NCBI GenBank assembly: GCA_030390025.1
Contig: CM059429.1
Coordinates: forward strand, 32,488,001-32,552,000
Length of the DNA stretch: 64,000 nt
Source: Squalus acanthias
Taxonomy: Eukaryota
Direction of reading: 5' to 3'
Shown: piece by piece, positions 1 to 64,000 of the stretch
Layout: every line of letters begins with the position of its first letter
How positions within the stretch are numbered: position 1 is the first letter of the stretch
Notes under the pieces: generated by a model
What the model was told of the DNA's origin: nothing
Databases searched by the model: none
The model's input: only the letters and a program-made list of their open reading frames with translations
Made by a program: the position numbers and the translations under genes

Positions 1-1671
1 GATTATTATCTGGCATTCTTTTTCTATTTATTTTTAGCATTTGTATAGGTAAGGTTGCAGTAGTAATTAGCCATATCAAGGTATCAGACTGTTCAGAGCT
101 ACAATATCAGTTATCAAGTCTTTTATAATAATATCATTTATCATGATATTAATTTCCCCTCTTCATTGTCAGCTCTGCAGTTAATTCTAGTACATGAAAT
201 TATAGCCGATGAGAGTGGTTTGCTTTCTTCTCTTGCTGTCAGGTGGGACACACTATTTCGTTTTCGTGCAGTATTTCCCCTTAATCCTATCTTGATCCCA
301 CTTTACAATAGGCCTTTCCATAAATAACACATATATTGCTTTATAATACCATATTCATTGAATATAGAATGTCTCTTAGGATTTAGCACAAAGGTTTTTT
401 GTAAATTTAATGGCATCAAAGTAGAAAAATCATGTATATTCCGTAGTGGCAGTCACTGGGGCCAGTAATAACCTTTGAATTGAATAGATGATTAACTTTG
501 GCACTCAGTAGAACTTAAATGGCATGGTAGTTAGAAGCCTAGTTTTCACGTAAAGGTGGTTTAATCAGGCAGAGTCTATCATAGTTTGAGTTCCTTGCTA
601 TTTTCTGACATAAGCTACTTTTATTAAGAAGTCCAAATCAACTTCTTAAGCTTTATTTTAGTACACAGGAACTCAAATGCTAAATGGTTAAAACAAACAA
701 CCATCATCTTTTTGTGAGAAAATTGCAAATACTTGAGGACAAATGACATTTAGGACTTGTTAGATTTTCGACCAAAAAATAGTATGGTCCTACTCAATAA
801 ATCTTTAGATTGTAGGTTTCATGACTCTTGCACTAAACAGCCAAACATTTAACACATTCATATAGCATTCATCTGTCTGGTACTTAAGGGAGGGGTTAAC
901 CTATTTATTTTATTTTAAACAGATTATTAATATCTGAGAAACACATTCAGTATTCATCCACTAATATTGTCAACAGTGTTTGCTAGCCTTGTAACTGCAA
1001 TAAGACGTTAAGACTTATACCACAAAGGCCAAAATACTTCAGTCCTTTACTCTACGGGAAAGTGGAAAGTTATGATCCTTACAGTGCTTGCTATATTAGT
1101 TGTTCTAACCAAATAAAAGGCACCAGTCACAGCATTATTTGTGGCGTTGCTGTTTATTCAGTAGTGTAAGGGTTAATGGATTGAACTGAGGTGTTGCTCT
1201 CATTGTGGCATGTGGTAGAATCTCTTCTTTCCTGGACAAATGACAGTTTTATCTATAAAGTTGCTATAATTTATTATATTTATTATTAATTTGTTACATT
1301 TAGAGGTGAAACTAAAACTTATTTACTTGTTGCTCATGAAACACATACAAATTTGTACAATTTAATGATTCTTAATTCATGATTGGAATCAAAAAACCAT
1401 GTTTCTTAGCTTTGATAACCAATAACAAAACAGACAGCAACAGTTGTCTTTCTGTTCTGTTTTATGGGGCAATTGCACATCAGGCTTTGCCATATGCTCA
1501 ACAAATACGGATCCATATTAAATCAGGCCTAAGGCAAACTGAATTAATTTTTAATGTCAGTTATGGAAAGTATTTTGCATAAAAGTGGAAAGGTACATTA
1601 TTTATGTTTTGTTTTTGTAGTAGGTGAGAGGACACTTTTAATAACAATGAGAGTTTATTTTAAGTGTAACC

Positions 1672-2245
1672 ACTACAACAATAACTTTCATTTATATAGC
1701 ACCTTTAATGTAGTAAAACGTCCCAAGGCTCTTTACAGGAGCATAATCAGACAAAAAATTGACACAGAGCCAAAGAAGGAGACATTAGGACTGGTGACCA
1801 AACGCTTGGTCAAAAAGGTAGGTTTTAAAGAGTGTCTTAAAGGAGGAGAGCGAGGTGGAGAGGTGAAGAGGTTTGGGGAGGGAATTCCAGAGCTTAGGGC
1901 CTAGACTACTGAAGGCACGGCCGCCAATGGTGGGGCGAAGGAAGTGGGGGATGCACATGAACCTAGAATTAGAGAAACACAGAGTTCTCGGAGGGTTGTA
2001 GCAATAGAGGAGGTTACAGAGATAGGAAGGGGCGAGGCCATGGAGGAATTTCAACACAAGGATGAGAATTTTTAAATCACATGTGACAATGTAGGTCAAC
2101 AAGCACAGGGGTGATAGATTAATGGGACTTGGTGCGAGTTATGATACAGGCTACAGAGTTTTGGATGAGCTCAAGTTTTTGGAGGGTGGAAGATGGGAGG
2201 CTGGCTAGGAGAGCATTGGAATAGTCTAGTCTAGAGGTAACAAAC
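1672..2245 (-). mobile_element. L2 LINE 3' fragment
   Basis: Minus ORF 1785-2102 (KILILVLKFLHGLAPSYL...GGRAFSSLGPKLWNSLP) is the L2 ORF2 C-terminus; (CAA)n-like tail at 1672; homologous to the L2 copy at 36135-37943. Confidence 0.9.
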
Positions 2246-2293
2246 ACCACTGGTCTACATTTCAGTCTTTTTGAACCTTATTAATGAAAATTG

Positions 2294-2712
2294 AAGAACT
2301 TGCATTTATATAGCACCTTCCACATACTCAGAACATCCCAAAGTGCTTCATAGCCAATTTATTCATTTTAAAATGTAATTATTATTGTTATGTAGGCATA
2401 CATGGCAGCCAATATGCTCACAAGGTGATCCTATAAACAGAAAATTAGATAAATCTGTTTTGATGATGTTGGTTGAGGGATAAATATTGGCCAGGACATC
2501 AAGAGAACTCTACTCCAATTAGTGCTATAAGATCTTTTACGTGCATCTGAACTGGCAAATGTGGCCTTAGTTTAAAGATGGCACCTCCAGCCACATAGCA
2601 CTGTCTCCATACGGTACTGATATAAATCTAGATTATGTGCTTAAAACCTGGAATGGTGCTCAAACCTGTGTCCTTCTTACTCAAAGGCTAGAGTCCTATT
2701 ACTGAGCTGACA
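2294..2712 (-). mobile_element. Deu-domain tRNA-derived SINE (SacSINE1-like), degenerate
   Basis: Reverse-complement similarity along its length to the SINE at 6094-6556, including the L2-type tail (cttgcatttatatagc). Confidence 0.8.
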
Positions 2713-4540
2713 GATAGATTTTAAAGGTGGCTTAATGGCACGCCTTACTGATATACCAACATGCCACCTTATGGAGTCCTTACACATAGGTTCATGCCCA
2801 AGAGTACCCCACATTGTAATCTTCTTTGTGACTGCACGATCAAGTGTGACATATTGAGTGGATGCTAGGTGTTTCCAATAGGAGCGGAGGGAAAATTAGT
2901 GCCCAGAATTACCGTGTTACTTTATAGTACTTAATTTTGGCCTATTACAAATGACCATCGGCAAAGGGGCGGAAGTGGTGCATATCATGGGAGCAGGAAT
3001 GGAACTTTGAATGTTAAAATGTTATTAAGAGAGGTTGCACTCGGGGGTTTGAAAAAAAAAATAAGGTTTTACTGCAGTAACAAGTAGAATCCATGTTTTA
3101 ATTTTGCTTCTAGAAAGACTTGGACAACACACACATGTATGTTTTTAAACATATAAAATAAAGTTTAGAATTAATTTCATTCTGAACTAAATACTATCTA
3201 CTAAATCTTTAACCAAGTTCCATTCTCAGCCTATGATGATTTTTTTAATGAAATCTCAAAATTTGATGAAAATACGACTTGAATTAAATATTCCTGTAGT
3301 AAAACCAGGAGTGCAAACCCTTGTTAACAGTTGATTATTTGCTAATATTACTGGGTGAATCTGGGATTTGGGGTGTCAGTCTAACTGATTTATAATCCAT
3401 TAACCTTGTTAGTCTATCTCAATTTGCAATCTGACAAATGTAATTAGATTACTGAGACAACACTGTGGTATGATATATTGCAATTTGTGTCAAATGAAGA
3501 CTTTTCCTTAAAATCAGAGCTCAGGAATGCACTGAAGCTTGTAATGATTCATTCTGCCAAATACTGTAAAATCTGGATTATAAATGACTAATTGCTCTCC
3601 TATTTCTGTGGTTATTGTAAATTGTGACAAAGTAATAGTTAGAAACCATAAATGGATATGAAAGCATGATTTACATATTGGATTTTTCTAGTGCATGAAA
3701 GTTCTAGGGCAATACATTTTTAATACTCTCCTATTGTATTTTTCTCAACACCACTCAACCTCCTTCAGCCATCAGGATTGTCCAGACTATGACTGTTTTC
3801 ACTACTGTTGTCCTCCCTACAGCAATAGCAGCCGGCAGGATCAAAATGCAATTCTGGGTAAGGGGCTTGTTTCCATATAAACCTCCATCTAGTGGTTCTG
3901 GCAAGAAGTGATGACCCCCACCCACCCCTATGAAACTAGTGCTTTTGAGTGAAAGGCAGCTCAGGGATTTGGACCTATGACCTTCTGGTTGATAGAAAAT
4001 GCTCTAGTGTGTGTACTGCTGGGCAGACTTAGGAGAGGTTTAAAGGGGTTAACGGGGTTTTCTGGCTTTGATGAGCGATTGATGAGACACTAAAATAGAA
4101 ATGCATTTTTTTCTCAGCACTCAGAGTATCTAAGCTCTAAAACAAAGAAATATTGGCAGGGTTTGGAAGAATCTTCCAGGTGGGTGTAGTTAGTGTGGCG
4201 ACATTCTTTAACTGTTTGGATTAATGAACACTGAGGAATCCTCTCTGCTGGCTGTTGTTAAGCACCTTGCAACTGAGGGGTAATGTGCAATGGATTGTCT
4301 TAATCTTTCTTTTTTTCAAAGAAATAGAATAAGCCAGACTAAAATGTCAGACACTATCAATCAAACACTAATCAGTTAAAAAGAACCTGACACTAACTTT
4401 ATATCTAATTACTTTTCCAGTATGTTTCTAATTGATAAAAAAAAATGGAATTATTTGGTAGTGAGGACAATCTCAGCTACTGACAGCTGCTAGTCAGAAG
4501 GGCTGCAGCCATTGTTTTTCGTGTCCTCCTTTTGTTTGCT

Positions 4541-4555
4541 GCCACCATCTTGTGG
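4541..4555 (-). promoter_or_regulatory. Candidate CTCF site
   Basis: Minus strand CCACAAGATGGTGGC resembles the CTCF core CCASYAGRKGGCRSY (2 mismatches), in unique sequence; motif match only. Confidence 0.3.
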
Positions 4556-4879
4556 AAAAGAAGAGAATAAATACTGAGGTTAATTCTCATTTCCTCTGAG
4601 TTCAGACAGGAAATGATTGTTGCCCTGGAGCTAGATTGGATTGATAATCGCGGAGAAGGAGAGGGAGGAAGCAAACCTGCGAGTCACACAGATAAACACC
4701 TGCACCTATGAACACCTCAGACCACACAGAGAGAACCAAATCCTTGTTTCCTTTAATTTAATATTTGCTAGTCATTATTTGATGGAAAACAAATTAAGGG
4801 TAAAACCAATTCTAATTTTGAGCTTTGCTTGAATGATAGTGATGCAACAACATAGTCAGCATTCAGTAGCTTAGCTTAA

Positions 4880-4980
4880 TGTGTGAGTTTAGACTATGTG
4901 TGTGCCAGCAGACTATTTGATAGTGAGGGTACCACAACTGAGCCCAAGCCTATCCTCAGATGACATCCACACGTACACAT
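4880..4980 (-). mobile_element. AmnSINE2-like ancient SINE fragment
   Basis: Reverse complement resembles 59380-59460 and 27750-27828 (gtgaggacaggatc...aatagcctgctgacact). Confidence 0.5.
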
Positions 4981-5870
4981 GAGGAGGTGAGCTAGCTATC
5001 AGGCTCTGTCATACACTGTGTTTATCAATTGACCCAGGACATGGAGGAAAGTGCAGCCCAGGAGAGTAGAGGCATAGGTGATGGCCTTGCTCTCCCACCA
5101 GCTCAGTTGGTAAAGGCAATGATAATATGAGTAAAAACTTGTGTAATGCTAGTAAAAGGCAGTAGGGCAATTCACCTGTGTTTATTGCAGGTCTAAGGAT
5201 TTTTGCCCATCCAAAATGGATTAATGAGCTTTGGCAAAATGCTGTGCTGATTTTTCTTGTTAAGATCATTAATTATGAATTGTGCAGAATTACAGAGGCT
5301 AATCAAAAGTGAGTATTTAACTCCACTTCAGTCCCAGCATTAGTGAACTTAATGAAGGAGAGTTTTTTTTGAGAATCACAGCAGTGAGAGAAATGAGTTA
5401 TACAGAGGAACTGTCTATCAGAGAGCATGAGTGTGGTGGCCATTGCCCAGGAGAGCAGAGGCATAGGAGCAATGGGTTTTATGCCAATCAATGAGTCTAT
5501 TGCAACAGAGTTTAGCTGAGTATTATGGAGGAACAGTGCATGAGTAGGATTAGGCTTTGTATGGAGTGAGTTATGCCATCTGTTCCATGATGTTCTGAAG
5601 GGACAGTCAACCATGAACACTGCATTGCCCATGGCAGTGAAGGTCGTCACTATCTACAACTTTTATGCCAAATACCCAAATGGGTCATCTCAAGAATCAA
5701 TCACTTTAACCATTACAATACAATACATTAAGGAAGTAACTGAAGCCCTGTGTCATCATGCATTGAGCTATATGCACTTCAACGACCAACAGCAGCAGAA
5801 ATAGCACTTTTTTCCTAAAATTCTGGCTTCCCCAAAGTATAGTGCATCTTTGACTATACATGTATAACTA

Positions 5871-5950
5871 CCATGCTGGGGACCACGTGATCATTCTGGG
5901 GACCATGTGACCATCCTGGCCCATGCATGGCATGCTGGGAGTTGTAGTCC
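5871..5950 (-). promoter_or_regulatory. ZNF143/THAP11 (SBS) motif preceded by 20-bp repeats with E-boxes
   Basis: 5929-5950 reverse complement = GGACTACAACTCCCAGCATGCC; upstream units ccatgctggggaccacgtga / tcattctggggaccatgtga / ccatcctggc. Confidence 0.55.
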
Positions 5951-5984
5951 GGAGTTGGGAGGGGGCAATATAGGATCAGAAGTC

Positions 5985-6621
5985 CCATTACCATCTCCTT
6001 TTGCCTCGCACCATTATCCCTTTTGTCATTCAATCTCTCCTGCCTTCCACCCTATCACAGACCATCCCTTTTGTTCTTTCCTCCCCTCCACAATGTCAGC
6101 CATGATGGGTAGCACTCTCGCCTCTGAGTCAGAAGGTTGTGGGTTTGAGTTCCGCTCCAGCGATTTGAGCATAAAAATCAAGGCTGACACTCCCAGTGCA
6201 GTACTGAGGGAGTACTGCACTGTCGGAGGTGCCGTCTTTTGGATGAGATGTTAAACCGAGGCCCCGTCTGCTCTCTCATGTGGACATAAAAATTCCCATA
6301 GCACTATTTCGAAGAAGAGCAGGGGCGTTCTCCCCGGTGTCCTGCCCAATATTTATCCCTCAACCAACATCACTAAAACAGATTATCTGGTCATTATCAC
6401 ATTGCTGTTTGTGGGAGCTTGCTGTGCGCAAATTGGCTGCCACATTTCCTACATTACAACAGTGACTACACTTCAAAAGTACTTCATTGGCTGTAAAGCA
6501 CTTTGGGACGTCCTGAGGTCGTGAAAAGCGCTATATAAATGCAAGTCTTTTTTTCTTTTCCCCCCCTTTCCCTGCCTCTGTATTTGCTTAAAACCTGTTA
6601 AATCTCTAACTTTTTCCAGTT
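5985..6621 (+). mobile_element. Penelope-like element 3' region/pLTR, split by a SINE
   Basis: 5985-6093 and 6560-6621 are colinear with 49445-49582, which follows a GIY-YIG domain; ends ...ttttccagtt just before the hammerhead core. Confidence 0.8.
6094..6556 (+). mobile_element. Deu-domain tRNA-derived SINE (SacSINE1-like), near full length
   Basis: tRNA-like head (gggtagcactctcg...gggtttgagttcc), internal palindrome agtgcagtact-gaggg-agtactgcact, Deu-type core (tgtcggaggtgccgtc...gatgagatgttaaaccgagg), 3' end gcgctatataaatgcaagt shared with L2. Confidence 0.85.
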
Positions 6622-6625
6622 TCCG

Positions 6626-7003
6626 GGAGATTTGATAGAGGTGTTCAAAATCATGAGGGGTCTGGACTGAGTAGATAGAGAGAAACTGTTCCTATTGCCA
6701 GAAGGGTCAAGAACCAGAGGACACAGATTTCAGGTGATTGGCAGAAGAACCAAAGGTGACATGAGGAAGAACTTTTTTACGCAGCGAGTGATTATGATCT
6801 GGAATGCACTGCCTGAAAGGGTGGTGGAGGCAGACTCAATCATGACTTTCAAAAGGGAATAGGATAAGTACCTGAAGGAAAAAATTTGCAGGGCTACGGG
6901 GAAAGGGCGGGAGAGTGGGACTTGCTGAAGTGCTCTTGCAGAGAGCTGGCACAGGCTCGATGGGCCGAATGGCCTCCTTCTCTGCTGTAATGATTCTATG
7001 ATT
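6626..7003 (+). mobile_element. CR1 LINE 3' fragment
   Basis: GDLIEVFKIMRG...FFTQRV..IWNALP; (ATTCTATG) tail; homologous to 49583-49980. Confidence 0.9.
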
Positions 7004-7146
7004 ATATTTGTGCATCCATAATCTGATGTCATCCCTAATTAGGAAGGGTTATTTTTCCATCTACATGGAAATGCTATGTTAGTCCTGCCACAAAATAATG
7101 CACCTCAAAACGTGTTTTTTTTTGGTAGGGTGGGGGTGGGGGTTAA

Positions 7147-7460
7147 TGCATGTATTCATTCTGAAGCAATGGGATGTGATACAGCACTTTTAAAGAAAGA
7201 TGGATATCTGGCTTCCATGAGAAATGGGAGCACGGTCAACCATGTTTGATAACACCTATCCACAACCATTCTATCCAGCAGAAAATAAAAACAATGAGGC
7301 ACATGGGGAAACCAAGGCCTTCACTGAGTAGACATTTGGTGTGCTAAAGCAGTGCTTTAGTTGCTCGAATTGGTTATATAGGGCCGTACAATATGCCCTA
7401 GAGTACGTCTGCAAAATTTGTGCAGTTTAATGCATGCTACACAAATTTGCCATTAACAGA
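7147..7460 (+). pseudogene. Degenerate PIF/Harbinger (HARBI1-like) DDE transposase C-terminal relic
   Basis: Manual translation LITPIHN/YPAENKNNEAHGETKAFTE*TFGVLKQCFSC...VQYALEYVCKI..*CMLHKFAI matches the Harbinger pattern LMTP..YN.AH..TR..IERTFG.LK.RF.CL...LQY.P..VC.I..C.LHN; contains stops and a frameshift, so it is absent from the ORF track. Confidence 0.75.
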
Positions 7461-8786
7461 AGCCCCATAATAAGGAGCCACTACCAGCTATGAAAGATCA
7501 GGAGTATTATGTTGTGCAGCAGCCACCAGCAGTAGACTTGCCACTGAGGTAGGGAAACAGGTGTGTAAGAATAGCATTGTTTTCCACTGAGGTCTACAAT
7601 TGGGTATGATTACTTTCCTTTGTACATATTAACAATTACAGCATTTCTAGTTGCTTACTTTTTTTTTTGCAGAGAACTGCATATGTTTTGTCATGTTTTC
7701 TTTGGGACAACTCATGTTATTTTCTGCACAGTGTAAGAATGACAGTCTAAGATATATTAAAATGAATTAGTTTTATTAAGTTGTCCAATACTATTTGTGT
7801 ACATATTTAATATGTTTACCTCTTGAACTTTTCCTTGTTTCTTCTAAATTTCTTCACGTTGGTTGTGATGTCCCCTACTAGTACATGCACTCCCACTTAA
7901 AGTAATAACATTAGTTGGGGTAGTATAGCCAATGGGCAAGCTCATACATGCCACCATCAGCCTTTTAAACTGATATCAACCTTTCAATCCATGTGCCAGC
8001 ATTTTACAAGAAAAATCCACTTTTTTTCACTGGCATTGGAAGTTGTCAGTTCAATCAATTAGCTCATTTGGATGTTGGGATTGGAGCCTATCAGCACCAG
8101 ACAGGTTGGAGGGTGGGACTGGAATCAATCAGCTGTCACTTTCTCTCATTGTTGAATACAAACTTGGTTTCTGAGAGACCCAGTTATGGGGTGTTTATTA
8201 GTGTTCGTCCCTAAAGAAGCTACGTATAAACTAAAAACTACTAAAATGCAGTTTCTAAAAACGTTTCTGGGGCATGCTGTCTCATGTCAAGGTTTCTGTT
8301 CTTCAATGCTGGTTGTCGCTATATTTTTAAGATAAGGTGGATGTTCCCTGGTGTAAATGGCCATGAAGTGGCTTTATTTGACAATTCCTGTTACTGTATT
8401 TGCCAAAGTTTGGAAATATAATAAGGAGTGGGTTTGGAATGCTGATGCATTTTATGTAATTAAAAAATATACTGAGATTCACCCTCAGAGTTACAGAAGG
8501 CTCCAAAATGCCAAATCAAGTGACAAAAATTTAAAATTGTTCGGGGGGTGGGGGCAGGCACGGGAGGATGACCCCCCATAGAAGATAAAACCCTGATGAA
8601 CCTGCATCAGTGCCTAGCATCTCCTTTTCTGTAGTTACCGGGGGGCTTATTCTTTCAATAGCCTTCATTGTAAATCAGACCAACTAAGGTCTGTGTTCCT
8701 ATACAACTCAGGAAGGGAATTCAGAATGCTGGACCTGTGGCCTAACTCATCTGGTTTTTTTTAGCAACCACCACCACTAGAAATAA

Positions 8787-9210
8787 TGAACTTGCATTAT
8801 AAAGTGCCTTTTATGACCTCAGGATGTCCCAAAGTACATTTGCAGTGTAGTGACTGTTGTAATGTAAGGAAATGCAAACAGCCAATTGGAACACAGCAAT
8901 GAGATAAATAAACAGACAAACTGTTTCAGTGGTGTTGGTTGAGGGATAAATGTTGACCAGGATACCAGGAAATCTCCCCCATTCTTCTTTGAATAGTATG
9001 GTGAGATCCTTTACATCCTCCTGAGAGGACAGATGAAGCCTTGGTTTAATGTCTCATTTCAAAGATGGCACCTCCGACACTACAGTACTCCTTCACCACT
9101 ACGTTGAAGTGATAGCCTAGATTATATGCTCAAGTCTCTGGAGTGGGGTTTGAATCCATGAACTTCTGACTCAGAGGTGAGAGTGCTACCACTGAGCCAA
9201 GACTGACACC
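8787..9210 (-). mobile_element. Deu-domain SINE (SacSINE1-like)
   Basis: Reverse-complement copy of 6094-6556, from tail (gaacttgcattataaagtgcc) to head (gagtgctaccactgagcc). Confidence 0.85.
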
Positions 9211-9624
9211 TGCATTGTCATTACCACTGATCTGTTTAGGTTTTGTATTGTTATTACACACACGGATGGACTCGGACATATAATGTATCATGAATATGTG
9301 ATTTATACCAGTAGTTCTGTGCGCTCCTCCAATTTCCACAGTCTCAATGTCTTCCAAGCTCTTCCCTGCTGAATAAAATAGATTTTTGCTTCCTCCTAAG
9401 TAGTTAGTTTCTTCTCAAACACTTGTTTCACACTATGCCTCCAGTTTTGTGCAAGTGTTTGCTCTTAAACATAAGAACAGGGGTGATTGGAACAGGGTGA
9501 CTTGGCTCATGGAAATTCCTTCCTGAAGTATATTTTCTTTCCCATCATAGCATATATAATGTAACTTGCAGAATTTTGCTATTTTCATGTCTTCTACATT
9601 ATCTGCTACAACCTACAATACACT

Positions 9625-10468
9625 GGGCTGGATTTTACTTACCGAGACGAGTTGGGGGCGGGACTGCTGCCTTCCAGGTTCTAGTCCCGCTCCCAGCGAC
9701 GTCCGATGCACAGATGCTATTTTCCCTTGATTGGCCTTGTTAAGCCCACCCTGCGGGCTTTCTGGCCAATTAAGGGAAAGCCGGTGTCAGATGACATCAG
9801 TTGATGACGCTTCATCTGCCGGTTTTCTTAAAGGGACATGAAACATTTATTTTTGACAGTGTTTGACAGCGTTGAGGTGCTGTCAAACACTGACAATCAC
9901 TGTACAAAGGTGAGCCCTTGTACCTAGGCTCTCCAATGACTCTCTGCTTAGGATAAAACAGATGGCAGCTGCAGGTGAGGGTACAGAAGCGATCTGTCAC
10001 TTCTCCCAATGAGGTGAGGCCACACAAACACTTCAGAGCTTGTCACCTACAGAAAAATCTAAACACATTAAAAATGACTTTCCCAACATTTCCTTACCTC
10101 TGATACTCACCAGTGTCCCATTACATCCTTCACACCACTCCTGCAGCTGTCATCTATACACAAACATTACAACAGACCCACAGCACGCCTCACTTACCCT
10201 GGCAGGGTTCCCCGACATCAGGAAACCCGCAGCAGAAGTCGCAAAATGGGAAAAAGCCTCTTAACTACCTGTTAACAGGCAGTTAAGTGGCTATAATCCT
10301 CTTCCCGTCGCTAGGAGTCGGGTCCCTGCGCAAATGGGGGACCCGACCCTCGGGAAGATTGGCTGGAGGCGGGTTGGGAGCGGGTTTGGGACCCGCTCCC
10401 ATTCTTTTTGATTTTCCCAGCAGTCCCGCCTCCAACCCTGCCTCCTCGGGGCTGGTAAAATCCAGCCC
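9625..10468. mobile_element. Harbinger-type non-autonomous element (MITE), 844 bp
   Basis: TIRs GGGCTGGATTTTAC / GTAAAATCCAGCCC, 3-bp TSD ACT on both sides; related to 24288-25130. Confidence 0.9.
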
Positions 10469-10770
10469 ACTGTGTCAGTTTAAATTTTTTTGATATATTT
10501 GAACTATTATTAGTAATAGTCACACTTTACTTTTGTCCTCTTTAAGGTGTTCAACTTATTTCGGACCTTCGGTCAGGTCTTCTGAATAAATATTCCTTTC
10601 AGCAAAAACTGCCACACTTGTGGCTCCTTAGCATATTTTGAAACTGTTCGACTCCTCCCCTCCAAAAAGTCCATGACAGTTGTTACCAGTATGTATTGGG
10701 TCATTTGACCGTTTCTAAATTGTTGTTGCGCCAGTATCCACAAATATTGTGTGCTCCACAGCTGTAGAAA

Positions 10771-10820
10771 TGGGGTGGGGTGGGGTGGGGTGGGGTGGGG
10801 TGGGGTGGGGTGGGGGGGGG
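10771..10820 (+). repeat. (TGGGG)n microsatellite, G-quadruplex-forming potential
   Basis: Eight TGGGG units followed by a G run. Confidence 0.9.
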
Positions 10821-10966
10821 AAATTTCACCTTCACCACTTGGGCAGTAAACTGGTGGAGCAGATCGATGCCCATTATAATGGAAGTGAAAATGGGGCCTG
10901 TTCTATAACGGGTGTTGATCTGCTCCACCAGTTTACTGCCCAAGCGGTGAGGGTGAAAATTACCCC
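10816..10966. mobile_element. Short fold-back MITE
   Basis: ~60-bp near-perfect inverted arms (cttgggcagtaaactggtggagcagatc / gatctgctccaccagtttactgcccaag) with GGGG...CCCC termini. Confidence 0.8.
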
Positions 10967-11367
10967 ATTAACTTACTGACATTTATATCAATTAACTGGT
11001 TTGTCACCCGCTTGACAAGTGTTAAAGAGTTGTTATTAAAGATACTCATTACATTGAAATTAATTGCTAGCTTTTCAGGGTCTGGGTTAAAATTGCATTC
11101 TTAGGAAGCCTGTGTTTCAAAACTGTATTTTGCAATGACTTTTGTGAGTGGTATAAGCATCTCACAGGCAGAGTGTTTTGCTTCATGGGAAGAAAACCTG
11201 ACCAAAGTGCAATTTTGGATTCTATTGGCCGTCACAATGTTGTTTGTGAATCTTGTAAAGATGTCTTTGGCCTGGACCTTCCTGTCCATAGGAAAGTGTT
11301 ATGAGCTGAGAGGAGAAAATTGAAACCCAAAAACAGGAAAAGGAATCAAAAATAACAAGACACGATG

Positions 11368-11526
11368 GAGGTAATTTTAACTGAAATGCCGGATACCGGA
11401 CCAGCTACTTCTCCCGATTTTCCTTTCCATTGTCTTTAATAGAAAGGAAATTGCGGAAAGGTGTATACCGGGCGGCGAGTCTGATATCCCCCATTTTACG
11501 TTATCGCCAAAAGTTAAAATTAATCT
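11368..11526. mobile_element. Degenerate short MITE
   Basis: Termini aggtaattttaact / agttaaaattaatct; central palindrome ttcctttccattgtctttaatagaaaggaa. Confidence 0.6.
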
Positions 11527-11996
11527 GGCTAGTTTGTAAGGGATATTTTTTCATAATTTTTACAAAAGTGAGTAATGTAAAGCATTACTTAATATACTTA
11601 AAAAAAAATACAAAAATACTTACATAAGAACATGTTCTGCTTACAGAACAACGTTTTTTTTTCTTGACAGCTTGAGCTTCTCCAAAGAGGAATTAACCAT
11701 GGTACAGAGAGTGTAATTATAATTGAAGTGCTGTAATCTTTCCATGGCAATTTATTCTGCACCAGGCTTTCTTAAAACTAGTATTTATTTTTCCTTTTAC
11801 ATCGTTCTTCATATGCCTGGCACCCTCCCCTAATAAGAAGCATGGGGAGGGCACTGCAGCCTTCTGGATACCTTTGGGATTAGGCCTAAATTATATTTTC
11901 TGTTGTCTCCATAATCTACTGATCGAGCTGAGCAGTTGTTCAAAGTGAGCACCAATGCATTTGGTGAGTTGAGTGTTAGGTCTCAGTAGTGAATTA

Positions 11997-12331
11997 ACAA
12001 CAACAACTTGCATTTATATAGCACCTTTAACATAGAAAAACACCCCAAGATGCTTCACAGAAGTGTTATCAAATAAAATTTGACACTGAGCTGCATAAGG
12101 AGATATTAGGACAGGAAAGAGGTAAGTTTTAAGGAGTGTCTTAAAGGAGCAGAGAGGGGTAGAGGAGCGGAGAGGCTTAGGGAGGGAATTCCAGAGCCCA
12201 GGGCCCAAGCAGGTGAAGGCATGGTCACCAAAGGTGGGGCGATTAAAATCAGGGATGTGCAAGAGTTGGAAGATCGCAGAGATCTTGGAGGGTTGTCGGG
12301 CTGGAGGAGATTCCAGAGATAAGCAGGGCCT
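11997..12331 (-). mobile_element. L2 LINE 3' fragment
   Basis: (CAA)n tail; HIPDFNRPTFGDHAFTCLGPGLWNSLPKP. Confidence 0.9.
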
Positions 12332-12519
12332 AGTGCCTGAAAGGGTGGTGGAGGCAGACTCAATCACGGCTTTCAAAAGGGAGTTGGATAAGTACCTGAA
12401 GGAAAAAAATTTGCAGGGCTACAGGGAAAGGGCGGGGGAGTGGGACTAGCTGAAGTGCTCTTGCAGAGAGCCGGCACGGGCGTGACGGGCCGAATGGCTG
12501 TAACCATTCTATGATTCTA
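12332..12519 (+). mobile_element. CR1 LINE 3' tail
   Basis: PERVVEADSITAFKRELDKYL; ends attctatgattcta. Confidence 0.9.
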
Positions 12520-12589
12520 GTGTCATTATCCAGAAAGAGCATAAGGAAATGCTAACAATGGATGAGTATTGTTGTCCCAGTTATATACA

Positions 12590-13484
12590 CTCAGCATGAC
12601 TTTTAGCTAAATCATTTGTTGATGTCAAAACACTGAGTTTATCTTGGAGGAAAGCAACACTGAAGTCGATCTGATTTACTGGGGAGCCAATTTGAGTTCT
12701 GCAACTCAGGTCAAATTGTGGGCAATTTCAGAGTTGATCCAACCTTTGATGTGTGGTTTAACCAGGGTACTAATTTTCAGAACTCAAACTTTTCAGTGTG
12801 GAATCAAAATGTACGTGATTCAGTACATTTTAATAATACAATGACGTCCTTAGAGATTTAGTTTTGTTTAATGAGAACAGACTTGTAATTGCAGATGGAA
12901 AGCAGTGATATGGATAGATAATCTAATCTATGATTGCATCTCTTCCTTCCTCCCCCCCCTTCTCATGCAGGTGTCTGGTCCAACCTGTTGGATGAGTCTG
13001 TTTGCACAAGACATCGCAGATGAGGGTCTTACCCATTCACGGCTGATTGCACACAGAGCGGAACACAGGTTACCACGTCAACTGCTGAGACACGCAGGTG
13101 TGAGCAATCAGTGCAGATCAGCACTAATCCATCAGATACTGGAATACTTTGAGCAGAGGCAGACTCAGCTGCATACCTTCAGATGAATGAACTGCATCAG
13201 ACCTGGCTATTGGCAGCCCCTCTCTCTGTTTCTCTAAATATATATTAAAGCTAATCGGTGAACGTAACGTGTATTTTGATCTGAGAAATGATTAAGCCAC
13301 TCTGTGCTCGATAACAAAATTATTTGGAAAATAAATGATTAAAATTCCCTCCTAGTAAATGAGGAGATCCGTATGGATTCATTTCGAGGTATATAAGACT
13401 TACGTTTTTTGAAAGCACAAAATTAGGATTTTACAAGTTTTAGTGTTTTGACATCAACAAATGATTCAACTAAAAGTCAGGTGA
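12590..13484. repeat. Long-range imperfect inverted repeat (arms ~12590-12638 and ~13438-13484)
   Basis: tgacttttagctaaatcatttgttgatgtcaaaacact vs reverse complement of the right arm tgacttttagttgaatcatttgttgatgtcaaaacact (2 mismatches in 38 nt). Confidence 0.9.
12971..13480 (+). other. Candidate cassette exon (non-coding or poison)
   Basis: Acceptor: branch-like atctaat, ~28-nt pyrimidine tract, tgcag|G at 12970/12971; donor CAG|GTGAGC at 13480/13481; stops in all three frames; no transcript evidence. Confidence 0.4.
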
Positions 13485-13974
13485 GCCAAGTATCCAGGTC
13501 ATTTTAACAACATCTGCTTATGGGCTGTGATTTACTTTATTATTAACTGTTCAGAGAGTCATACTTGAGCCAAAGATTTCAACCCAAGAGGCCTGTATAC
13601 AGTACTTGTAAATCATAAATAAGATTCTGAATAGCAAATAAATGGTCTGTAAACAAGGATTGTCGGTGTGGTTTTTAAATAAACTTTGAACATTTTTTGG
13701 TAAAGTGATTAATTTGATTAATACAACATTCTCAGAACAGTTAAAACTCTAACATAAGTCTCCATCATTAGAATATTTTAGGGTATTACTAAACAGCAAT
13801 ATTATCCTATCAACACATCAAAGAGGCAATTAACAGAAAAGAAAAGCCCTTTGTTATTGTGCAGCAGTGATAGCAGACAGCCAATAATACACTATAATAT
13901 TTACTTTTCTATCGTGGTGTCAGTCTCTGGAGTTATTAGGTAACACCCATTGCCATTAGTTACAATAGAGTAGA

Positions 13975-14460
13975 TTTCCCTCTGCTCTGCACCTGGCAGT
14001 CAGCTTTCCCCAGGCTTAGGGCAGAGGAAAAAGGGACAGAGAACAGTTATATCAGAACTCCACGCCATGCCTCCTGTTGAAATTTACTGGGACTCCCCAA
14101 GGGATACAACTGTGGGAGATGCAAGTCAGCATGGCCATTGTAGTGTTGTGGAAGGGTGCTCATGAGAAGCTGGTGCTAGTGCCTGTCCCCCAGAACCCTT
14201 GATGACTGAAGAGTCAGCAAGGGTTCTGAGGCTAGACCAAAGAGTGTGCAGGCAGGGAGAAACATTGATTTGGTACCCCCCAGGACAATTGGAAGCACTT
14301 GGGGCCTTTTAGATGCTGATCTCCAACAGCAGGTAGAAGGTCCTGATCTCAGAGGTTTGGAGCACAGCTGCAGGCCTCTGAAGCCAACAGGTGCATTCAA
14401 ATTGATGATGTAAACTGAAAACACAGTGGGACCTGGGAACCCACTGCTATCATCCATTTA
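13975..14460 (+). other. Cluster of hairpins (relic MITE or structured RNA)
   Basis: 14191-14228 17-bp stem cagaacccttgatgact-gaag-agtcagcaagggttctg; further stems at ~13979-14028 and ~14349-14381. Confidence 0.45.
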
Positions 14461-16689
14461 TTATTCTGTTGGACCCAGTCAAGTACATACCATATCTAAT
14501 GGGGCAGTGTTGTGTATCCCCCACATTTTTTAATTACCTCAGTTTCCCCCTTAGAATATCTCCTTATTGATTCCTCATCTTTCAAAAAAAAGCGTGTGGG
14601 CTGAAGATTCTCTTGTGGGTGCCAATAATGGTCCTCCATGATTATTAGTCAGCTGGTATAATTCTACAGGGAGGGGATAGCAATCTGCTGTGACTAAATG
14701 CTTTACCTCATGACCCAGCCAAGAACTTGGCAAACTCATCAACTGAGCAAAATTGAGTTGGACTGAGATCTGACCAGAATCCTTTTGAATGCGAGTTAAG
14801 CTTTAGAACTACCATTCTAGAGTTATATTATAACTCAACCTATGATTAAGTGGAAAAAAATGAATTATTGCTTCAAGATTTGAGTTTTCTCTGCTTGCTG
14901 TTTTATTTAGGGTTTTGTATTTTGTTTTTCTATAGAAGTTTTGATCAATCAGAACATTTTATCTGGTTCTAGGAAATTAAACTAATGCTCATGAAAGTGA
15001 GAAAATCCAATCATTTAAAATGTAAAATTAAAGTATCTAATGGAAGCAAATTAAATACTGTTGCTTACCATGATCTTGCTTATTCCATCTTTCACTTTTT
15101 ACCTAATTATGTTCTTATGGGAAGGTAAGTCCTATAATGGATTACAAACCGATAGCCTTCTTGACTCAAGGATTTAATGAAAAAGACAATAAAACACAGG
15201 AGAAAGAAATATGAATGGGTGTCATTTTTCTATGTTGTCTAATTTAAATATAGTCAATTTCTTTGCTTTAAGCATCCGATTCTAATGCTACTGAAACTAT
15301 AGTGAGAAATGTAATATACCATCAGTCATCTAGATAAGCCAGGAAAGTGTTAAATCTCAGCTTTTTGCTGAATTAATTAAATTTTATTCCAAAATATTGT
15401 AATTCAAGATGCATAGTGATTTACATAGTTTAAGTAAGATACTGAGACTTTAGTTTAATTTGTTGTTTATCAGTCAAAAATTACATGAATGAATGGATGA
15501 ATACTAACAACTATGGATGAGCACTTCCTATGGTAAAATCTTTCTTTTATTGTTGACATCTTGCCAAGTTAATAGAAACTAACATTTATCCAGTATAGTG
15601 TTAGCGCTACCAATTGTATAGAGCACTGTGGTTTTTTTTAAGCAAAGTAAGGGTTAAAAAGAATGTTTGATAAAGGCAATCCAAAATAAGCATTTTTAAT
15701 CAAAAAATTCAGTTTTGGAGAAAAGCAATTTTCACCATAATGTATGTAAATAGAATAGAATAGGACATTTAGTTCTTACCCTTTCTGTATTGCCTTTGTG
15801 TTTACTGCAAAGCCCCTTTATTTTAGTTGCTATGAAGTTGTATGTTGACGAAGGATGCCGACTATAATTGTGCAAAAGAGAAGCAGCATCCAAGTAGCTA
15901 AAGTTCGGGATGCTATACAGGTAAGAAGCATCCAGGAATAACTGCCAAAAAGGTTGTTAGTTCTGGTGTCTGGCAACCAACACATTTTCAGCTCCTGTTC
16001 CTAATACTCATGTACTCACGCTGAGTTGTTTTTTTTTCCTTCATTCCCTCTGGGAGCTCGAACATTTACAATAATTGACTTGTAATTAGAGCGTATTTGT
16101 GATCTGCTCCGCAGCTAATTGTGCATCGAGGAAAAAAACTGACACTGGTGAAGCCAGCTTGACCCCTGACTTCTGACAGAGCTGCACGGTAAACAATCTG
16201 CCAGTGTATTGCCCAGGTGGATTCAGAGCGGCAGGTTAATCTCAGCTTTCAGCGAAGAGGAACAAAACTTCTTGATGAAGGGACAGATGTGTTTAATTGA
16301 GTAATTTTACTGCATTCAGACATGTACTCGGAAACCAAAAGTACAAGAGAAACTCATCAGCAGCTATAGTTCATTGGAGTAATGAAACCAAACACCTGCA
16401 AGTGTGGGGAGGCTTGCTTTTTTATGTCCTGTGACTGTGATGTATTTCAATCTGTTTTCTTTGCCACAGAAAAGGTATTCTTAAAGGAGAAACACATGAC
16501 TTTCTGAACAACTGTTAAATGGTTGGTACATTCCATTGTTTCATTTTGAGAAGACTCAGTAATGCATCTTTTATACTAAGATGATACATGTACACAAGGA
16601 TGAAAGGAGGAGTAAATTCATTTCAATGCAAATCTAATCTCTAGCAAGTCCTGAAACCAGAATATATTAACCATGTTCCAACCATTGCT

Positions 16690-16960
16690 GTTTGTAGCCG
16701 AGTCTGGTCCCGCGCAACTTTATGGCCGGTATTTTCCTTACCTTGGCGGATCCAGTGCGGCCAGTGTCTGTGCCGGGTCCTGGCCCCGCTGCTGGCTCCA
16801 TCCCACTGTCCAAAATGAACTTACCTTAATGGGGCCTATTAAGCCCGCCCAGCATGTTACTCGGCCCAATTAGATGCAGCGGGTCTGGTGACATCATTCA
16901 TGGTGCGTTTTAAGCCGGGATCCTTAAAGGGACCCTGGCCACATTAAATTTTAAGTTCAA
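16690..16960. mobile_element. Internal fragment of a Harbinger-type MITE
   Basis: aagcccgcccagc...gcccaatta...gggtctggtgacatcattcatg...gccgggatccttaaagggacc matches 9740-9840 and the reverse complement of 29250-29350. Confidence 0.65.
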
Positions 16961-17789
16961 TCTAACATAGTGGGTGTTGAAACTTTAATGTATAATAATA
17001 TAATAAAAGTTATATATGAGTGACAAAGAAATATTTAAATAAAATTATCATTAAGTATTATGACTCCATCTACAAATACGATCAAGAACATAATTCAAAA
17101 AGTACATTCATTGGGAAGTTATTGGTGCTTTAATCACAAATCTATAGACTTTTGTATCAGTAACTGGTACAAATAAAAGATGTGTGTGTATAGGTAATAT
17201 ATAAAATTAAGCAGATTTTAAATGTAATTGTAATGGGGTGGATTTACAATCTCATGCAAGTTCAGCAGAAGAGCTGAGGAATCCCCGACAAACAGTGTAA
17301 GTGGTGCTTACAATGTGTTTCTGGGATTTCTGCAGCTCATCTGTTGAAGTTAACAATGGACAAGTTAGAGAACCTCTGCAGAAATTCACCCTAAAGTCTC
17401 AGACTGAAAAATTTAATTAGTCATATTCAGGGACTGAAAGTACTGTAAATTGAACCAGTGGAATGAGTGATGAGAATGAAATTGTTATGGTTGATGACTT
17501 GATTTAATGTGTAACTGGACAATCACAGTATACTGTGAGAAAAACCTGACCAGAAACAACACAAAAATATATTTAAATGGTATATGTTATTTTTTATAGT
17601 GCAGATTAAATCACTGCAATTACTGTTCAGTTGGAAGGCAACAGCCAAGAATGGCCAGTGAAAAATTAACATTTACCAGTAGCTTTTCAAGTAGAACAGA
17701 ATCTCCATCAATCTGTTAGTTGATGTAATCAACATGTTTTTATTTTGGTTTGTTTTCCATGCTGTCAAGTAATCAGCTGGAGCAATGGC

Positions 17790-18068
17790 CACAGAACTCA
17801 CGCCTCAGGTTGACAGACGTGGTTCCCGAGCTGTGTGAATCCTGTGGCCATGCAGAGAAATTTAAGTGCCTGTAAGGTACTTCATAATGATTTCAATTGG
17901 ATCCCCCGCCGCTGCAGGTTGGATTGGCTCCACGCTGACAGATGCGCCTGTGGGAAAGGCGTGTGGGAGTAAGTTGACAGTGGGTTCCCGACCCGCCGTC
18001 AAAAATAACAACTTTCCCACCCAACCTGCCACCGATCGTGCCCGCTACCACCCCAGAAAATTCAGCCC
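17790..18068. mobile_element. Right-hand fragment of a Harbinger-type MITE
   Basis: Ends gaaaattcagccc, similar to the TIR of 9625-10468; GC-rich subterminal gggttcccgacccgcc. Confidence 0.65.
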
Positions 18069-19439
18069 ATATCTGCCCTGGCCTGTTGCAAAACTGCATT
18101 CCACTATATCTGTTTTAAAATATCTCAAATGCTATCTCCAAAATAAAGAACATTCCTGAGTGCAAAAATGAAACAGGTTTCTAAATTGTGTTGCTACCAA
18201 AGCAACAGACAGCTTATACATTATTTCTGTATTATAATTACAATTATTTCTGCATTACATGACAATTCTTACGATAAGTTGCATAGATTCAGATTAATAC
18301 AATTGGAATTCTATGCACCACTTTAAAGGACACAGCCCTTTTCTGAAACTGTCCTATTTGAATAATTCAGTGGAGTCCTCTTGAATGTGCTTCAAACCTT
18401 GTTTTGCATTGCCATCAAAAATTTGATTTTGCCTTATTGCACCTTTCACCTGTGCTTTGGTACACATGGCCCTACTGCTCCCTCCATGCAGTGGACTCTA
18501 GGTAGGATGACATTGGTCTGGATAAGCAAAACAGAAATGCCTCCTTATTCATCTGTTCACATGTGATAGGATAGACATTGCCCAACCAGAGAAAATCACA
18601 AGGATAAAGATCATTTAACAGTTTTATTCATCATAATCTTGCAAGAGTAACATGATCTTTCCTCACTTCCACTGTGATTCCAGATTAGTCTCATGTTCTT
18701 CTCAAGCCATTGGTAAAGGTGTCTCATTGTTGCTCTCCTAGTGGGAAAGTTTTAAAATATTCTTCCTGCTTCAGAATCTAGAAATAGAAATCAAAGGGGC
18801 CAGATGCAAATCTGGCGTCACGTTTTATGTGCGTTGTCATGGGGTTTCCCAGCCGCCAAAGTAATTTAAACGCCTGAATCACACTTAATACCGGAGCCAA
18901 ATACCAGTGTCCAGCTTCATAATTGACCTTCCCACAAACAAAGCCAGAACTCGGATCTGTAAGCTGACCTGATTGACATGAGCATTAATTTCAAGAATGT
19001 AGGGCAATTATACCTTGTAACCTTAAAGGAATAGGCAACCTACACTTTAGCAGCAGAATATTACATTATGCTATACATTGTATAATGTTCCTGCCATTCA
19101 AACGCAGCATATCATCTGGTTTAGAATAAGCAGCACCATGAGAGATTTTCTAGTAATCTATTATGTATTAATTGAGTGTATTGCAACATTCCATTTTAAA
19201 CTGTTTTGTGAAGTCCTACATTCATACTATCTCAAAGCGAAAACTCATTAAAAAAGTGTTAGCATTTTCCTGCAGTACCTTTAGGTGGCTCTGTGATAGG
19301 ATTTTTTTCAGTGTTAAATAGCCCATAATGTTATGTGTTAATACAACAGCTGTTATATTGAATATTGAGAGTTAATACCACAACAAAATCTGGTTGAGTC
19401 TGCATGTAGGCGCATGGTCTGGCCATTTGCGTCACTGTG

Positions 19440-20331
19440 GAGCAGCCTAAGTTTTTCAACCTTGGTTGTCTTAGCTAGCAGCCATGTCGGTCGGTAGAGG
19501 TAAGTAAAGGAGGTATATATTAAGATGTACAAATAAATGTAAAACTTTTTTGTAATTTTTTAATCCCTTATAGCCCCTTCCTACACTTTCTCCCACCTCA
19601 CCCCACTGTATATTTTTCCTTCCTCTATGTGGCCCGATCCACAAGCCTCTCTTAGCCATTGGCAGCCCAATTACCCACCCCTGGTAGCTGTCCCCTGCAA
19701 ACCTCCCCCAATAAACCTACGGTTCTCCTTCACGCTTGGCAGGCCCTTTGCCCATCAGCCTCTGCCTTCCTACTTGCCAGGCCCCTCGCTCACCATCTGC
19801 TCTGGTAGCCTGCCTGTCCAGCATTCTTATCACCCAGCAGAACATTCCCCTAAAGAGTATGTGCTTGGCTATCTGCTTGCCTGATCATCGGCCCGCTGTG
19901 CATGCATCCTCTTGGCATTCGCTGCTGAGATATGCAACCTGAACTGCACTGCTCTCCCTCTGATCAACATCTCGGCCTGTTCTCCAATCTCCTCCCAAGC
20001 AGCAGGATTTCTGCCATTGCAATGTGTCCCTCCCCACTGAGCAGTATTTTGGCAAGGCACTCCCACCCCTCCTCAACCACTGAGCACCATTTCTCTTCCC
20101 CTTCCCCACTGAGTAGTATTTCAACCAATTTCCTTACCACCTTTCAGCTCCCCACTTCAGCAACTATTCACTTTCCCCAGTGACCTGTTCGCTCCTGCTT
20201 TTGGGCCTTGGCTTCCCTTCCCTCTCTGAGCAGCATTTTAGTCCCTGTTTGGAATAAGCCCATGCTACCCACACTCCCCCCGCCCAACCCGGCACTGAAA
20301 TTGTTGCTGTTCCGCTGAGCAGAAAAATTGC
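19440..20331 (-). mobile_element. Old Harbinger-derived element with a possible Myb/SANT remnant
   Basis: C-rich interior typical of these elements; minus peptide AAWEEIGEQ resembles the Myb/SANT helix AWEEIA; TIR-like end gaaaaattgcc; left boundary uncertain (could extend to ~18795). Confidence 0.4.
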
Positions 20332-20790
20332 CTTTGTTAGCAAAACTAAAGCCCATGGGATTAAAGGGACAGTGGCAGCGTGGATACAAAATTGGCTAAG
20401 GGACAGAAAGCAGAGAGTAGTAGTGAACGGTTGTTTTTCAGACTGGAGGGAAGTATGCAGTGGTGCTCCCCAGGGGTTGGTATTAGGACCACTGCTCTTT
20501 TTGATATATATCTTAAACACCCTTGTACATACATGTCATAATTTCAAAGTTTGCAGATGACACGTAACTTGGAAATGTAGTAAACAATGAGAAGGATAGT
20601 AACAGACTTCAGGAGGACAGAGACAGACTGGTGAAATGGTAGATGAATGGCAGATGAAATTTAACACAAAGAAGTGTGAAGTGATACACTTTGGTAGGAA
20701 GAATGAGGGGAGGCCGTTTAAACGAAACAGTTTAATTTTTAAGGGGGTGCAGGAACAGAGAGACCCGGGGGTGTATGTACATCAGTCAAT

Positions 20791-21540
20791 GGGCTAGAAA
20801 TTGGGTTTTGCCCCGGGCGGGGCGCTAACGTAGGAAAAGTAGCGCCAGGCGCTAATGATTCTCTCCTGATGGGAAATTCAGCATTAGCGCTCCAAGAGGG
20901 AAGTGGAGCGCCAAATCAAGCGATAACCACTTCTTCTAGAGCGCTGAAGTCCGGGAGCGGGGCGGTAGCAGCAGAGCGCAGAACAATTTGGAGCGCATCG
21001 CTAACGGCATCAGAGGCTGCTTCCCTCGCTTAAAGGGAAGGGCCAGTGATGCTTCACAACACACTTGTCGGCAGGTCTGCATTGCAAGGTGACCTGTGCC
21101 ACTGCCATTACAGCCCCAAACACTCTACTAAGTGGAGGGCTTGGACATCTTGGAGCAATGAGGCGACCAAAAACTTTCAGCAAGAACCAGACTGGTGGAA
21201 ATATTAAAGGTTGGCCTACCTGAAAACCCTTCCCTTTAAATAGCGCTCCCCAAGCGGCCAGCCGAGTTGACAACGACTCCTCTTCCTGCCGTTGTTAACG
21301 GCCGGCCATACAGCAGGGGGCGGAAGCCAATTTCACATCCGGGGCAGTAACGGGATGCTGCACAATTGATGGCGTCACGATCTGCAAGGCACTTGAGACC
21401 CAGGCGGTAAGTGGTAGCGCCAGCACTAAAACTGGAAATGAATTTCGCGGGCGTTGCTGCATTTGCCGCGCCCGGTCGCTAACCCCTTAGTGCCCTGTTA
21501 GTACCCCACCCCCAGGCTCTAACCAACCGAATTTCTCCCC
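20791..21540. mobile_element. GC-rich Harbinger-type MITE inserted in CR1
   Basis: Termini gggctagaaatt / aatttctcccc; many agcgc/gcgct repeats; related to 34865-35502; TSD not clean. Confidence 0.8.
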
Positions 21541-21677
21541 CTTTGAATGTGGCAGGACAAGTTGAGAAGGCTGTTGAAAAAAAATGGGATCCTTGACTTT
21601 ATTAATAGAGCCATAGAGTACAAAAGCAGGGAAATTATGCTAAATCTTTATAAAGCACTAGTTAGGCCTCAGCTGGA

Positions 21678-22566
21678 TTTTTTTTAAATTTGTTTATTGG
21701 ATCTGGGCGTCGCTGGCAAGGCCAGCTTTATTGCCCATCCCTAGTTGCCCTTGAGAAGGTGGTGGTGAGTCGCCTTCTTGAACTGCTGCAGTCCGTGTGG
21801 TGATGGTACTCCCACAGTGCTGTTAGGTAGGGAGTTCCAGGATTTTGACCCAGCGACGATGAAGGATCAGCGATATACTTCTAAGTTAGGATTGTGTGTG
21901 ACTTGGAGGGGAACTTGGATGTGGTGGTGTTCCCATGCGCCTGCTGCTCTTGTTCTTCTAGGTGGAAGAGGTCGCGGGTTTGGGAGGTGCTGCCGAAGAA
22001 GCCTTGGCGAGTTGCTGCAGTGCATCTTGTAGATGGTACACACTGCAGCCACGGTACGCCGGTGGTGGAGGGAGTGAATGTTTAAGGTGGTGGATGGGGT
22101 GCCAATCAAGCGGGCTGCTTTGTCCTGGATGGTGTCGAGCTTCTTGAGTGTTGTTGGAGCTGCACTCATCCAGGCAAGTGGAGAGTATTCCATCACACTC
22201 CTTACTTGTGCCTTGTAGATGGTGGAAAGATTTTGGGGAGTCAGGAGGTGAGACACTCGCCGCAGAATACCTAGCCTCTGACCTGCTCTTGTTGCCACAG
22301 TATTTATGTGGCTGGTCCAGTTAAGTTTCTGGTTAATGGTGACCCCCCAGGATGTTGATACATAGAAACATAGAAACATAGAAGATAGGAGCAGGAGTAG
22401 GCCATTCGGCCCCTTGAGCCTGCTCCGCCATTCGATGAGATCATGGCTGATCATCTAAACTCAGTACCCTGATGGTGGGGATTCGGCGATGGTAATGCCA
22501 TTGAATGTCAAGGGGAGGTGGTTAGACTCTCGCTTGTTGGAGATAGTCATTGCCTTCTGTGGCACT
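21678..22566 (-). mobile_element. CR1-Zenon-like LINE 3' fragment inserted in CR1
   Basis: LTPQNLSTIYKAQVRSVMEYSPLAW...SLHHRRTVAAVCTIYKMHC; near-identical to 53862-54630; clade label from recalled motif similarity. Confidence 0.8.
22360..22469 (-). mobile_element. CR1 3' tail inserted in the Zenon-like LINE
   Basis: (catagaaa)n tail then gagcaggagtaggccattcggcccc; flanked by tgat repeats; uninterrupted site visible at ~54535-54545. Confidence 0.85.
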
Positions 22567-23546
22567 TCTATTGTGTTCAATTCTGGGCACCACACTTTAG
22601 GAAGGATGTTAAGTCCTTGGAGAGGGTGCAGAAGAGATTTATTAGAATGGCACCAGGGATGAGAGACTTCAGTTATGTGGAGGGACTGGAGGAGCTGCGG
22701 TTGTTCTCCTTAGAGCAAAGAAGGTTAAGAGGAGATTTGAGAGAGGTGTTCAAAATCATGAAGGGTTTTGATGGAGTAAATAAGGAGAAACTGTTTCCAG
22801 TGGCAGAAGGGTCGGTAACCAAAGGACACAGATTAAGGTAACTGGCAAAAGAACCAGAGGCGACATGAGGAAACATTTTTTTACACAGCGAGTTGTTGTG
22901 ATCTGGAATGCACTGGCTGAAAGGGTGGTGGAGGCAGACTCAAAGGTAACATTCAAAAGAGAATTGGATAAATACTTGAAGGAGAAATAATTTGCAGGGC
23001 TATGGGGAAAGAGCAGGGGAGTGGGACTAATTGGAGAGCTCATCGAAAGAGCTGGCACAGGCACGATGGGCCGAATGGCTGTATCATTCTATGATTCTAT
23101 GATTCATTACTAGGACTGTGAATTTCATTTTTTTCTACAAAACATCAGAACAGCATGAACTTTTGAACTTGATCTGGGGAAACTTTGAGAGGCAAAATAG
23201 TAATTATATTCAATGGATTGTTTATTTATGCAACTATAGCAGCTATTTTAACCATTGTATTTGATGGGAACAAGTTTATTTCTCTATTTGTCAACCTACA
23301 GTGGATAAGAAAAACACTATTTATTTTCCAGAATCCAGTCAAACAACACTTCACCCCAGCACTCCCTGCTTGCAACTGCGTACATTACATTTGAATTGCA
23401 GTAACTGTTATGTAAGTAATGATGGCAACCTTTCTGCATCTCTGACAATGTAGAACAATGAATACTGGAGTGTCAGTCTAGATTATGAGATCAATCCTTG
23501 GACTGGGGCTCATATTTACAATTCTCTGACCCAGTGGTGTGAGGGT

Positions 23547-24120
23547 AACAACAATAACTTGCATTTACATGGTGCCTTTAATGTAGAAAAATGCCCAATG
23601 TATTTTACACAAAATAAATGGATAATAAGAAATGAATGACAGATTAGGAAAGTGACCAAAAGGTTAGTCATAGAGCTGGGCCTTAAGGAGTATCTTAAAG
23701 AAGGAAAGGCAGGTGAAGAGGTTTAGGGAGGGAATTTCGGTGAGTGAGATCGAGGCAGCTGAAAGCATAGTTGCCAATGGCAAGGCAAAGATTTTGTTGT
23801 TGGGGTGGGGGGGGGGGGGCGGTGGGTGGCGGTTGTGGGTAGTAGGCATGAGGCCAGAGTTAGATTAGTGAGTTTGGGGTTGGGGGTTGTAAGACCGATT
23901 AAACCTACAGAGATAGTGAGGACTGAGGCCATGGAGGGATTTAAACACAAAGATTAGAATGTTAAATTTGAGGCATTAGAGGATAGGGAGCCAGTAAAGG
24001 CCAGAGAAAATGGGGGTGATGGGTGAGTGGAACTTGGTGTGGAATAGGACATGAGCAGGGAGTTTTAGAGGAGTTGACGTTTATGCAGGGTGGACAGGAA
24101 GTCAGTCAGGAGAGCATTGG
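23547..24120 (-). mobile_element. Degenerate L2 3' fragment (preceded by a SINE remnant ~23395-23545)
   Basis: (CAA)n tail, cttgcattta...gtgcctttaatgtag, ggccatggagggatttaaacacaag as in the other L2 copies. Confidence 0.75.
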
Positions 24121-24287
24121 CGTAATGATAAGCAAATGAGGAAGAAAGTAAAATGTACTACATTTATCTGACCTTCCCCATATAGTCCATTCTTTACATA
24201 TACCATTTCCATCATCCCACTACACTACTTGGACATTATTATATTTTCTGACATTGTGCTCTCCATTGTATAGGTATATCATGCAAT

Positions 24288-25130
24288 GGCCTGGATTTTG
24301 ATACTGGGGTCGTGATGGAGTCGGGAATCCCACTTTTTGGGTTGTAGACCCTCCTCCATCGACTTGTGGCCAACCCACTGTATTTTCCCTTGATTGACCT
24401 TGTTGAGCCCGCCCAGTGAGCTCAGCAGGCCAATTAAGGGCCACGCGGCAACAGGTGATGTCACAGATTGACATTTCATCTGTCAAGAGCTTTTGACAGA
24501 TGAAATATCAGCGTTTGACAGCTCCTTGAAGCTGTCAAACACTGACAATTTGTCTTCTAACTTGAGTCCTTCCTCTCAGGCTGAGTTAGAAATCATTCCA
24601 GCACAGAAAACAGAGACTGAAACTTTTGACAGCACCACGGCCTTTCTGCTTTCTGTGCCAGTGAGATTTCTGACTCCCGAGAACTGAAGGGCTGACACCT
24701 GCAGGAGGAAGTTAAGGTAAGTAAAACATTTTCCACACTTTACACTTACCTTACACACTTACCTCTGCACACATGCACCCATCACTCACCTGCCCACCGG
24801 ACATATCGACCCCTCCAACCCCTGCAGACCCACGGTCCGCCTCGCTAACTTGGCGTGGTTGGCAACTGTCGGGAAGACAACATTTCAGCCGTCAAAATAG
24901 GGATTAGACAAAAAACTGCCTGTTAACTACCTGTTAACAGGCAGTTAGTTGTCACTAATCCCCTTCCCGCCTCGGGGAGTCGGGTCCCAGCACAGGTCGG
25001 GTACCCGCCGCCAGCGAAACTGGCATGGAGGCGGGTTGGGGGCGGGATGGGGTCGGGACCCCCGAATCTGCAACTTTAACCCCCCACACGCCTCCAAACC
25101 CGACTCCACGGGTCAATGAAAATCCAGCCC
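24288..25130. mobile_element. Harbinger-type MITE, 843 bp
   Basis: TIRs GGCCTGGATTTT / AAAATCCAGCCC, TSD AAT; shares ttaactacctgttaacaggcagtta and gctgtcaaacactgacaa with 9625-10468. Confidence 0.9.
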
Positions 25131-26521
25131 AATGTGTCTTTGTTGAAAAGAACTAGGGACTAGAGAATGGGGGTGGGGTGGTGGCAGGAATATCCAGGCA
25201 TGGTTACACAGTGCTGGCTCACCCTGTCTGCCAGTGTGTTTAATTTAGGTCACTATTTGTGCACAGCTGGGACCAGGAGATGATGTCCTGCCACTGTCTG
25301 ACTGTCATCAACCTGTCCTTCTACAGGGATGTGTCATGAGTTTTGTGAGGAGGAATGTGTGGCATGGACATCCACAAAAGGGTTCCCGAATGCTTGTTAC
25401 TGAATTTTTATACGTCAAAAATATTTTTTCCTAAATTTCCTCTTTTTGACACTGTCACTTATGATCATAACTTCCTTTGTCTTACCATCTATGTCACTCT
25501 TACTACATTTACCTTTCATGTGCTCTTCTAATTTATCATGTCTCTCTCATGGTCTAGCTAATGTTTCTGATTTTCTTTTTGATTTGCATTGTTTAACTTG
25601 TGAAAAGGGTCCACGTGGCAGCTGTCACCCACACTACTTACTTCACAAATTCATGTATCAGTTAGGGTGTACAAGCTTGCTATTAACCAAGTGTTTGGAC
25701 TAATGCTTCGCAATGGGCAATATTTTTATGTTACACCTATCAACAATTGAAGAAAAGATGTCATCTCCTGCAGTCTGACTGGACAACTCCAAAAAGTACA
25801 AAAACAATACCAGAAATTAAGCAATAAAGTGTGATTATAACTATTCCATTATGATTATTCTTGCCAGTTTAGCAGAGGTACTGAGGACTATAGCAGTATT
25901 TAATTAAAGGTCGAAAGTAGGAAAAAATAAGCACAAAGGAGAAAACGCCAATGTCACCTGCTACGTGTAACAAGCCAAATTTATCGTCCAAAAATGGGCA
26001 CAAGGGCCAATATATCCCCCAATATTTTTCCTGTGATGTTGAGTCCCAGCTAATATTCCACTGAAGTGAATCACTCTTGTAACTTGATCATGTCTATTTC
26101 ATTCGACAGTTATGAAATTCATGACAACTTTTGTGACCCTTCAAGTAAGAAGGATTAAGCCAGTGACCTAAACAAGTACAGTTTGGTGAACCGCTTAATA
26201 TTTAATAAGTCTCTTCTTAGTCTGGCAATTGCTGAACTTTTCAATATAATTGGAGCACCCGGATTAGTATACAGCACTGAAAAGGATGCTGATATGTGTT
26301 CAACAATGTGAGAGCCATCTCTGGCAGGTGCGCTGCATACTGTAACATGCTGTAACAAAATGTCTCTCTTCCAACTGTCATACAGGCTTTCCAACAGACT
26401 GTCTGACAACACTTAAAAATTGGTATTTCCCCTCAAAAGGGGGAGAATTTTTTTTTGCAAGCTTTGCAGGTGGGAAGTATCTTCCCCTATCCCCCAATGG
26501 TTTTATCAGTAAAGCCCCTAG

Positions 26522-27591
26522 ACAACAACAACAACAATAACAACTTTTTTAATATAGTGCCATTAATGTAGTAAAACGTCCCAAGGCGCTGCACAGGAGT
26601 ATTGTAAGACAAAAAATTTGACACCAAGCCACATAAGGAGAAATTAGGGCAGGTGACCAAAAGCTTGGTCAAAGAGGTAGGTTTTAAGGAGTGTCTTAAA
26701 AGAGGAAAGAGAGGTAGCGAGGCAAAGAGGTTTAGGCAGGGAATTCCAGAGCTTAGGGCCTGGGCAACAGAAGGCACGGCCACCAAAGGTTGTGCGATTA
26801 TAATCAGGGATGCTCAAGAGGGCAGAATTAGAGGAGCGCAGATACCTCGGGGGGGGTTGTGGGGCTGAAGGAGATTACAGAGCTAGGAAGGGGCGAGGTC
26901 ATGGAGGGATTGGAAAACAAGGATGAGAATATTGAAATCGAGGCGCTGCTTAACCGGGAGCCAATGTAGGTCAGCGAGCACAGGGGTGATGGGCGAACGG
27001 GACTTGGTGCGAGTTAGGACACGGGCAGCAGAGTTTTGGATCACCTCAAGTTTACGTAGGGTGGAATGTGGGAGGCCAACCAGGAGTGCGTTGGAATAGT
27101 CAAGTCTAGAGGTAACAAAGACATGGATGAGGGTTTCAGCAAGGGCGGAGACGGGCGATGTTACGGAGGTGGAAGTAGGCGGTCTTTGTTATGCTGCGGA
27201 TATGTGGTCGAAGCTCATTTCAGGGTCAAATATAACACCAAGGTTGGGAACAGTGTGGTTCAGCCTCAGACAGATGTTAGGGAGAGGGATGGAGTCAATG
27301 GCTAGGGAACAGAGTTTGTGGCGGGGACCAAAACCAATGGCTTCGGTCTTCCCAATATTTAATTGGAGAAAATTTTTGCTCATCCAGAACTGTATGTCGA
27401 ACAAGCAGTCTGACAATGTAGAGACAGTGGAGTTGTCGAGAGAAGAGGTAGTCAGGTAGAGCTGGGTGTCATCAGCATACATGTGGAAACTGACGCTGTG
27501 TTTTCGGATGATGTCGCCAAGGGGCAACATGTAAATGAGAAATAGGAGGGGGCCAAGGTTAGATCCTTGGGGGACACCAGAGGTAACATGC
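26522..27591 (-). mobile_element. L2 LINE 3' portion including the RT core
   Basis: [24 protein letters not shown]...FHMYADDTQLY; (CAA)n tail. Confidence 0.95.
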
Positions 27592-27595
27592 AAAG

Positions 27596-27828
27596 CAGAA
27601 GGTCCCAATTAGATTCCCAATCTGTGCTGCATTAGTTGATATCCACTGATAGTTGGGGTTCTATGATTGGCCTCAGGCCTCAGTGCCCCTGGGCTAGGTA
27701 AAGATAAAATCAGTTTTGACTGCCAACCAGTGGCCAATGCTGGAAAGGGTACATGCGTTGAACCTGACTTAGGAAACTGTCAGTCTTCAGTGTAATGTCT
27801 TCCACAATCAAATAGCCTGCTGACATTC
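27596..27828 (+). mobile_element. AmnSINE2-like ancient SINE, degenerate
   Basis: agaaggtccca..tctgtgctg..attggcctcag..gcccctgggctagg..aaatcag..gctggaaag..aatagcctgctgaca; family name from memory; related copies at 33260, 44810 and 57520/59350. Confidence 0.55.
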
Positions 27829-29461
27829 AGGCCGGACCGCCGCAACACGCCTTTCCCAATGTCGGGTCTGTCAGCGCTGAGCAGACCCGACTGGCAGCGG
27901 CGGGCGACCCAATTAAACTCATTATAGTGTACTTACCAGACGTTTAACAGGCTTTTTTTTACCTTACTTTTTAACTTTAAGTTCATGGCCACGGGAAGCA
28001 CGCTGTTTGGGGACCACGTCTGTCAAGCTGAGGCGGGGGTTCAGTGGCCAATGCTCCAGTGGATTCCTTGACAGCTTCAAATGTACAGTAATAGCTCCCA
28101 CCTGACAGAGATGACTTTCCTCAACAGATTTTGCATGCTGCAAATCTTTACACAAGTCTCCATCCAGTCTCACGTCATTACCTCTCTCACCATTGACAAA
28201 TCGTTTCTGTCATCTCTACTTCATCTGTCATCTATTCCATCAACATGGGTGCCATTGTTATTGTCTAACCTTGGTCCTCAGAATTGGACCATGATGAGCC
28301 CCAACACCAGCAGCACCAACAACAACACCAACCTCCTCCGCAATCAACTGATGCTGCACAGGACACAGGGCATCAGCACCCGAGCATATTGCTGCCCGGG
28401 AGACCAGGGATGGCCTCACCATGGCCAGATTTACTTCACTTTACGCTGTACACCCTGGCTGCCACATGATGCGCCAGGTTGGCACCACACCACACCAACA
28501 CCATAAAGCATTCCTACAATGACCAAGCCATTCCTTTCACACTCATCACCATTGCGGGGGGGGTACCGTTATGTCTCACCATTCACTGGAACTCACTAAG
28601 CCACTTCCAAAGGTGCACACAAATCTGTCCAAGACCGGAAAGTGTTGGAAATAAAGATTTCAATGTTTGACAGCACATTAGTAGAAACTTTACATAAACA
28701 TTGGATAAAACACCCAAGTGGCTACCCTTGTGTGTTGTTAGTTGGTATGATTGGACTAGGATGAGAGTGAGTGTGAGGGGCGGCTAGTGAGATAGGGATG
28801 TGATAATGTAGATAGTGATGGGTGGAGGTGCAAGGTAAGTTGGTGTGAGTAAGGATGTGCAGGAGTAGGGTAGGGAAGGCAGAGTGATGGGGATGTGATG
28901 AGAGGCACAGCAGGATGAGGTTGACTGTGGTTTTGCACTAACGCTTTGTGATCTAATGAGATCATTGAAACGTTTGCGCCACTGCACCCAGGCCCTCCTG
29001 TCCACATCCCTGCTTGTGCCCTCCTGTGCAATGTGCAACCAGGCTGTTTTGGTCTCCTGGGGAGGTGTCTTCCGCCCATCGGAAGTGAAGAGGACCTCCC
29101 TGCGTGCTGTGACTCCCTCCATAAGCATATGGAGGGAGTCATGGGAGAGCCTGGGTGCAGCCCTGAACCTCTGTGCAGTCATTGTCAGTGTTTGCAGCAC
29201 TTCAATGCTGTAGAACACTGAGTGCACAAATGTCAAAAGAAAATTGGCCATGATCCCTTTAAGGAAACCGGCTGATGACGCGTCATGAATGATGTCACCA
29301 GACCTGCTTCCTCTAATTAGGCTGGGAAATGCGCTGGGTGGACTTAACAAGCCCTAGCAACGTAAATTAATTTTAGGCAGCGGGATGGAGCCAGCAGCGG
29401 GGCCGCGACCCGCCACCGACACCAGCCGCACCGGACCCACCCAGCTAAGGAAAATCCCGGC
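27829..29461. mobile_element. Internally deleted Harbinger transposon (Myb/SANT gene plus transposase N-terminus)
   Basis: Right TIR-like end ggaaaatcccggc; Myb/SANT ORF on minus; Q/H-rich transposase-like N-terminus (ATG GGT GCC at ~28245) on plus, in convergent orientation. Confidence 0.8.
28945..29190 (-). pseudogene. Harbinger Myb/SANT-like DNA-binding domain
   Basis: RAAPRLSHDSLHMLMEGVTARREVLF...KTAWLHIAQEG...RAWVQWRKRFNDL in ORF 28784-29350. Confidence 0.85.
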
Positions 29462-30559
29462 TTGAATGTCTAGGTTCACACATGTATAGGAAAACAAATA
29501 TAATTGTATGCATATTTATTTTACAGAGGCTGGGAAATCAATCTGAGGAATTTGAAGCATTTATCAGTCTTGTGCTGGTGATGCTATTTTAACTTTTTGC
29601 ATAGAAATTGACAATGTTCGCTGAGGCCTGTAAGGTTAGTGTCTAGGGATGGTAGGCTGTGATGGGAGGGAGGCGGTGGATTGGCTGGTGTGTGCACAAA
29701 TTTCAAATTGCTAGCTAAATTCCTGGGCTGGTATATGACGAATGGGAATTTGAGTTCAGGAGCTTGCTGGCACCCGTGGGCCCATAGACCATAAGGATAA
29801 AGTGCTTTCAGGAGAGGAGAGAAAAGGAAGGAAATTAGCAATAAAAACAAAGTAATCGCCTATAATATTGCTTTCCTTTAAGTGGTGATTGCACAATCTG
29901 TATTAGTCAGCATAGTATTTTGTTTTACACATATAATTTTCCTATTAATAGATTATCATGAGTTGCCAAACAAAGTTGTCTTAGCATTACAAAAGGAAGC
30001 ATAAGAATCCTGTCTCAGATGCATAATGAATGCCAGCAACAATTAAGTAATTCCCGTAGATCCATAATTATCTACATTCAGTACAAACGGCAAAAGACTT
30101 AGTGCGTTATAAACATGAGTGTAAAGTTGCTCTTTTAAAAGTCAAGTTCAAAGATGACCTCCTTAATATCAGTAATGGAGTCCTGGCCACCTCATTACCT
30201 TTTGACATTAGACAGCCTGGAGGATAATAAAGTGATCAAGGTAGCTAAGCAGTTGAGAGTTGTAATCCCATATCAGTAGCTGCGGTGTAAATGTTTTAAA
30301 TATTAATAACACCCAAAGGATTAAGCTAGCATTAATCATCCAACTGCTCGCAAAACAGAAAGTGAACAGGTTGTTTTGATACTGTGATATATTTAAAGTG
30401 GTAAATAACCAGCTATTCATTGTAAAAATACCCTCATATACATTACTATGTAACTTGCATACATCATGGTGCTTACAATATTCGCTCACTATTGTCACTT
30501 TTCTACAATTCAGAAATCCAGGGAAGTTGCACATGTTGGGAAGTCATTGGTAGCAATCG

Positions 30560-31320
30560 CCAAATTGAACACTGTCCTTTCACCACCGTACACTGGGTTT
30601 GAATTCAATGCAGACAGATGGGATTAAAGTCTGCAGTCTCTAATGGCTATTAAGGCTCCTAACTGAAATGAGTTTGGGTAGTTATAACCAAGCTCCTTGA
30701 CAGACGTGAACCCACTGCATGCAGTGCCTATAATTCAGCACTAATTTGACAGGCTCACACACAGGGGACCTCAAGGATTGCTAAAGAGACATTTTGCATC
30801 AGGACTTTTAAAGGTTTACATACACAGGATTACATAGGATATACGGCACAGAAACAGGCTATTCAGCCCAACCAGTCCATGTCGGCATTTATGCTCCACA
30901 TGAGCCTCCTCCTGTCTTTCTTCATCTAAATCTATCAGCATAACCCTCTATTCCCTTTTCCCTCATATGCTTGTCTAGCCTCCCCTTTAATGCATCTGTA
31001 CTATTCGCTTCAACCACTCTCTGTGGTTGCCAGTTCCACATTCTCACCACTCTTTGGGTAAAGAAGTTTCTTCTGAATTCCCTAGTGGATTTCTTGGTGA
31101 CTATCTTATATTGAAGGCCTCTAGTTATGCTCTTCCCCACAAGTAGAAACACTGTCTCTGTATCCACTCTATCAAAATTTTTCATAATTTTAAAGACTTC
31201 TATTAGGTCACCCCTCAGCCTTCTTTTTCAAGAGAAAAGAGACCCAGCCTGTTCATCCTTTCCTGATATGTATACCCTCGCAGGTTAACTTCTGAGTTTG
31301 GGGTAAAGGCACATTAGTCT
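30560..31320 (+). mobile_element. LF-SINE-like relic split by a CR1 insertion
   Basis: cctttcacc..ctgggtttgaattca..aaagtc..tgaaatgagttt..gcactaatt..aaggattg (30575-30780), then ggggtaaaggcacatt (31300-31316), follow the recalled LF-SINE consensus order. Confidence 0.5.
30817..31280 (-). mobile_element. CR1 LINE 3' fragment (different subfamily)
   Basis: MKNFDRVDTETVF...RRNFFTQRVVRMWN; tail tacataggat repeats. Confidence 0.9.
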
Positions 31321-31649
31321 TGATTTATCTCTATTGTAGATGCTATTTTTACCTGTTCGAATGGGGTTTGTGGTTAATGGTTTTGAGGAAAAAAAGTGCA
31401 ATCTCCAATATCAGTGGTAGGAAATTTCTGTTGGTGTTTGGAGAAGAGCCTATAATACATATCAAGATGTGCTATTATTAATTGGAATGTGCCGCTATTA
31501 ATTGTAACATTTATGCTATTACATAAAATAACAATGGTTAAGTGTAAAACAACACTGGACTTAAATACACAGTAGCAAACTTTTAAAAAGCTATGATCAT
31601 AGCGTCAACAATTCATATCACAACACTGCTACATGTCTTTAGCATAATA

Positions 31650-32095
31650 GGGGTTAAATTGGGCTGAGCAGCCCCTGTTTTTTAGGAGCTACCGTGGCCT
31701 CTTAAGGCAATAAAATGGCGGGCAGAAAGTGTGCACACACTTCTGACTGGATGTGCGCCTCCTGCCATATTGGGAAAGGACAATCAAGAGGCATCCTTTA
31801 TCCATGCCTGAAGCAGGCGTTAGTCCATTTACATATGCAAATATGAGAACATAAGAACATAAGAAATAGGAGCAGGAGTCGGCCATATGGCCCCTCGAGG
31901 CCTAACACCTGCTTCAGGTCCCTGCTACAACATTAGTTTTTCCCCTGGCTGCCAGCACCAGCCTCTGGGAAAACCAACTCTAAAGATCACATAAGTAAGA
32001 AAGAGTTAAGTACTTACCACAATCGCCGCCGTTCCCGAGATCCCCGACTTCCGACCTCCAGGCCTTGGTCCCGACCACCAATCACCCTCCTGTCA
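31650..32095. mobile_element. MITE with a CR1 tail inserted in its central palindrome
   Basis: ggggttaaatt start; arms cctgaagcaggcgttag / ctaacacctgcttcagg flank atatgcaaat plus a (gaacataa)n CR1 tail at ~31845-31898. Confidence 0.65.
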
Positions 32096-32204
32096 GTCTT
32101 TCACTATTTACGCTCCCAAAGCTTTCCATAATTTTGAAAACCTTTATTAGATTCCCCCTTAATTTTCTATGTTTAAAAATGTCAATATATTAGCATTAAA
32201 ATCC

Positions 32205-32478
32205 AACTTCTTGTGCATCCTTCCCCTCCTCCCCCCACTCCAACATTGGCAGCTGTGCCTTTATCCACCTAGGCCCCACGTTCTGGAATTCCCTCCTTAA
32301 AGCTCTCTACCACTCCACTTCATTTGACTCTCCTTAAAACCCATCTCTTTGACAAGCCTTTAGTGACCCCCTCCTAATATCTCCCTTGACTTGGCGTCCA
32401 TTTTAACTCATGCCTCTGTGAAGTGCCATGGGGTGTTTTTTTACGTTACTGGTGCTATATAGCTGCAAGTTGTTGTTT
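32205..32478 (+). mobile_element. L2 3' tail, degenerate
   Basis: ctggaattccctcc...ctccttaaaaccc...gctatatagctgcaagttgttgtt. Confidence 0.8.
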
Positions 32479-33259
32479 TTACGGCAGTAGTGAGACCTGC
32501 AGATGTTAATATATTGTAACAAACAGGAGAGCTTTGTCACTATTAAGTACTGGGATTTAATCTATTTTACACATTGAATCCCTTTATTAGTACTGTATTA
32601 AATATGGTACAAGTAATTTTTTTGTAATCACTGCTTAGTTGAAACAATTAGTTAGTATGTTCATTTTTAAAAGAGTTGTATTTTTCCCATGCTGTTGTTA
32701 TTCTTGATTTTTACTATTGCTTCCAAACAATCAATGACATATACAGAACTGCTTAGCAGTGAGATCAGCTCAAGGTGAAGGACTCACTGGATTTGCATTG
32801 TGCCAACAGTGGCCTAAAGGTAGGTATAACTATGTGCTAGCTTAGTTATGCTGGCTGCAGGTACTAGGAGATCTAGCTTCTTCTGACACTGAGAACACTA
32901 CTGTTCCTGCGCAGGCACACTGGTGATTCGAAGAGATCGGGTCACCCGAGTATAAATTAAGAGGCAAAATTGAGGCACATTACATAATATTCCCCAGAAA
33001 TCAGTACTTGCGGCACATGATCAATATAACTGCAGCATATGCTCGATTAATTCACCAATTAATTGTTGTTTAAGCGTATACACTTAAATGTTGTCCATGT
33101 CCCTACATTTACAGTAGACTATAGGTGAATTTTGTGAGACCTGAGGCCGCTGACAAGGCGTTGCATACAGTCAGTGGAAATCAGAAATATTAAAAATGTG
33201 CTTATTTTTGGCTAAATTTCTCCAATCCCTTCCTGCTCCAACAACATTCACAGTTTACT

Positions 33260-33560
33260 AGGAATGGCTCCATGATGTCGGCCACCCCAGTATCTCATCA
33301 AAGTGGTTATTATTCAGTGAGTGCTAGTAGGCTGTTTGACTGTGAAATCCAAGCCTAATCCTATCCCCACCCGAATTCGATGCATGCACTCCCACAGAAT
33401 CGTTGGAAAGCGAAGAAAAATGGGTCCTGTCCAATTTTCGATTTACTATGCCAAGGTGCTGAGGCCAATTGTAATGCCCATAGTTCCATCCTAGTTGAGA
33501 TCAGCTAACTCAGCACGGACCATTATTTGAACCTGCTGCTCTGCCGAGTGCCATCAAGGG
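33260..33560 (-). mobile_element. AmnSINE2-like ancient SINE, degenerate
   Basis: gctgaggccaattgta...gagatcagctaactcagcac, reverse-complement match to 27596-27828. Confidence 0.55.
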
Positions 33561-34864
33561 AGCTATCAGTCATTTTTCATCTGAATCTTTATTTGTTATT
33601 CACAATTCCTATAGAAACCTTAGGTTTTTTGTTTGTATATTCATCTAAATGTGACCCAGATTAAATTGATTAATTGGTTAGTGTTATCAACCAATTTGTG
33701 TGATCACAATAAATGATTTCTACCCCATTCATAAAACACTACTATTGCACATATTTTAATCCACTTACTTGTATTAGAGTTATGTTCGTATAAACTGCGC
33801 TTCCGTGCTTTATACTCATGTTGACTTTTTATGCTAACGTTAGCAAATGGTGGAAAATATATCCCACATGTGCTGAAGAATCAATCGATGACAAAGAACA
33901 GTGAACAGAAGAACAGAAGAACAGAAGAAATAGGAGCAGGAGTAGGCCATTCGGCCCCTCGAGACTGTTCTGCCATTCAATAAGATCATGGCTGATCTTC
34001 AACCTCAACTCCACTTTCCTGCACTATCCCCATATCCCTTGATTCTGTTAATTTCCAAAAATCTATCAATCTCTGTCTTGAATATAAGCAATGACTGAGC
34101 CTCCACAACCCTCTGGGGTAGAGAATTCCAAAGATTCACCACCCTCTGAGTGAAGAAATGTTTTCCTCATCTCAGTCCTAAATGGCCGACCCCTTATTCT
34201 GAGACTGTGACCCCTGGTTCTAGACACCCCAGCCAGGGGAAACATCCTCCCTGTATCTATCCTGTCAAGCCCTGGAAGAATTTTGTATGTTTCAATGAGA
34301 TCCCCTCTCATTCTTCTAAACTCCAGAGAATATAGGCCTAGTCTACTCAATCTCTCCTCATAGGACAATCCCCCCATCCTAGGAATCAGTCTGCTGAACC
34401 TTTGTTGCACTCCCTCTATGGCAAGTATATCCTTCCTTAGGGAAGGAGACCAAAACTGTACACAATACTCCAGATGTGGTCTCACCAGGGCCCTATATAA
34501 TTGCAGTAAGACATCTTTACTCTTATACTCAAATCCTCTTGTAATAAAGGCCAACATACCATTTGCTTTCTTAATTGCTTGCTGTATCTGCATGTTAACT
34601 TTCAGTGATTCGTGTATAAGGACACCCAGGTCCCTCTGAACACCAACATTTCCCAATCTCTCACCATTTAAAAAATACTCTGCTTTTCTATTTTTCCTAC
34701 CAAAGTGGATAACTTCACATTTCTCCACATTATATTCCATTTGCCATGTTCTTGCCCACTCACTTAGCCTGTCTATATCTCCTTGAAGCCTCTTTGCATC
34801 CTCCTCATAACTTACATTCCCACCTAGCTTTGTATCATCAGCAAACTTGGATATATTACATTTG

Positions 34865-35502
34865 GGGGGAAAAATTCAGTTGCTTTGCGCCTACCGTTAG
34901 CGCCCTAAGAGGACGCTAACAAGGCACAAAGCAACTAGCGCCTGGGCGTGGCGCCGCCAACGCCTCCCGCGAAATTCAGCGGGAGGTTAGTGGCGGCGGT
35001 AACCATTAGCGCCCCGCAGCGCTGCACCGCCGGCGATGACATCATCATCGTGCGCAGTGCCCCGCTCGCGCCCCGGCCACGATCTTCAGTAGCGCCCCTT
35101 GACTTACCGCCGGACGCTATGTCTGACGGGGTATGGGGGGCCTATCTGCGGCCGGGGCGGCGCTAATTAAAGGCGAGGTGCCGGGCGGCCATTTTTGTTG
35201 CTGACCGCCTGCCAGCACCTGCCCCCGTTGCCGTCCCGGCCTCCTCTGAAGCCTCCCCGCGGAGTGCCGGCTACGCTCTGTGAGCCTGGCACTTCTCTTG
35301 AGTGCCGGGCTCTTTTGCCGGCACTCCGATCCGTGGTGGCCCAGCTGGGCCCCTCCCCTCCCCTCCCGATATTCTCTCGCAGCGCCCCAAGAGGGAGGCG
35401 GGGTGTTTCCAGTAGCGCCCCGCTTCCCTTTTGGGGCGCTACCGAAGAATTTCGGCCGCGAGGGTGCTAATTTTTTCGGGGCGCGACTCAAATTTGTCCC
35501 CC
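34865..35502. mobile_element. CpG-rich Harbinger-type MITE inserted in CR1
   Basis: TIRs gggggaaaaatt / aaatttgtccccc, TSD TTG; the CR1 reads through (attacatttg|gtcccctcatcc) when it is removed. Confidence 0.9.
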
Positions 35503-35863
35503 TTGGTCCCCTCATCCAAATCATTGATATAGATTGTGAATAGCTGAGGCCCAAGCACTGATCCTTGCGGTACCCCACTAGTTACGGCATGCCAACCCGA
35601 AAATGACCCATTTACTCATACTCTCTATTTTCTGTCCGTTAACCAATCCTCAATCCATGCTAATGTATTACCCCCAATCCCATGCGCACTAATTTTGTTT
35701 AATAACGTCTTATGTGGCACCTAATTGAATGCCTTCTGAAAATCCAAATACACCACATCCACTTGTTCCCCCTTATCTATTCTGCTAGTTACAACCTCAA
35801 AAAACTCTAACAGATTCATCAAACATGATTTCCCTTTCATAAATCCGTGTTGACTCTGCCTAA

Positions 35864-38561
35864 TGTTGGCGGATTGAAGAGCTGAGGCACAATGGACTGC
35901 CACAGGATGAATGAGTCATGGCAACTGCCAGGGAACTTGGCGCAAACATGCATAATGTTCTTCCTGTGGTTACACACCAGCTGGACGTTAAGGGAGTGGA
36001 AGCCCTTGCGGTTTACAAATACAGCTGGGTTGTGATGGGGTGCCCTAATGGTCACATGTGTGCAGTCTACGACGCCCTGCACCCTTGGGAAGCCTGCCAT
36101 ATTTACAAAGCCAACCGCACACCTGGTATCACTTGCTTCATCTGTGTCTCTAAGATTGAGACCATCCATTCAGATGCCTCTGCCACTTCCATTCCTTCCC
36201 CTAGCCCACCGGACCAAACTCTCTCTAAGGTTCCCCCCTGCCCTAGCCCTGAACTCACATCTATCTCCAGTTTCTCTCCGATTTCCCCTCATGATCTCTC
36301 TGCGCTTATCTTGTCTATGAGACTCACTTCCTGCTCCCTCGGCCCTATTCCTACCAAACTGCTGACCACCCAACTTCCTTTTCTGGCTCCCATGTTAGCT
36401 GATATTGTTAACGGTTCTCTCTCCTCAGGTACTGACCCCCTCTCAATCAAATCTGCCATCATCACCCCTCTCCTCAAAAAAACAAACCTTGATCCCTCCG
36501 TCCTTGCAAACTACCGCCCCATCTCCAACCTCCCTTTCCTCTCCAAAGTCCTTGAACGTGTTGTCACCTCCCAAATCTGTGCCCATCTTTCCCGCAATTC
36601 CATGTTTGAATCCCTCCAATCAGGTTTCCGCCCTTGTCACAGTACCGAAATGGTACAAAGTCACAAATGACATCCTTTGTGACTGTGACAAAGGTAAACT
36701 ATCCATCCTTGTCCTTCTTGACTTGTCTGCAGCCTTTGACACGGTTGACCACTCCATCCTTCTCCAACGCCTCTCCAGTGTCGTCCAGCTGGGTGATACT
36801 GCACTCGCCTGGTTCCATTCTTATTTATCTAATCGTAACCAGAGAATCACCTGCAATGGCTTCTCTTCTCGCTCCCGCATCGTTACCTCTGGTGTCCCCC
36901 AAGGAACTATCCTTGGCCCCCCCTATTTCTCATCTACATGTTGCCCCTTGGTGACATCATCTGAAAACACAGCGTCAGTTTCCATATGTACGCTGACGAC
37001 ACCCAGCTCTACCTCACTACCTCTTCTCTCGACCCCTCCACAGAGTCTAAATTGTCAGACTACTTGTCCGACATACAGTTCTGGATGAGCAGAAATTTTC
37101 TCCAACTAAATATTGGGAAGACCGAAGCCATTGTTTTCGCTCCCTGCCACAAACTCCGTTCCCTAGCCACTGACTCCATCCCTCTCCCTAACATCTGTCT
37201 GAGGCTGAACCACACTGTTCGCAACCTTGGTGTCATATTTGACCCTGAAATGAGCTTCCGACCACATAGCGTAACAACGACCGCCTACTTCCACCTCTGT
37301 AACATAGCCCTTGCCTCAGCTCATCCACTGCTGAAACCCTCATCCATGCCTTTGTTACCTCTAGACTTGACTATTCCAATGCACTCCTGGCTGGCCTCCC
37401 ACATTCTACCCTACGTAAACTTGAGGTGATCCAAAACTTGGCTGCCCGTGTCCTAACTCGCACCAAGTCCCGTTCGCCCATCACCCCTGTGGTTGCTGAC
37501 CTACATTGACTCCCGGTTAAGCAACGCCTCAACTTCAAAATTCTCATCCTTGTTTTCAACTCCCTCCATGGCCTCGTCCCTTCCTATCTCTATTATCTCC
37601 TTCAGCCCCACAACCCCCCGAGATATCTGCGCTCCTCTAATTCTGCCCTCTTGAGCATCCCTGATTATAATCGCTCAACCTTTGGTGGTCGTGCCTTCTG
37701 TTGCCTAGGCCGTAAGCTCTGGAATTCCCTCCCTAAACCTCTCCGCCTCTCTACCTCTCTTTCCTGCTTTAAGACGCTCCTTAAAACCTACCTCTTTGAC
37801 CAAGCTTTTGGTCATCTGCCCTAATTTATCCTTATGTGGATCGGTGTCAATTTTTTCGTCTTACAATACTCCTGTGCAACGCCTTGGGACGTTTTACTAC
37901 GTTAAAGGCGCTATATAAATACAAGTTGTTGTTGTTGCTGTTGTGCCTGGTTCTGCTGCTGCCACGGCTGCTCTTCCTCCGATTCCGAGGACCAGGATGA
38001 GAGGGTATAAATGGTTTCCATTCTGCTGGTATGTATATCAGTTGAGGAAGAGATGTTATAAGTGATCAGTCAATGTGGGGAGAGGGTATTCCAAGGAGGT
38101 CACAGTGCATATGGATCTCAGATTAAACACTTACAACCTCAATATACCTGCAAAATGTGTTCCAAAACCTCAAAACAGAAAGTTCTGGCATCTGAAAGTG
38201 AACTCATGTTACAGGTCAGCTTTTATGCTGCAGGTGCAGTTGTCAACTATTCAGCTAGTTGCTAAACCCGGCACAATCAGCTGGCGTGTTTGTCACATGA
38301 CGTGCAACACGCTGAAAATGTTGCAAAATGGGAAGAGCCTCTCAAAATAGGATTATCCAGGCAGTTAACAAGCTGTTAAGTGCCTTAAGTAGCTCTCCCA
38401 CCACTTGGTGTCGGGTCTGATCGGAACTCGCAGACCCGACACTCTGTAAAATTGCGCGGTGGCAGGATGGTAGTGGGTTCGCAACCCGCCATCAATCATT
38501 TTAATTTTAACACCGGACCCGCCTCCAAAACCGCCCTCTGAGTGCTGTCAAAATCGCGGCC
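35864..38561 (-). mobile_element. Truncated Harbinger transposon with a DDE transposase fragment, split by L2
   Basis: 35864-36135: [19 protein letters not shown]...[14 protein letters not shown]...[11 protein letters not shown]; N-terminus METIYTLSSWSSESEEEQPWQQQ at ~37945-38020; TIR-like end aaaatcgcggcc at 38561. Confidence 0.85.
36135..37943 (+). mobile_element. L2 LINE 3' half (RT), frameshifted
   Basis: NYRPISNLPFLSKVLE, QSGFR, LLDLSAAFDTVDH, GVPQG, YADDTQLY; (TTG)n tail. Confidence 0.95.
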
Positions 38562-39229
38562 TAAATATTTGTTTAATTTCTCTGCCATTTCCTTATTCCC
38601 CATTATAATTTCTCCTGTCTCAGCCTGTAAGGGACCCACATTTACTTTTACGAATCTTTTCGTTTTTACATACCTATAGAAGCTTTTACAGTCTGTTTTT
38701 ATGTCTCTCACTAGTTTACTCTCATATTCTATTTTCCCTTTCTTTATCAATTTCTTGGTCCTCCTTTGCTGAATTCTAAAATCCTCCCAATCCTCAGGCT
38801 TACTGCTCTTGTTGGCAACATTATAAGCCTTTACCTTTGATCTAATACTATCTTTAACTTCTCTTGTTAGCCACGGTTGGACTACTTTTCCTGTGGGGTT
38901 TTTGTGCCTTAAAGGAATGTATATTTTTTGTAAATTATGTATTAATTCTTTAAATGCCTAAATCTACCTGAGCCAGCTTGCCTCTCATACCTACGTAGTT
39001 TGCTTTGTTTAGATTTAAGACCCTAGTCTTGGATTTAATTAAATCACTTTCAAACTTAATATAAAATTCTATCATATTATGGTCACTGTTCCCTCAAGGC
39101 CCCTTTACTACAAGGTTATTAATTAACCCTTTCTCATTGCACAATACTAGACCAAAATAATCTGTTCCCTAGTTGGTTCCTCAACATACTGATCTAGAAA
39201 ACTATCTTGCATACATTCTATGAATTCAT

Positions 39230-39405
39230 CACACAGAATCACAGAATCACAGAATCCCCACAGTGCAGATAGAGGCCATTTCGGCCCATCGAGCCTGCAC
39301 CGACACATATCCCACCCTATCCCCGTAACCCCATGTATTTAATCCCTTCTAACACTAAGGGTCAATTTATCATAGCCAAATCAACCTAACCCGCACATCT
39401 TTGGA
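39230..39405 (-). mobile_element. HE1-like SINE 3' fragment (CR1-type tail) inserted in CR1
   Basis: (cacagaat)3 tail, gaggccatttcggcccatcgag, aagggtcaattt..caacctaacccgcacatctttggac; flanked by catc repeats. Confidence 0.75.
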
Positions 39406-40064
39406 CATCGTCCTCCACACTATTACTGCAAATTTGGTTTGCGCAGTCTATATGTAGATTAAAGTCCCCCATGATTATTGCATTACCCTTGTTACACACA
39501 CCTCCAATTTCCTGATTTATACTCGGTCCTACATTACAACTACTGTTTGGGGGCCTATAAACAACTCCCACCAATGCTTTCTGCCCCTTGCTGTTTCTTA
39601 GCTCCACCCAAACTGATTCTACTTCTTGATTTTTGGAGCTAAGATCCTTTCTCTTTATCCCATCCTTTATTATCAGGGCTACCCCTCCTCCTTTTCCATT
39701 TTGCCTATCTCTTCTAAAAGTTAAGTATCCTGGAATATTTAGTTCCCAACCTTGGTCACTTTGCAACCACGTCTCCGTAATGGCTATTAGATCAAACCTA
39801 TTAATTTCTATCTCTGCTATTAATTCATCTATTTTGTTGTGAATGCTTCACGCATTCAGATATAGTGCCTTTAGCTTTGACTTTTTTCTATTTTTCCCTG
39901 ATGTCACCTTAGTCACTGATACCCTATTACATTTGTTACTCTCTCTGTCCCTTCCTGACCCACTCTGCTTATTTTTACCCAAAACTCGGCTCTGCTCTAG
40001 AGCCTTGACATTTCTCTTGCTGCTTTTAAATTTACTCTTTCCTGAATCCTCCCACCCCACTTCA

Positions 40065-40620
40065 TTAATTTAAAGCCCTGTCTACTGCCTTAGTTATTTG
40101 ATTTGCCAGGACACTTGTTCCAGCCCGGTTTAAGTGGAGCCTGTCCCAACGGAACAGCTCCCTCTTTCCCCAGTACTGGTGCCAGTGCCCCATGAAGCAA
40201 AACCCCTGCCTCCCACACCAGTCTTTGAGCCACGCATTTAACCTTCTAATCTGCTTATCCCTATGCCAATTGGCGCGTGGCTCAGGTAACAATCCAGAGA
40301 TTATTACCTTTGAGGTTCTGCTTTTTAATTTGGACCCCAGTTCCTCAAACTCTCTCCGCAGAACCTCATGCCAAGTTCTACCTATGTCGTTGGTTCCTAC
40401 GTGAACCACGACAACTGGATCCTCCCCTTCCCACTCCAAGTTCTTGTCCAGCCGCGAGGAGATGTCTTTAACCCTGGCACCGGGCAGGCAACACAACCTT
40501 CGGAACTCATAGTTGCAGTTGCAGAGAACAGTATCTATCCCTCTGACTATACTCTCCCCTACCACAACTACTTTCTCTTTCACTCCCCCCACTTGATTGG
40601 CTTCCTGCGCCATGGTGCCA
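40065..40620 (-). pseudogene. CR1 ORF1 SGNH/GDSL esterase domain
   Basis: VVVVGESIVRG, CCLPGARVKD, VVVHVGTND, WDRLHLN blocks in ORF 40065-40712. Confidence 0.9.
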
Positions 40621-41659
40621 TGGTCAGCTTGCTCATCCAATGGCCTGCATATTGCAATCAATCTTGTGTTGTGCAACCTTTGCCATGCAAACAAACAGAA
40701 ATCACACATCAAAATGATTTGTATGCTAGTTAATGATGTTGATTCATCAAAAAAGCAAGCTTAATTTGTGCATAAAAAGCATTAATATAAAAATGTCAGT
40801 GATTGTCCTTTTATGGGCCATTTTTACAAGACCACGTTCCCTTTGACATGTGGCTTCCTTTCTCGTAAAAGAACAAACATGTTTCAAATAGCAAGTTTGG
40901 TCCATGGTGGGGCCCATCAACGGACATGACTGTGGTTTAAGGGGGAATTATTAAACAATGTACAGTCGGATGTTACCTTTATGACACAGGCTGCAGAATA
41001 AAAAGAAAACTTCTTTTTATTTTCTTTTATGTTACAAAAATATTATTTCCAAGTCTTAGTTTCTTTGTTTGTCGGGTGGGACAATCTGCTGCTGATTGTT
41101 TGCATTAGCTTGAGTAACAGCAGAATGCAGCCAACTGCCAACTCTTAGATCCAGTTAAGGCTCTTTAAAAATTATTAAAAAGGTACTAATTCACTTCCTT
41201 CTTATGCTCTTCGGGTGACCTTTCAAAACAAACATTAATTTGTTCTGAGACACACACAAAGAATAAAATGTCATACTTAAATCCGGATCTCTCAGCCACA
41301 TATTATATTTTTTGCAGTTGACCGTGTCTTTACCTCTCCAGTGGATGAGGTCATGCTTTCATAGAGTTCAATAGGATTCACCTGCTTCCAATTCATTGAA
41401 AGCTTTACGTAGATGGAATATGTGTTGTCAGTAAACACTCATCCTGTTCTTGTTATTGCAGTATTTGCAAAAAAAGAGCAAAATAGAAATATAGATAAAA
41501 GGTATCCATTGTGAGACCTGTATTTGTTCTAACATTTTGCTACACAATGATTATTTTGTTAGAAGTGGTTTTCGTGTCATTAGTCATCAAGGTGTATTAT
41601 AATTCAGTACTTAGTAAGCACGATATGAAGTTATAAATAGGTGAGACATGTGACAGCGT

Positions 41660-42405
41660 GGGATCGATTTTAATTTCCAGGCGGGAATGTGGCATGACAA
41701 CCAACCAGCCTGTTGGTGAATGGCAGTGAGGAGGTTTGGCCGATTTAGTGGCAGGACCTGATTAACATGCCAGTGGATGACTTCCTGGCCAAAACGGCCG
41801 GTGAAATTATGGTGCTTCAAACGTCATGTTCTGAAGTGCAAGACGGAAATTTTCAACTGCCGGCCAATAGTTTCTCGCCTTGAAAATTGGGCGAGCAGCA
41901 GTTGAAAATCCGATGGGGACCTTGTGCGCCCCTTTGCCAACCTAAGTCAACTTTCAAACAGGCCTTTAAATGTGCGTCTAGCACTCCCGCCCAAAACAAG
42001 TGGGAGGCTGTTTAAACATGCAAATCGGGGACCTACGCCTGCTGTACATGCCACTACGTGCCAGTTTCAATTTCTCCAGGCATTGAGAGATCCTTAATGG
42101 GCCTACTGCCAGCCTCTCCCACAAGGTAAGTTTTTTGTTTCTTTTAAAGTTTTTTGTGGGGCCAGGAGGAGCAGGAGTGCCCCACAAAGCTCTCCCAGCT
42201 CGCAGCCCATCCATTCTTGCCCCCATCTGCCATTTGCTACCCGCCCCACCCCCACCCCATACCTGCCGGCTGGCTGTGTGCAATAGCTGGCCGATTTTCC
42301 TTCTCACCAGTACTGGTAAATTATAGCAGGGTACCTGTTTGGCACCCGCAGTTCGCCGAGAAGATCTTAATGAGGCCTAAACCTGAAAGTGGTTCCGATT
42401 TCCCC
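41660..42405. mobile_element. Composite/degenerate MITE region
   Basis: gggatcgattttaa start; internal ggaaattttcaactg / cagttgaaaatcc inverted pair; end cgatttcccc; catgcaaat core as in the other MITEs. Confidence 0.55.
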
Positions 42406-44809
42406 ACTGTCATGTTGCCCCAAGTGTGCAGGTTTTTCTGTAATTTTGAACTTTTAACATCAGATACCCATGCTCCAATTGCACTTTGTCACACCACATC
42501 CCCACTAATATTACTGACAGGTCCTCGTGTAGTCTCCTCATCCCCAACACAACGGGTCCTGGAAAATCGTACATCGCAATTACCTTGTACACTTCGACAA
42601 AATAATCAGGAGATAAGTTATTTGTTTGGAGCTCATATGTAGAATTGTGGCCTGTGCCCAAACCAGTCTTTGACCCCATAATGTCCGCAATTCATCCTGG
42701 ACAACTTATTAAAGGACTGCTAGGGGAAGACATACAAAAATTGTATTTGTGAACCTTCTGTTATGAGCTATCAGATACCACAATGTATAATTAAATTGAA
42801 ACATAATGGAGGTAGGTTAATGAACTTTGCAGTGTGCCCAAAACATTGTAAAGTCAAAAACAACCCAATGCCATTATATCTTTGAACATGCTACCTAACT
42901 GTGGTGCAATACACAGGACGTAGAGTAAAACACTGGAAGGTAGATACATTCCTATCATTTTATATTTGTTTCCCTTTTTATTTGCACTTTTTCCTGTTTG
43001 AGTGACAGTGCATTAGTGCATATACTCCACCTGTGCACACTGTGGCCTTTGGTTTTTTTGAACATTTTTGGCAAAATGCCGAAAGATTGTTCTCAGCCCT
43101 CCCCACACAATTATTGCTTCCTTCCATTTTGATAATGTCAAGTCACACAAGTGTTGACCAGGAAAGTAATAAAAAGATCAACAGATTTTGCTTTGTTGGT
43201 CTCCGCCAGAACAAATTATCCTAAAGAAACGCAAGCTAAAAACAGAACTCAGATGTGTGTGACAGGCAAGCCACAGCTTGCATAGCAGAACTATTTGCAA
43301 AAACTCCAGCACTACAGGTTTATCTAAGGTGTGGTCTCACTTAAGCCTGGAGTAATTATCCTGAATACCATGGCCAGGACTGCAAGCCATGCAGTGTGCT
43401 ACTCACTTGGGGCACAGCATATTCAAGGAGTTTCACATTTTGTCTATTGTCCCCCAGTTAACATTAACGTTAACATGAACGTTAACATAAAAAGATCAGC
43501 CATTCATATTACAACAAGATCGTATACAGGAGTCAATTTTATTTGTATTTATTGCTTTCAGTCCATCTAATAAGAATGTTAAATATTTGAACAGCAGTCA
43601 AAAACTCTGGACAAGTTGGCACAGAGATGATCATTGCAAGTGTTTGGCAAGGTAATCAGATTATTTATATCATCACCCAGCTATAACCTGATTACTGCCT
43701 GAACTGCATAGTTCCTCTGTTCATCTGTCATTACCTTGGTGACTGGTTAACTTCAAGCAAACACTTATTAAGCCCTTTAGATGCTATTAGGACTGAAACA
43801 GAGTATTCCAGGGGTCACTGTCTGTTTGCTTATCATGCTAATATCTTAGAAAATGTTCTTGCTGTTGCATTAATGACACATAAAAAGCCTAAAATTTACA
43901 AATGTCAGTTTTATTGTTTATGCACTGAACCTGAAATTAATCGATGGGAGTACTCAGAGGACTAGCAAGAAATTATTTAAGTGCTATAGAATTCCTTGGT
44001 GACACATGGGTGGTGGCTCCTGTACATTTTGCATCTCCTACGAGCTACTGTTGAAGTGATTCCATTGAAAAGTAAACCATGTAGCATTGGGACTATTAGA
44101 CCACGTTCCTCTCTCACCCAAAGGGTATTGGGTTGTGTGCTTTGTTTCCATACTAGGTGGATTCTTTCTTCAGTTAATATGGGGGTCTCCTGGACGAGCA
44201 GTATTAAAATCCCTCATTTGATGCATTTCAAGTTGCTTCTAGCAGGGCCGGTGTGTTTCCTTATTACAGTAATTACCTGCATGTTACTGACTTTCCTTAG
44301 GCTGATCATTGTAGGACACGAGTCCTTTCTTATCACTAGAGATTGTTCAACATTGTATTGAATGCTGAGAGTTTGCTACAATTCCTGAATTAAGAATAGG
44401 GTTGTATTTTTGACTTGAATCAAAATATTAAGAGTATTGAGGGGGTTAATAAACATCTTGGAGGTCCTGATATCTTAATCCACAGAGACAGGAGGCTTAT
44501 TTAGTCTCTTATAAACTGTAGCAAATAATGGATGCATTTGATAGGGATTTATTCCACAAGTGAGGCTGTTAGACCAGGAGAGTAAAAATTCTTTATTGTG
44601 TTATACTCTGTTAGTGGATTTTGAATTTCAGATCATATTTCTGTGTTTTAGTTGTTCCTATTTTGTGTTTCATTGTGGGAACGGAATGAATGATTTGCAC
44701 AGAGGAGAGAGTGGGCTAGACAATCTCAACAATCGGGTAGTTTTTTTAATAGCCAATCAGTCTATTAAAAAAAACCTCTTCTATTTCAGCCTCCTTGTCC
44801 ACAGTTCCA

Positions 44810-45150
44810 CAAACACAGGGAGCCCTCTCCTAACCTACCCAAGTGGTTGTTCTTCATGCTTGTGTCTAGACGGTAAATTTGGAGAGACATCACTTTACAG
44901 CCCAATCCCATCCACACTTGGCATCCCCAGTCACATATTGTCCTGGTCACAGGACAGCAATCAGAAGCAGGAAGCCTGGCAAATTTCTATCCTCCCTAAC
45001 CCAGATGTGTTAAGACTAATCGTAGAACACCAGGTGATGCCCAGGCTGAGATCAGCTACTTCGCACAGAAGTGGATTGTAACCTGGGGGCCTCTTCGTAT
45101 CACTCAGTATGATGCCGGGCAGAGCAGCTGACCCACTCTACCATTTGGGA
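44810..45150 (-). mobile_element. AmnSINE2-like ancient SINE, degenerate
   Basis: cccaagtggttgttcttcatg, atcagaagcaggaagcctggc, ggctgagatcagcta match the other copies. Confidence 0.55.
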
Positions 45151-45240
45151 AGTTGATCATTTAAAAAAAAGCATATTCTTATTTTGACACGTGTGTCAGA
45201 TAGTTGTTCTCTCTTTATTATGGTAAAAATTGTTTCATTG

Positions 45241-46189
45241 TATGCTGACGATACCCAGCTCTACCTCACCATCACTTCTCTTGACCCCTCCACTGTCTCT
45301 ACATTGTCAGACTGCTTGTCCGACATCCAGTACTGGATGAGCAGAAATTTCCTCCAACTAGATATTGGAAAGACTGAAGCCATTGTCTTTGGTCCCTGCC
45401 GCAAACTCCGTTCCCTAGCTACTGACTACATCCCTCTCCCTAGCATCTGCCTGAGGCTGAACCAGACTGTTCGCAACTTTGGTGTCATATTTGACCCTGA
45501 AATGAGCTTCCATCCACATATCCACATCATAACTAAGACCGCCTATTTCCACCTCCATAAAATCGCCCGTCTCCGCCCTTGCCTCAGCTCATTTGCTGCT
45601 GAAACCCTCATCCATGCCTTTGTTACCTCTAGACTTGACTATTCCAACACACTCCTGGCTTGCCTCCCACGTTCTACCCTCTGAAAACTTGAGGTCATCC
45701 AAAACTCTGCTGCTCGTGTTCTAACCCACATCAACTCCCGTTCACCCATCACCCCTGTGCTCGCTGACCTACATTGGCTCACGGTTAAGCAACGCCTCGA
45801 TTTCAAAATTCTCATCCTTGTTTTCAAACCCCTCCATGGCCTCGCCCCTCCCTATCTCTGTAATCTCCTCCAGCCCTACAACCCTCCGAGATATCTGCAC
45901 TCCTCTAATTCTGGCCTCTTGCACATCCCTGATTTAAATCGCTCAACTATTGGTGGCCATGCCTTCAGCTGCCAAGGCCCTACGCTCTGGAATTCCCTCC
46001 CTAAACCTCTCCACCTCTCTACCTCTCGTTCCTCCTTTAAGACGCTCCTTAAAACCTACCTCTTCATCTGCCCTAATATCTCCTTATATGGCTCGGTGTC
46101 AAATTTTGTTTTAAAACGCTCCTGGAAAGCGCCTTGGGACTTTTTACTACGTTAAAGGCGCTATATAATTCCAAGTTGTTGTTGTTGTT
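45241..46189 (+). mobile_element. L2 LINE 3' fragment starting at YADD
   Basis: YADDTQLY...LIHAFVTSRLDYSN...LHWLTVKQRLDFKIL; (TTG)n tail. Confidence 0.95.
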
Positions 46190-46214
46190 CACTGGAGATG
46201 TACCTGGTCACAAA

Positions 46215-46317
46215 AACATTGAAGTCAAAGTAGAGGAAAATCAGGCATGGTGCATAACGGGCGAACGATCTGTTGTCACCTTTTTTTGAGCCCCCACTAA
46301 AGTTGAATTTCACCCCC
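46215..46317. mobile_element. Right half of a short MITE
   Basis: cattgaagtcaa...gaaaatcagg...agttgaatttcacccc, similar to 10816-10966 and 11368-11526. Confidence 0.5.
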
Positions 46318-47372
46318 ATAATTTTCTTAACAGTGATTAGAAGTGACTCATTGCCCACTACACCCATATGGTGCTGGCACCTATGGCTCAATCTATCTAT
46401 TTTAATCTGCACTGTTGTCATGGTTTCTTTAAAGAGGCCTGTCAGACTAACGTTCAGCAAAACAATGATGAGAATAATTTTATTGGAGCTGCAGACAACC
46501 ATCAGTATGATACATGTCGAAGTTGTACAAAGTCGCACATTGTAAAGGTGCCTTAGTTTCAGTTATTTAAACTCAAAAGAGATTAATTATACCTGCTATT
46601 ATCATGAAACATTTAGAATATAACCATTTACATGCAATATTACAAAGCTAAATGTCATGAAATCTCACTTAATGGTTAGAAACATTATCCTAAATGTATT
46701 TATCAGAACTAAATGGACAGTGCTAAAATCAAATACAGCAAAGAATCAATATTTCAGTTTTGCAGTGATATAATTTCACCTTAATTTTTCTATATATGTC
46801 TTAGTGATGTGATAATAATGTGCATTAACAGTAAAAAAAAAGAAATGAAAGAAAGTGTTATTTAGACCCTCAGATTTAATGCTGAAATAAGCGCCCCCTC
46901 CCAAGACCGAAAGAGCTGAGAGGATTAAGGGATAGTATTATCAGTGCAAAATTCAGATCAAAAGGGTAAGTTGGCACAGCAGAAAGGTTGTAGTCCCTTG
47001 GACCAAAGGATTTGGGAGCTGAGTAGTTCAACAGAAAACTCTTTTAATCTCCAGCCACCCAACTTGTTAATGTTAAACCGTGAAAGTCTTCATAAAAGAA
47101 AAGCATTGTTTTCCTCCTTTGACAGCAAGTGTCCGTTGCAGTCTGTAGCATGTCCTTTGTGTTTTGCCAATAGGATTCCTAACATTTTGATGACCAGTTT
47201 CAGAATTCCTTAATATTTATGCAATTGTAAGCGTGTGCTGGAAGGAAATAAAACTGCATGATCCTCACAATTATTATTTATTATTTGAAGAGTACTTACT
47301 ACAATAATTGAATACAAAACTTATTGGTCTAATTTTGAACATGTTTTAAAATATTAAACATGAGCACGGATT

Positions 47373-47973
47373 AGGGTAGAAATTAGTCCTAGTTGTACAC
47401 GTTATTCGGATGGAAAGTAGGTGCAAAAATGACCAATTGTGCCCTGCGCCCCAAGGATGCCTGAAAAACATTCAACGTCATATTGGCCGCCTAAAACAGG
47501 CATTAGGCCCCTTACATATGCAAATGAGTGGCTTGTTTTAGGATCCCTTTGGAAAATTGGGTTACCTTGAGCGGTTCAGGAGTTGGGCCTGCTCTACTCA
47601 GGATTTCCAGGCGTGACTGCGGCCTAGCAAGTAGTCGCCACCATAAAAATAAGTTGACATTTTTGTTTTAAATTCCTGCGTCGTGCTCCTCCCAGCTCCA
47701 CAGCACTTCCGCTCGCCACAGCCAGCCTCGATCGCGCTCCCCTCCCACTGTCCTCACATTTCCCTGGCACTTACCTGAGGGCTGCTGCTGGTAAGGCAAG
47801 CGACCCGAAATTTGTTTTCTGAATTGGGTAAGCTGCCTCACTTTCAATAAGTCAGGTACCAGCAGATTGCCAAACTTCTTGAAATGAGGCTGGATGTTCA
47901 AGTTCAGGCTGGCCTCGGGCCTCCTGGTTGGGGCACACGCTGCCAACAACGGGCCCAGACAAACTTCTACCCC
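47373..47973. mobile_element. Harbinger-type MITE, 601 bp
   Basis: TIRs agggtagaaatt / aaacttctacccc, TSD ATT. Confidence 0.85.
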
Positions 47974-48558
47974 ATTGTGTTTGTTCCCTCAGGATCTATG
48001 GATCTGGAGATGCTGCTTATATGTCAGCCCTCATTATCCAGGTACTTAATATGCTTTTCTGATCACAGTCAAGATACCTTCAATCACCTGATACACAAAT
48101 AAAACATAATAAACATTCTACATCTTCAAAATAATTTTTGTTGCAATATTTTGAGCTAATCACATAAGAACACAAATTTTGGGTTTACACTTTTTAAAGA
48201 AAAAAATGTAACATTGTAGATTGGCATATCTCTGGGATTGCTCTCTTCACTGTAAAAATCAACGTGAAATCACAAAACGGACATTTAAACATTTATAAAA
48301 TTAAACTGTCAACAAACATAGGATGTCGTTCAAAATTTCTGTGTTGGAATTTACGCTGATTCCTTTTTCTCCATTTGTTTAAGAGAGTTGTGGTGATATT
48401 ATTTATTATTTTTTCCACCTTTTCTTTGTGAGGATTTTCATTTTACAAAAAAAATACAACTAAAGATTTAGTTATTTGAATGCTCAAATAAGATCACCCC
48501 CAACACCCCATCCCCATCCCACAGCACCTTCCCGTGCAAGTGTACCTGCCCTTTTACC

Positions 48559-48867
48559 AGTTCTGATGAAAGGTCATCGACCTGAAACGTTGGCCCCGAT
48601 TTTAACACCAGGTGGATTCCCCGCTCAGGCCTGAGTCAAAATTACAGTCGGGTCTCAATGATGTCATCGGGCCGCAACATGCATATGTAAAGAAGGACCC
48701 TGTTGGCTCCGGGCGCGTGTCCTTGCTGCCTGCTCAGGAGAGCAGGTTAAAAGTGCAGATGTTGCGATAATGGCGGCTTTTGGACAGGTAAGAGCCAGGG
48801 CGGTTTTAACTGCCCGCCCGGCAGGTTTCTGCTGAGCGAGTAGGGTTAAAATCGCCCCCCGTTAACT
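48559..48867 (+). ncRNA. Minimal type-I hammerhead ribozyme of the Penelope pLTR, interrupted by a MITE
   Basis: AGUU-CUGAUGA-A-AGGUC-AUC-GACCU-GAAA-C-GUU-[MITE]-AACU: core boxes, 5-bp stem II, palindromic ACGU stem III, 4-bp stem I. Confidence 0.75.
48592..48860. mobile_element. Short Harbinger-type MITE
   Basis: TIRs ggccccgattttaac / gttaaaatcgcccccc, TSD GTT. Confidence 0.9.
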
Positions 48868-49582
48868 CTGTTTCTCTCTCCAAAGATGCTGCCTGACCTG
48901 CTGTGTATTTCCAGCATTTTCTGTTTTTATTTCAGATTTCCAGCATCCGCAGTATTTTGATTTTGCCCTTTTACCGCCTCTCTTCCCACCGTCCAGGGCC
49001 CCAAACACTCCTTCCAGGTGAAATAGTGATTTACTTGTACTTCTTTCAATTTAATATACTGTATTTGCTGCTCACAATGTGTTCTCCTCTACATTGAGGA
49101 GAATAAACGTAGCTGGGGTGATCACTTTGCGGAACATCTCTGTTCAATCCACAAGCATGACCCTGGGCTTTCGGTCGCCTGTCACTTTAATTCTCCGCCC
49201 CACTCCCACTCTGACCTCTCTGCCCTCAGCCTCCTACACTGTTCTAATGAAGCTCCACGGAAGTTCAAGGAACAGCACCTCATCTTTCAATTAGGCACTT
49301 TATAGCCTTCTGGACTCAACATTGAGTTCAACAATTTCAGATTATAACCACTGCTCCCATTTTTTCGGATAGCAGTTGTTGGTAATGATTCTGCTTTTGT
49401 CATTTTCAGCACCTCTAGACCCATCTTTTGTTTCTTTATTTGTCCCATTACCACTTCCATTTGTCTTGCACCCTTTTGCCATTTAATCTCTCCTGCTTTC
49501 CACCCAATCACAGACCTTCCCTTTTGTTTTTATCCTCCCCTCCACCCCTTTCCCTGCCTCTGTACTTGCTTAAAACCTGTTA

Positions 49583-51189
49583 AGAATCATAGAATCATAG
49601 AATGGTTACAGAAAAGAAGGAGGCCATTCGACCCATCGAGTCCGTACCGGCTCTCTGCAAGAGCACTTCAGCTAGTCCCACTCCCCCGCCCTTTCCCCGT
49701 AGCCCTGCAATTTTTTTTCCTTCAGGTACTTATCCAATTCCAACTTGAAAGCCGTGATTGAGTCTGCCTCCACCACCCTTTCAGACAGTGCATTCCAGAT
49801 CCTGACCACTCGCTGCGTAAAAAGGTTTTCCCTCATGTCGCCTTTGGTTCTTTTGCCAATCTTCTTAAATCTGTGTCCTCAGGTTCTCGACCCTTCCGCC
49901 AATGGGAACAGTTTCTCTCTATCTATTCTGTCCAGACCCCTCATGATTTTGAACACCTCTATCAAATCTCCTCTCAACCTTCTCTGCTCCAAGGAGAACA
50001 ACCCCAGCTTCTCTAATCTATCCACATAACTGAAGTTTCTCATTCCTAGAACCATTCTCGTAAATCTTTTCTGCACCCTCTTTAAGGCCTTCACATCCTT
50101 CCTAAAGTGCAGTGCCCAGAATTGGACACAATACTCCAGTTGAGGCCGAACCAGTGTTTTATAAAGGTTCATCATAACTTCCTTACTTTTGTACTCTATG
50201 CCTCTATTTATGAAGCCCAGTATCCCGTATGCTTTTTTAACTGCTTTCTCAACCTGCCCTGCCACCTTCAACGATTTGTGTACATATACCCCTAGGTCTC
50301 TCTGTTCATGCACCCCTTTTAGGATTGTACCCTTTACTTTATATTGCCTCTCCTCGTTCTTCCTACCAAAATGTATCACTTTGCACTTTTCTGCATTAAA
50401 TTTCATCTGCCACGTGTCCGCCCATTCCACCAGCCTGCCTATGTCTTCTTGAAACCTATCACTATCCTCCTCACTGTTCACTATACTTCCAAGTTTTGTG
50501 TCATCTGCAAATTTTGAAATTGTGCCCTGTACGCCCAAGTCCAAGTCATTAATATATATCAAGAAAAGCAGTGGTCCTGGTACCGACCCCTGGAGAACAC
50601 CACGGTATACTTTCCTCCAGTCCGAAAAACAACCGTTCACCACTACTCTCTGTTTCCTGTCAATTAGCTAATTTTGTATCTATGCTGCCACTGTCCCTTT
50701 TATTCCACGGGCTTCAACTTTGCTGGCAAGCCTATTATGTAGCACTTTATCAAATGCCTTTTGGAAGTCCATGTACACCACGTCAACTGCAATGCCCTCA
50801 TTAACCCTCTCTGTTACCTCATCAATAAACTCAATCAAGTTAGTTAAACACGATTTGCCTTTAACAAATCCGTGCTGGCTTTCCTTAATTAATCCACACT
50901 TGTCCAAGTGACTGTTAACTTTGTCCCTGATTATCGTTTTTAAAAGCTTCCCCACTACCGAGGTTAAACTGACTGGCCTGTAGTTGCTGGGTTTATCCTT
51001 ACAATCTTTTTTGAACAAGGGTGTAACATTTGCAATTCTCCAGTCCTCTGGCACTACTCCTGTATCTAAGGAGAATTGGAACATTATGGCCAGTACCACC
51101 ACGATTTTCACCTTAACTTCCCTCAGCATCCTAGGATACATCCCATCCAGTCCTGGTGACTTATTTACTTTAAGTACAGCCAGCCTCTC
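49583..51189 (-). mobile_element. CR1 LINE 3' half (RT) inserted in the Penelope pLTR
   Basis: ORFs 50680-51141 and 49879-50643 (NYRPVSLTS, QHGFVKGKSC, DFQKAFDKV, KFADDTKL); (agaatcat)n tail; TTA on both sides. Confidence 0.95.
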
Positions 51190-52288
51190 TTACATCTCTG
51201 TTTCTCTCGCCACAGATGCTGCCTGACCTGCTGAGTATTTCCAGCATTTTCGTTTTTTATCTCAAATAAGATGGGCGGGCATAAGATATTTACAAAGGAG
51301 TAAATTGTTCCTTAATCTATATTTCTCGGTATCAAATACAGTAATTTTCTGCAAAGAAATTTCCTGTAGTCTTTTTTAGTCTTTTTTACACATTTTTAAG
51401 TCATATTTCCTCCTCACAGAATGTTTGTTTTCACACTGATTTTTCCCTATGATATGAACAACTTACAGTGAAAATCGTTTTTTGTGTTTCTCCAGACTGA
51501 TACAAGCATTTGTGTTCAAAATTATGATTCAGTGCTTAAAGGAGTAAACCAGAAGAAAAGCAACATTTCATTCTAAAGTAGGGAAAGGTTTACATTGTGG
51601 TTCATTAAAATCCTGGGAATTCCAGTTTCAAAGGTTACTGTGGGCATTGTGAGGCACATCTTGGAAAGCAGTCCACAATCTCAGTTTCTTTGCTATTACT
51701 TGTTCCATGCACTAAATTCTGCCTTAATGATAGTCTGGGCCATTAAATATGATTCAACAGAGCTCGTCCTCGGCAACTCATTCAGTTTTAATTGCTATTC
51801 TTTCTGGAAATAGTGGAAGAATTTGGTCTGGAGTTTCCGCTGGTATGCACTGTTTTTATCAGCGCAATTTGCCCGAAATTAGCCAAACCGGTGCTAAAGG
51901 TCGCTGAATTTCAAGCGCAAATTCCGTTCAGTGCAAATTGAACTTCCGCAAGCCTTTGCGCTAGTGTAAAAACATCATGCTAGAAGCTAGCCCCGCCCAC
52001 AAAAGTTGCCACACCCCCGATCGAATTGATCACCATTGTGAGCTTCCGCTCACTGCACCCGTTTGTGGGCCTTCGAGGAAGCTCTTCAAATCAAACTGTT
52101 TTTGGCGCAAGGACACTAATAGGCATGTTTTAAAAGCTTTACTGTCTCCTAATATAACTAATGAATGGTTCTGTATAGTTTTTTTTTAAGTCATTTTCAG
52201 TTATTTAAAATCGGGTTACTCTCAGGTGGGGAACTAGACACTGATTACAATGCTTATTTTTTGTGACAAACCCATTTTCAGCTGTATT

Positions 52289-55200
52289 TCAGATTTAGGT
52301 AAGGCCGATTTCAATGGGATGAGACAGAGTCTGTGCACAGTAAACTGGGCAAATCTGTTAATGAGTAAAATGACAGAAGATCAGTGGGAGATGTTCAAAC
52401 AAGAATTTAATGTGACACAGAACAAATTTATATACCTGAGGGGCAAGAGCTCCACTTGCCAAAAAAAACCCAGCCATGGACGATTAAAGAGTTAAGAGAC
52501 AACATAAAACTAAAAGAAAAAGCATACAAAAATGCAAAAAATAGCACAAATCCTGGCAAATGGGAAAGATACAAAGAACAGCAAAGGTGACAAAACAGAT
52601 AGTAAGAGCTACCAAAAGGGAGTATGAAAAGAAACTTGCAAGGGATATCAGAATCAACACAACATTCTTTTACAATCATCTTAGGAAAAAGAGGGTGGTC
52701 AGGAGCACTGTTGGCCCCTTAAAAACTGAAAGCGGTGATATTATCAATGATAATAAGGAAATAGCGGACATGTTGAATAATTACTTTGAGTCAGTATTTA
52801 CAGTAGAGGAAGATGATAGCATGCCAAAATCCCAAGGAATCTAATATTGAATCAGTGACAGGGACCCAACATATTTAACGTAAGCAAAATAACAGTAATG
52901 AAGAAATTAATGGCACTAAATTGTGACAAATCCCCAGGACCAGATGGTTTCCATCCCAGGGTTTTAAAGTAAGTAGGTGAGTACATTGCAGATGTCCTAA
53001 CTATAATCTTCCAAAGTTCTCTCAATTCAGGAACTGTTCCTTTAGATTGGAAAATTGCACATGTCACTCCGCTATTTAAGAATGGTGAAAGAGGGAAACC
53101 AGGGAATTATAGACCAGTTAGCCTAACATCTGTTGTTGGGAAATTGCTAGAGTCCATAATTAAGGATAGGGTGACTGAACATCTCGAAAATTTTCAATTG
53201 ATCAGAGAGAGCCAGCATGGATTTGTAAAAGGTAGGTCACGTGTGACGAACCTGATTGAATTTTTCGAAGAGGTGACTAAAGTAGAGGACAGGGAAATGT
53301 CTATGGATGTTATTTATATGGACTTCCAGAAGGCATTTGATAAAGTCCCTCAGAAGAGACTGTTAACTAAAGTTGAAGCCCATGGAATTGATGGCAAATT
53401 ATTGACCTGGTTAGGAAATTGGTTGAGCGGCAGGAGACAGAGATTAGGGATAATGGGCAGGCACTCTAATTGGCAGGATGTGACTAGTGGTGTCTTGCAG
53501 GGATCTATGTTGGGGCCTCAACTATTCAGTGTATTTATTAATAACTTAGATGATGGCATAGAAAGCCACATATTCTAATTTGCCAATGACACAAAGATAG
53601 GCGACATTGTAGGCAGTGTAGATGAAAGCATAAAATTACAAAGGGATATTGATAGTTCAAGTGAATGGGCAAAACTGTGGCAAATGGATTTCAATGTAAG
53701 CAAATGTGAGGTCATCCACTTTGGACCTAATAAAGATAGAAAAGGATACTTTCTAAATGGTGAAAAGCTAAAAACAGTGGAGGTTCAAAGAGACTTGGGG
53801 GTCCAGGTACATAGATCATTAAAATGTCATGAACAGGTACAGAAAATAATCAAAAAGGCTATTTTTAAAATTTGTTTATGGGATGTGGGCATCGCTGGCA
53901 AGGCCAGCATTTATGGCCCATCCCTAATTGCCCTCGAGAAGGTGGTGGGGAGGCGCCTTCTTGAACCACTGCAGTCTGTGTACTGAAGGTACTCCCACAG
54001 TGCTGTTAGGTAGGGAGTTCCAGGATTTTGACCCAGCAATAATGAAGGATCGGCGATATACTTCTAAGTCAGGATGGTGTGTGACTTGGAGAGGAACGTG
54101 GAGGTGGTGGTGTTCCCATGCGCCTGCTGCCCTTGTCCTTCTAGGTGGAAGAGGTCGCGGGTTTGGGAGGTGCTGCCGAAGAAGCCTTGGCGAGTTGCTG
54201 CAGTGCATCTTGTAGATGGTACACACTGCAGCCACGGTACGCCGGTGGTGGAGGGAGTGAATGTTTAAGGTGGTGGATGGGGTGCCAATATAGCAGGCTG
54301 CTTTGTCCTGGATGATGTCAAGCTTCTTGAGTGTTGTTGGAGCTGCACTCATCCAGGTAAGTGGAGAGTATTCCATCACACTCCTTACTTGTGCCTTGTA
54401 GATGGTGGAAAGGCTTTGGGGAGTCAGGAGGTGAGACACTCACCGCAGAATACCTAGACTCTGACCTGCTCTTGTTGCCACAGTATTTATGTGGCTGGTC
54501 CAGTTAAGTTTCTGGTCAATGGTGACACCCAGGATGTTGATGGTGGGGGATTCGGTGATGGTGATGCCGTTGAATGTAAAGGGGCGGTGGTTAGACTCTC
54601 GCTTGTTGGAGATAGTCATTGCCTGGCACTTGTGTGGTGTGAATGTTACCTGCCACTTATCAGCCCAAGCCTGAACGTTGTCCAGGTCTTGTTGCATGCG
54701 GGCATGGACTGCTTCATTATCTGAGGAGTTGTGAATGGCACTGAACACTGTGCAGTCATCAGCAAACATCCCTATTTCTGACCTTATGTTGGAGGGAAGG
54801 TCATTGATGAAGCAACTGAAGATGGTTGGGCCCAGGACACTGCCCTGAGGAACTCCTGTAGCGATGTCCTGGAGCTGTGATGATTGACCTTCAACCACCA
54901 CAACCATCTTCCTTGAAATGCTGGTCATTATATCTAGAGGACTAGAATACAAGGGGGTAGAAGTTATGCTGCAGCTATACAAAGCCCTGGTTAGACCACA
55001 CCTGGAGTACTGTGAGCAGTTCTGGGCACCACACCTTAGGAAGGATATATTGACCTTGGAGGGAGTGCAGCGTAGGTTTACCAGAATGATACCCGGACTT
55101 CAAGGGTTAAGTTACGAGGAGAGATTACACAAATTAGGGTTGTATTCCCTAGAATTCAGAAGGTTAATGGGTGATTTAATTGAAGTTTTCAAGTTATTAA

Positions 55201-55551
55201 GGGGAACAGATAGGGTAGGTACAGAGAAACTATTTCCGCTGGTTGGGGAGTCTAGGACTAGGGGTGCATCGTCTAAAAATTAGAGCCAGACCTTTCAGGA
55301 GTGAAATTAGGAAACACTTCTATACACAAAGGGTGGTAGAAGTTTGGAACTCTCTTCCGCAAACGGTAATTGATGCTAGATCAATTGTTAATTTTAAATC
55401 TGAGATTGATAGCTTTTTATTAACCAAAGGTATTAAGGGATATGGGCCAAAGGCGGGTATATGGAGTTAGGTCGCAGATCAGCCATGATCTCATTGAATG
55501 GCGGAATAGGCTCAAGGGGCTAAATAGCCTACTCCTGCTCCTATGTCCCTA
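52289..55551 (+). mobile_element. CR1 LINE ORF2 (linker, RT, tail) with stops, interrupted
   Basis: KSPGPDGFHPRVL, ESQHGFVKGRS, DFQKAFDKVP, LVRPHLEYC, FYTQRVVEVWNSLP; tail cctactcctgctcctatg. Confidence 0.93.
53862..54915 (-). mobile_element. CR1-Zenon-like LINE 3' fragment inserted in CR1
   Basis: [26 protein letters not shown]; LTPQSLSTIYKAQVRSVMEY. Confidence 0.85.
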
Positions 55552-56954
55552 TAGTAATCAAACTGGGCCAAGTTACCATTCTTAAATATATCAAGGAATA
55601 TATTTTAAAGCAAAACATTAAAAAAAAATTATGTTCTAAAATGCTGCCCGATTGCGCTGGTTCATGGCATTTTTTGCGTTTGGCGGAATGCAAATGAGTT
55701 TGAGCAGAAACTTGAGAAAAAAAACACTTCTCAAAACTAGCCCTATTTTGGGTGCAATTTTCTCCCGGATCGGCGATTGTGCCCAAGGCGGAAACTCTAC
55801 CCCTTTGTGTGTTTCATGCAGACTTTGCCATTCCGAAAGTAACACTTTGGGGGTGCGAATTTAGGATGATGCCATTCTGCAGGCCAAGGCTTGTTTACAG
55901 ATAGCAGGACCCTATTCTAAGATCTTATTTCTTGGCCATTCAAGACAGGTTCAGAATATTAATTATTTAAGAGTTCACTGCAATATTAAAACCAATCCGC
56001 ATCTGATTTAAACTATAGCTACTTTAAGACACGAGGGCAACTGTCATTTTAAAATCTATTCTTCATTAACTTTTGATAAATGTTCATGGAGTCAGGCTAG
56101 GATGCAGTAAATCTCCTTTCTAATTTGTTTGGAGTCTTTTGTGGTTAGAATTCCTAGGATCATAGAATTTCACAGCAGAAGGAGGCCATTCAGCCCATCA
56201 AGCCTGCCTCTCTGTAAGAGCTATCCACTCAATCTCAATTCTCAAAATTGGGCCTTGGGCCTCATTAACATTATTCGCGTGAGCTGCCAATGCCTGTGGT
56301 GCCTCCAGAGGCAGCGTGCGCATTTGAAGGCAATGAAGGTGAGTCCCAGGAGAGGTGCAGCAATGTGAGGTGATCACCAAGACTGTGGAATCGGGAGAGC
56401 ACTCCTGCTCCTCTTGGCTCCACAGCAACGCTTTTTGATTTTTCTTACCTATTGGTGGAGCTGCTACTAATCGGAAAACTTGGGTAGGGTGCCACTGGAG
56501 ATCAGACATCATGGTGAATTTGACTGTACAGAGCAATTGTCTGAATTATATTTAGATTATACTATTACTTCATGCTAGATATTTTCTCTCTGAAAATCCT
56601 AAGATCTTTACTAAATTACTATAATCAGTACTTTTTGAATTATTTGACCAACAGAACAATCCCCTGATAAGGTCCATCTTCTATCAGCAAGATGGTGCTA
56701 ATATCAAAGGTAACAGTCCAGAGGAGCATCAGCTATGGGATGGTTGGCTAAAAGGAACCAATTTAAAACAGCGGTGAGCTGTTTGAACAGCAGGGTACAT
56801 TTGGTAGAAATTTCAAAATCATTAGGAATATTATCATCAATGTGATCAATACTCATATGGAATAATTAGTATTTTAAAAATCGTCTATTTCCCATAAAAT
56901 TTCTGCTGCTTCTTATTAATATTGAAAAGAAACCACCAAGGTCATGTGTAGAGA

Positions 56955-57395
56955 TGAACGATAGCATAGTGGTTATGTTACTGGACTAGTAATCCAAAGG
57001 CCTGGACTAATGATCCAGAGACGTTGAGTTCAAATTCCACCACAGCAGCTGTGGAATTTAAATTCGGTTAATTAAATAAATCTGGAATAAAAAGCTAGTA
57101 TCAGTAATGGTGTCCATGAAACTACCGGATTGTCGTAAAAGCCCATCTGGTTCACTAATGTCCTTTAGGGAAAGTAATCTGCTGTCCTTACCTGGTCTGG
57201 CCTATATGTGACTCCAGGCTCAGAGCAATGTGGTTGACTCTTAACTGCCCTCTGAAATGGCCGAACAAACCGCTCAGTAGCAAACCGCTAGGAAAACACC
57301 TGATGGACTGCAGCAGTTCAAGAAGGCGGTTCTCAAGGGCCATTGAAGATGGGGCAATAAATGCTGGCTTTGCCAGTGACGCCCGCATCCAATGA
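56955..57395 (+). mobile_element. tRNA-derived SINE with a Zenon-like LINE tail
   Basis: A-box-like tagcatagtgg, B-box-like gagttcaaattcc; 3' end gactgcagcagttcaagaaggcg..ataaatgctggctttgccagtgacgccc matches the reverse complement of 53880-53975. Confidence 0.8.
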
Positions 57396-57519
57396 TAACT
57401 GTTTATGGGATATTACTGGTGTGGAATAATGCTTACATAATAAAACGGTAAAAAGTAATTCATTGTTTGAAGCTCTATTGAGATATTTCAACATAAAAGG
57501 CAACATATAAATGCAGCCA

Positions 57520-59560
57520 GATAGGAGGAATATCAGCCAGGGTTCCTCCCTATCTCTGTAACCCCTACAATCTTCCGAGAACGCTGCGCTCATCCAATTC
57601 TGGTCTCTTGCGCATTTCCTATTTTAATTGCTCCCCCATTGGCGGCCGTGCTTTCAGCTGCCTAGGCCCTAAGCTCTGGAATTCCCTCCTTAAACCTCTC
57701 CACCTCTCTACTTTTCTTTCCTCCTTTAAGACACTCCTTAAAACCTACATCTGTCCTAATATCTCCTTATGTGGCTCAGTGTCAATTTTTGTTTGACAAC
57801 GCTCCTGTGAAGCGCCTTGGGACGTTTTGCTACGTTAAAGGCACTACAGAGTTGCAATGCGGATTCCGCCCACTAAGGGGCACAATGGACATGAGCTTCA
57901 CCACACGTCAATTACAAGAGAAATGCAGGGAACAGCACCAACCGCTGCACATGGCCTTCTTTGACCTCACAAAGGCCTTCGACACCATCAACCGTGAGGG
58001 ATTATGGAGTGCCCTCCTCAAATTCGGCTGCCCTCAAAAGTTTGTCACCATCCTCCGCCTGCTTCACAACGACATGCAAGCCGTGATCCTGACCAACGGA
58101 TCCACCACAGACCCAATTCACGTACGAACCGGGGTCAAGCAAGGCTGTGTCATCACACCAACGCTCTTCTCGATCTTCCTTGCTGCAATGCTCCATCTCA
58201 CCCTCAGTAAGCTCTCCGCTGGAGTGGAGCTAATTTACAGAACAAACGGGAAACTGTTCAACCTCCGTCACCTCCAGTCCAGATCCAAGGTCGTCCCATC
58301 CTCTGTCGTTGAATTACAGTATACAGATGACGCTTGCGTCTGTGCTCACTCGGAGGTCGAACTCCAAACCATTGTCAACACCTTCACCGAAGCGTACGAG
58401 AGCATGAGCCTTACACTAAACATCCGTAAGACAAAGGTCCTCTACCAACCTGCCCCTGTCACACAGTACTGCCCCCCAATTATCAAAATCCACGACAAGG
58501 CCTTGGACAACGTGGACCACTTTCCATACCTCGGAAGCCTACTGTCAACAAGTGCAGATGTCGACGACGAAGTCCAACACCGCCTTCAGTGTGCCAGTGC
58601 AGCCTTCGGTCGCCTAAGGAAGAGAGTGTTTGAAGACCAGGACCTCAAACCCGGCGCTAAGCTCATGGTCTACAGAGCAGCAGTGATACCCGCCCTGCTG
58701 TATGCCTCAGAGACATGGACCATGTACAGCAGGCACCTCAAAGCACTGGAGAGGTACCACCAATGCTGCCTCCGCAAGATCCTGCAAATCCATTGGCAGG
58801 ATAGGCGCACCAACGTCAGTGTTCTTGCTCAGGCCAACATCCCCAGCATCGAAGCTTTGACCACGCTCGATCAGCTCCGATGGACAGGTCACATTGTCCG
58901 CATGCCCGATACGAGACTCCCAAAACAAGCGCTCTACTCGGAGCTCCGGCACGGCAAGAGAGCCCCAGGTGGGCAGAGGAAACGCTTCAAGGACACCCTC
59001 AAAGCCTCCTTGAAAAAGTGTAACACCCCCACCGACACCTGGGAATCCCTGGCCCAAGACCGCACAAAGTGGAGGAGAAGCATCCGGGAAGGCGCCGAAA
59101 ACCTTGAGTCTCTTCGCCGGGAGCAAGTGGAAGCCAAGCGCAAGCAGCGCAAGGAGCGCACATCAACCCAAGCACCCCACCCTCCTGCCCCTTCAACCAC
59201 CGTCTGCCCCACCTGTGACAGAGACTGTAGGTCCCGCATTGGACTCATCAGTCACCTGCGAACTCATTTTTAATGTGGAAGCAAGTCATCCTCGGTTCCG
59301 AGGGACTGCCTAAGAAAGAAAGACATAGATACAAGTTGTTGTTGTTGTTCTTGATCACGATGCAATTAACTCTGCTGACAAATGTGCTTATGTAGATATC
59401 AGGTGAGGACAGGATCAGATGCCCCCGTGATTAGTCTGCAAACACTCACTTTCTACGCTCATGCAAGAAGCATGGTCACCTGGGCAAGGTGCCAGAAGGT
59501 GCCCAGCACCCAGGGAGCTGCTAATGCCTTCAGGAGAGAAGGCGGGCAGGAACTTGGCAA
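57520..59560 (+). mobile_element. AmnSINE2-like SINE split by an L2 tail (57548-57849 + 59326-59349)
   Basis: atcagccagggttcctcc | L2 | cttgatcac..ggtgaggacaggatc..aagcatggtcacctgggcaaggtgcc; the L2 part is GGRAFSCLGPKLWNSL with a (TTG)n tail after the RTE. Confidence 0.65.
57850..59322 (+). mobile_element. 5'-truncated RTE (BovB-like) LINE with an uninterrupted RT and C-terminal frame
   Basis: ORF 57771-59273: QCGFR, FFDLTKAFD, GVKQGC, YTDD, FPYLGS, LRWTGHIVRM.DTRLPKQ, C-terminal CPTC..HLRTH; short 3' UTR with (AAGA)n tail; aca on both sides. Confidence 0.95.
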
Positions 59561-61548
59561 AAAATAAACCCCTTTACAATGTGTGTGAAATGACAGACAG
59601 AGTCTTGTGAAAAACAAATTTGCAGAAAAATAAATGTTTGAAAATTAAATTATGTTTTATGAGCTGCTGTTCCTTTTACTGGTCACAGAGCTTCATTGAT
59701 TCAGTTCGGCTTCACTCTTGCTAGTCTCCGTGCCTCCAGCATGGATTATTATTCCTCCCACAATGCAAGTTGGTTGAAGGCAGGAGGTGAAAGTGGAATA
59801 ATAAAGCTGGCCTTTCCTACCTTGTTATTTCTCATTGTACAACTGCCTTTGACCACTTCCTCTCCACAGTATAACAACAGAATAAGAAAGGTCTAGGCCA
59901 GATGCCCCAGAGGGAGAAGTATCCCGCTGGGTCTCCCACAACCTGTTATTAAAACCTTTCCTAAATAACTGCAGTTAGGTCATTTGTACTAGGCACCAGC
60001 AGCCTGTAATTAAAACGTGTGATCCCACACATACTGTTGTTATTCTTTGTCAACTAACAAGTTTGTCAGTATAAAAAGAAGAAAAAAAATAGGAACCTTT
60101 TAAAATCTGTAACAGAAGACAGAAAAATGCTCCAACAGTGATGCAGTCCTAGGGCTTCGAGTCTAAAAACAAAATGACAGGACAGGGAAAGAAATATTAT
60201 TTTCTGTTAAAATGTTATTACTGTTATTTTCACACTTTCTGGGAGTGTTGAAGCACAGTAATGTGTGCTTTGCTCTTCATGTGTGGCACTCTGACTGTTA
60301 AATACCCTATGCCACAACTGATCCCAAAACCTCATAGCCGTGAAAACTACCCACAGAAGTATTATTACAGCAGGAACAAAATCAATTAAGGTTTACAATT
60401 TTAAACATTAAAAGCAGTTTCTGGGCACCTTTACCCATAAAAACACACAAATTTTAATCAAACCAAAAAGAAAATCACAAATAAAATGAACAAATTTATA
60501 CTCAGAGTAATAGCAAAGATGAGCCAATTGTCGAACTTATTTTTCATTCCCTGCTTTATATTATTTTTCTCAACCCTACAGGACTATCTTTGTCTTAGAA
60601 GGGTTGGCAACCTACTCCTTTGGTTTCTACTGGGGGCGCTCTCTATAACTGGCTTCAGGAAGATTCAGGCAATGCGGTTAACTTTGGATGTTCTCTCCCT
60701 GCGGGAATGTGCCTCCTCTCCTCTATGCAACAGTCAAGCTGAGGTCAGCAATGCACTGTTTAGGAAGTTGGGGCAAAGAACCAGCCTTCTATCCTTCAGT
60801 GGCACAACATGGAAGTGTACCAACATGCTGTGCCTCTAGACTACTCCGAACATTGAACTTTTACAACAGAAACATTTAGAACAAAACTTGTAGATAAATA
60901 ACACTCAGTTGATATCATTTTTTTTGATAATGCCAAAAGGTAAACAGCTACAATATTAATGCTTTGAAAGTGTTTCTGACAACTGTCATGAACTTGTATG
61001 GATAACAAGTAAAATATTGGTGCTTCCTTTGCACCAGAAAAGTGCCTTGCTAATGCTTCCACTGTGCTAAATCAATAATCAGATGGGGCAAATCAGGGTC
61101 CCCTGTCAAAAAACACTTCACCCAGAAAATTCTATTTGTTTCATGACAGTAACAATTATTTTTAAAGAAGTGTTGGTCCAGCACATGGTGCTGTTCATTT
61201 ACTTTGTGTTGTAATCCAACTGTTTGAGTTCCCTTGTTCACAACAGTGTTGAGTTTTGATGTCACACCCAGTGTATAGGATGTAGTGACAGTGACACTAA
61301 GTAGTTTGTGTCCCTTCAAGTGTTAAGTGTCAATAATTCAGTCAGAAACTACCATTTCACTGTGTGATGGTGCAGAACTGATTGCCATGGTGATGGAATA
61401 GTGAAAAGACTGCGTGACAGTCTTTCATGTTTTTATAATATAGTGCTAAACAAAGCCATGAAGATTTGTGCAACTTGCTGAGACACAAGTCCATAAAGGC
61501 ATTTGTACCATATTTAACATTTATTCAATGGCTTAAAGAAAAACGCAA

Positions 61549-62298
61549 GGGGCAATATTTTCGTGTCATTACCGTTCTGTTTGTTTTTAAAATTGGTGCC
61601 GTAGTGAGATGAAAATGGCACGAATAGTTAAAATGTCAACTCACCGCTCAGTTGCAGTCGGTCCTGATTATTGAGCGGACCTCCATTCTGGTGGTCAGAA
61701 CTCCCATTGGAAACTGGTGGGAGAGTCATAAATATATGTAAATTGGCGTCAGTTGAGGAAGTTAAGACCACTAATGTCATTTTTATCTCAGTCCGCCTGA
61801 CTGCCACCACATTCTGCTCCTGCTCACCAACCATGGGTGATACAAGTCGGGAGGTGGCCACTTCCAGCGATAGTTGGGGATCCTCAGCTGCAGTCAGGGA
61901 AAAGCTGGATGGAAGTTTGGGAGATATTTTTATAGCAGACGCTTGTGGGTTCTGAGCATGAAAGGGTTTCAAATCGAATGCATTTGCTGCTGTATGTTCT
62001 TCACACATGTTGCCCGCTGCTGTAAACTGCTGCTTCTCTTTATCCCCATTGCTAATCGCCCTCCCCTTTAAGTTGCTGCTGCAGGCCTTTCACATTCGGC
62101 TGCCCTGCCTGATTACCTGCCTCCAGATCAACGAGCTGCCTGTTGGAGAGCGTATTTCGCACTGTCAGCTTGCCAACCCCATTCTAATCAGGACCTCGGA
62201 CCAAAATTGAATGAGCACCATGCCCATTCCTCTGGGTGGTTGCGATTATGTCCTGCCCACCACCCACCCAAATGACACTCAAAATGAAAGTCGCCCCC
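61549..62298. mobile_element. Degenerate Harbinger-type MITE
   Basis: Termini ggggcaatattttcgtgtcatt / aatgacactcaaaatgaaagtcgccccc are imperfectly inverted; atatgtaaat core. Confidence 0.5.
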
Positions 62299-64000
62299 AA
62301 TACCTCACAAACCAGTGTGGTGGCAATCACTCCCAAATACAGCAACACAAAAAACTTTCGGTACGAGCGCAGTTTATCACAGCACATTAACAAATGAAAA
62401 GAAGCTTTGACACTGGGTACAATCTGATACTTATAGGATGAAATCTTGCTGTGCAATATTCTTAGATATTCTTTGTCCAATGTTTTAACGTATTTATTTT
62501 AATGTGTTAAACGGCAGTATGCCAATCTTGCACAGTGCAATTTGACCTGTATTAACTTCTCTAGTACCTAAGCATACAATATTAATGCTTTTTACGGGAT
62601 ATCAGAGCAGCGTCGCTGGCAGATAGAGCTGAAAAGGGAGGCTTTTGTTCATGTTGTATCTACCTGCCAGGCTAAGTGCTATGTATTCGTGCGATAACTA
62701 AAAAAGTAATGTCCATTAGCGTCACTGAAAAGTGCCATATTTCAGTGTGAGAATCGCACCGAGACTGCTGTTTGAATCAACTGGCCACATTTCTGATGAG
62801 CCCTCAGTTCTTGGTCAGGCTTGCTGGACAGGACCCGTCACAGGTGGAACCACTGCCTCGGGAAGGAACGTCCGATGTGGGCTGCCATCGAGTGACACAA
62901 GTGATGATGTCATGGAGAAAGCCAGGGTGGATTCATCCACTCATTCACTGGAAAAAAAAGTCACACGGAGGCTAGAGGCCATGGAAGTTGTGGAAGGGGG
63001 GGGGGGGGGGGGATCAGCAAATGTAAATAAAAACATTGTCACTAGATTTGCTGATATATCATGTTGTAGCTTTTAACAATTAAATTAGTCCGTGTCTTTG
63101 ATACTGACAACTTGGCTTACACTTGTTTATTAAGGTAGTGTGAGCTGCGGCTGATACTTACAGCCCACAATGGCAGGCAGATGGTTGGAATCTTGTAATC
63201 ATCAACAGAAGCCTGCAATTGACTGCCTTCACAAATCATCGTGAGCAGCAGAACTAGCCGTCTTTTGTCTACCCTGTCCTTCATAAATGATTACAAGATT
63301 CCACCCATCTGTCAGCCTCTAGAGTGGGATATATATAAAGTGCAGTGAATATGAACAGCTGTTGGGGAGTATTTCGAAATGATATTTACCATTAGCTCAG
63401 AAACTACTAAAGTAATCACTTGAACTAAACAGTGGTGGGTAGTTCAAGTACTTTTTGCCACTAATAATCCCAGGCACTGCCTACAAGTAGCTTCATTGAT
63501 GTTTCAGCCTTTTGAATTCTAAAATTATTGAGCTAACAGAAACTAAAGCTCAATGTGGCCAACGGGAAGTGCTTGGATCTCACACATACCATTGTTTCCC
63601 CGTCACTTCTCCTGGATTAATCCTGTTCCATTGTTCTATTTCACTAAATTTTGTTGAATGCTAATAGTTAACTCACTAGTGTGGCTACAAATCATAAAAT
63701 ACATGTATTTTTATTCAGGCAAATAGGAAGAAATGTGGTCTTGCTTTTATAATTTATTCAGCTGTAGACTGGTCTTCTGGTCTGTAGTTGCAGCTAAGTC
63801 CAGTGGCTCCTCTGTCTTGTGTACAAACATGAATTGCCACAGAACAGAGGTACTCAGCCTCGCACCAAAGTTAGGTCACCCCTCTCGTAACTCATCAATC
63901 TCAGCTGCAACCACATGGGGAGGTGCCACATAGAGGTCAGGCATTGCCCTGAAGATAGTAAAGTACAATCAGAACAGACAACTGACTTACCTCCTGATCT

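Follow-up and report, generated by a model that had tools for sequence, protein, structure and literature searches.

A non-coding RNA has a long exon, probably its terminal one, that begins at position 12971 of the window, by which we mean the whole 64,000-nt stretch analysed (G000:C5:32488001-32552000; positions without a prefix are counted from its first letter). The exon is a real and conserved element, newly located at the SOX2 locus, and it is probably surrounded by a long-range duplex between one arm in the upstream intron and a second arm within the exon itself (Table 1). The explanation that we favour, tentatively and at a little less than even probability, is that this conserved intron-exon duplex, which is predicted by folding, brackets the exon, loops out its acceptor and tunes its use. 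An earlier note on this DNA had proposed a stop-containing cassette exon whose donor is masked by the duplex, a model that is now largely refuted.

Table 1. Positions of the spliced exons, the paired arms and nearby signals (window numbering unless prefixed).
Feature	Position	Strand	Remarks
Upstream exon	L023:9220-9328 = G000:C5:32487220-32487328	+	109 nt, non-coding, maps once
Intron, most of it	1-12970	+	13,642 nt, GT-AG; begins 672 nt before the window
Left arm	12597-12634	+	intronic; 336 nt separate its end from the acceptor; helix predicted to extend over 12590-12593 and 12635-12637
Acceptor region	12923-12970	+	branch-point-like motif at 12923, polypyrimidine tract, AG; junction seen in RNA
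Long exon of non-coding RNA, probably terminal	12971-13516	+	followed to at least 13516 in D; H reaches about 13579 and G about 13945
Internal donor-like site	13097-13098	+	score 8.5; its use would end the exon after 127 nt, the arms then being 336 and 344 nt away
AATAAA	13330-13335	+	within the duplex loop; further AATAAA at 13637 and 13678
Right arm	13442-13479	+	exonic in RNAs of D, G and H; starts 471 nt into the exon
Donor-like motif	13480-13486	+	strong; RNA reads through; beyond D not conserved

RNA-type runs from three relatives are joined at 12971

The piece with the arms and the acceptor, or parts of it, was present in 20 of 24 sequence runs (9 studies, 9 organism labels). Its word share was 0.97-1.0 for label A, the source species; labels B, C, D and E had 0.52-0.65, F had 0.16, and G, H and I had 0.06-0.10. 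Two RNA-type runs of the source species had a word share of 0.00. Four of the 24 runs were compared at 12530-13085, one of them DNA (F) and three of RNA type (D, G and H), the latter being three other organisms from three studies, with the run type guessed and G flagged as probably DNA. RNA evidence was taken from the assembled contigs of these relatives, one contig per junction, and minor forms are dropped by such contigs. The 3' side was read indirectly: the right arms of the contigs match the left arm in reverse, and their loose ends give the letters that follow.

Contigs began exactly at 12971 in all three RNA-type runs and carried identical letters upstream of it. A single place in the genome matches these letters, namely the end of the upstream exon, which is preceded by AG and followed by a GT donor. 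The shared junction is a splice junction, so the RNAs come from the + strand, and the spliced + strand host transcript supposed in the earlier note was thereby found. The same note had called the acceptor very strong; it ranked 11 of 4044 AG sites on the + strand of the window, as scored by our own approximate splice matrix. Of the two junctions that the note had expected, the one at 12971 was seen in each RNA-type run, but the one at 13480 was seen in none, all three runs reading through it. In G two more upstream junctions lead into the acceptor, so that three junctions meet there. The two extra upstream ends had no match in the genome at up to 2 mismatches, and over the surrounding 1.06 Mb their matches did not exceed those of reversed-motif controls; they therefore do not tie the exon to SOX2-OT.

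The contigs continued without a break through 13480 to the ends given in Table 1, and the word share of D (0.55) equals that expected for an RNA holding exactly 12971-13516 unchanged (0.554). No contig in D, G or H covered 12644-12966, and no skipping junction was observed in the contigs of these runs. An apparent intronic RNA cover of the left arm was rejected, as it came from the right arm of the same contigs matching in reverse.

Two complementary arms flank the acceptor

The arms are 38 nt long, lie 807 nt apart and are complementary at 36 of 38 positions (95%), with the two mismatches (C12607/A13469 and A12609/C13467) both of the A-C kind. G-U pairs at 12635 and 12637 lengthen the helix inward, and 12590-12593 also pairs with 13482-13485 in the predicted fold. 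The arms, their mismatches, the inward G-U pairs and the outward ctca/tgag extension had all been described in the earlier note and are confirmed here. When up to 2 mismatches were allowed, the longest inverted match was 38 nt, whereas in 200 shuffles it averaged 13.9 nt and never exceeded 18 nt. Across 664 kb of the region there were only 4 inverted pairs of at least 30 nt, at least 88% identity and 0.1-3 kb spacing; two of these have no further copy there, and the pair described here is the longer of the two. An inverted pair without other regional copies was also seen at L048:5667-5974, about 160 kb upstream of SOX2 (about 32 nt, 94%, 246-nt loop).

Both arms lie inside one + strand transcription unit. 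Folding of 12560-13520 gave the arm helix pair probabilities of 0.97-1.0 at 34 of 38 positions and a contribution of about 36 kcal/mol relative to the fold without the helix; the 44-nt duplex was predicted at -50.9 kcal/mol and its 19-bp core alone at -24.9. In the folding model, pairing of the 12971 acceptor and of the AATAAA at 13330 was the same with or without the duplex, so any effect on them would be exerted by looping and not by masking. The 13480 donor was paired when the duplex formed, and partly paired without it too.

Intron-exon duplexes edited by ADAR, as in the GRIA2 Q/R site and ADARB1 self-editing, are helices longer than 20 bp that contain A-C mismatches, and the shark arms would form a helix of the same description. 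Unlike those systems, they show no editing in the contigs of D and H, lose the mismatch region in G and offer no codon to recode. The right arms of D and H had 2 mismatches, the same number as in the source genome and hence no sign of A-to-G editing; these counts fit an unedited majority in contigs that hide minor forms, and G is unalignable opposite the A-C mismatches.

The host RNA lies far downstream of SOX2

The SOX2 open reading frame (L064:5162-6091, +) is on the same strand, 216.9 kb upstream of the acceptor. A match to Rfam SOX2OT_exon1 (RF01951) was found at L055:646-879 (+), 94.3 kb upstream of SOX2, with 122.7 bits against a cut-off of 65; this exon appears to extend over L055:646-889 (G000:C5:32188646-32188889, +), with a GT donor at about 890. 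RF01952, RF01953 and RF01954 had no genome match over cut-off among the best candidates, which alone were scored. The exon at 12971 matched no SOX2OT exon model, and no Rfam hit at gathering score was obtained in the window or in 30 neighbouring loci, where relaxed E-values gave only sub-threshold chance hits. About 100 kb of non-repeat sequence separates SOX2 from the exon, which is therefore probably not the canonical last exon of Sox2ot. Likely hosts are a distal SOX2-OT isoform and an independent lncRNA whose position resembles that of human LINC01206.

SOX2-OT (Sox2ot in mouse) is described in parts of PMC4469893, PMC5762901 and 10.1101/680082 as a multi-exon, non-coding transcript of the SOX2 strand with promiscuous exon joining. 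The shark RNA is similarly spliced (GT-AG, +), lies on the SOX2 strand and is without coding signature, and the shark SOX2-OT exon 1 is 94 kb upstream of SOX2 compared to about 88 kb in mouse, as given in part of PMC5762901. However, according to the same source Sox2ot extends in mouse to about 40 kb past Sox2, whereas the shark exon is 217 kb downstream, and none of the Rfam exon models for SOX2-OT describes it. LINC01206 is a human lncRNA that also lies at a great distance downstream of SOX2 (about 150 kb past SRR134) and has a separate promoter, situated among the enhancers of SOX2 (PMC10602899 and PMC8654995); its likeness to the shark RNA is positional only.

Every frame of the upstream exon is interrupted by stops. 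The 12971 exon has one long frame, in which 2 of the five cross-species changes that could be placed are synonymous and 3 non-synonymous. We therefore take the host to be non-coding. No coding exon was recognised in a splice-site-guided search of 464 kb, in which the best 150 of 464 candidates were inspected by eye, and none between SOX2 and 200 kb past the window.

Some other features of the locus were seen in the course of this work. About 40 kb around SOX2 (L063-L005, G000:C5:32268001-32308000) are nearly free of repeats and raised in CpG, comparable to the transposon-free regions of Sox2. A 173-codon open frame in unique sequence at L052:601-1119 (-), 125 kb upstream of SOX2, resembles a real coding exon; it had no Pfam or PDB match and may be EF-hand-protein-like. 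Within the window, unique sequence at about 4490-4740 looks by eye like a conserved regulatory or promoter-like element.

Arm pairing may compete with splicing into the exon

Because the left arm is intronic, the duplex would be restricted to pre-mRNA that still holds the upstream intron, the arm being removed with it. Pairing would be possible only once polymerase has transcribed about 470 nt of the exon. If splicing is quick, the exon would be committed before the arms pair. If splicing is slow, the arms could pair and close an 807-nt loop that holds the branch point, the acceptor, the conserved start of the exon and, at 13330, the AATAAA. The balance would then tip towards a later exon, with this one skipped, or towards delayed processing. 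Arm pairing would thus compete with splicing into 12971 and set how often transcripts end there, by analogy with human PCCRs.

Human PCCRs lower the inclusion of looped-out exons, and an alternative terminal exon of FGFR1OP2 is among those looped out, as reported in part of PMC8052449. The shark arms are like PCCRs in that a stable long-range helix, with a conserved core in its right arm, is predicted to bracket a splice site and a poly(A) signal, at an acceptor with alternative partners. They differ in that the PCCR catalogue, as far as that part of the source describes it, covers protein-coding genes and mostly intronic pairs, whereas the shark host is non-coding, has one arm 471 nt inside an exon and would have only the acceptor side looped.

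The 97-100% identity of the exon start, its fixed upstream partner and the pairing core together point to selection on the RNA or its processing, and the two 38-nt arms make up a small element with which it can be tested whether RNA structure controls a lncRNA of the SOX2 locus. Sox2ot is thought to act mainly through transcription, with exons less conserved than promoters and splicing that is arguably random (part of PMC5762901). A more far-reaching version of the competition model, which we regard as rather improbable, is that the race between splicing and duplex formation is an ancient kinetic switch, possibly shared with bony vertebrates, that decides whether a SOX2-OT-type transcript ends here or runs on across distal enhancers. 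If true, such a switch would be a conserved RNA structure setting the length of a lncRNA thought to act via transcription. A survey of titles and abstract openings turned up no work on shark Sox2ot or on long-range duplexes in lncRNAs of the SOX2 locus; the supplementary tables of PCCR and RIC-seq studies may hold a human counterpart.

The exon start and the pairing core are conserved among relatives

Over the first ~115 nt of the exon, the relatives differed from the source genome at 0 (D), 1 (G) and 3 (H) positions, with 3 listed differences in F, which corresponds to the identity given above. Compared to the left arm of the source genome, the right arm had 2 mismatches in 38 nt in D, 2 in 33 in H, 1 in 22 in G and 3 in 36 in F, and its core at 13447-13465 (19-22 bp) stayed complementary in all four. 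The placement of the right arm was collinear at 13442-13479, with a net length difference of 0 in D, +5 in H, -22 in G and -2 in F. Conservation thus agreed with the earlier note in the right-arm core (four of four relatives) and in the acceptor used in three of three RNA-type runs, but not in the donor at 13480, where GT was kept only in D, was GC in F and CC in H, and was unalignable in G.

In H there was no extra mismatch in 33 nt of the right arm, compared to 6 changes in the 30 nt just downstream (p=0.009, assuming that the two mismatches of H are the two of the source genome). G kept 22 nt of the right arm, lost the outer 14 bp and was unalignable over the next 30 nt. F had one more mismatch, and its pair 12598/13478 is lost unless an unlisted change restores pairing. 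F is the only relative that covers the left arm, and 4 of its 34 differences were not placed. In its intron, 27 listed differences fall within 12648-12910, and the blocks 12573-12647, 12701-12760 and 12833-12892 have none that was listed. The left arm took 0 listed changes in 38 nt, compared to 27 in 276 nt of intron (p=0.057, or p=0.78 if the 4 unplaced differences all fall in the arm), while a neighbouring local hairpin (12691-12709/12770-12788) that we had considered as a conserved candidate was broken by 4 substitutions and an insertion. Since two other 60-nt blocks of the intron also had no listed change in F, the conservation of the left arm is not special. The acceptor tract of F had 12 extra letters, 8 of them in two all-pyrimidine runs. 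No compensatory substitution was shown in the arms; both arms were available for F only, and the letters at reverse-match mismatches were not listed.

These data bear on the main rival explanation, which we find somewhat unlikely: that the arms are two DNA regulatory modules derived from an old inverted duplication and kept in a distal SOX2 enhancer, with RNA pairing incidental and the exon overlapping the enhancer. The locus is the SOX2 gene desert, other intron blocks were as unchanged in F as the left arm, and the helix is slightly eroded in F and G with no compensation seen. According to the cited sources, many Sox2ot exons overlap Sox2 enhancers (10.1101/680082), essential human enhancers lie 124-134 kb downstream of SOX2 (PMC10602899), and opposite-strand transcription-factor sites are known to give spurious signals of conserved complementarity (PMC4174434). 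On the other hand, 38 nt at 95% far exceeds a factor site, a 24-mer of the arm occurs at exactly two sites in the 3.7-Gb genome at up to 2 mismatches, namely the two arms, and the arms bracket an acceptor that is used. If the arms were enhancer copies, the element would be an ordinary conserved non-coding element. The two blocks without a listed change at 12701-12760 and 12833-12892, of 60 nt each, may themselves be enhancer modules; the first holds a TCF/LEF-like site and the second homeodomain-like TAAT cores.

Donor-like sites within the exon are read through

A shorter unit, the 127-nt exon 12971-13097, may alternatively be the one that is regulated, with the arms looping it out or promoting its circularisation and the long RNAs being a read-through, intron-terminated form. 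Its donor score of 8.5, the near-symmetric spacing of the arms (336 and 344 nt) and the concentration of the strongest conservation, within the region compared, in the first ~115 nt fit this idea, as does an enrichment of conserved pairs outside back-spliced exons in part of PMC8052449. Neither this donor nor the AATAAA at 13330 had been mentioned in the earlier note. However, contigs of 684 nt (D), 640 nt (H) and 953 nt (G) run across 13097 without a break, even though those of G break at the acceptor. As contigs drop rare forms, 13097 may have minor use, and we consider this explanation doubtful.

The 510-nt stop-containing cassette 12971-13480 of the earlier note, with its donor masked by the duplex, is very unlikely. 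Several of its elements were borne out: the interval translated from 12972 has stops in all three frames, and the consensus donor motif adjoining the right arm ranked 4 among the window's 3500 + strand GT sites by the same approximate matrix, is intact in D and is paired in the fold with the duplex. A candidate downstream exon is also at hand in unique sequence at 15827-15920 (+), with an acceptor score of 5.7, a donor score of 11.0 and an ATG at 15855 followed by 22 open codons to the donor, which may be a downstream exon of the same RNA. However, the motif is used as a donor in none of the three RNA-type runs. In D the RNA is identical to the window for 30 nt after the arm, donor included, and continues unspliced to about 13516; in H it continues for about 100 nt, with the 6 changes in 30 nt noted above; and in G it is unalignable after 13465 and continues for about 480 nt. 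F and H have lost the GT, and in the folding model some pairing of the donor persists when the duplex is absent. The cassette model fails at its 3' end, on use as well as on conservation. The logic of a poison exon fails as well, since the host looks non-coding and has no frame to interrupt. A donor motif left unspliced in a terminal exon can favour retention of the RNA in the nucleus (PMC4380460), and the 13480 motif may have such a side role in the source lineage.

The element is single-copy in the genome

The earlier note had seen no second copy, target-site duplication or transposase remnant, and as regards copies this holds genome-wide: a 961-nt element containing the arms matched only itself in the 3.7-Gb genome, in a search that scored the best candidates only and returned one place. 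That the exon is the sole surviving, exapted copy of an ancient DNA transposon, with the arms as its terminal inverted repeats about 880 nt apart, is highly improbable and the family is rejected, since there was no other copy of the element at the one candidate place scored, no further site for the arm 24-mer, no target-site duplication around the arms and no Pfam match in frames over the exon and inner interval, and the interior is more conserved than the flanks of the termini. Elsewhere in the window, we observed a Myb/SANT-like frame at 28784-29353 (-) and a DDE_Tnp_4 frame at 35837-36169 (-), which we take to be typical remnants of Harbinger-type transposons.
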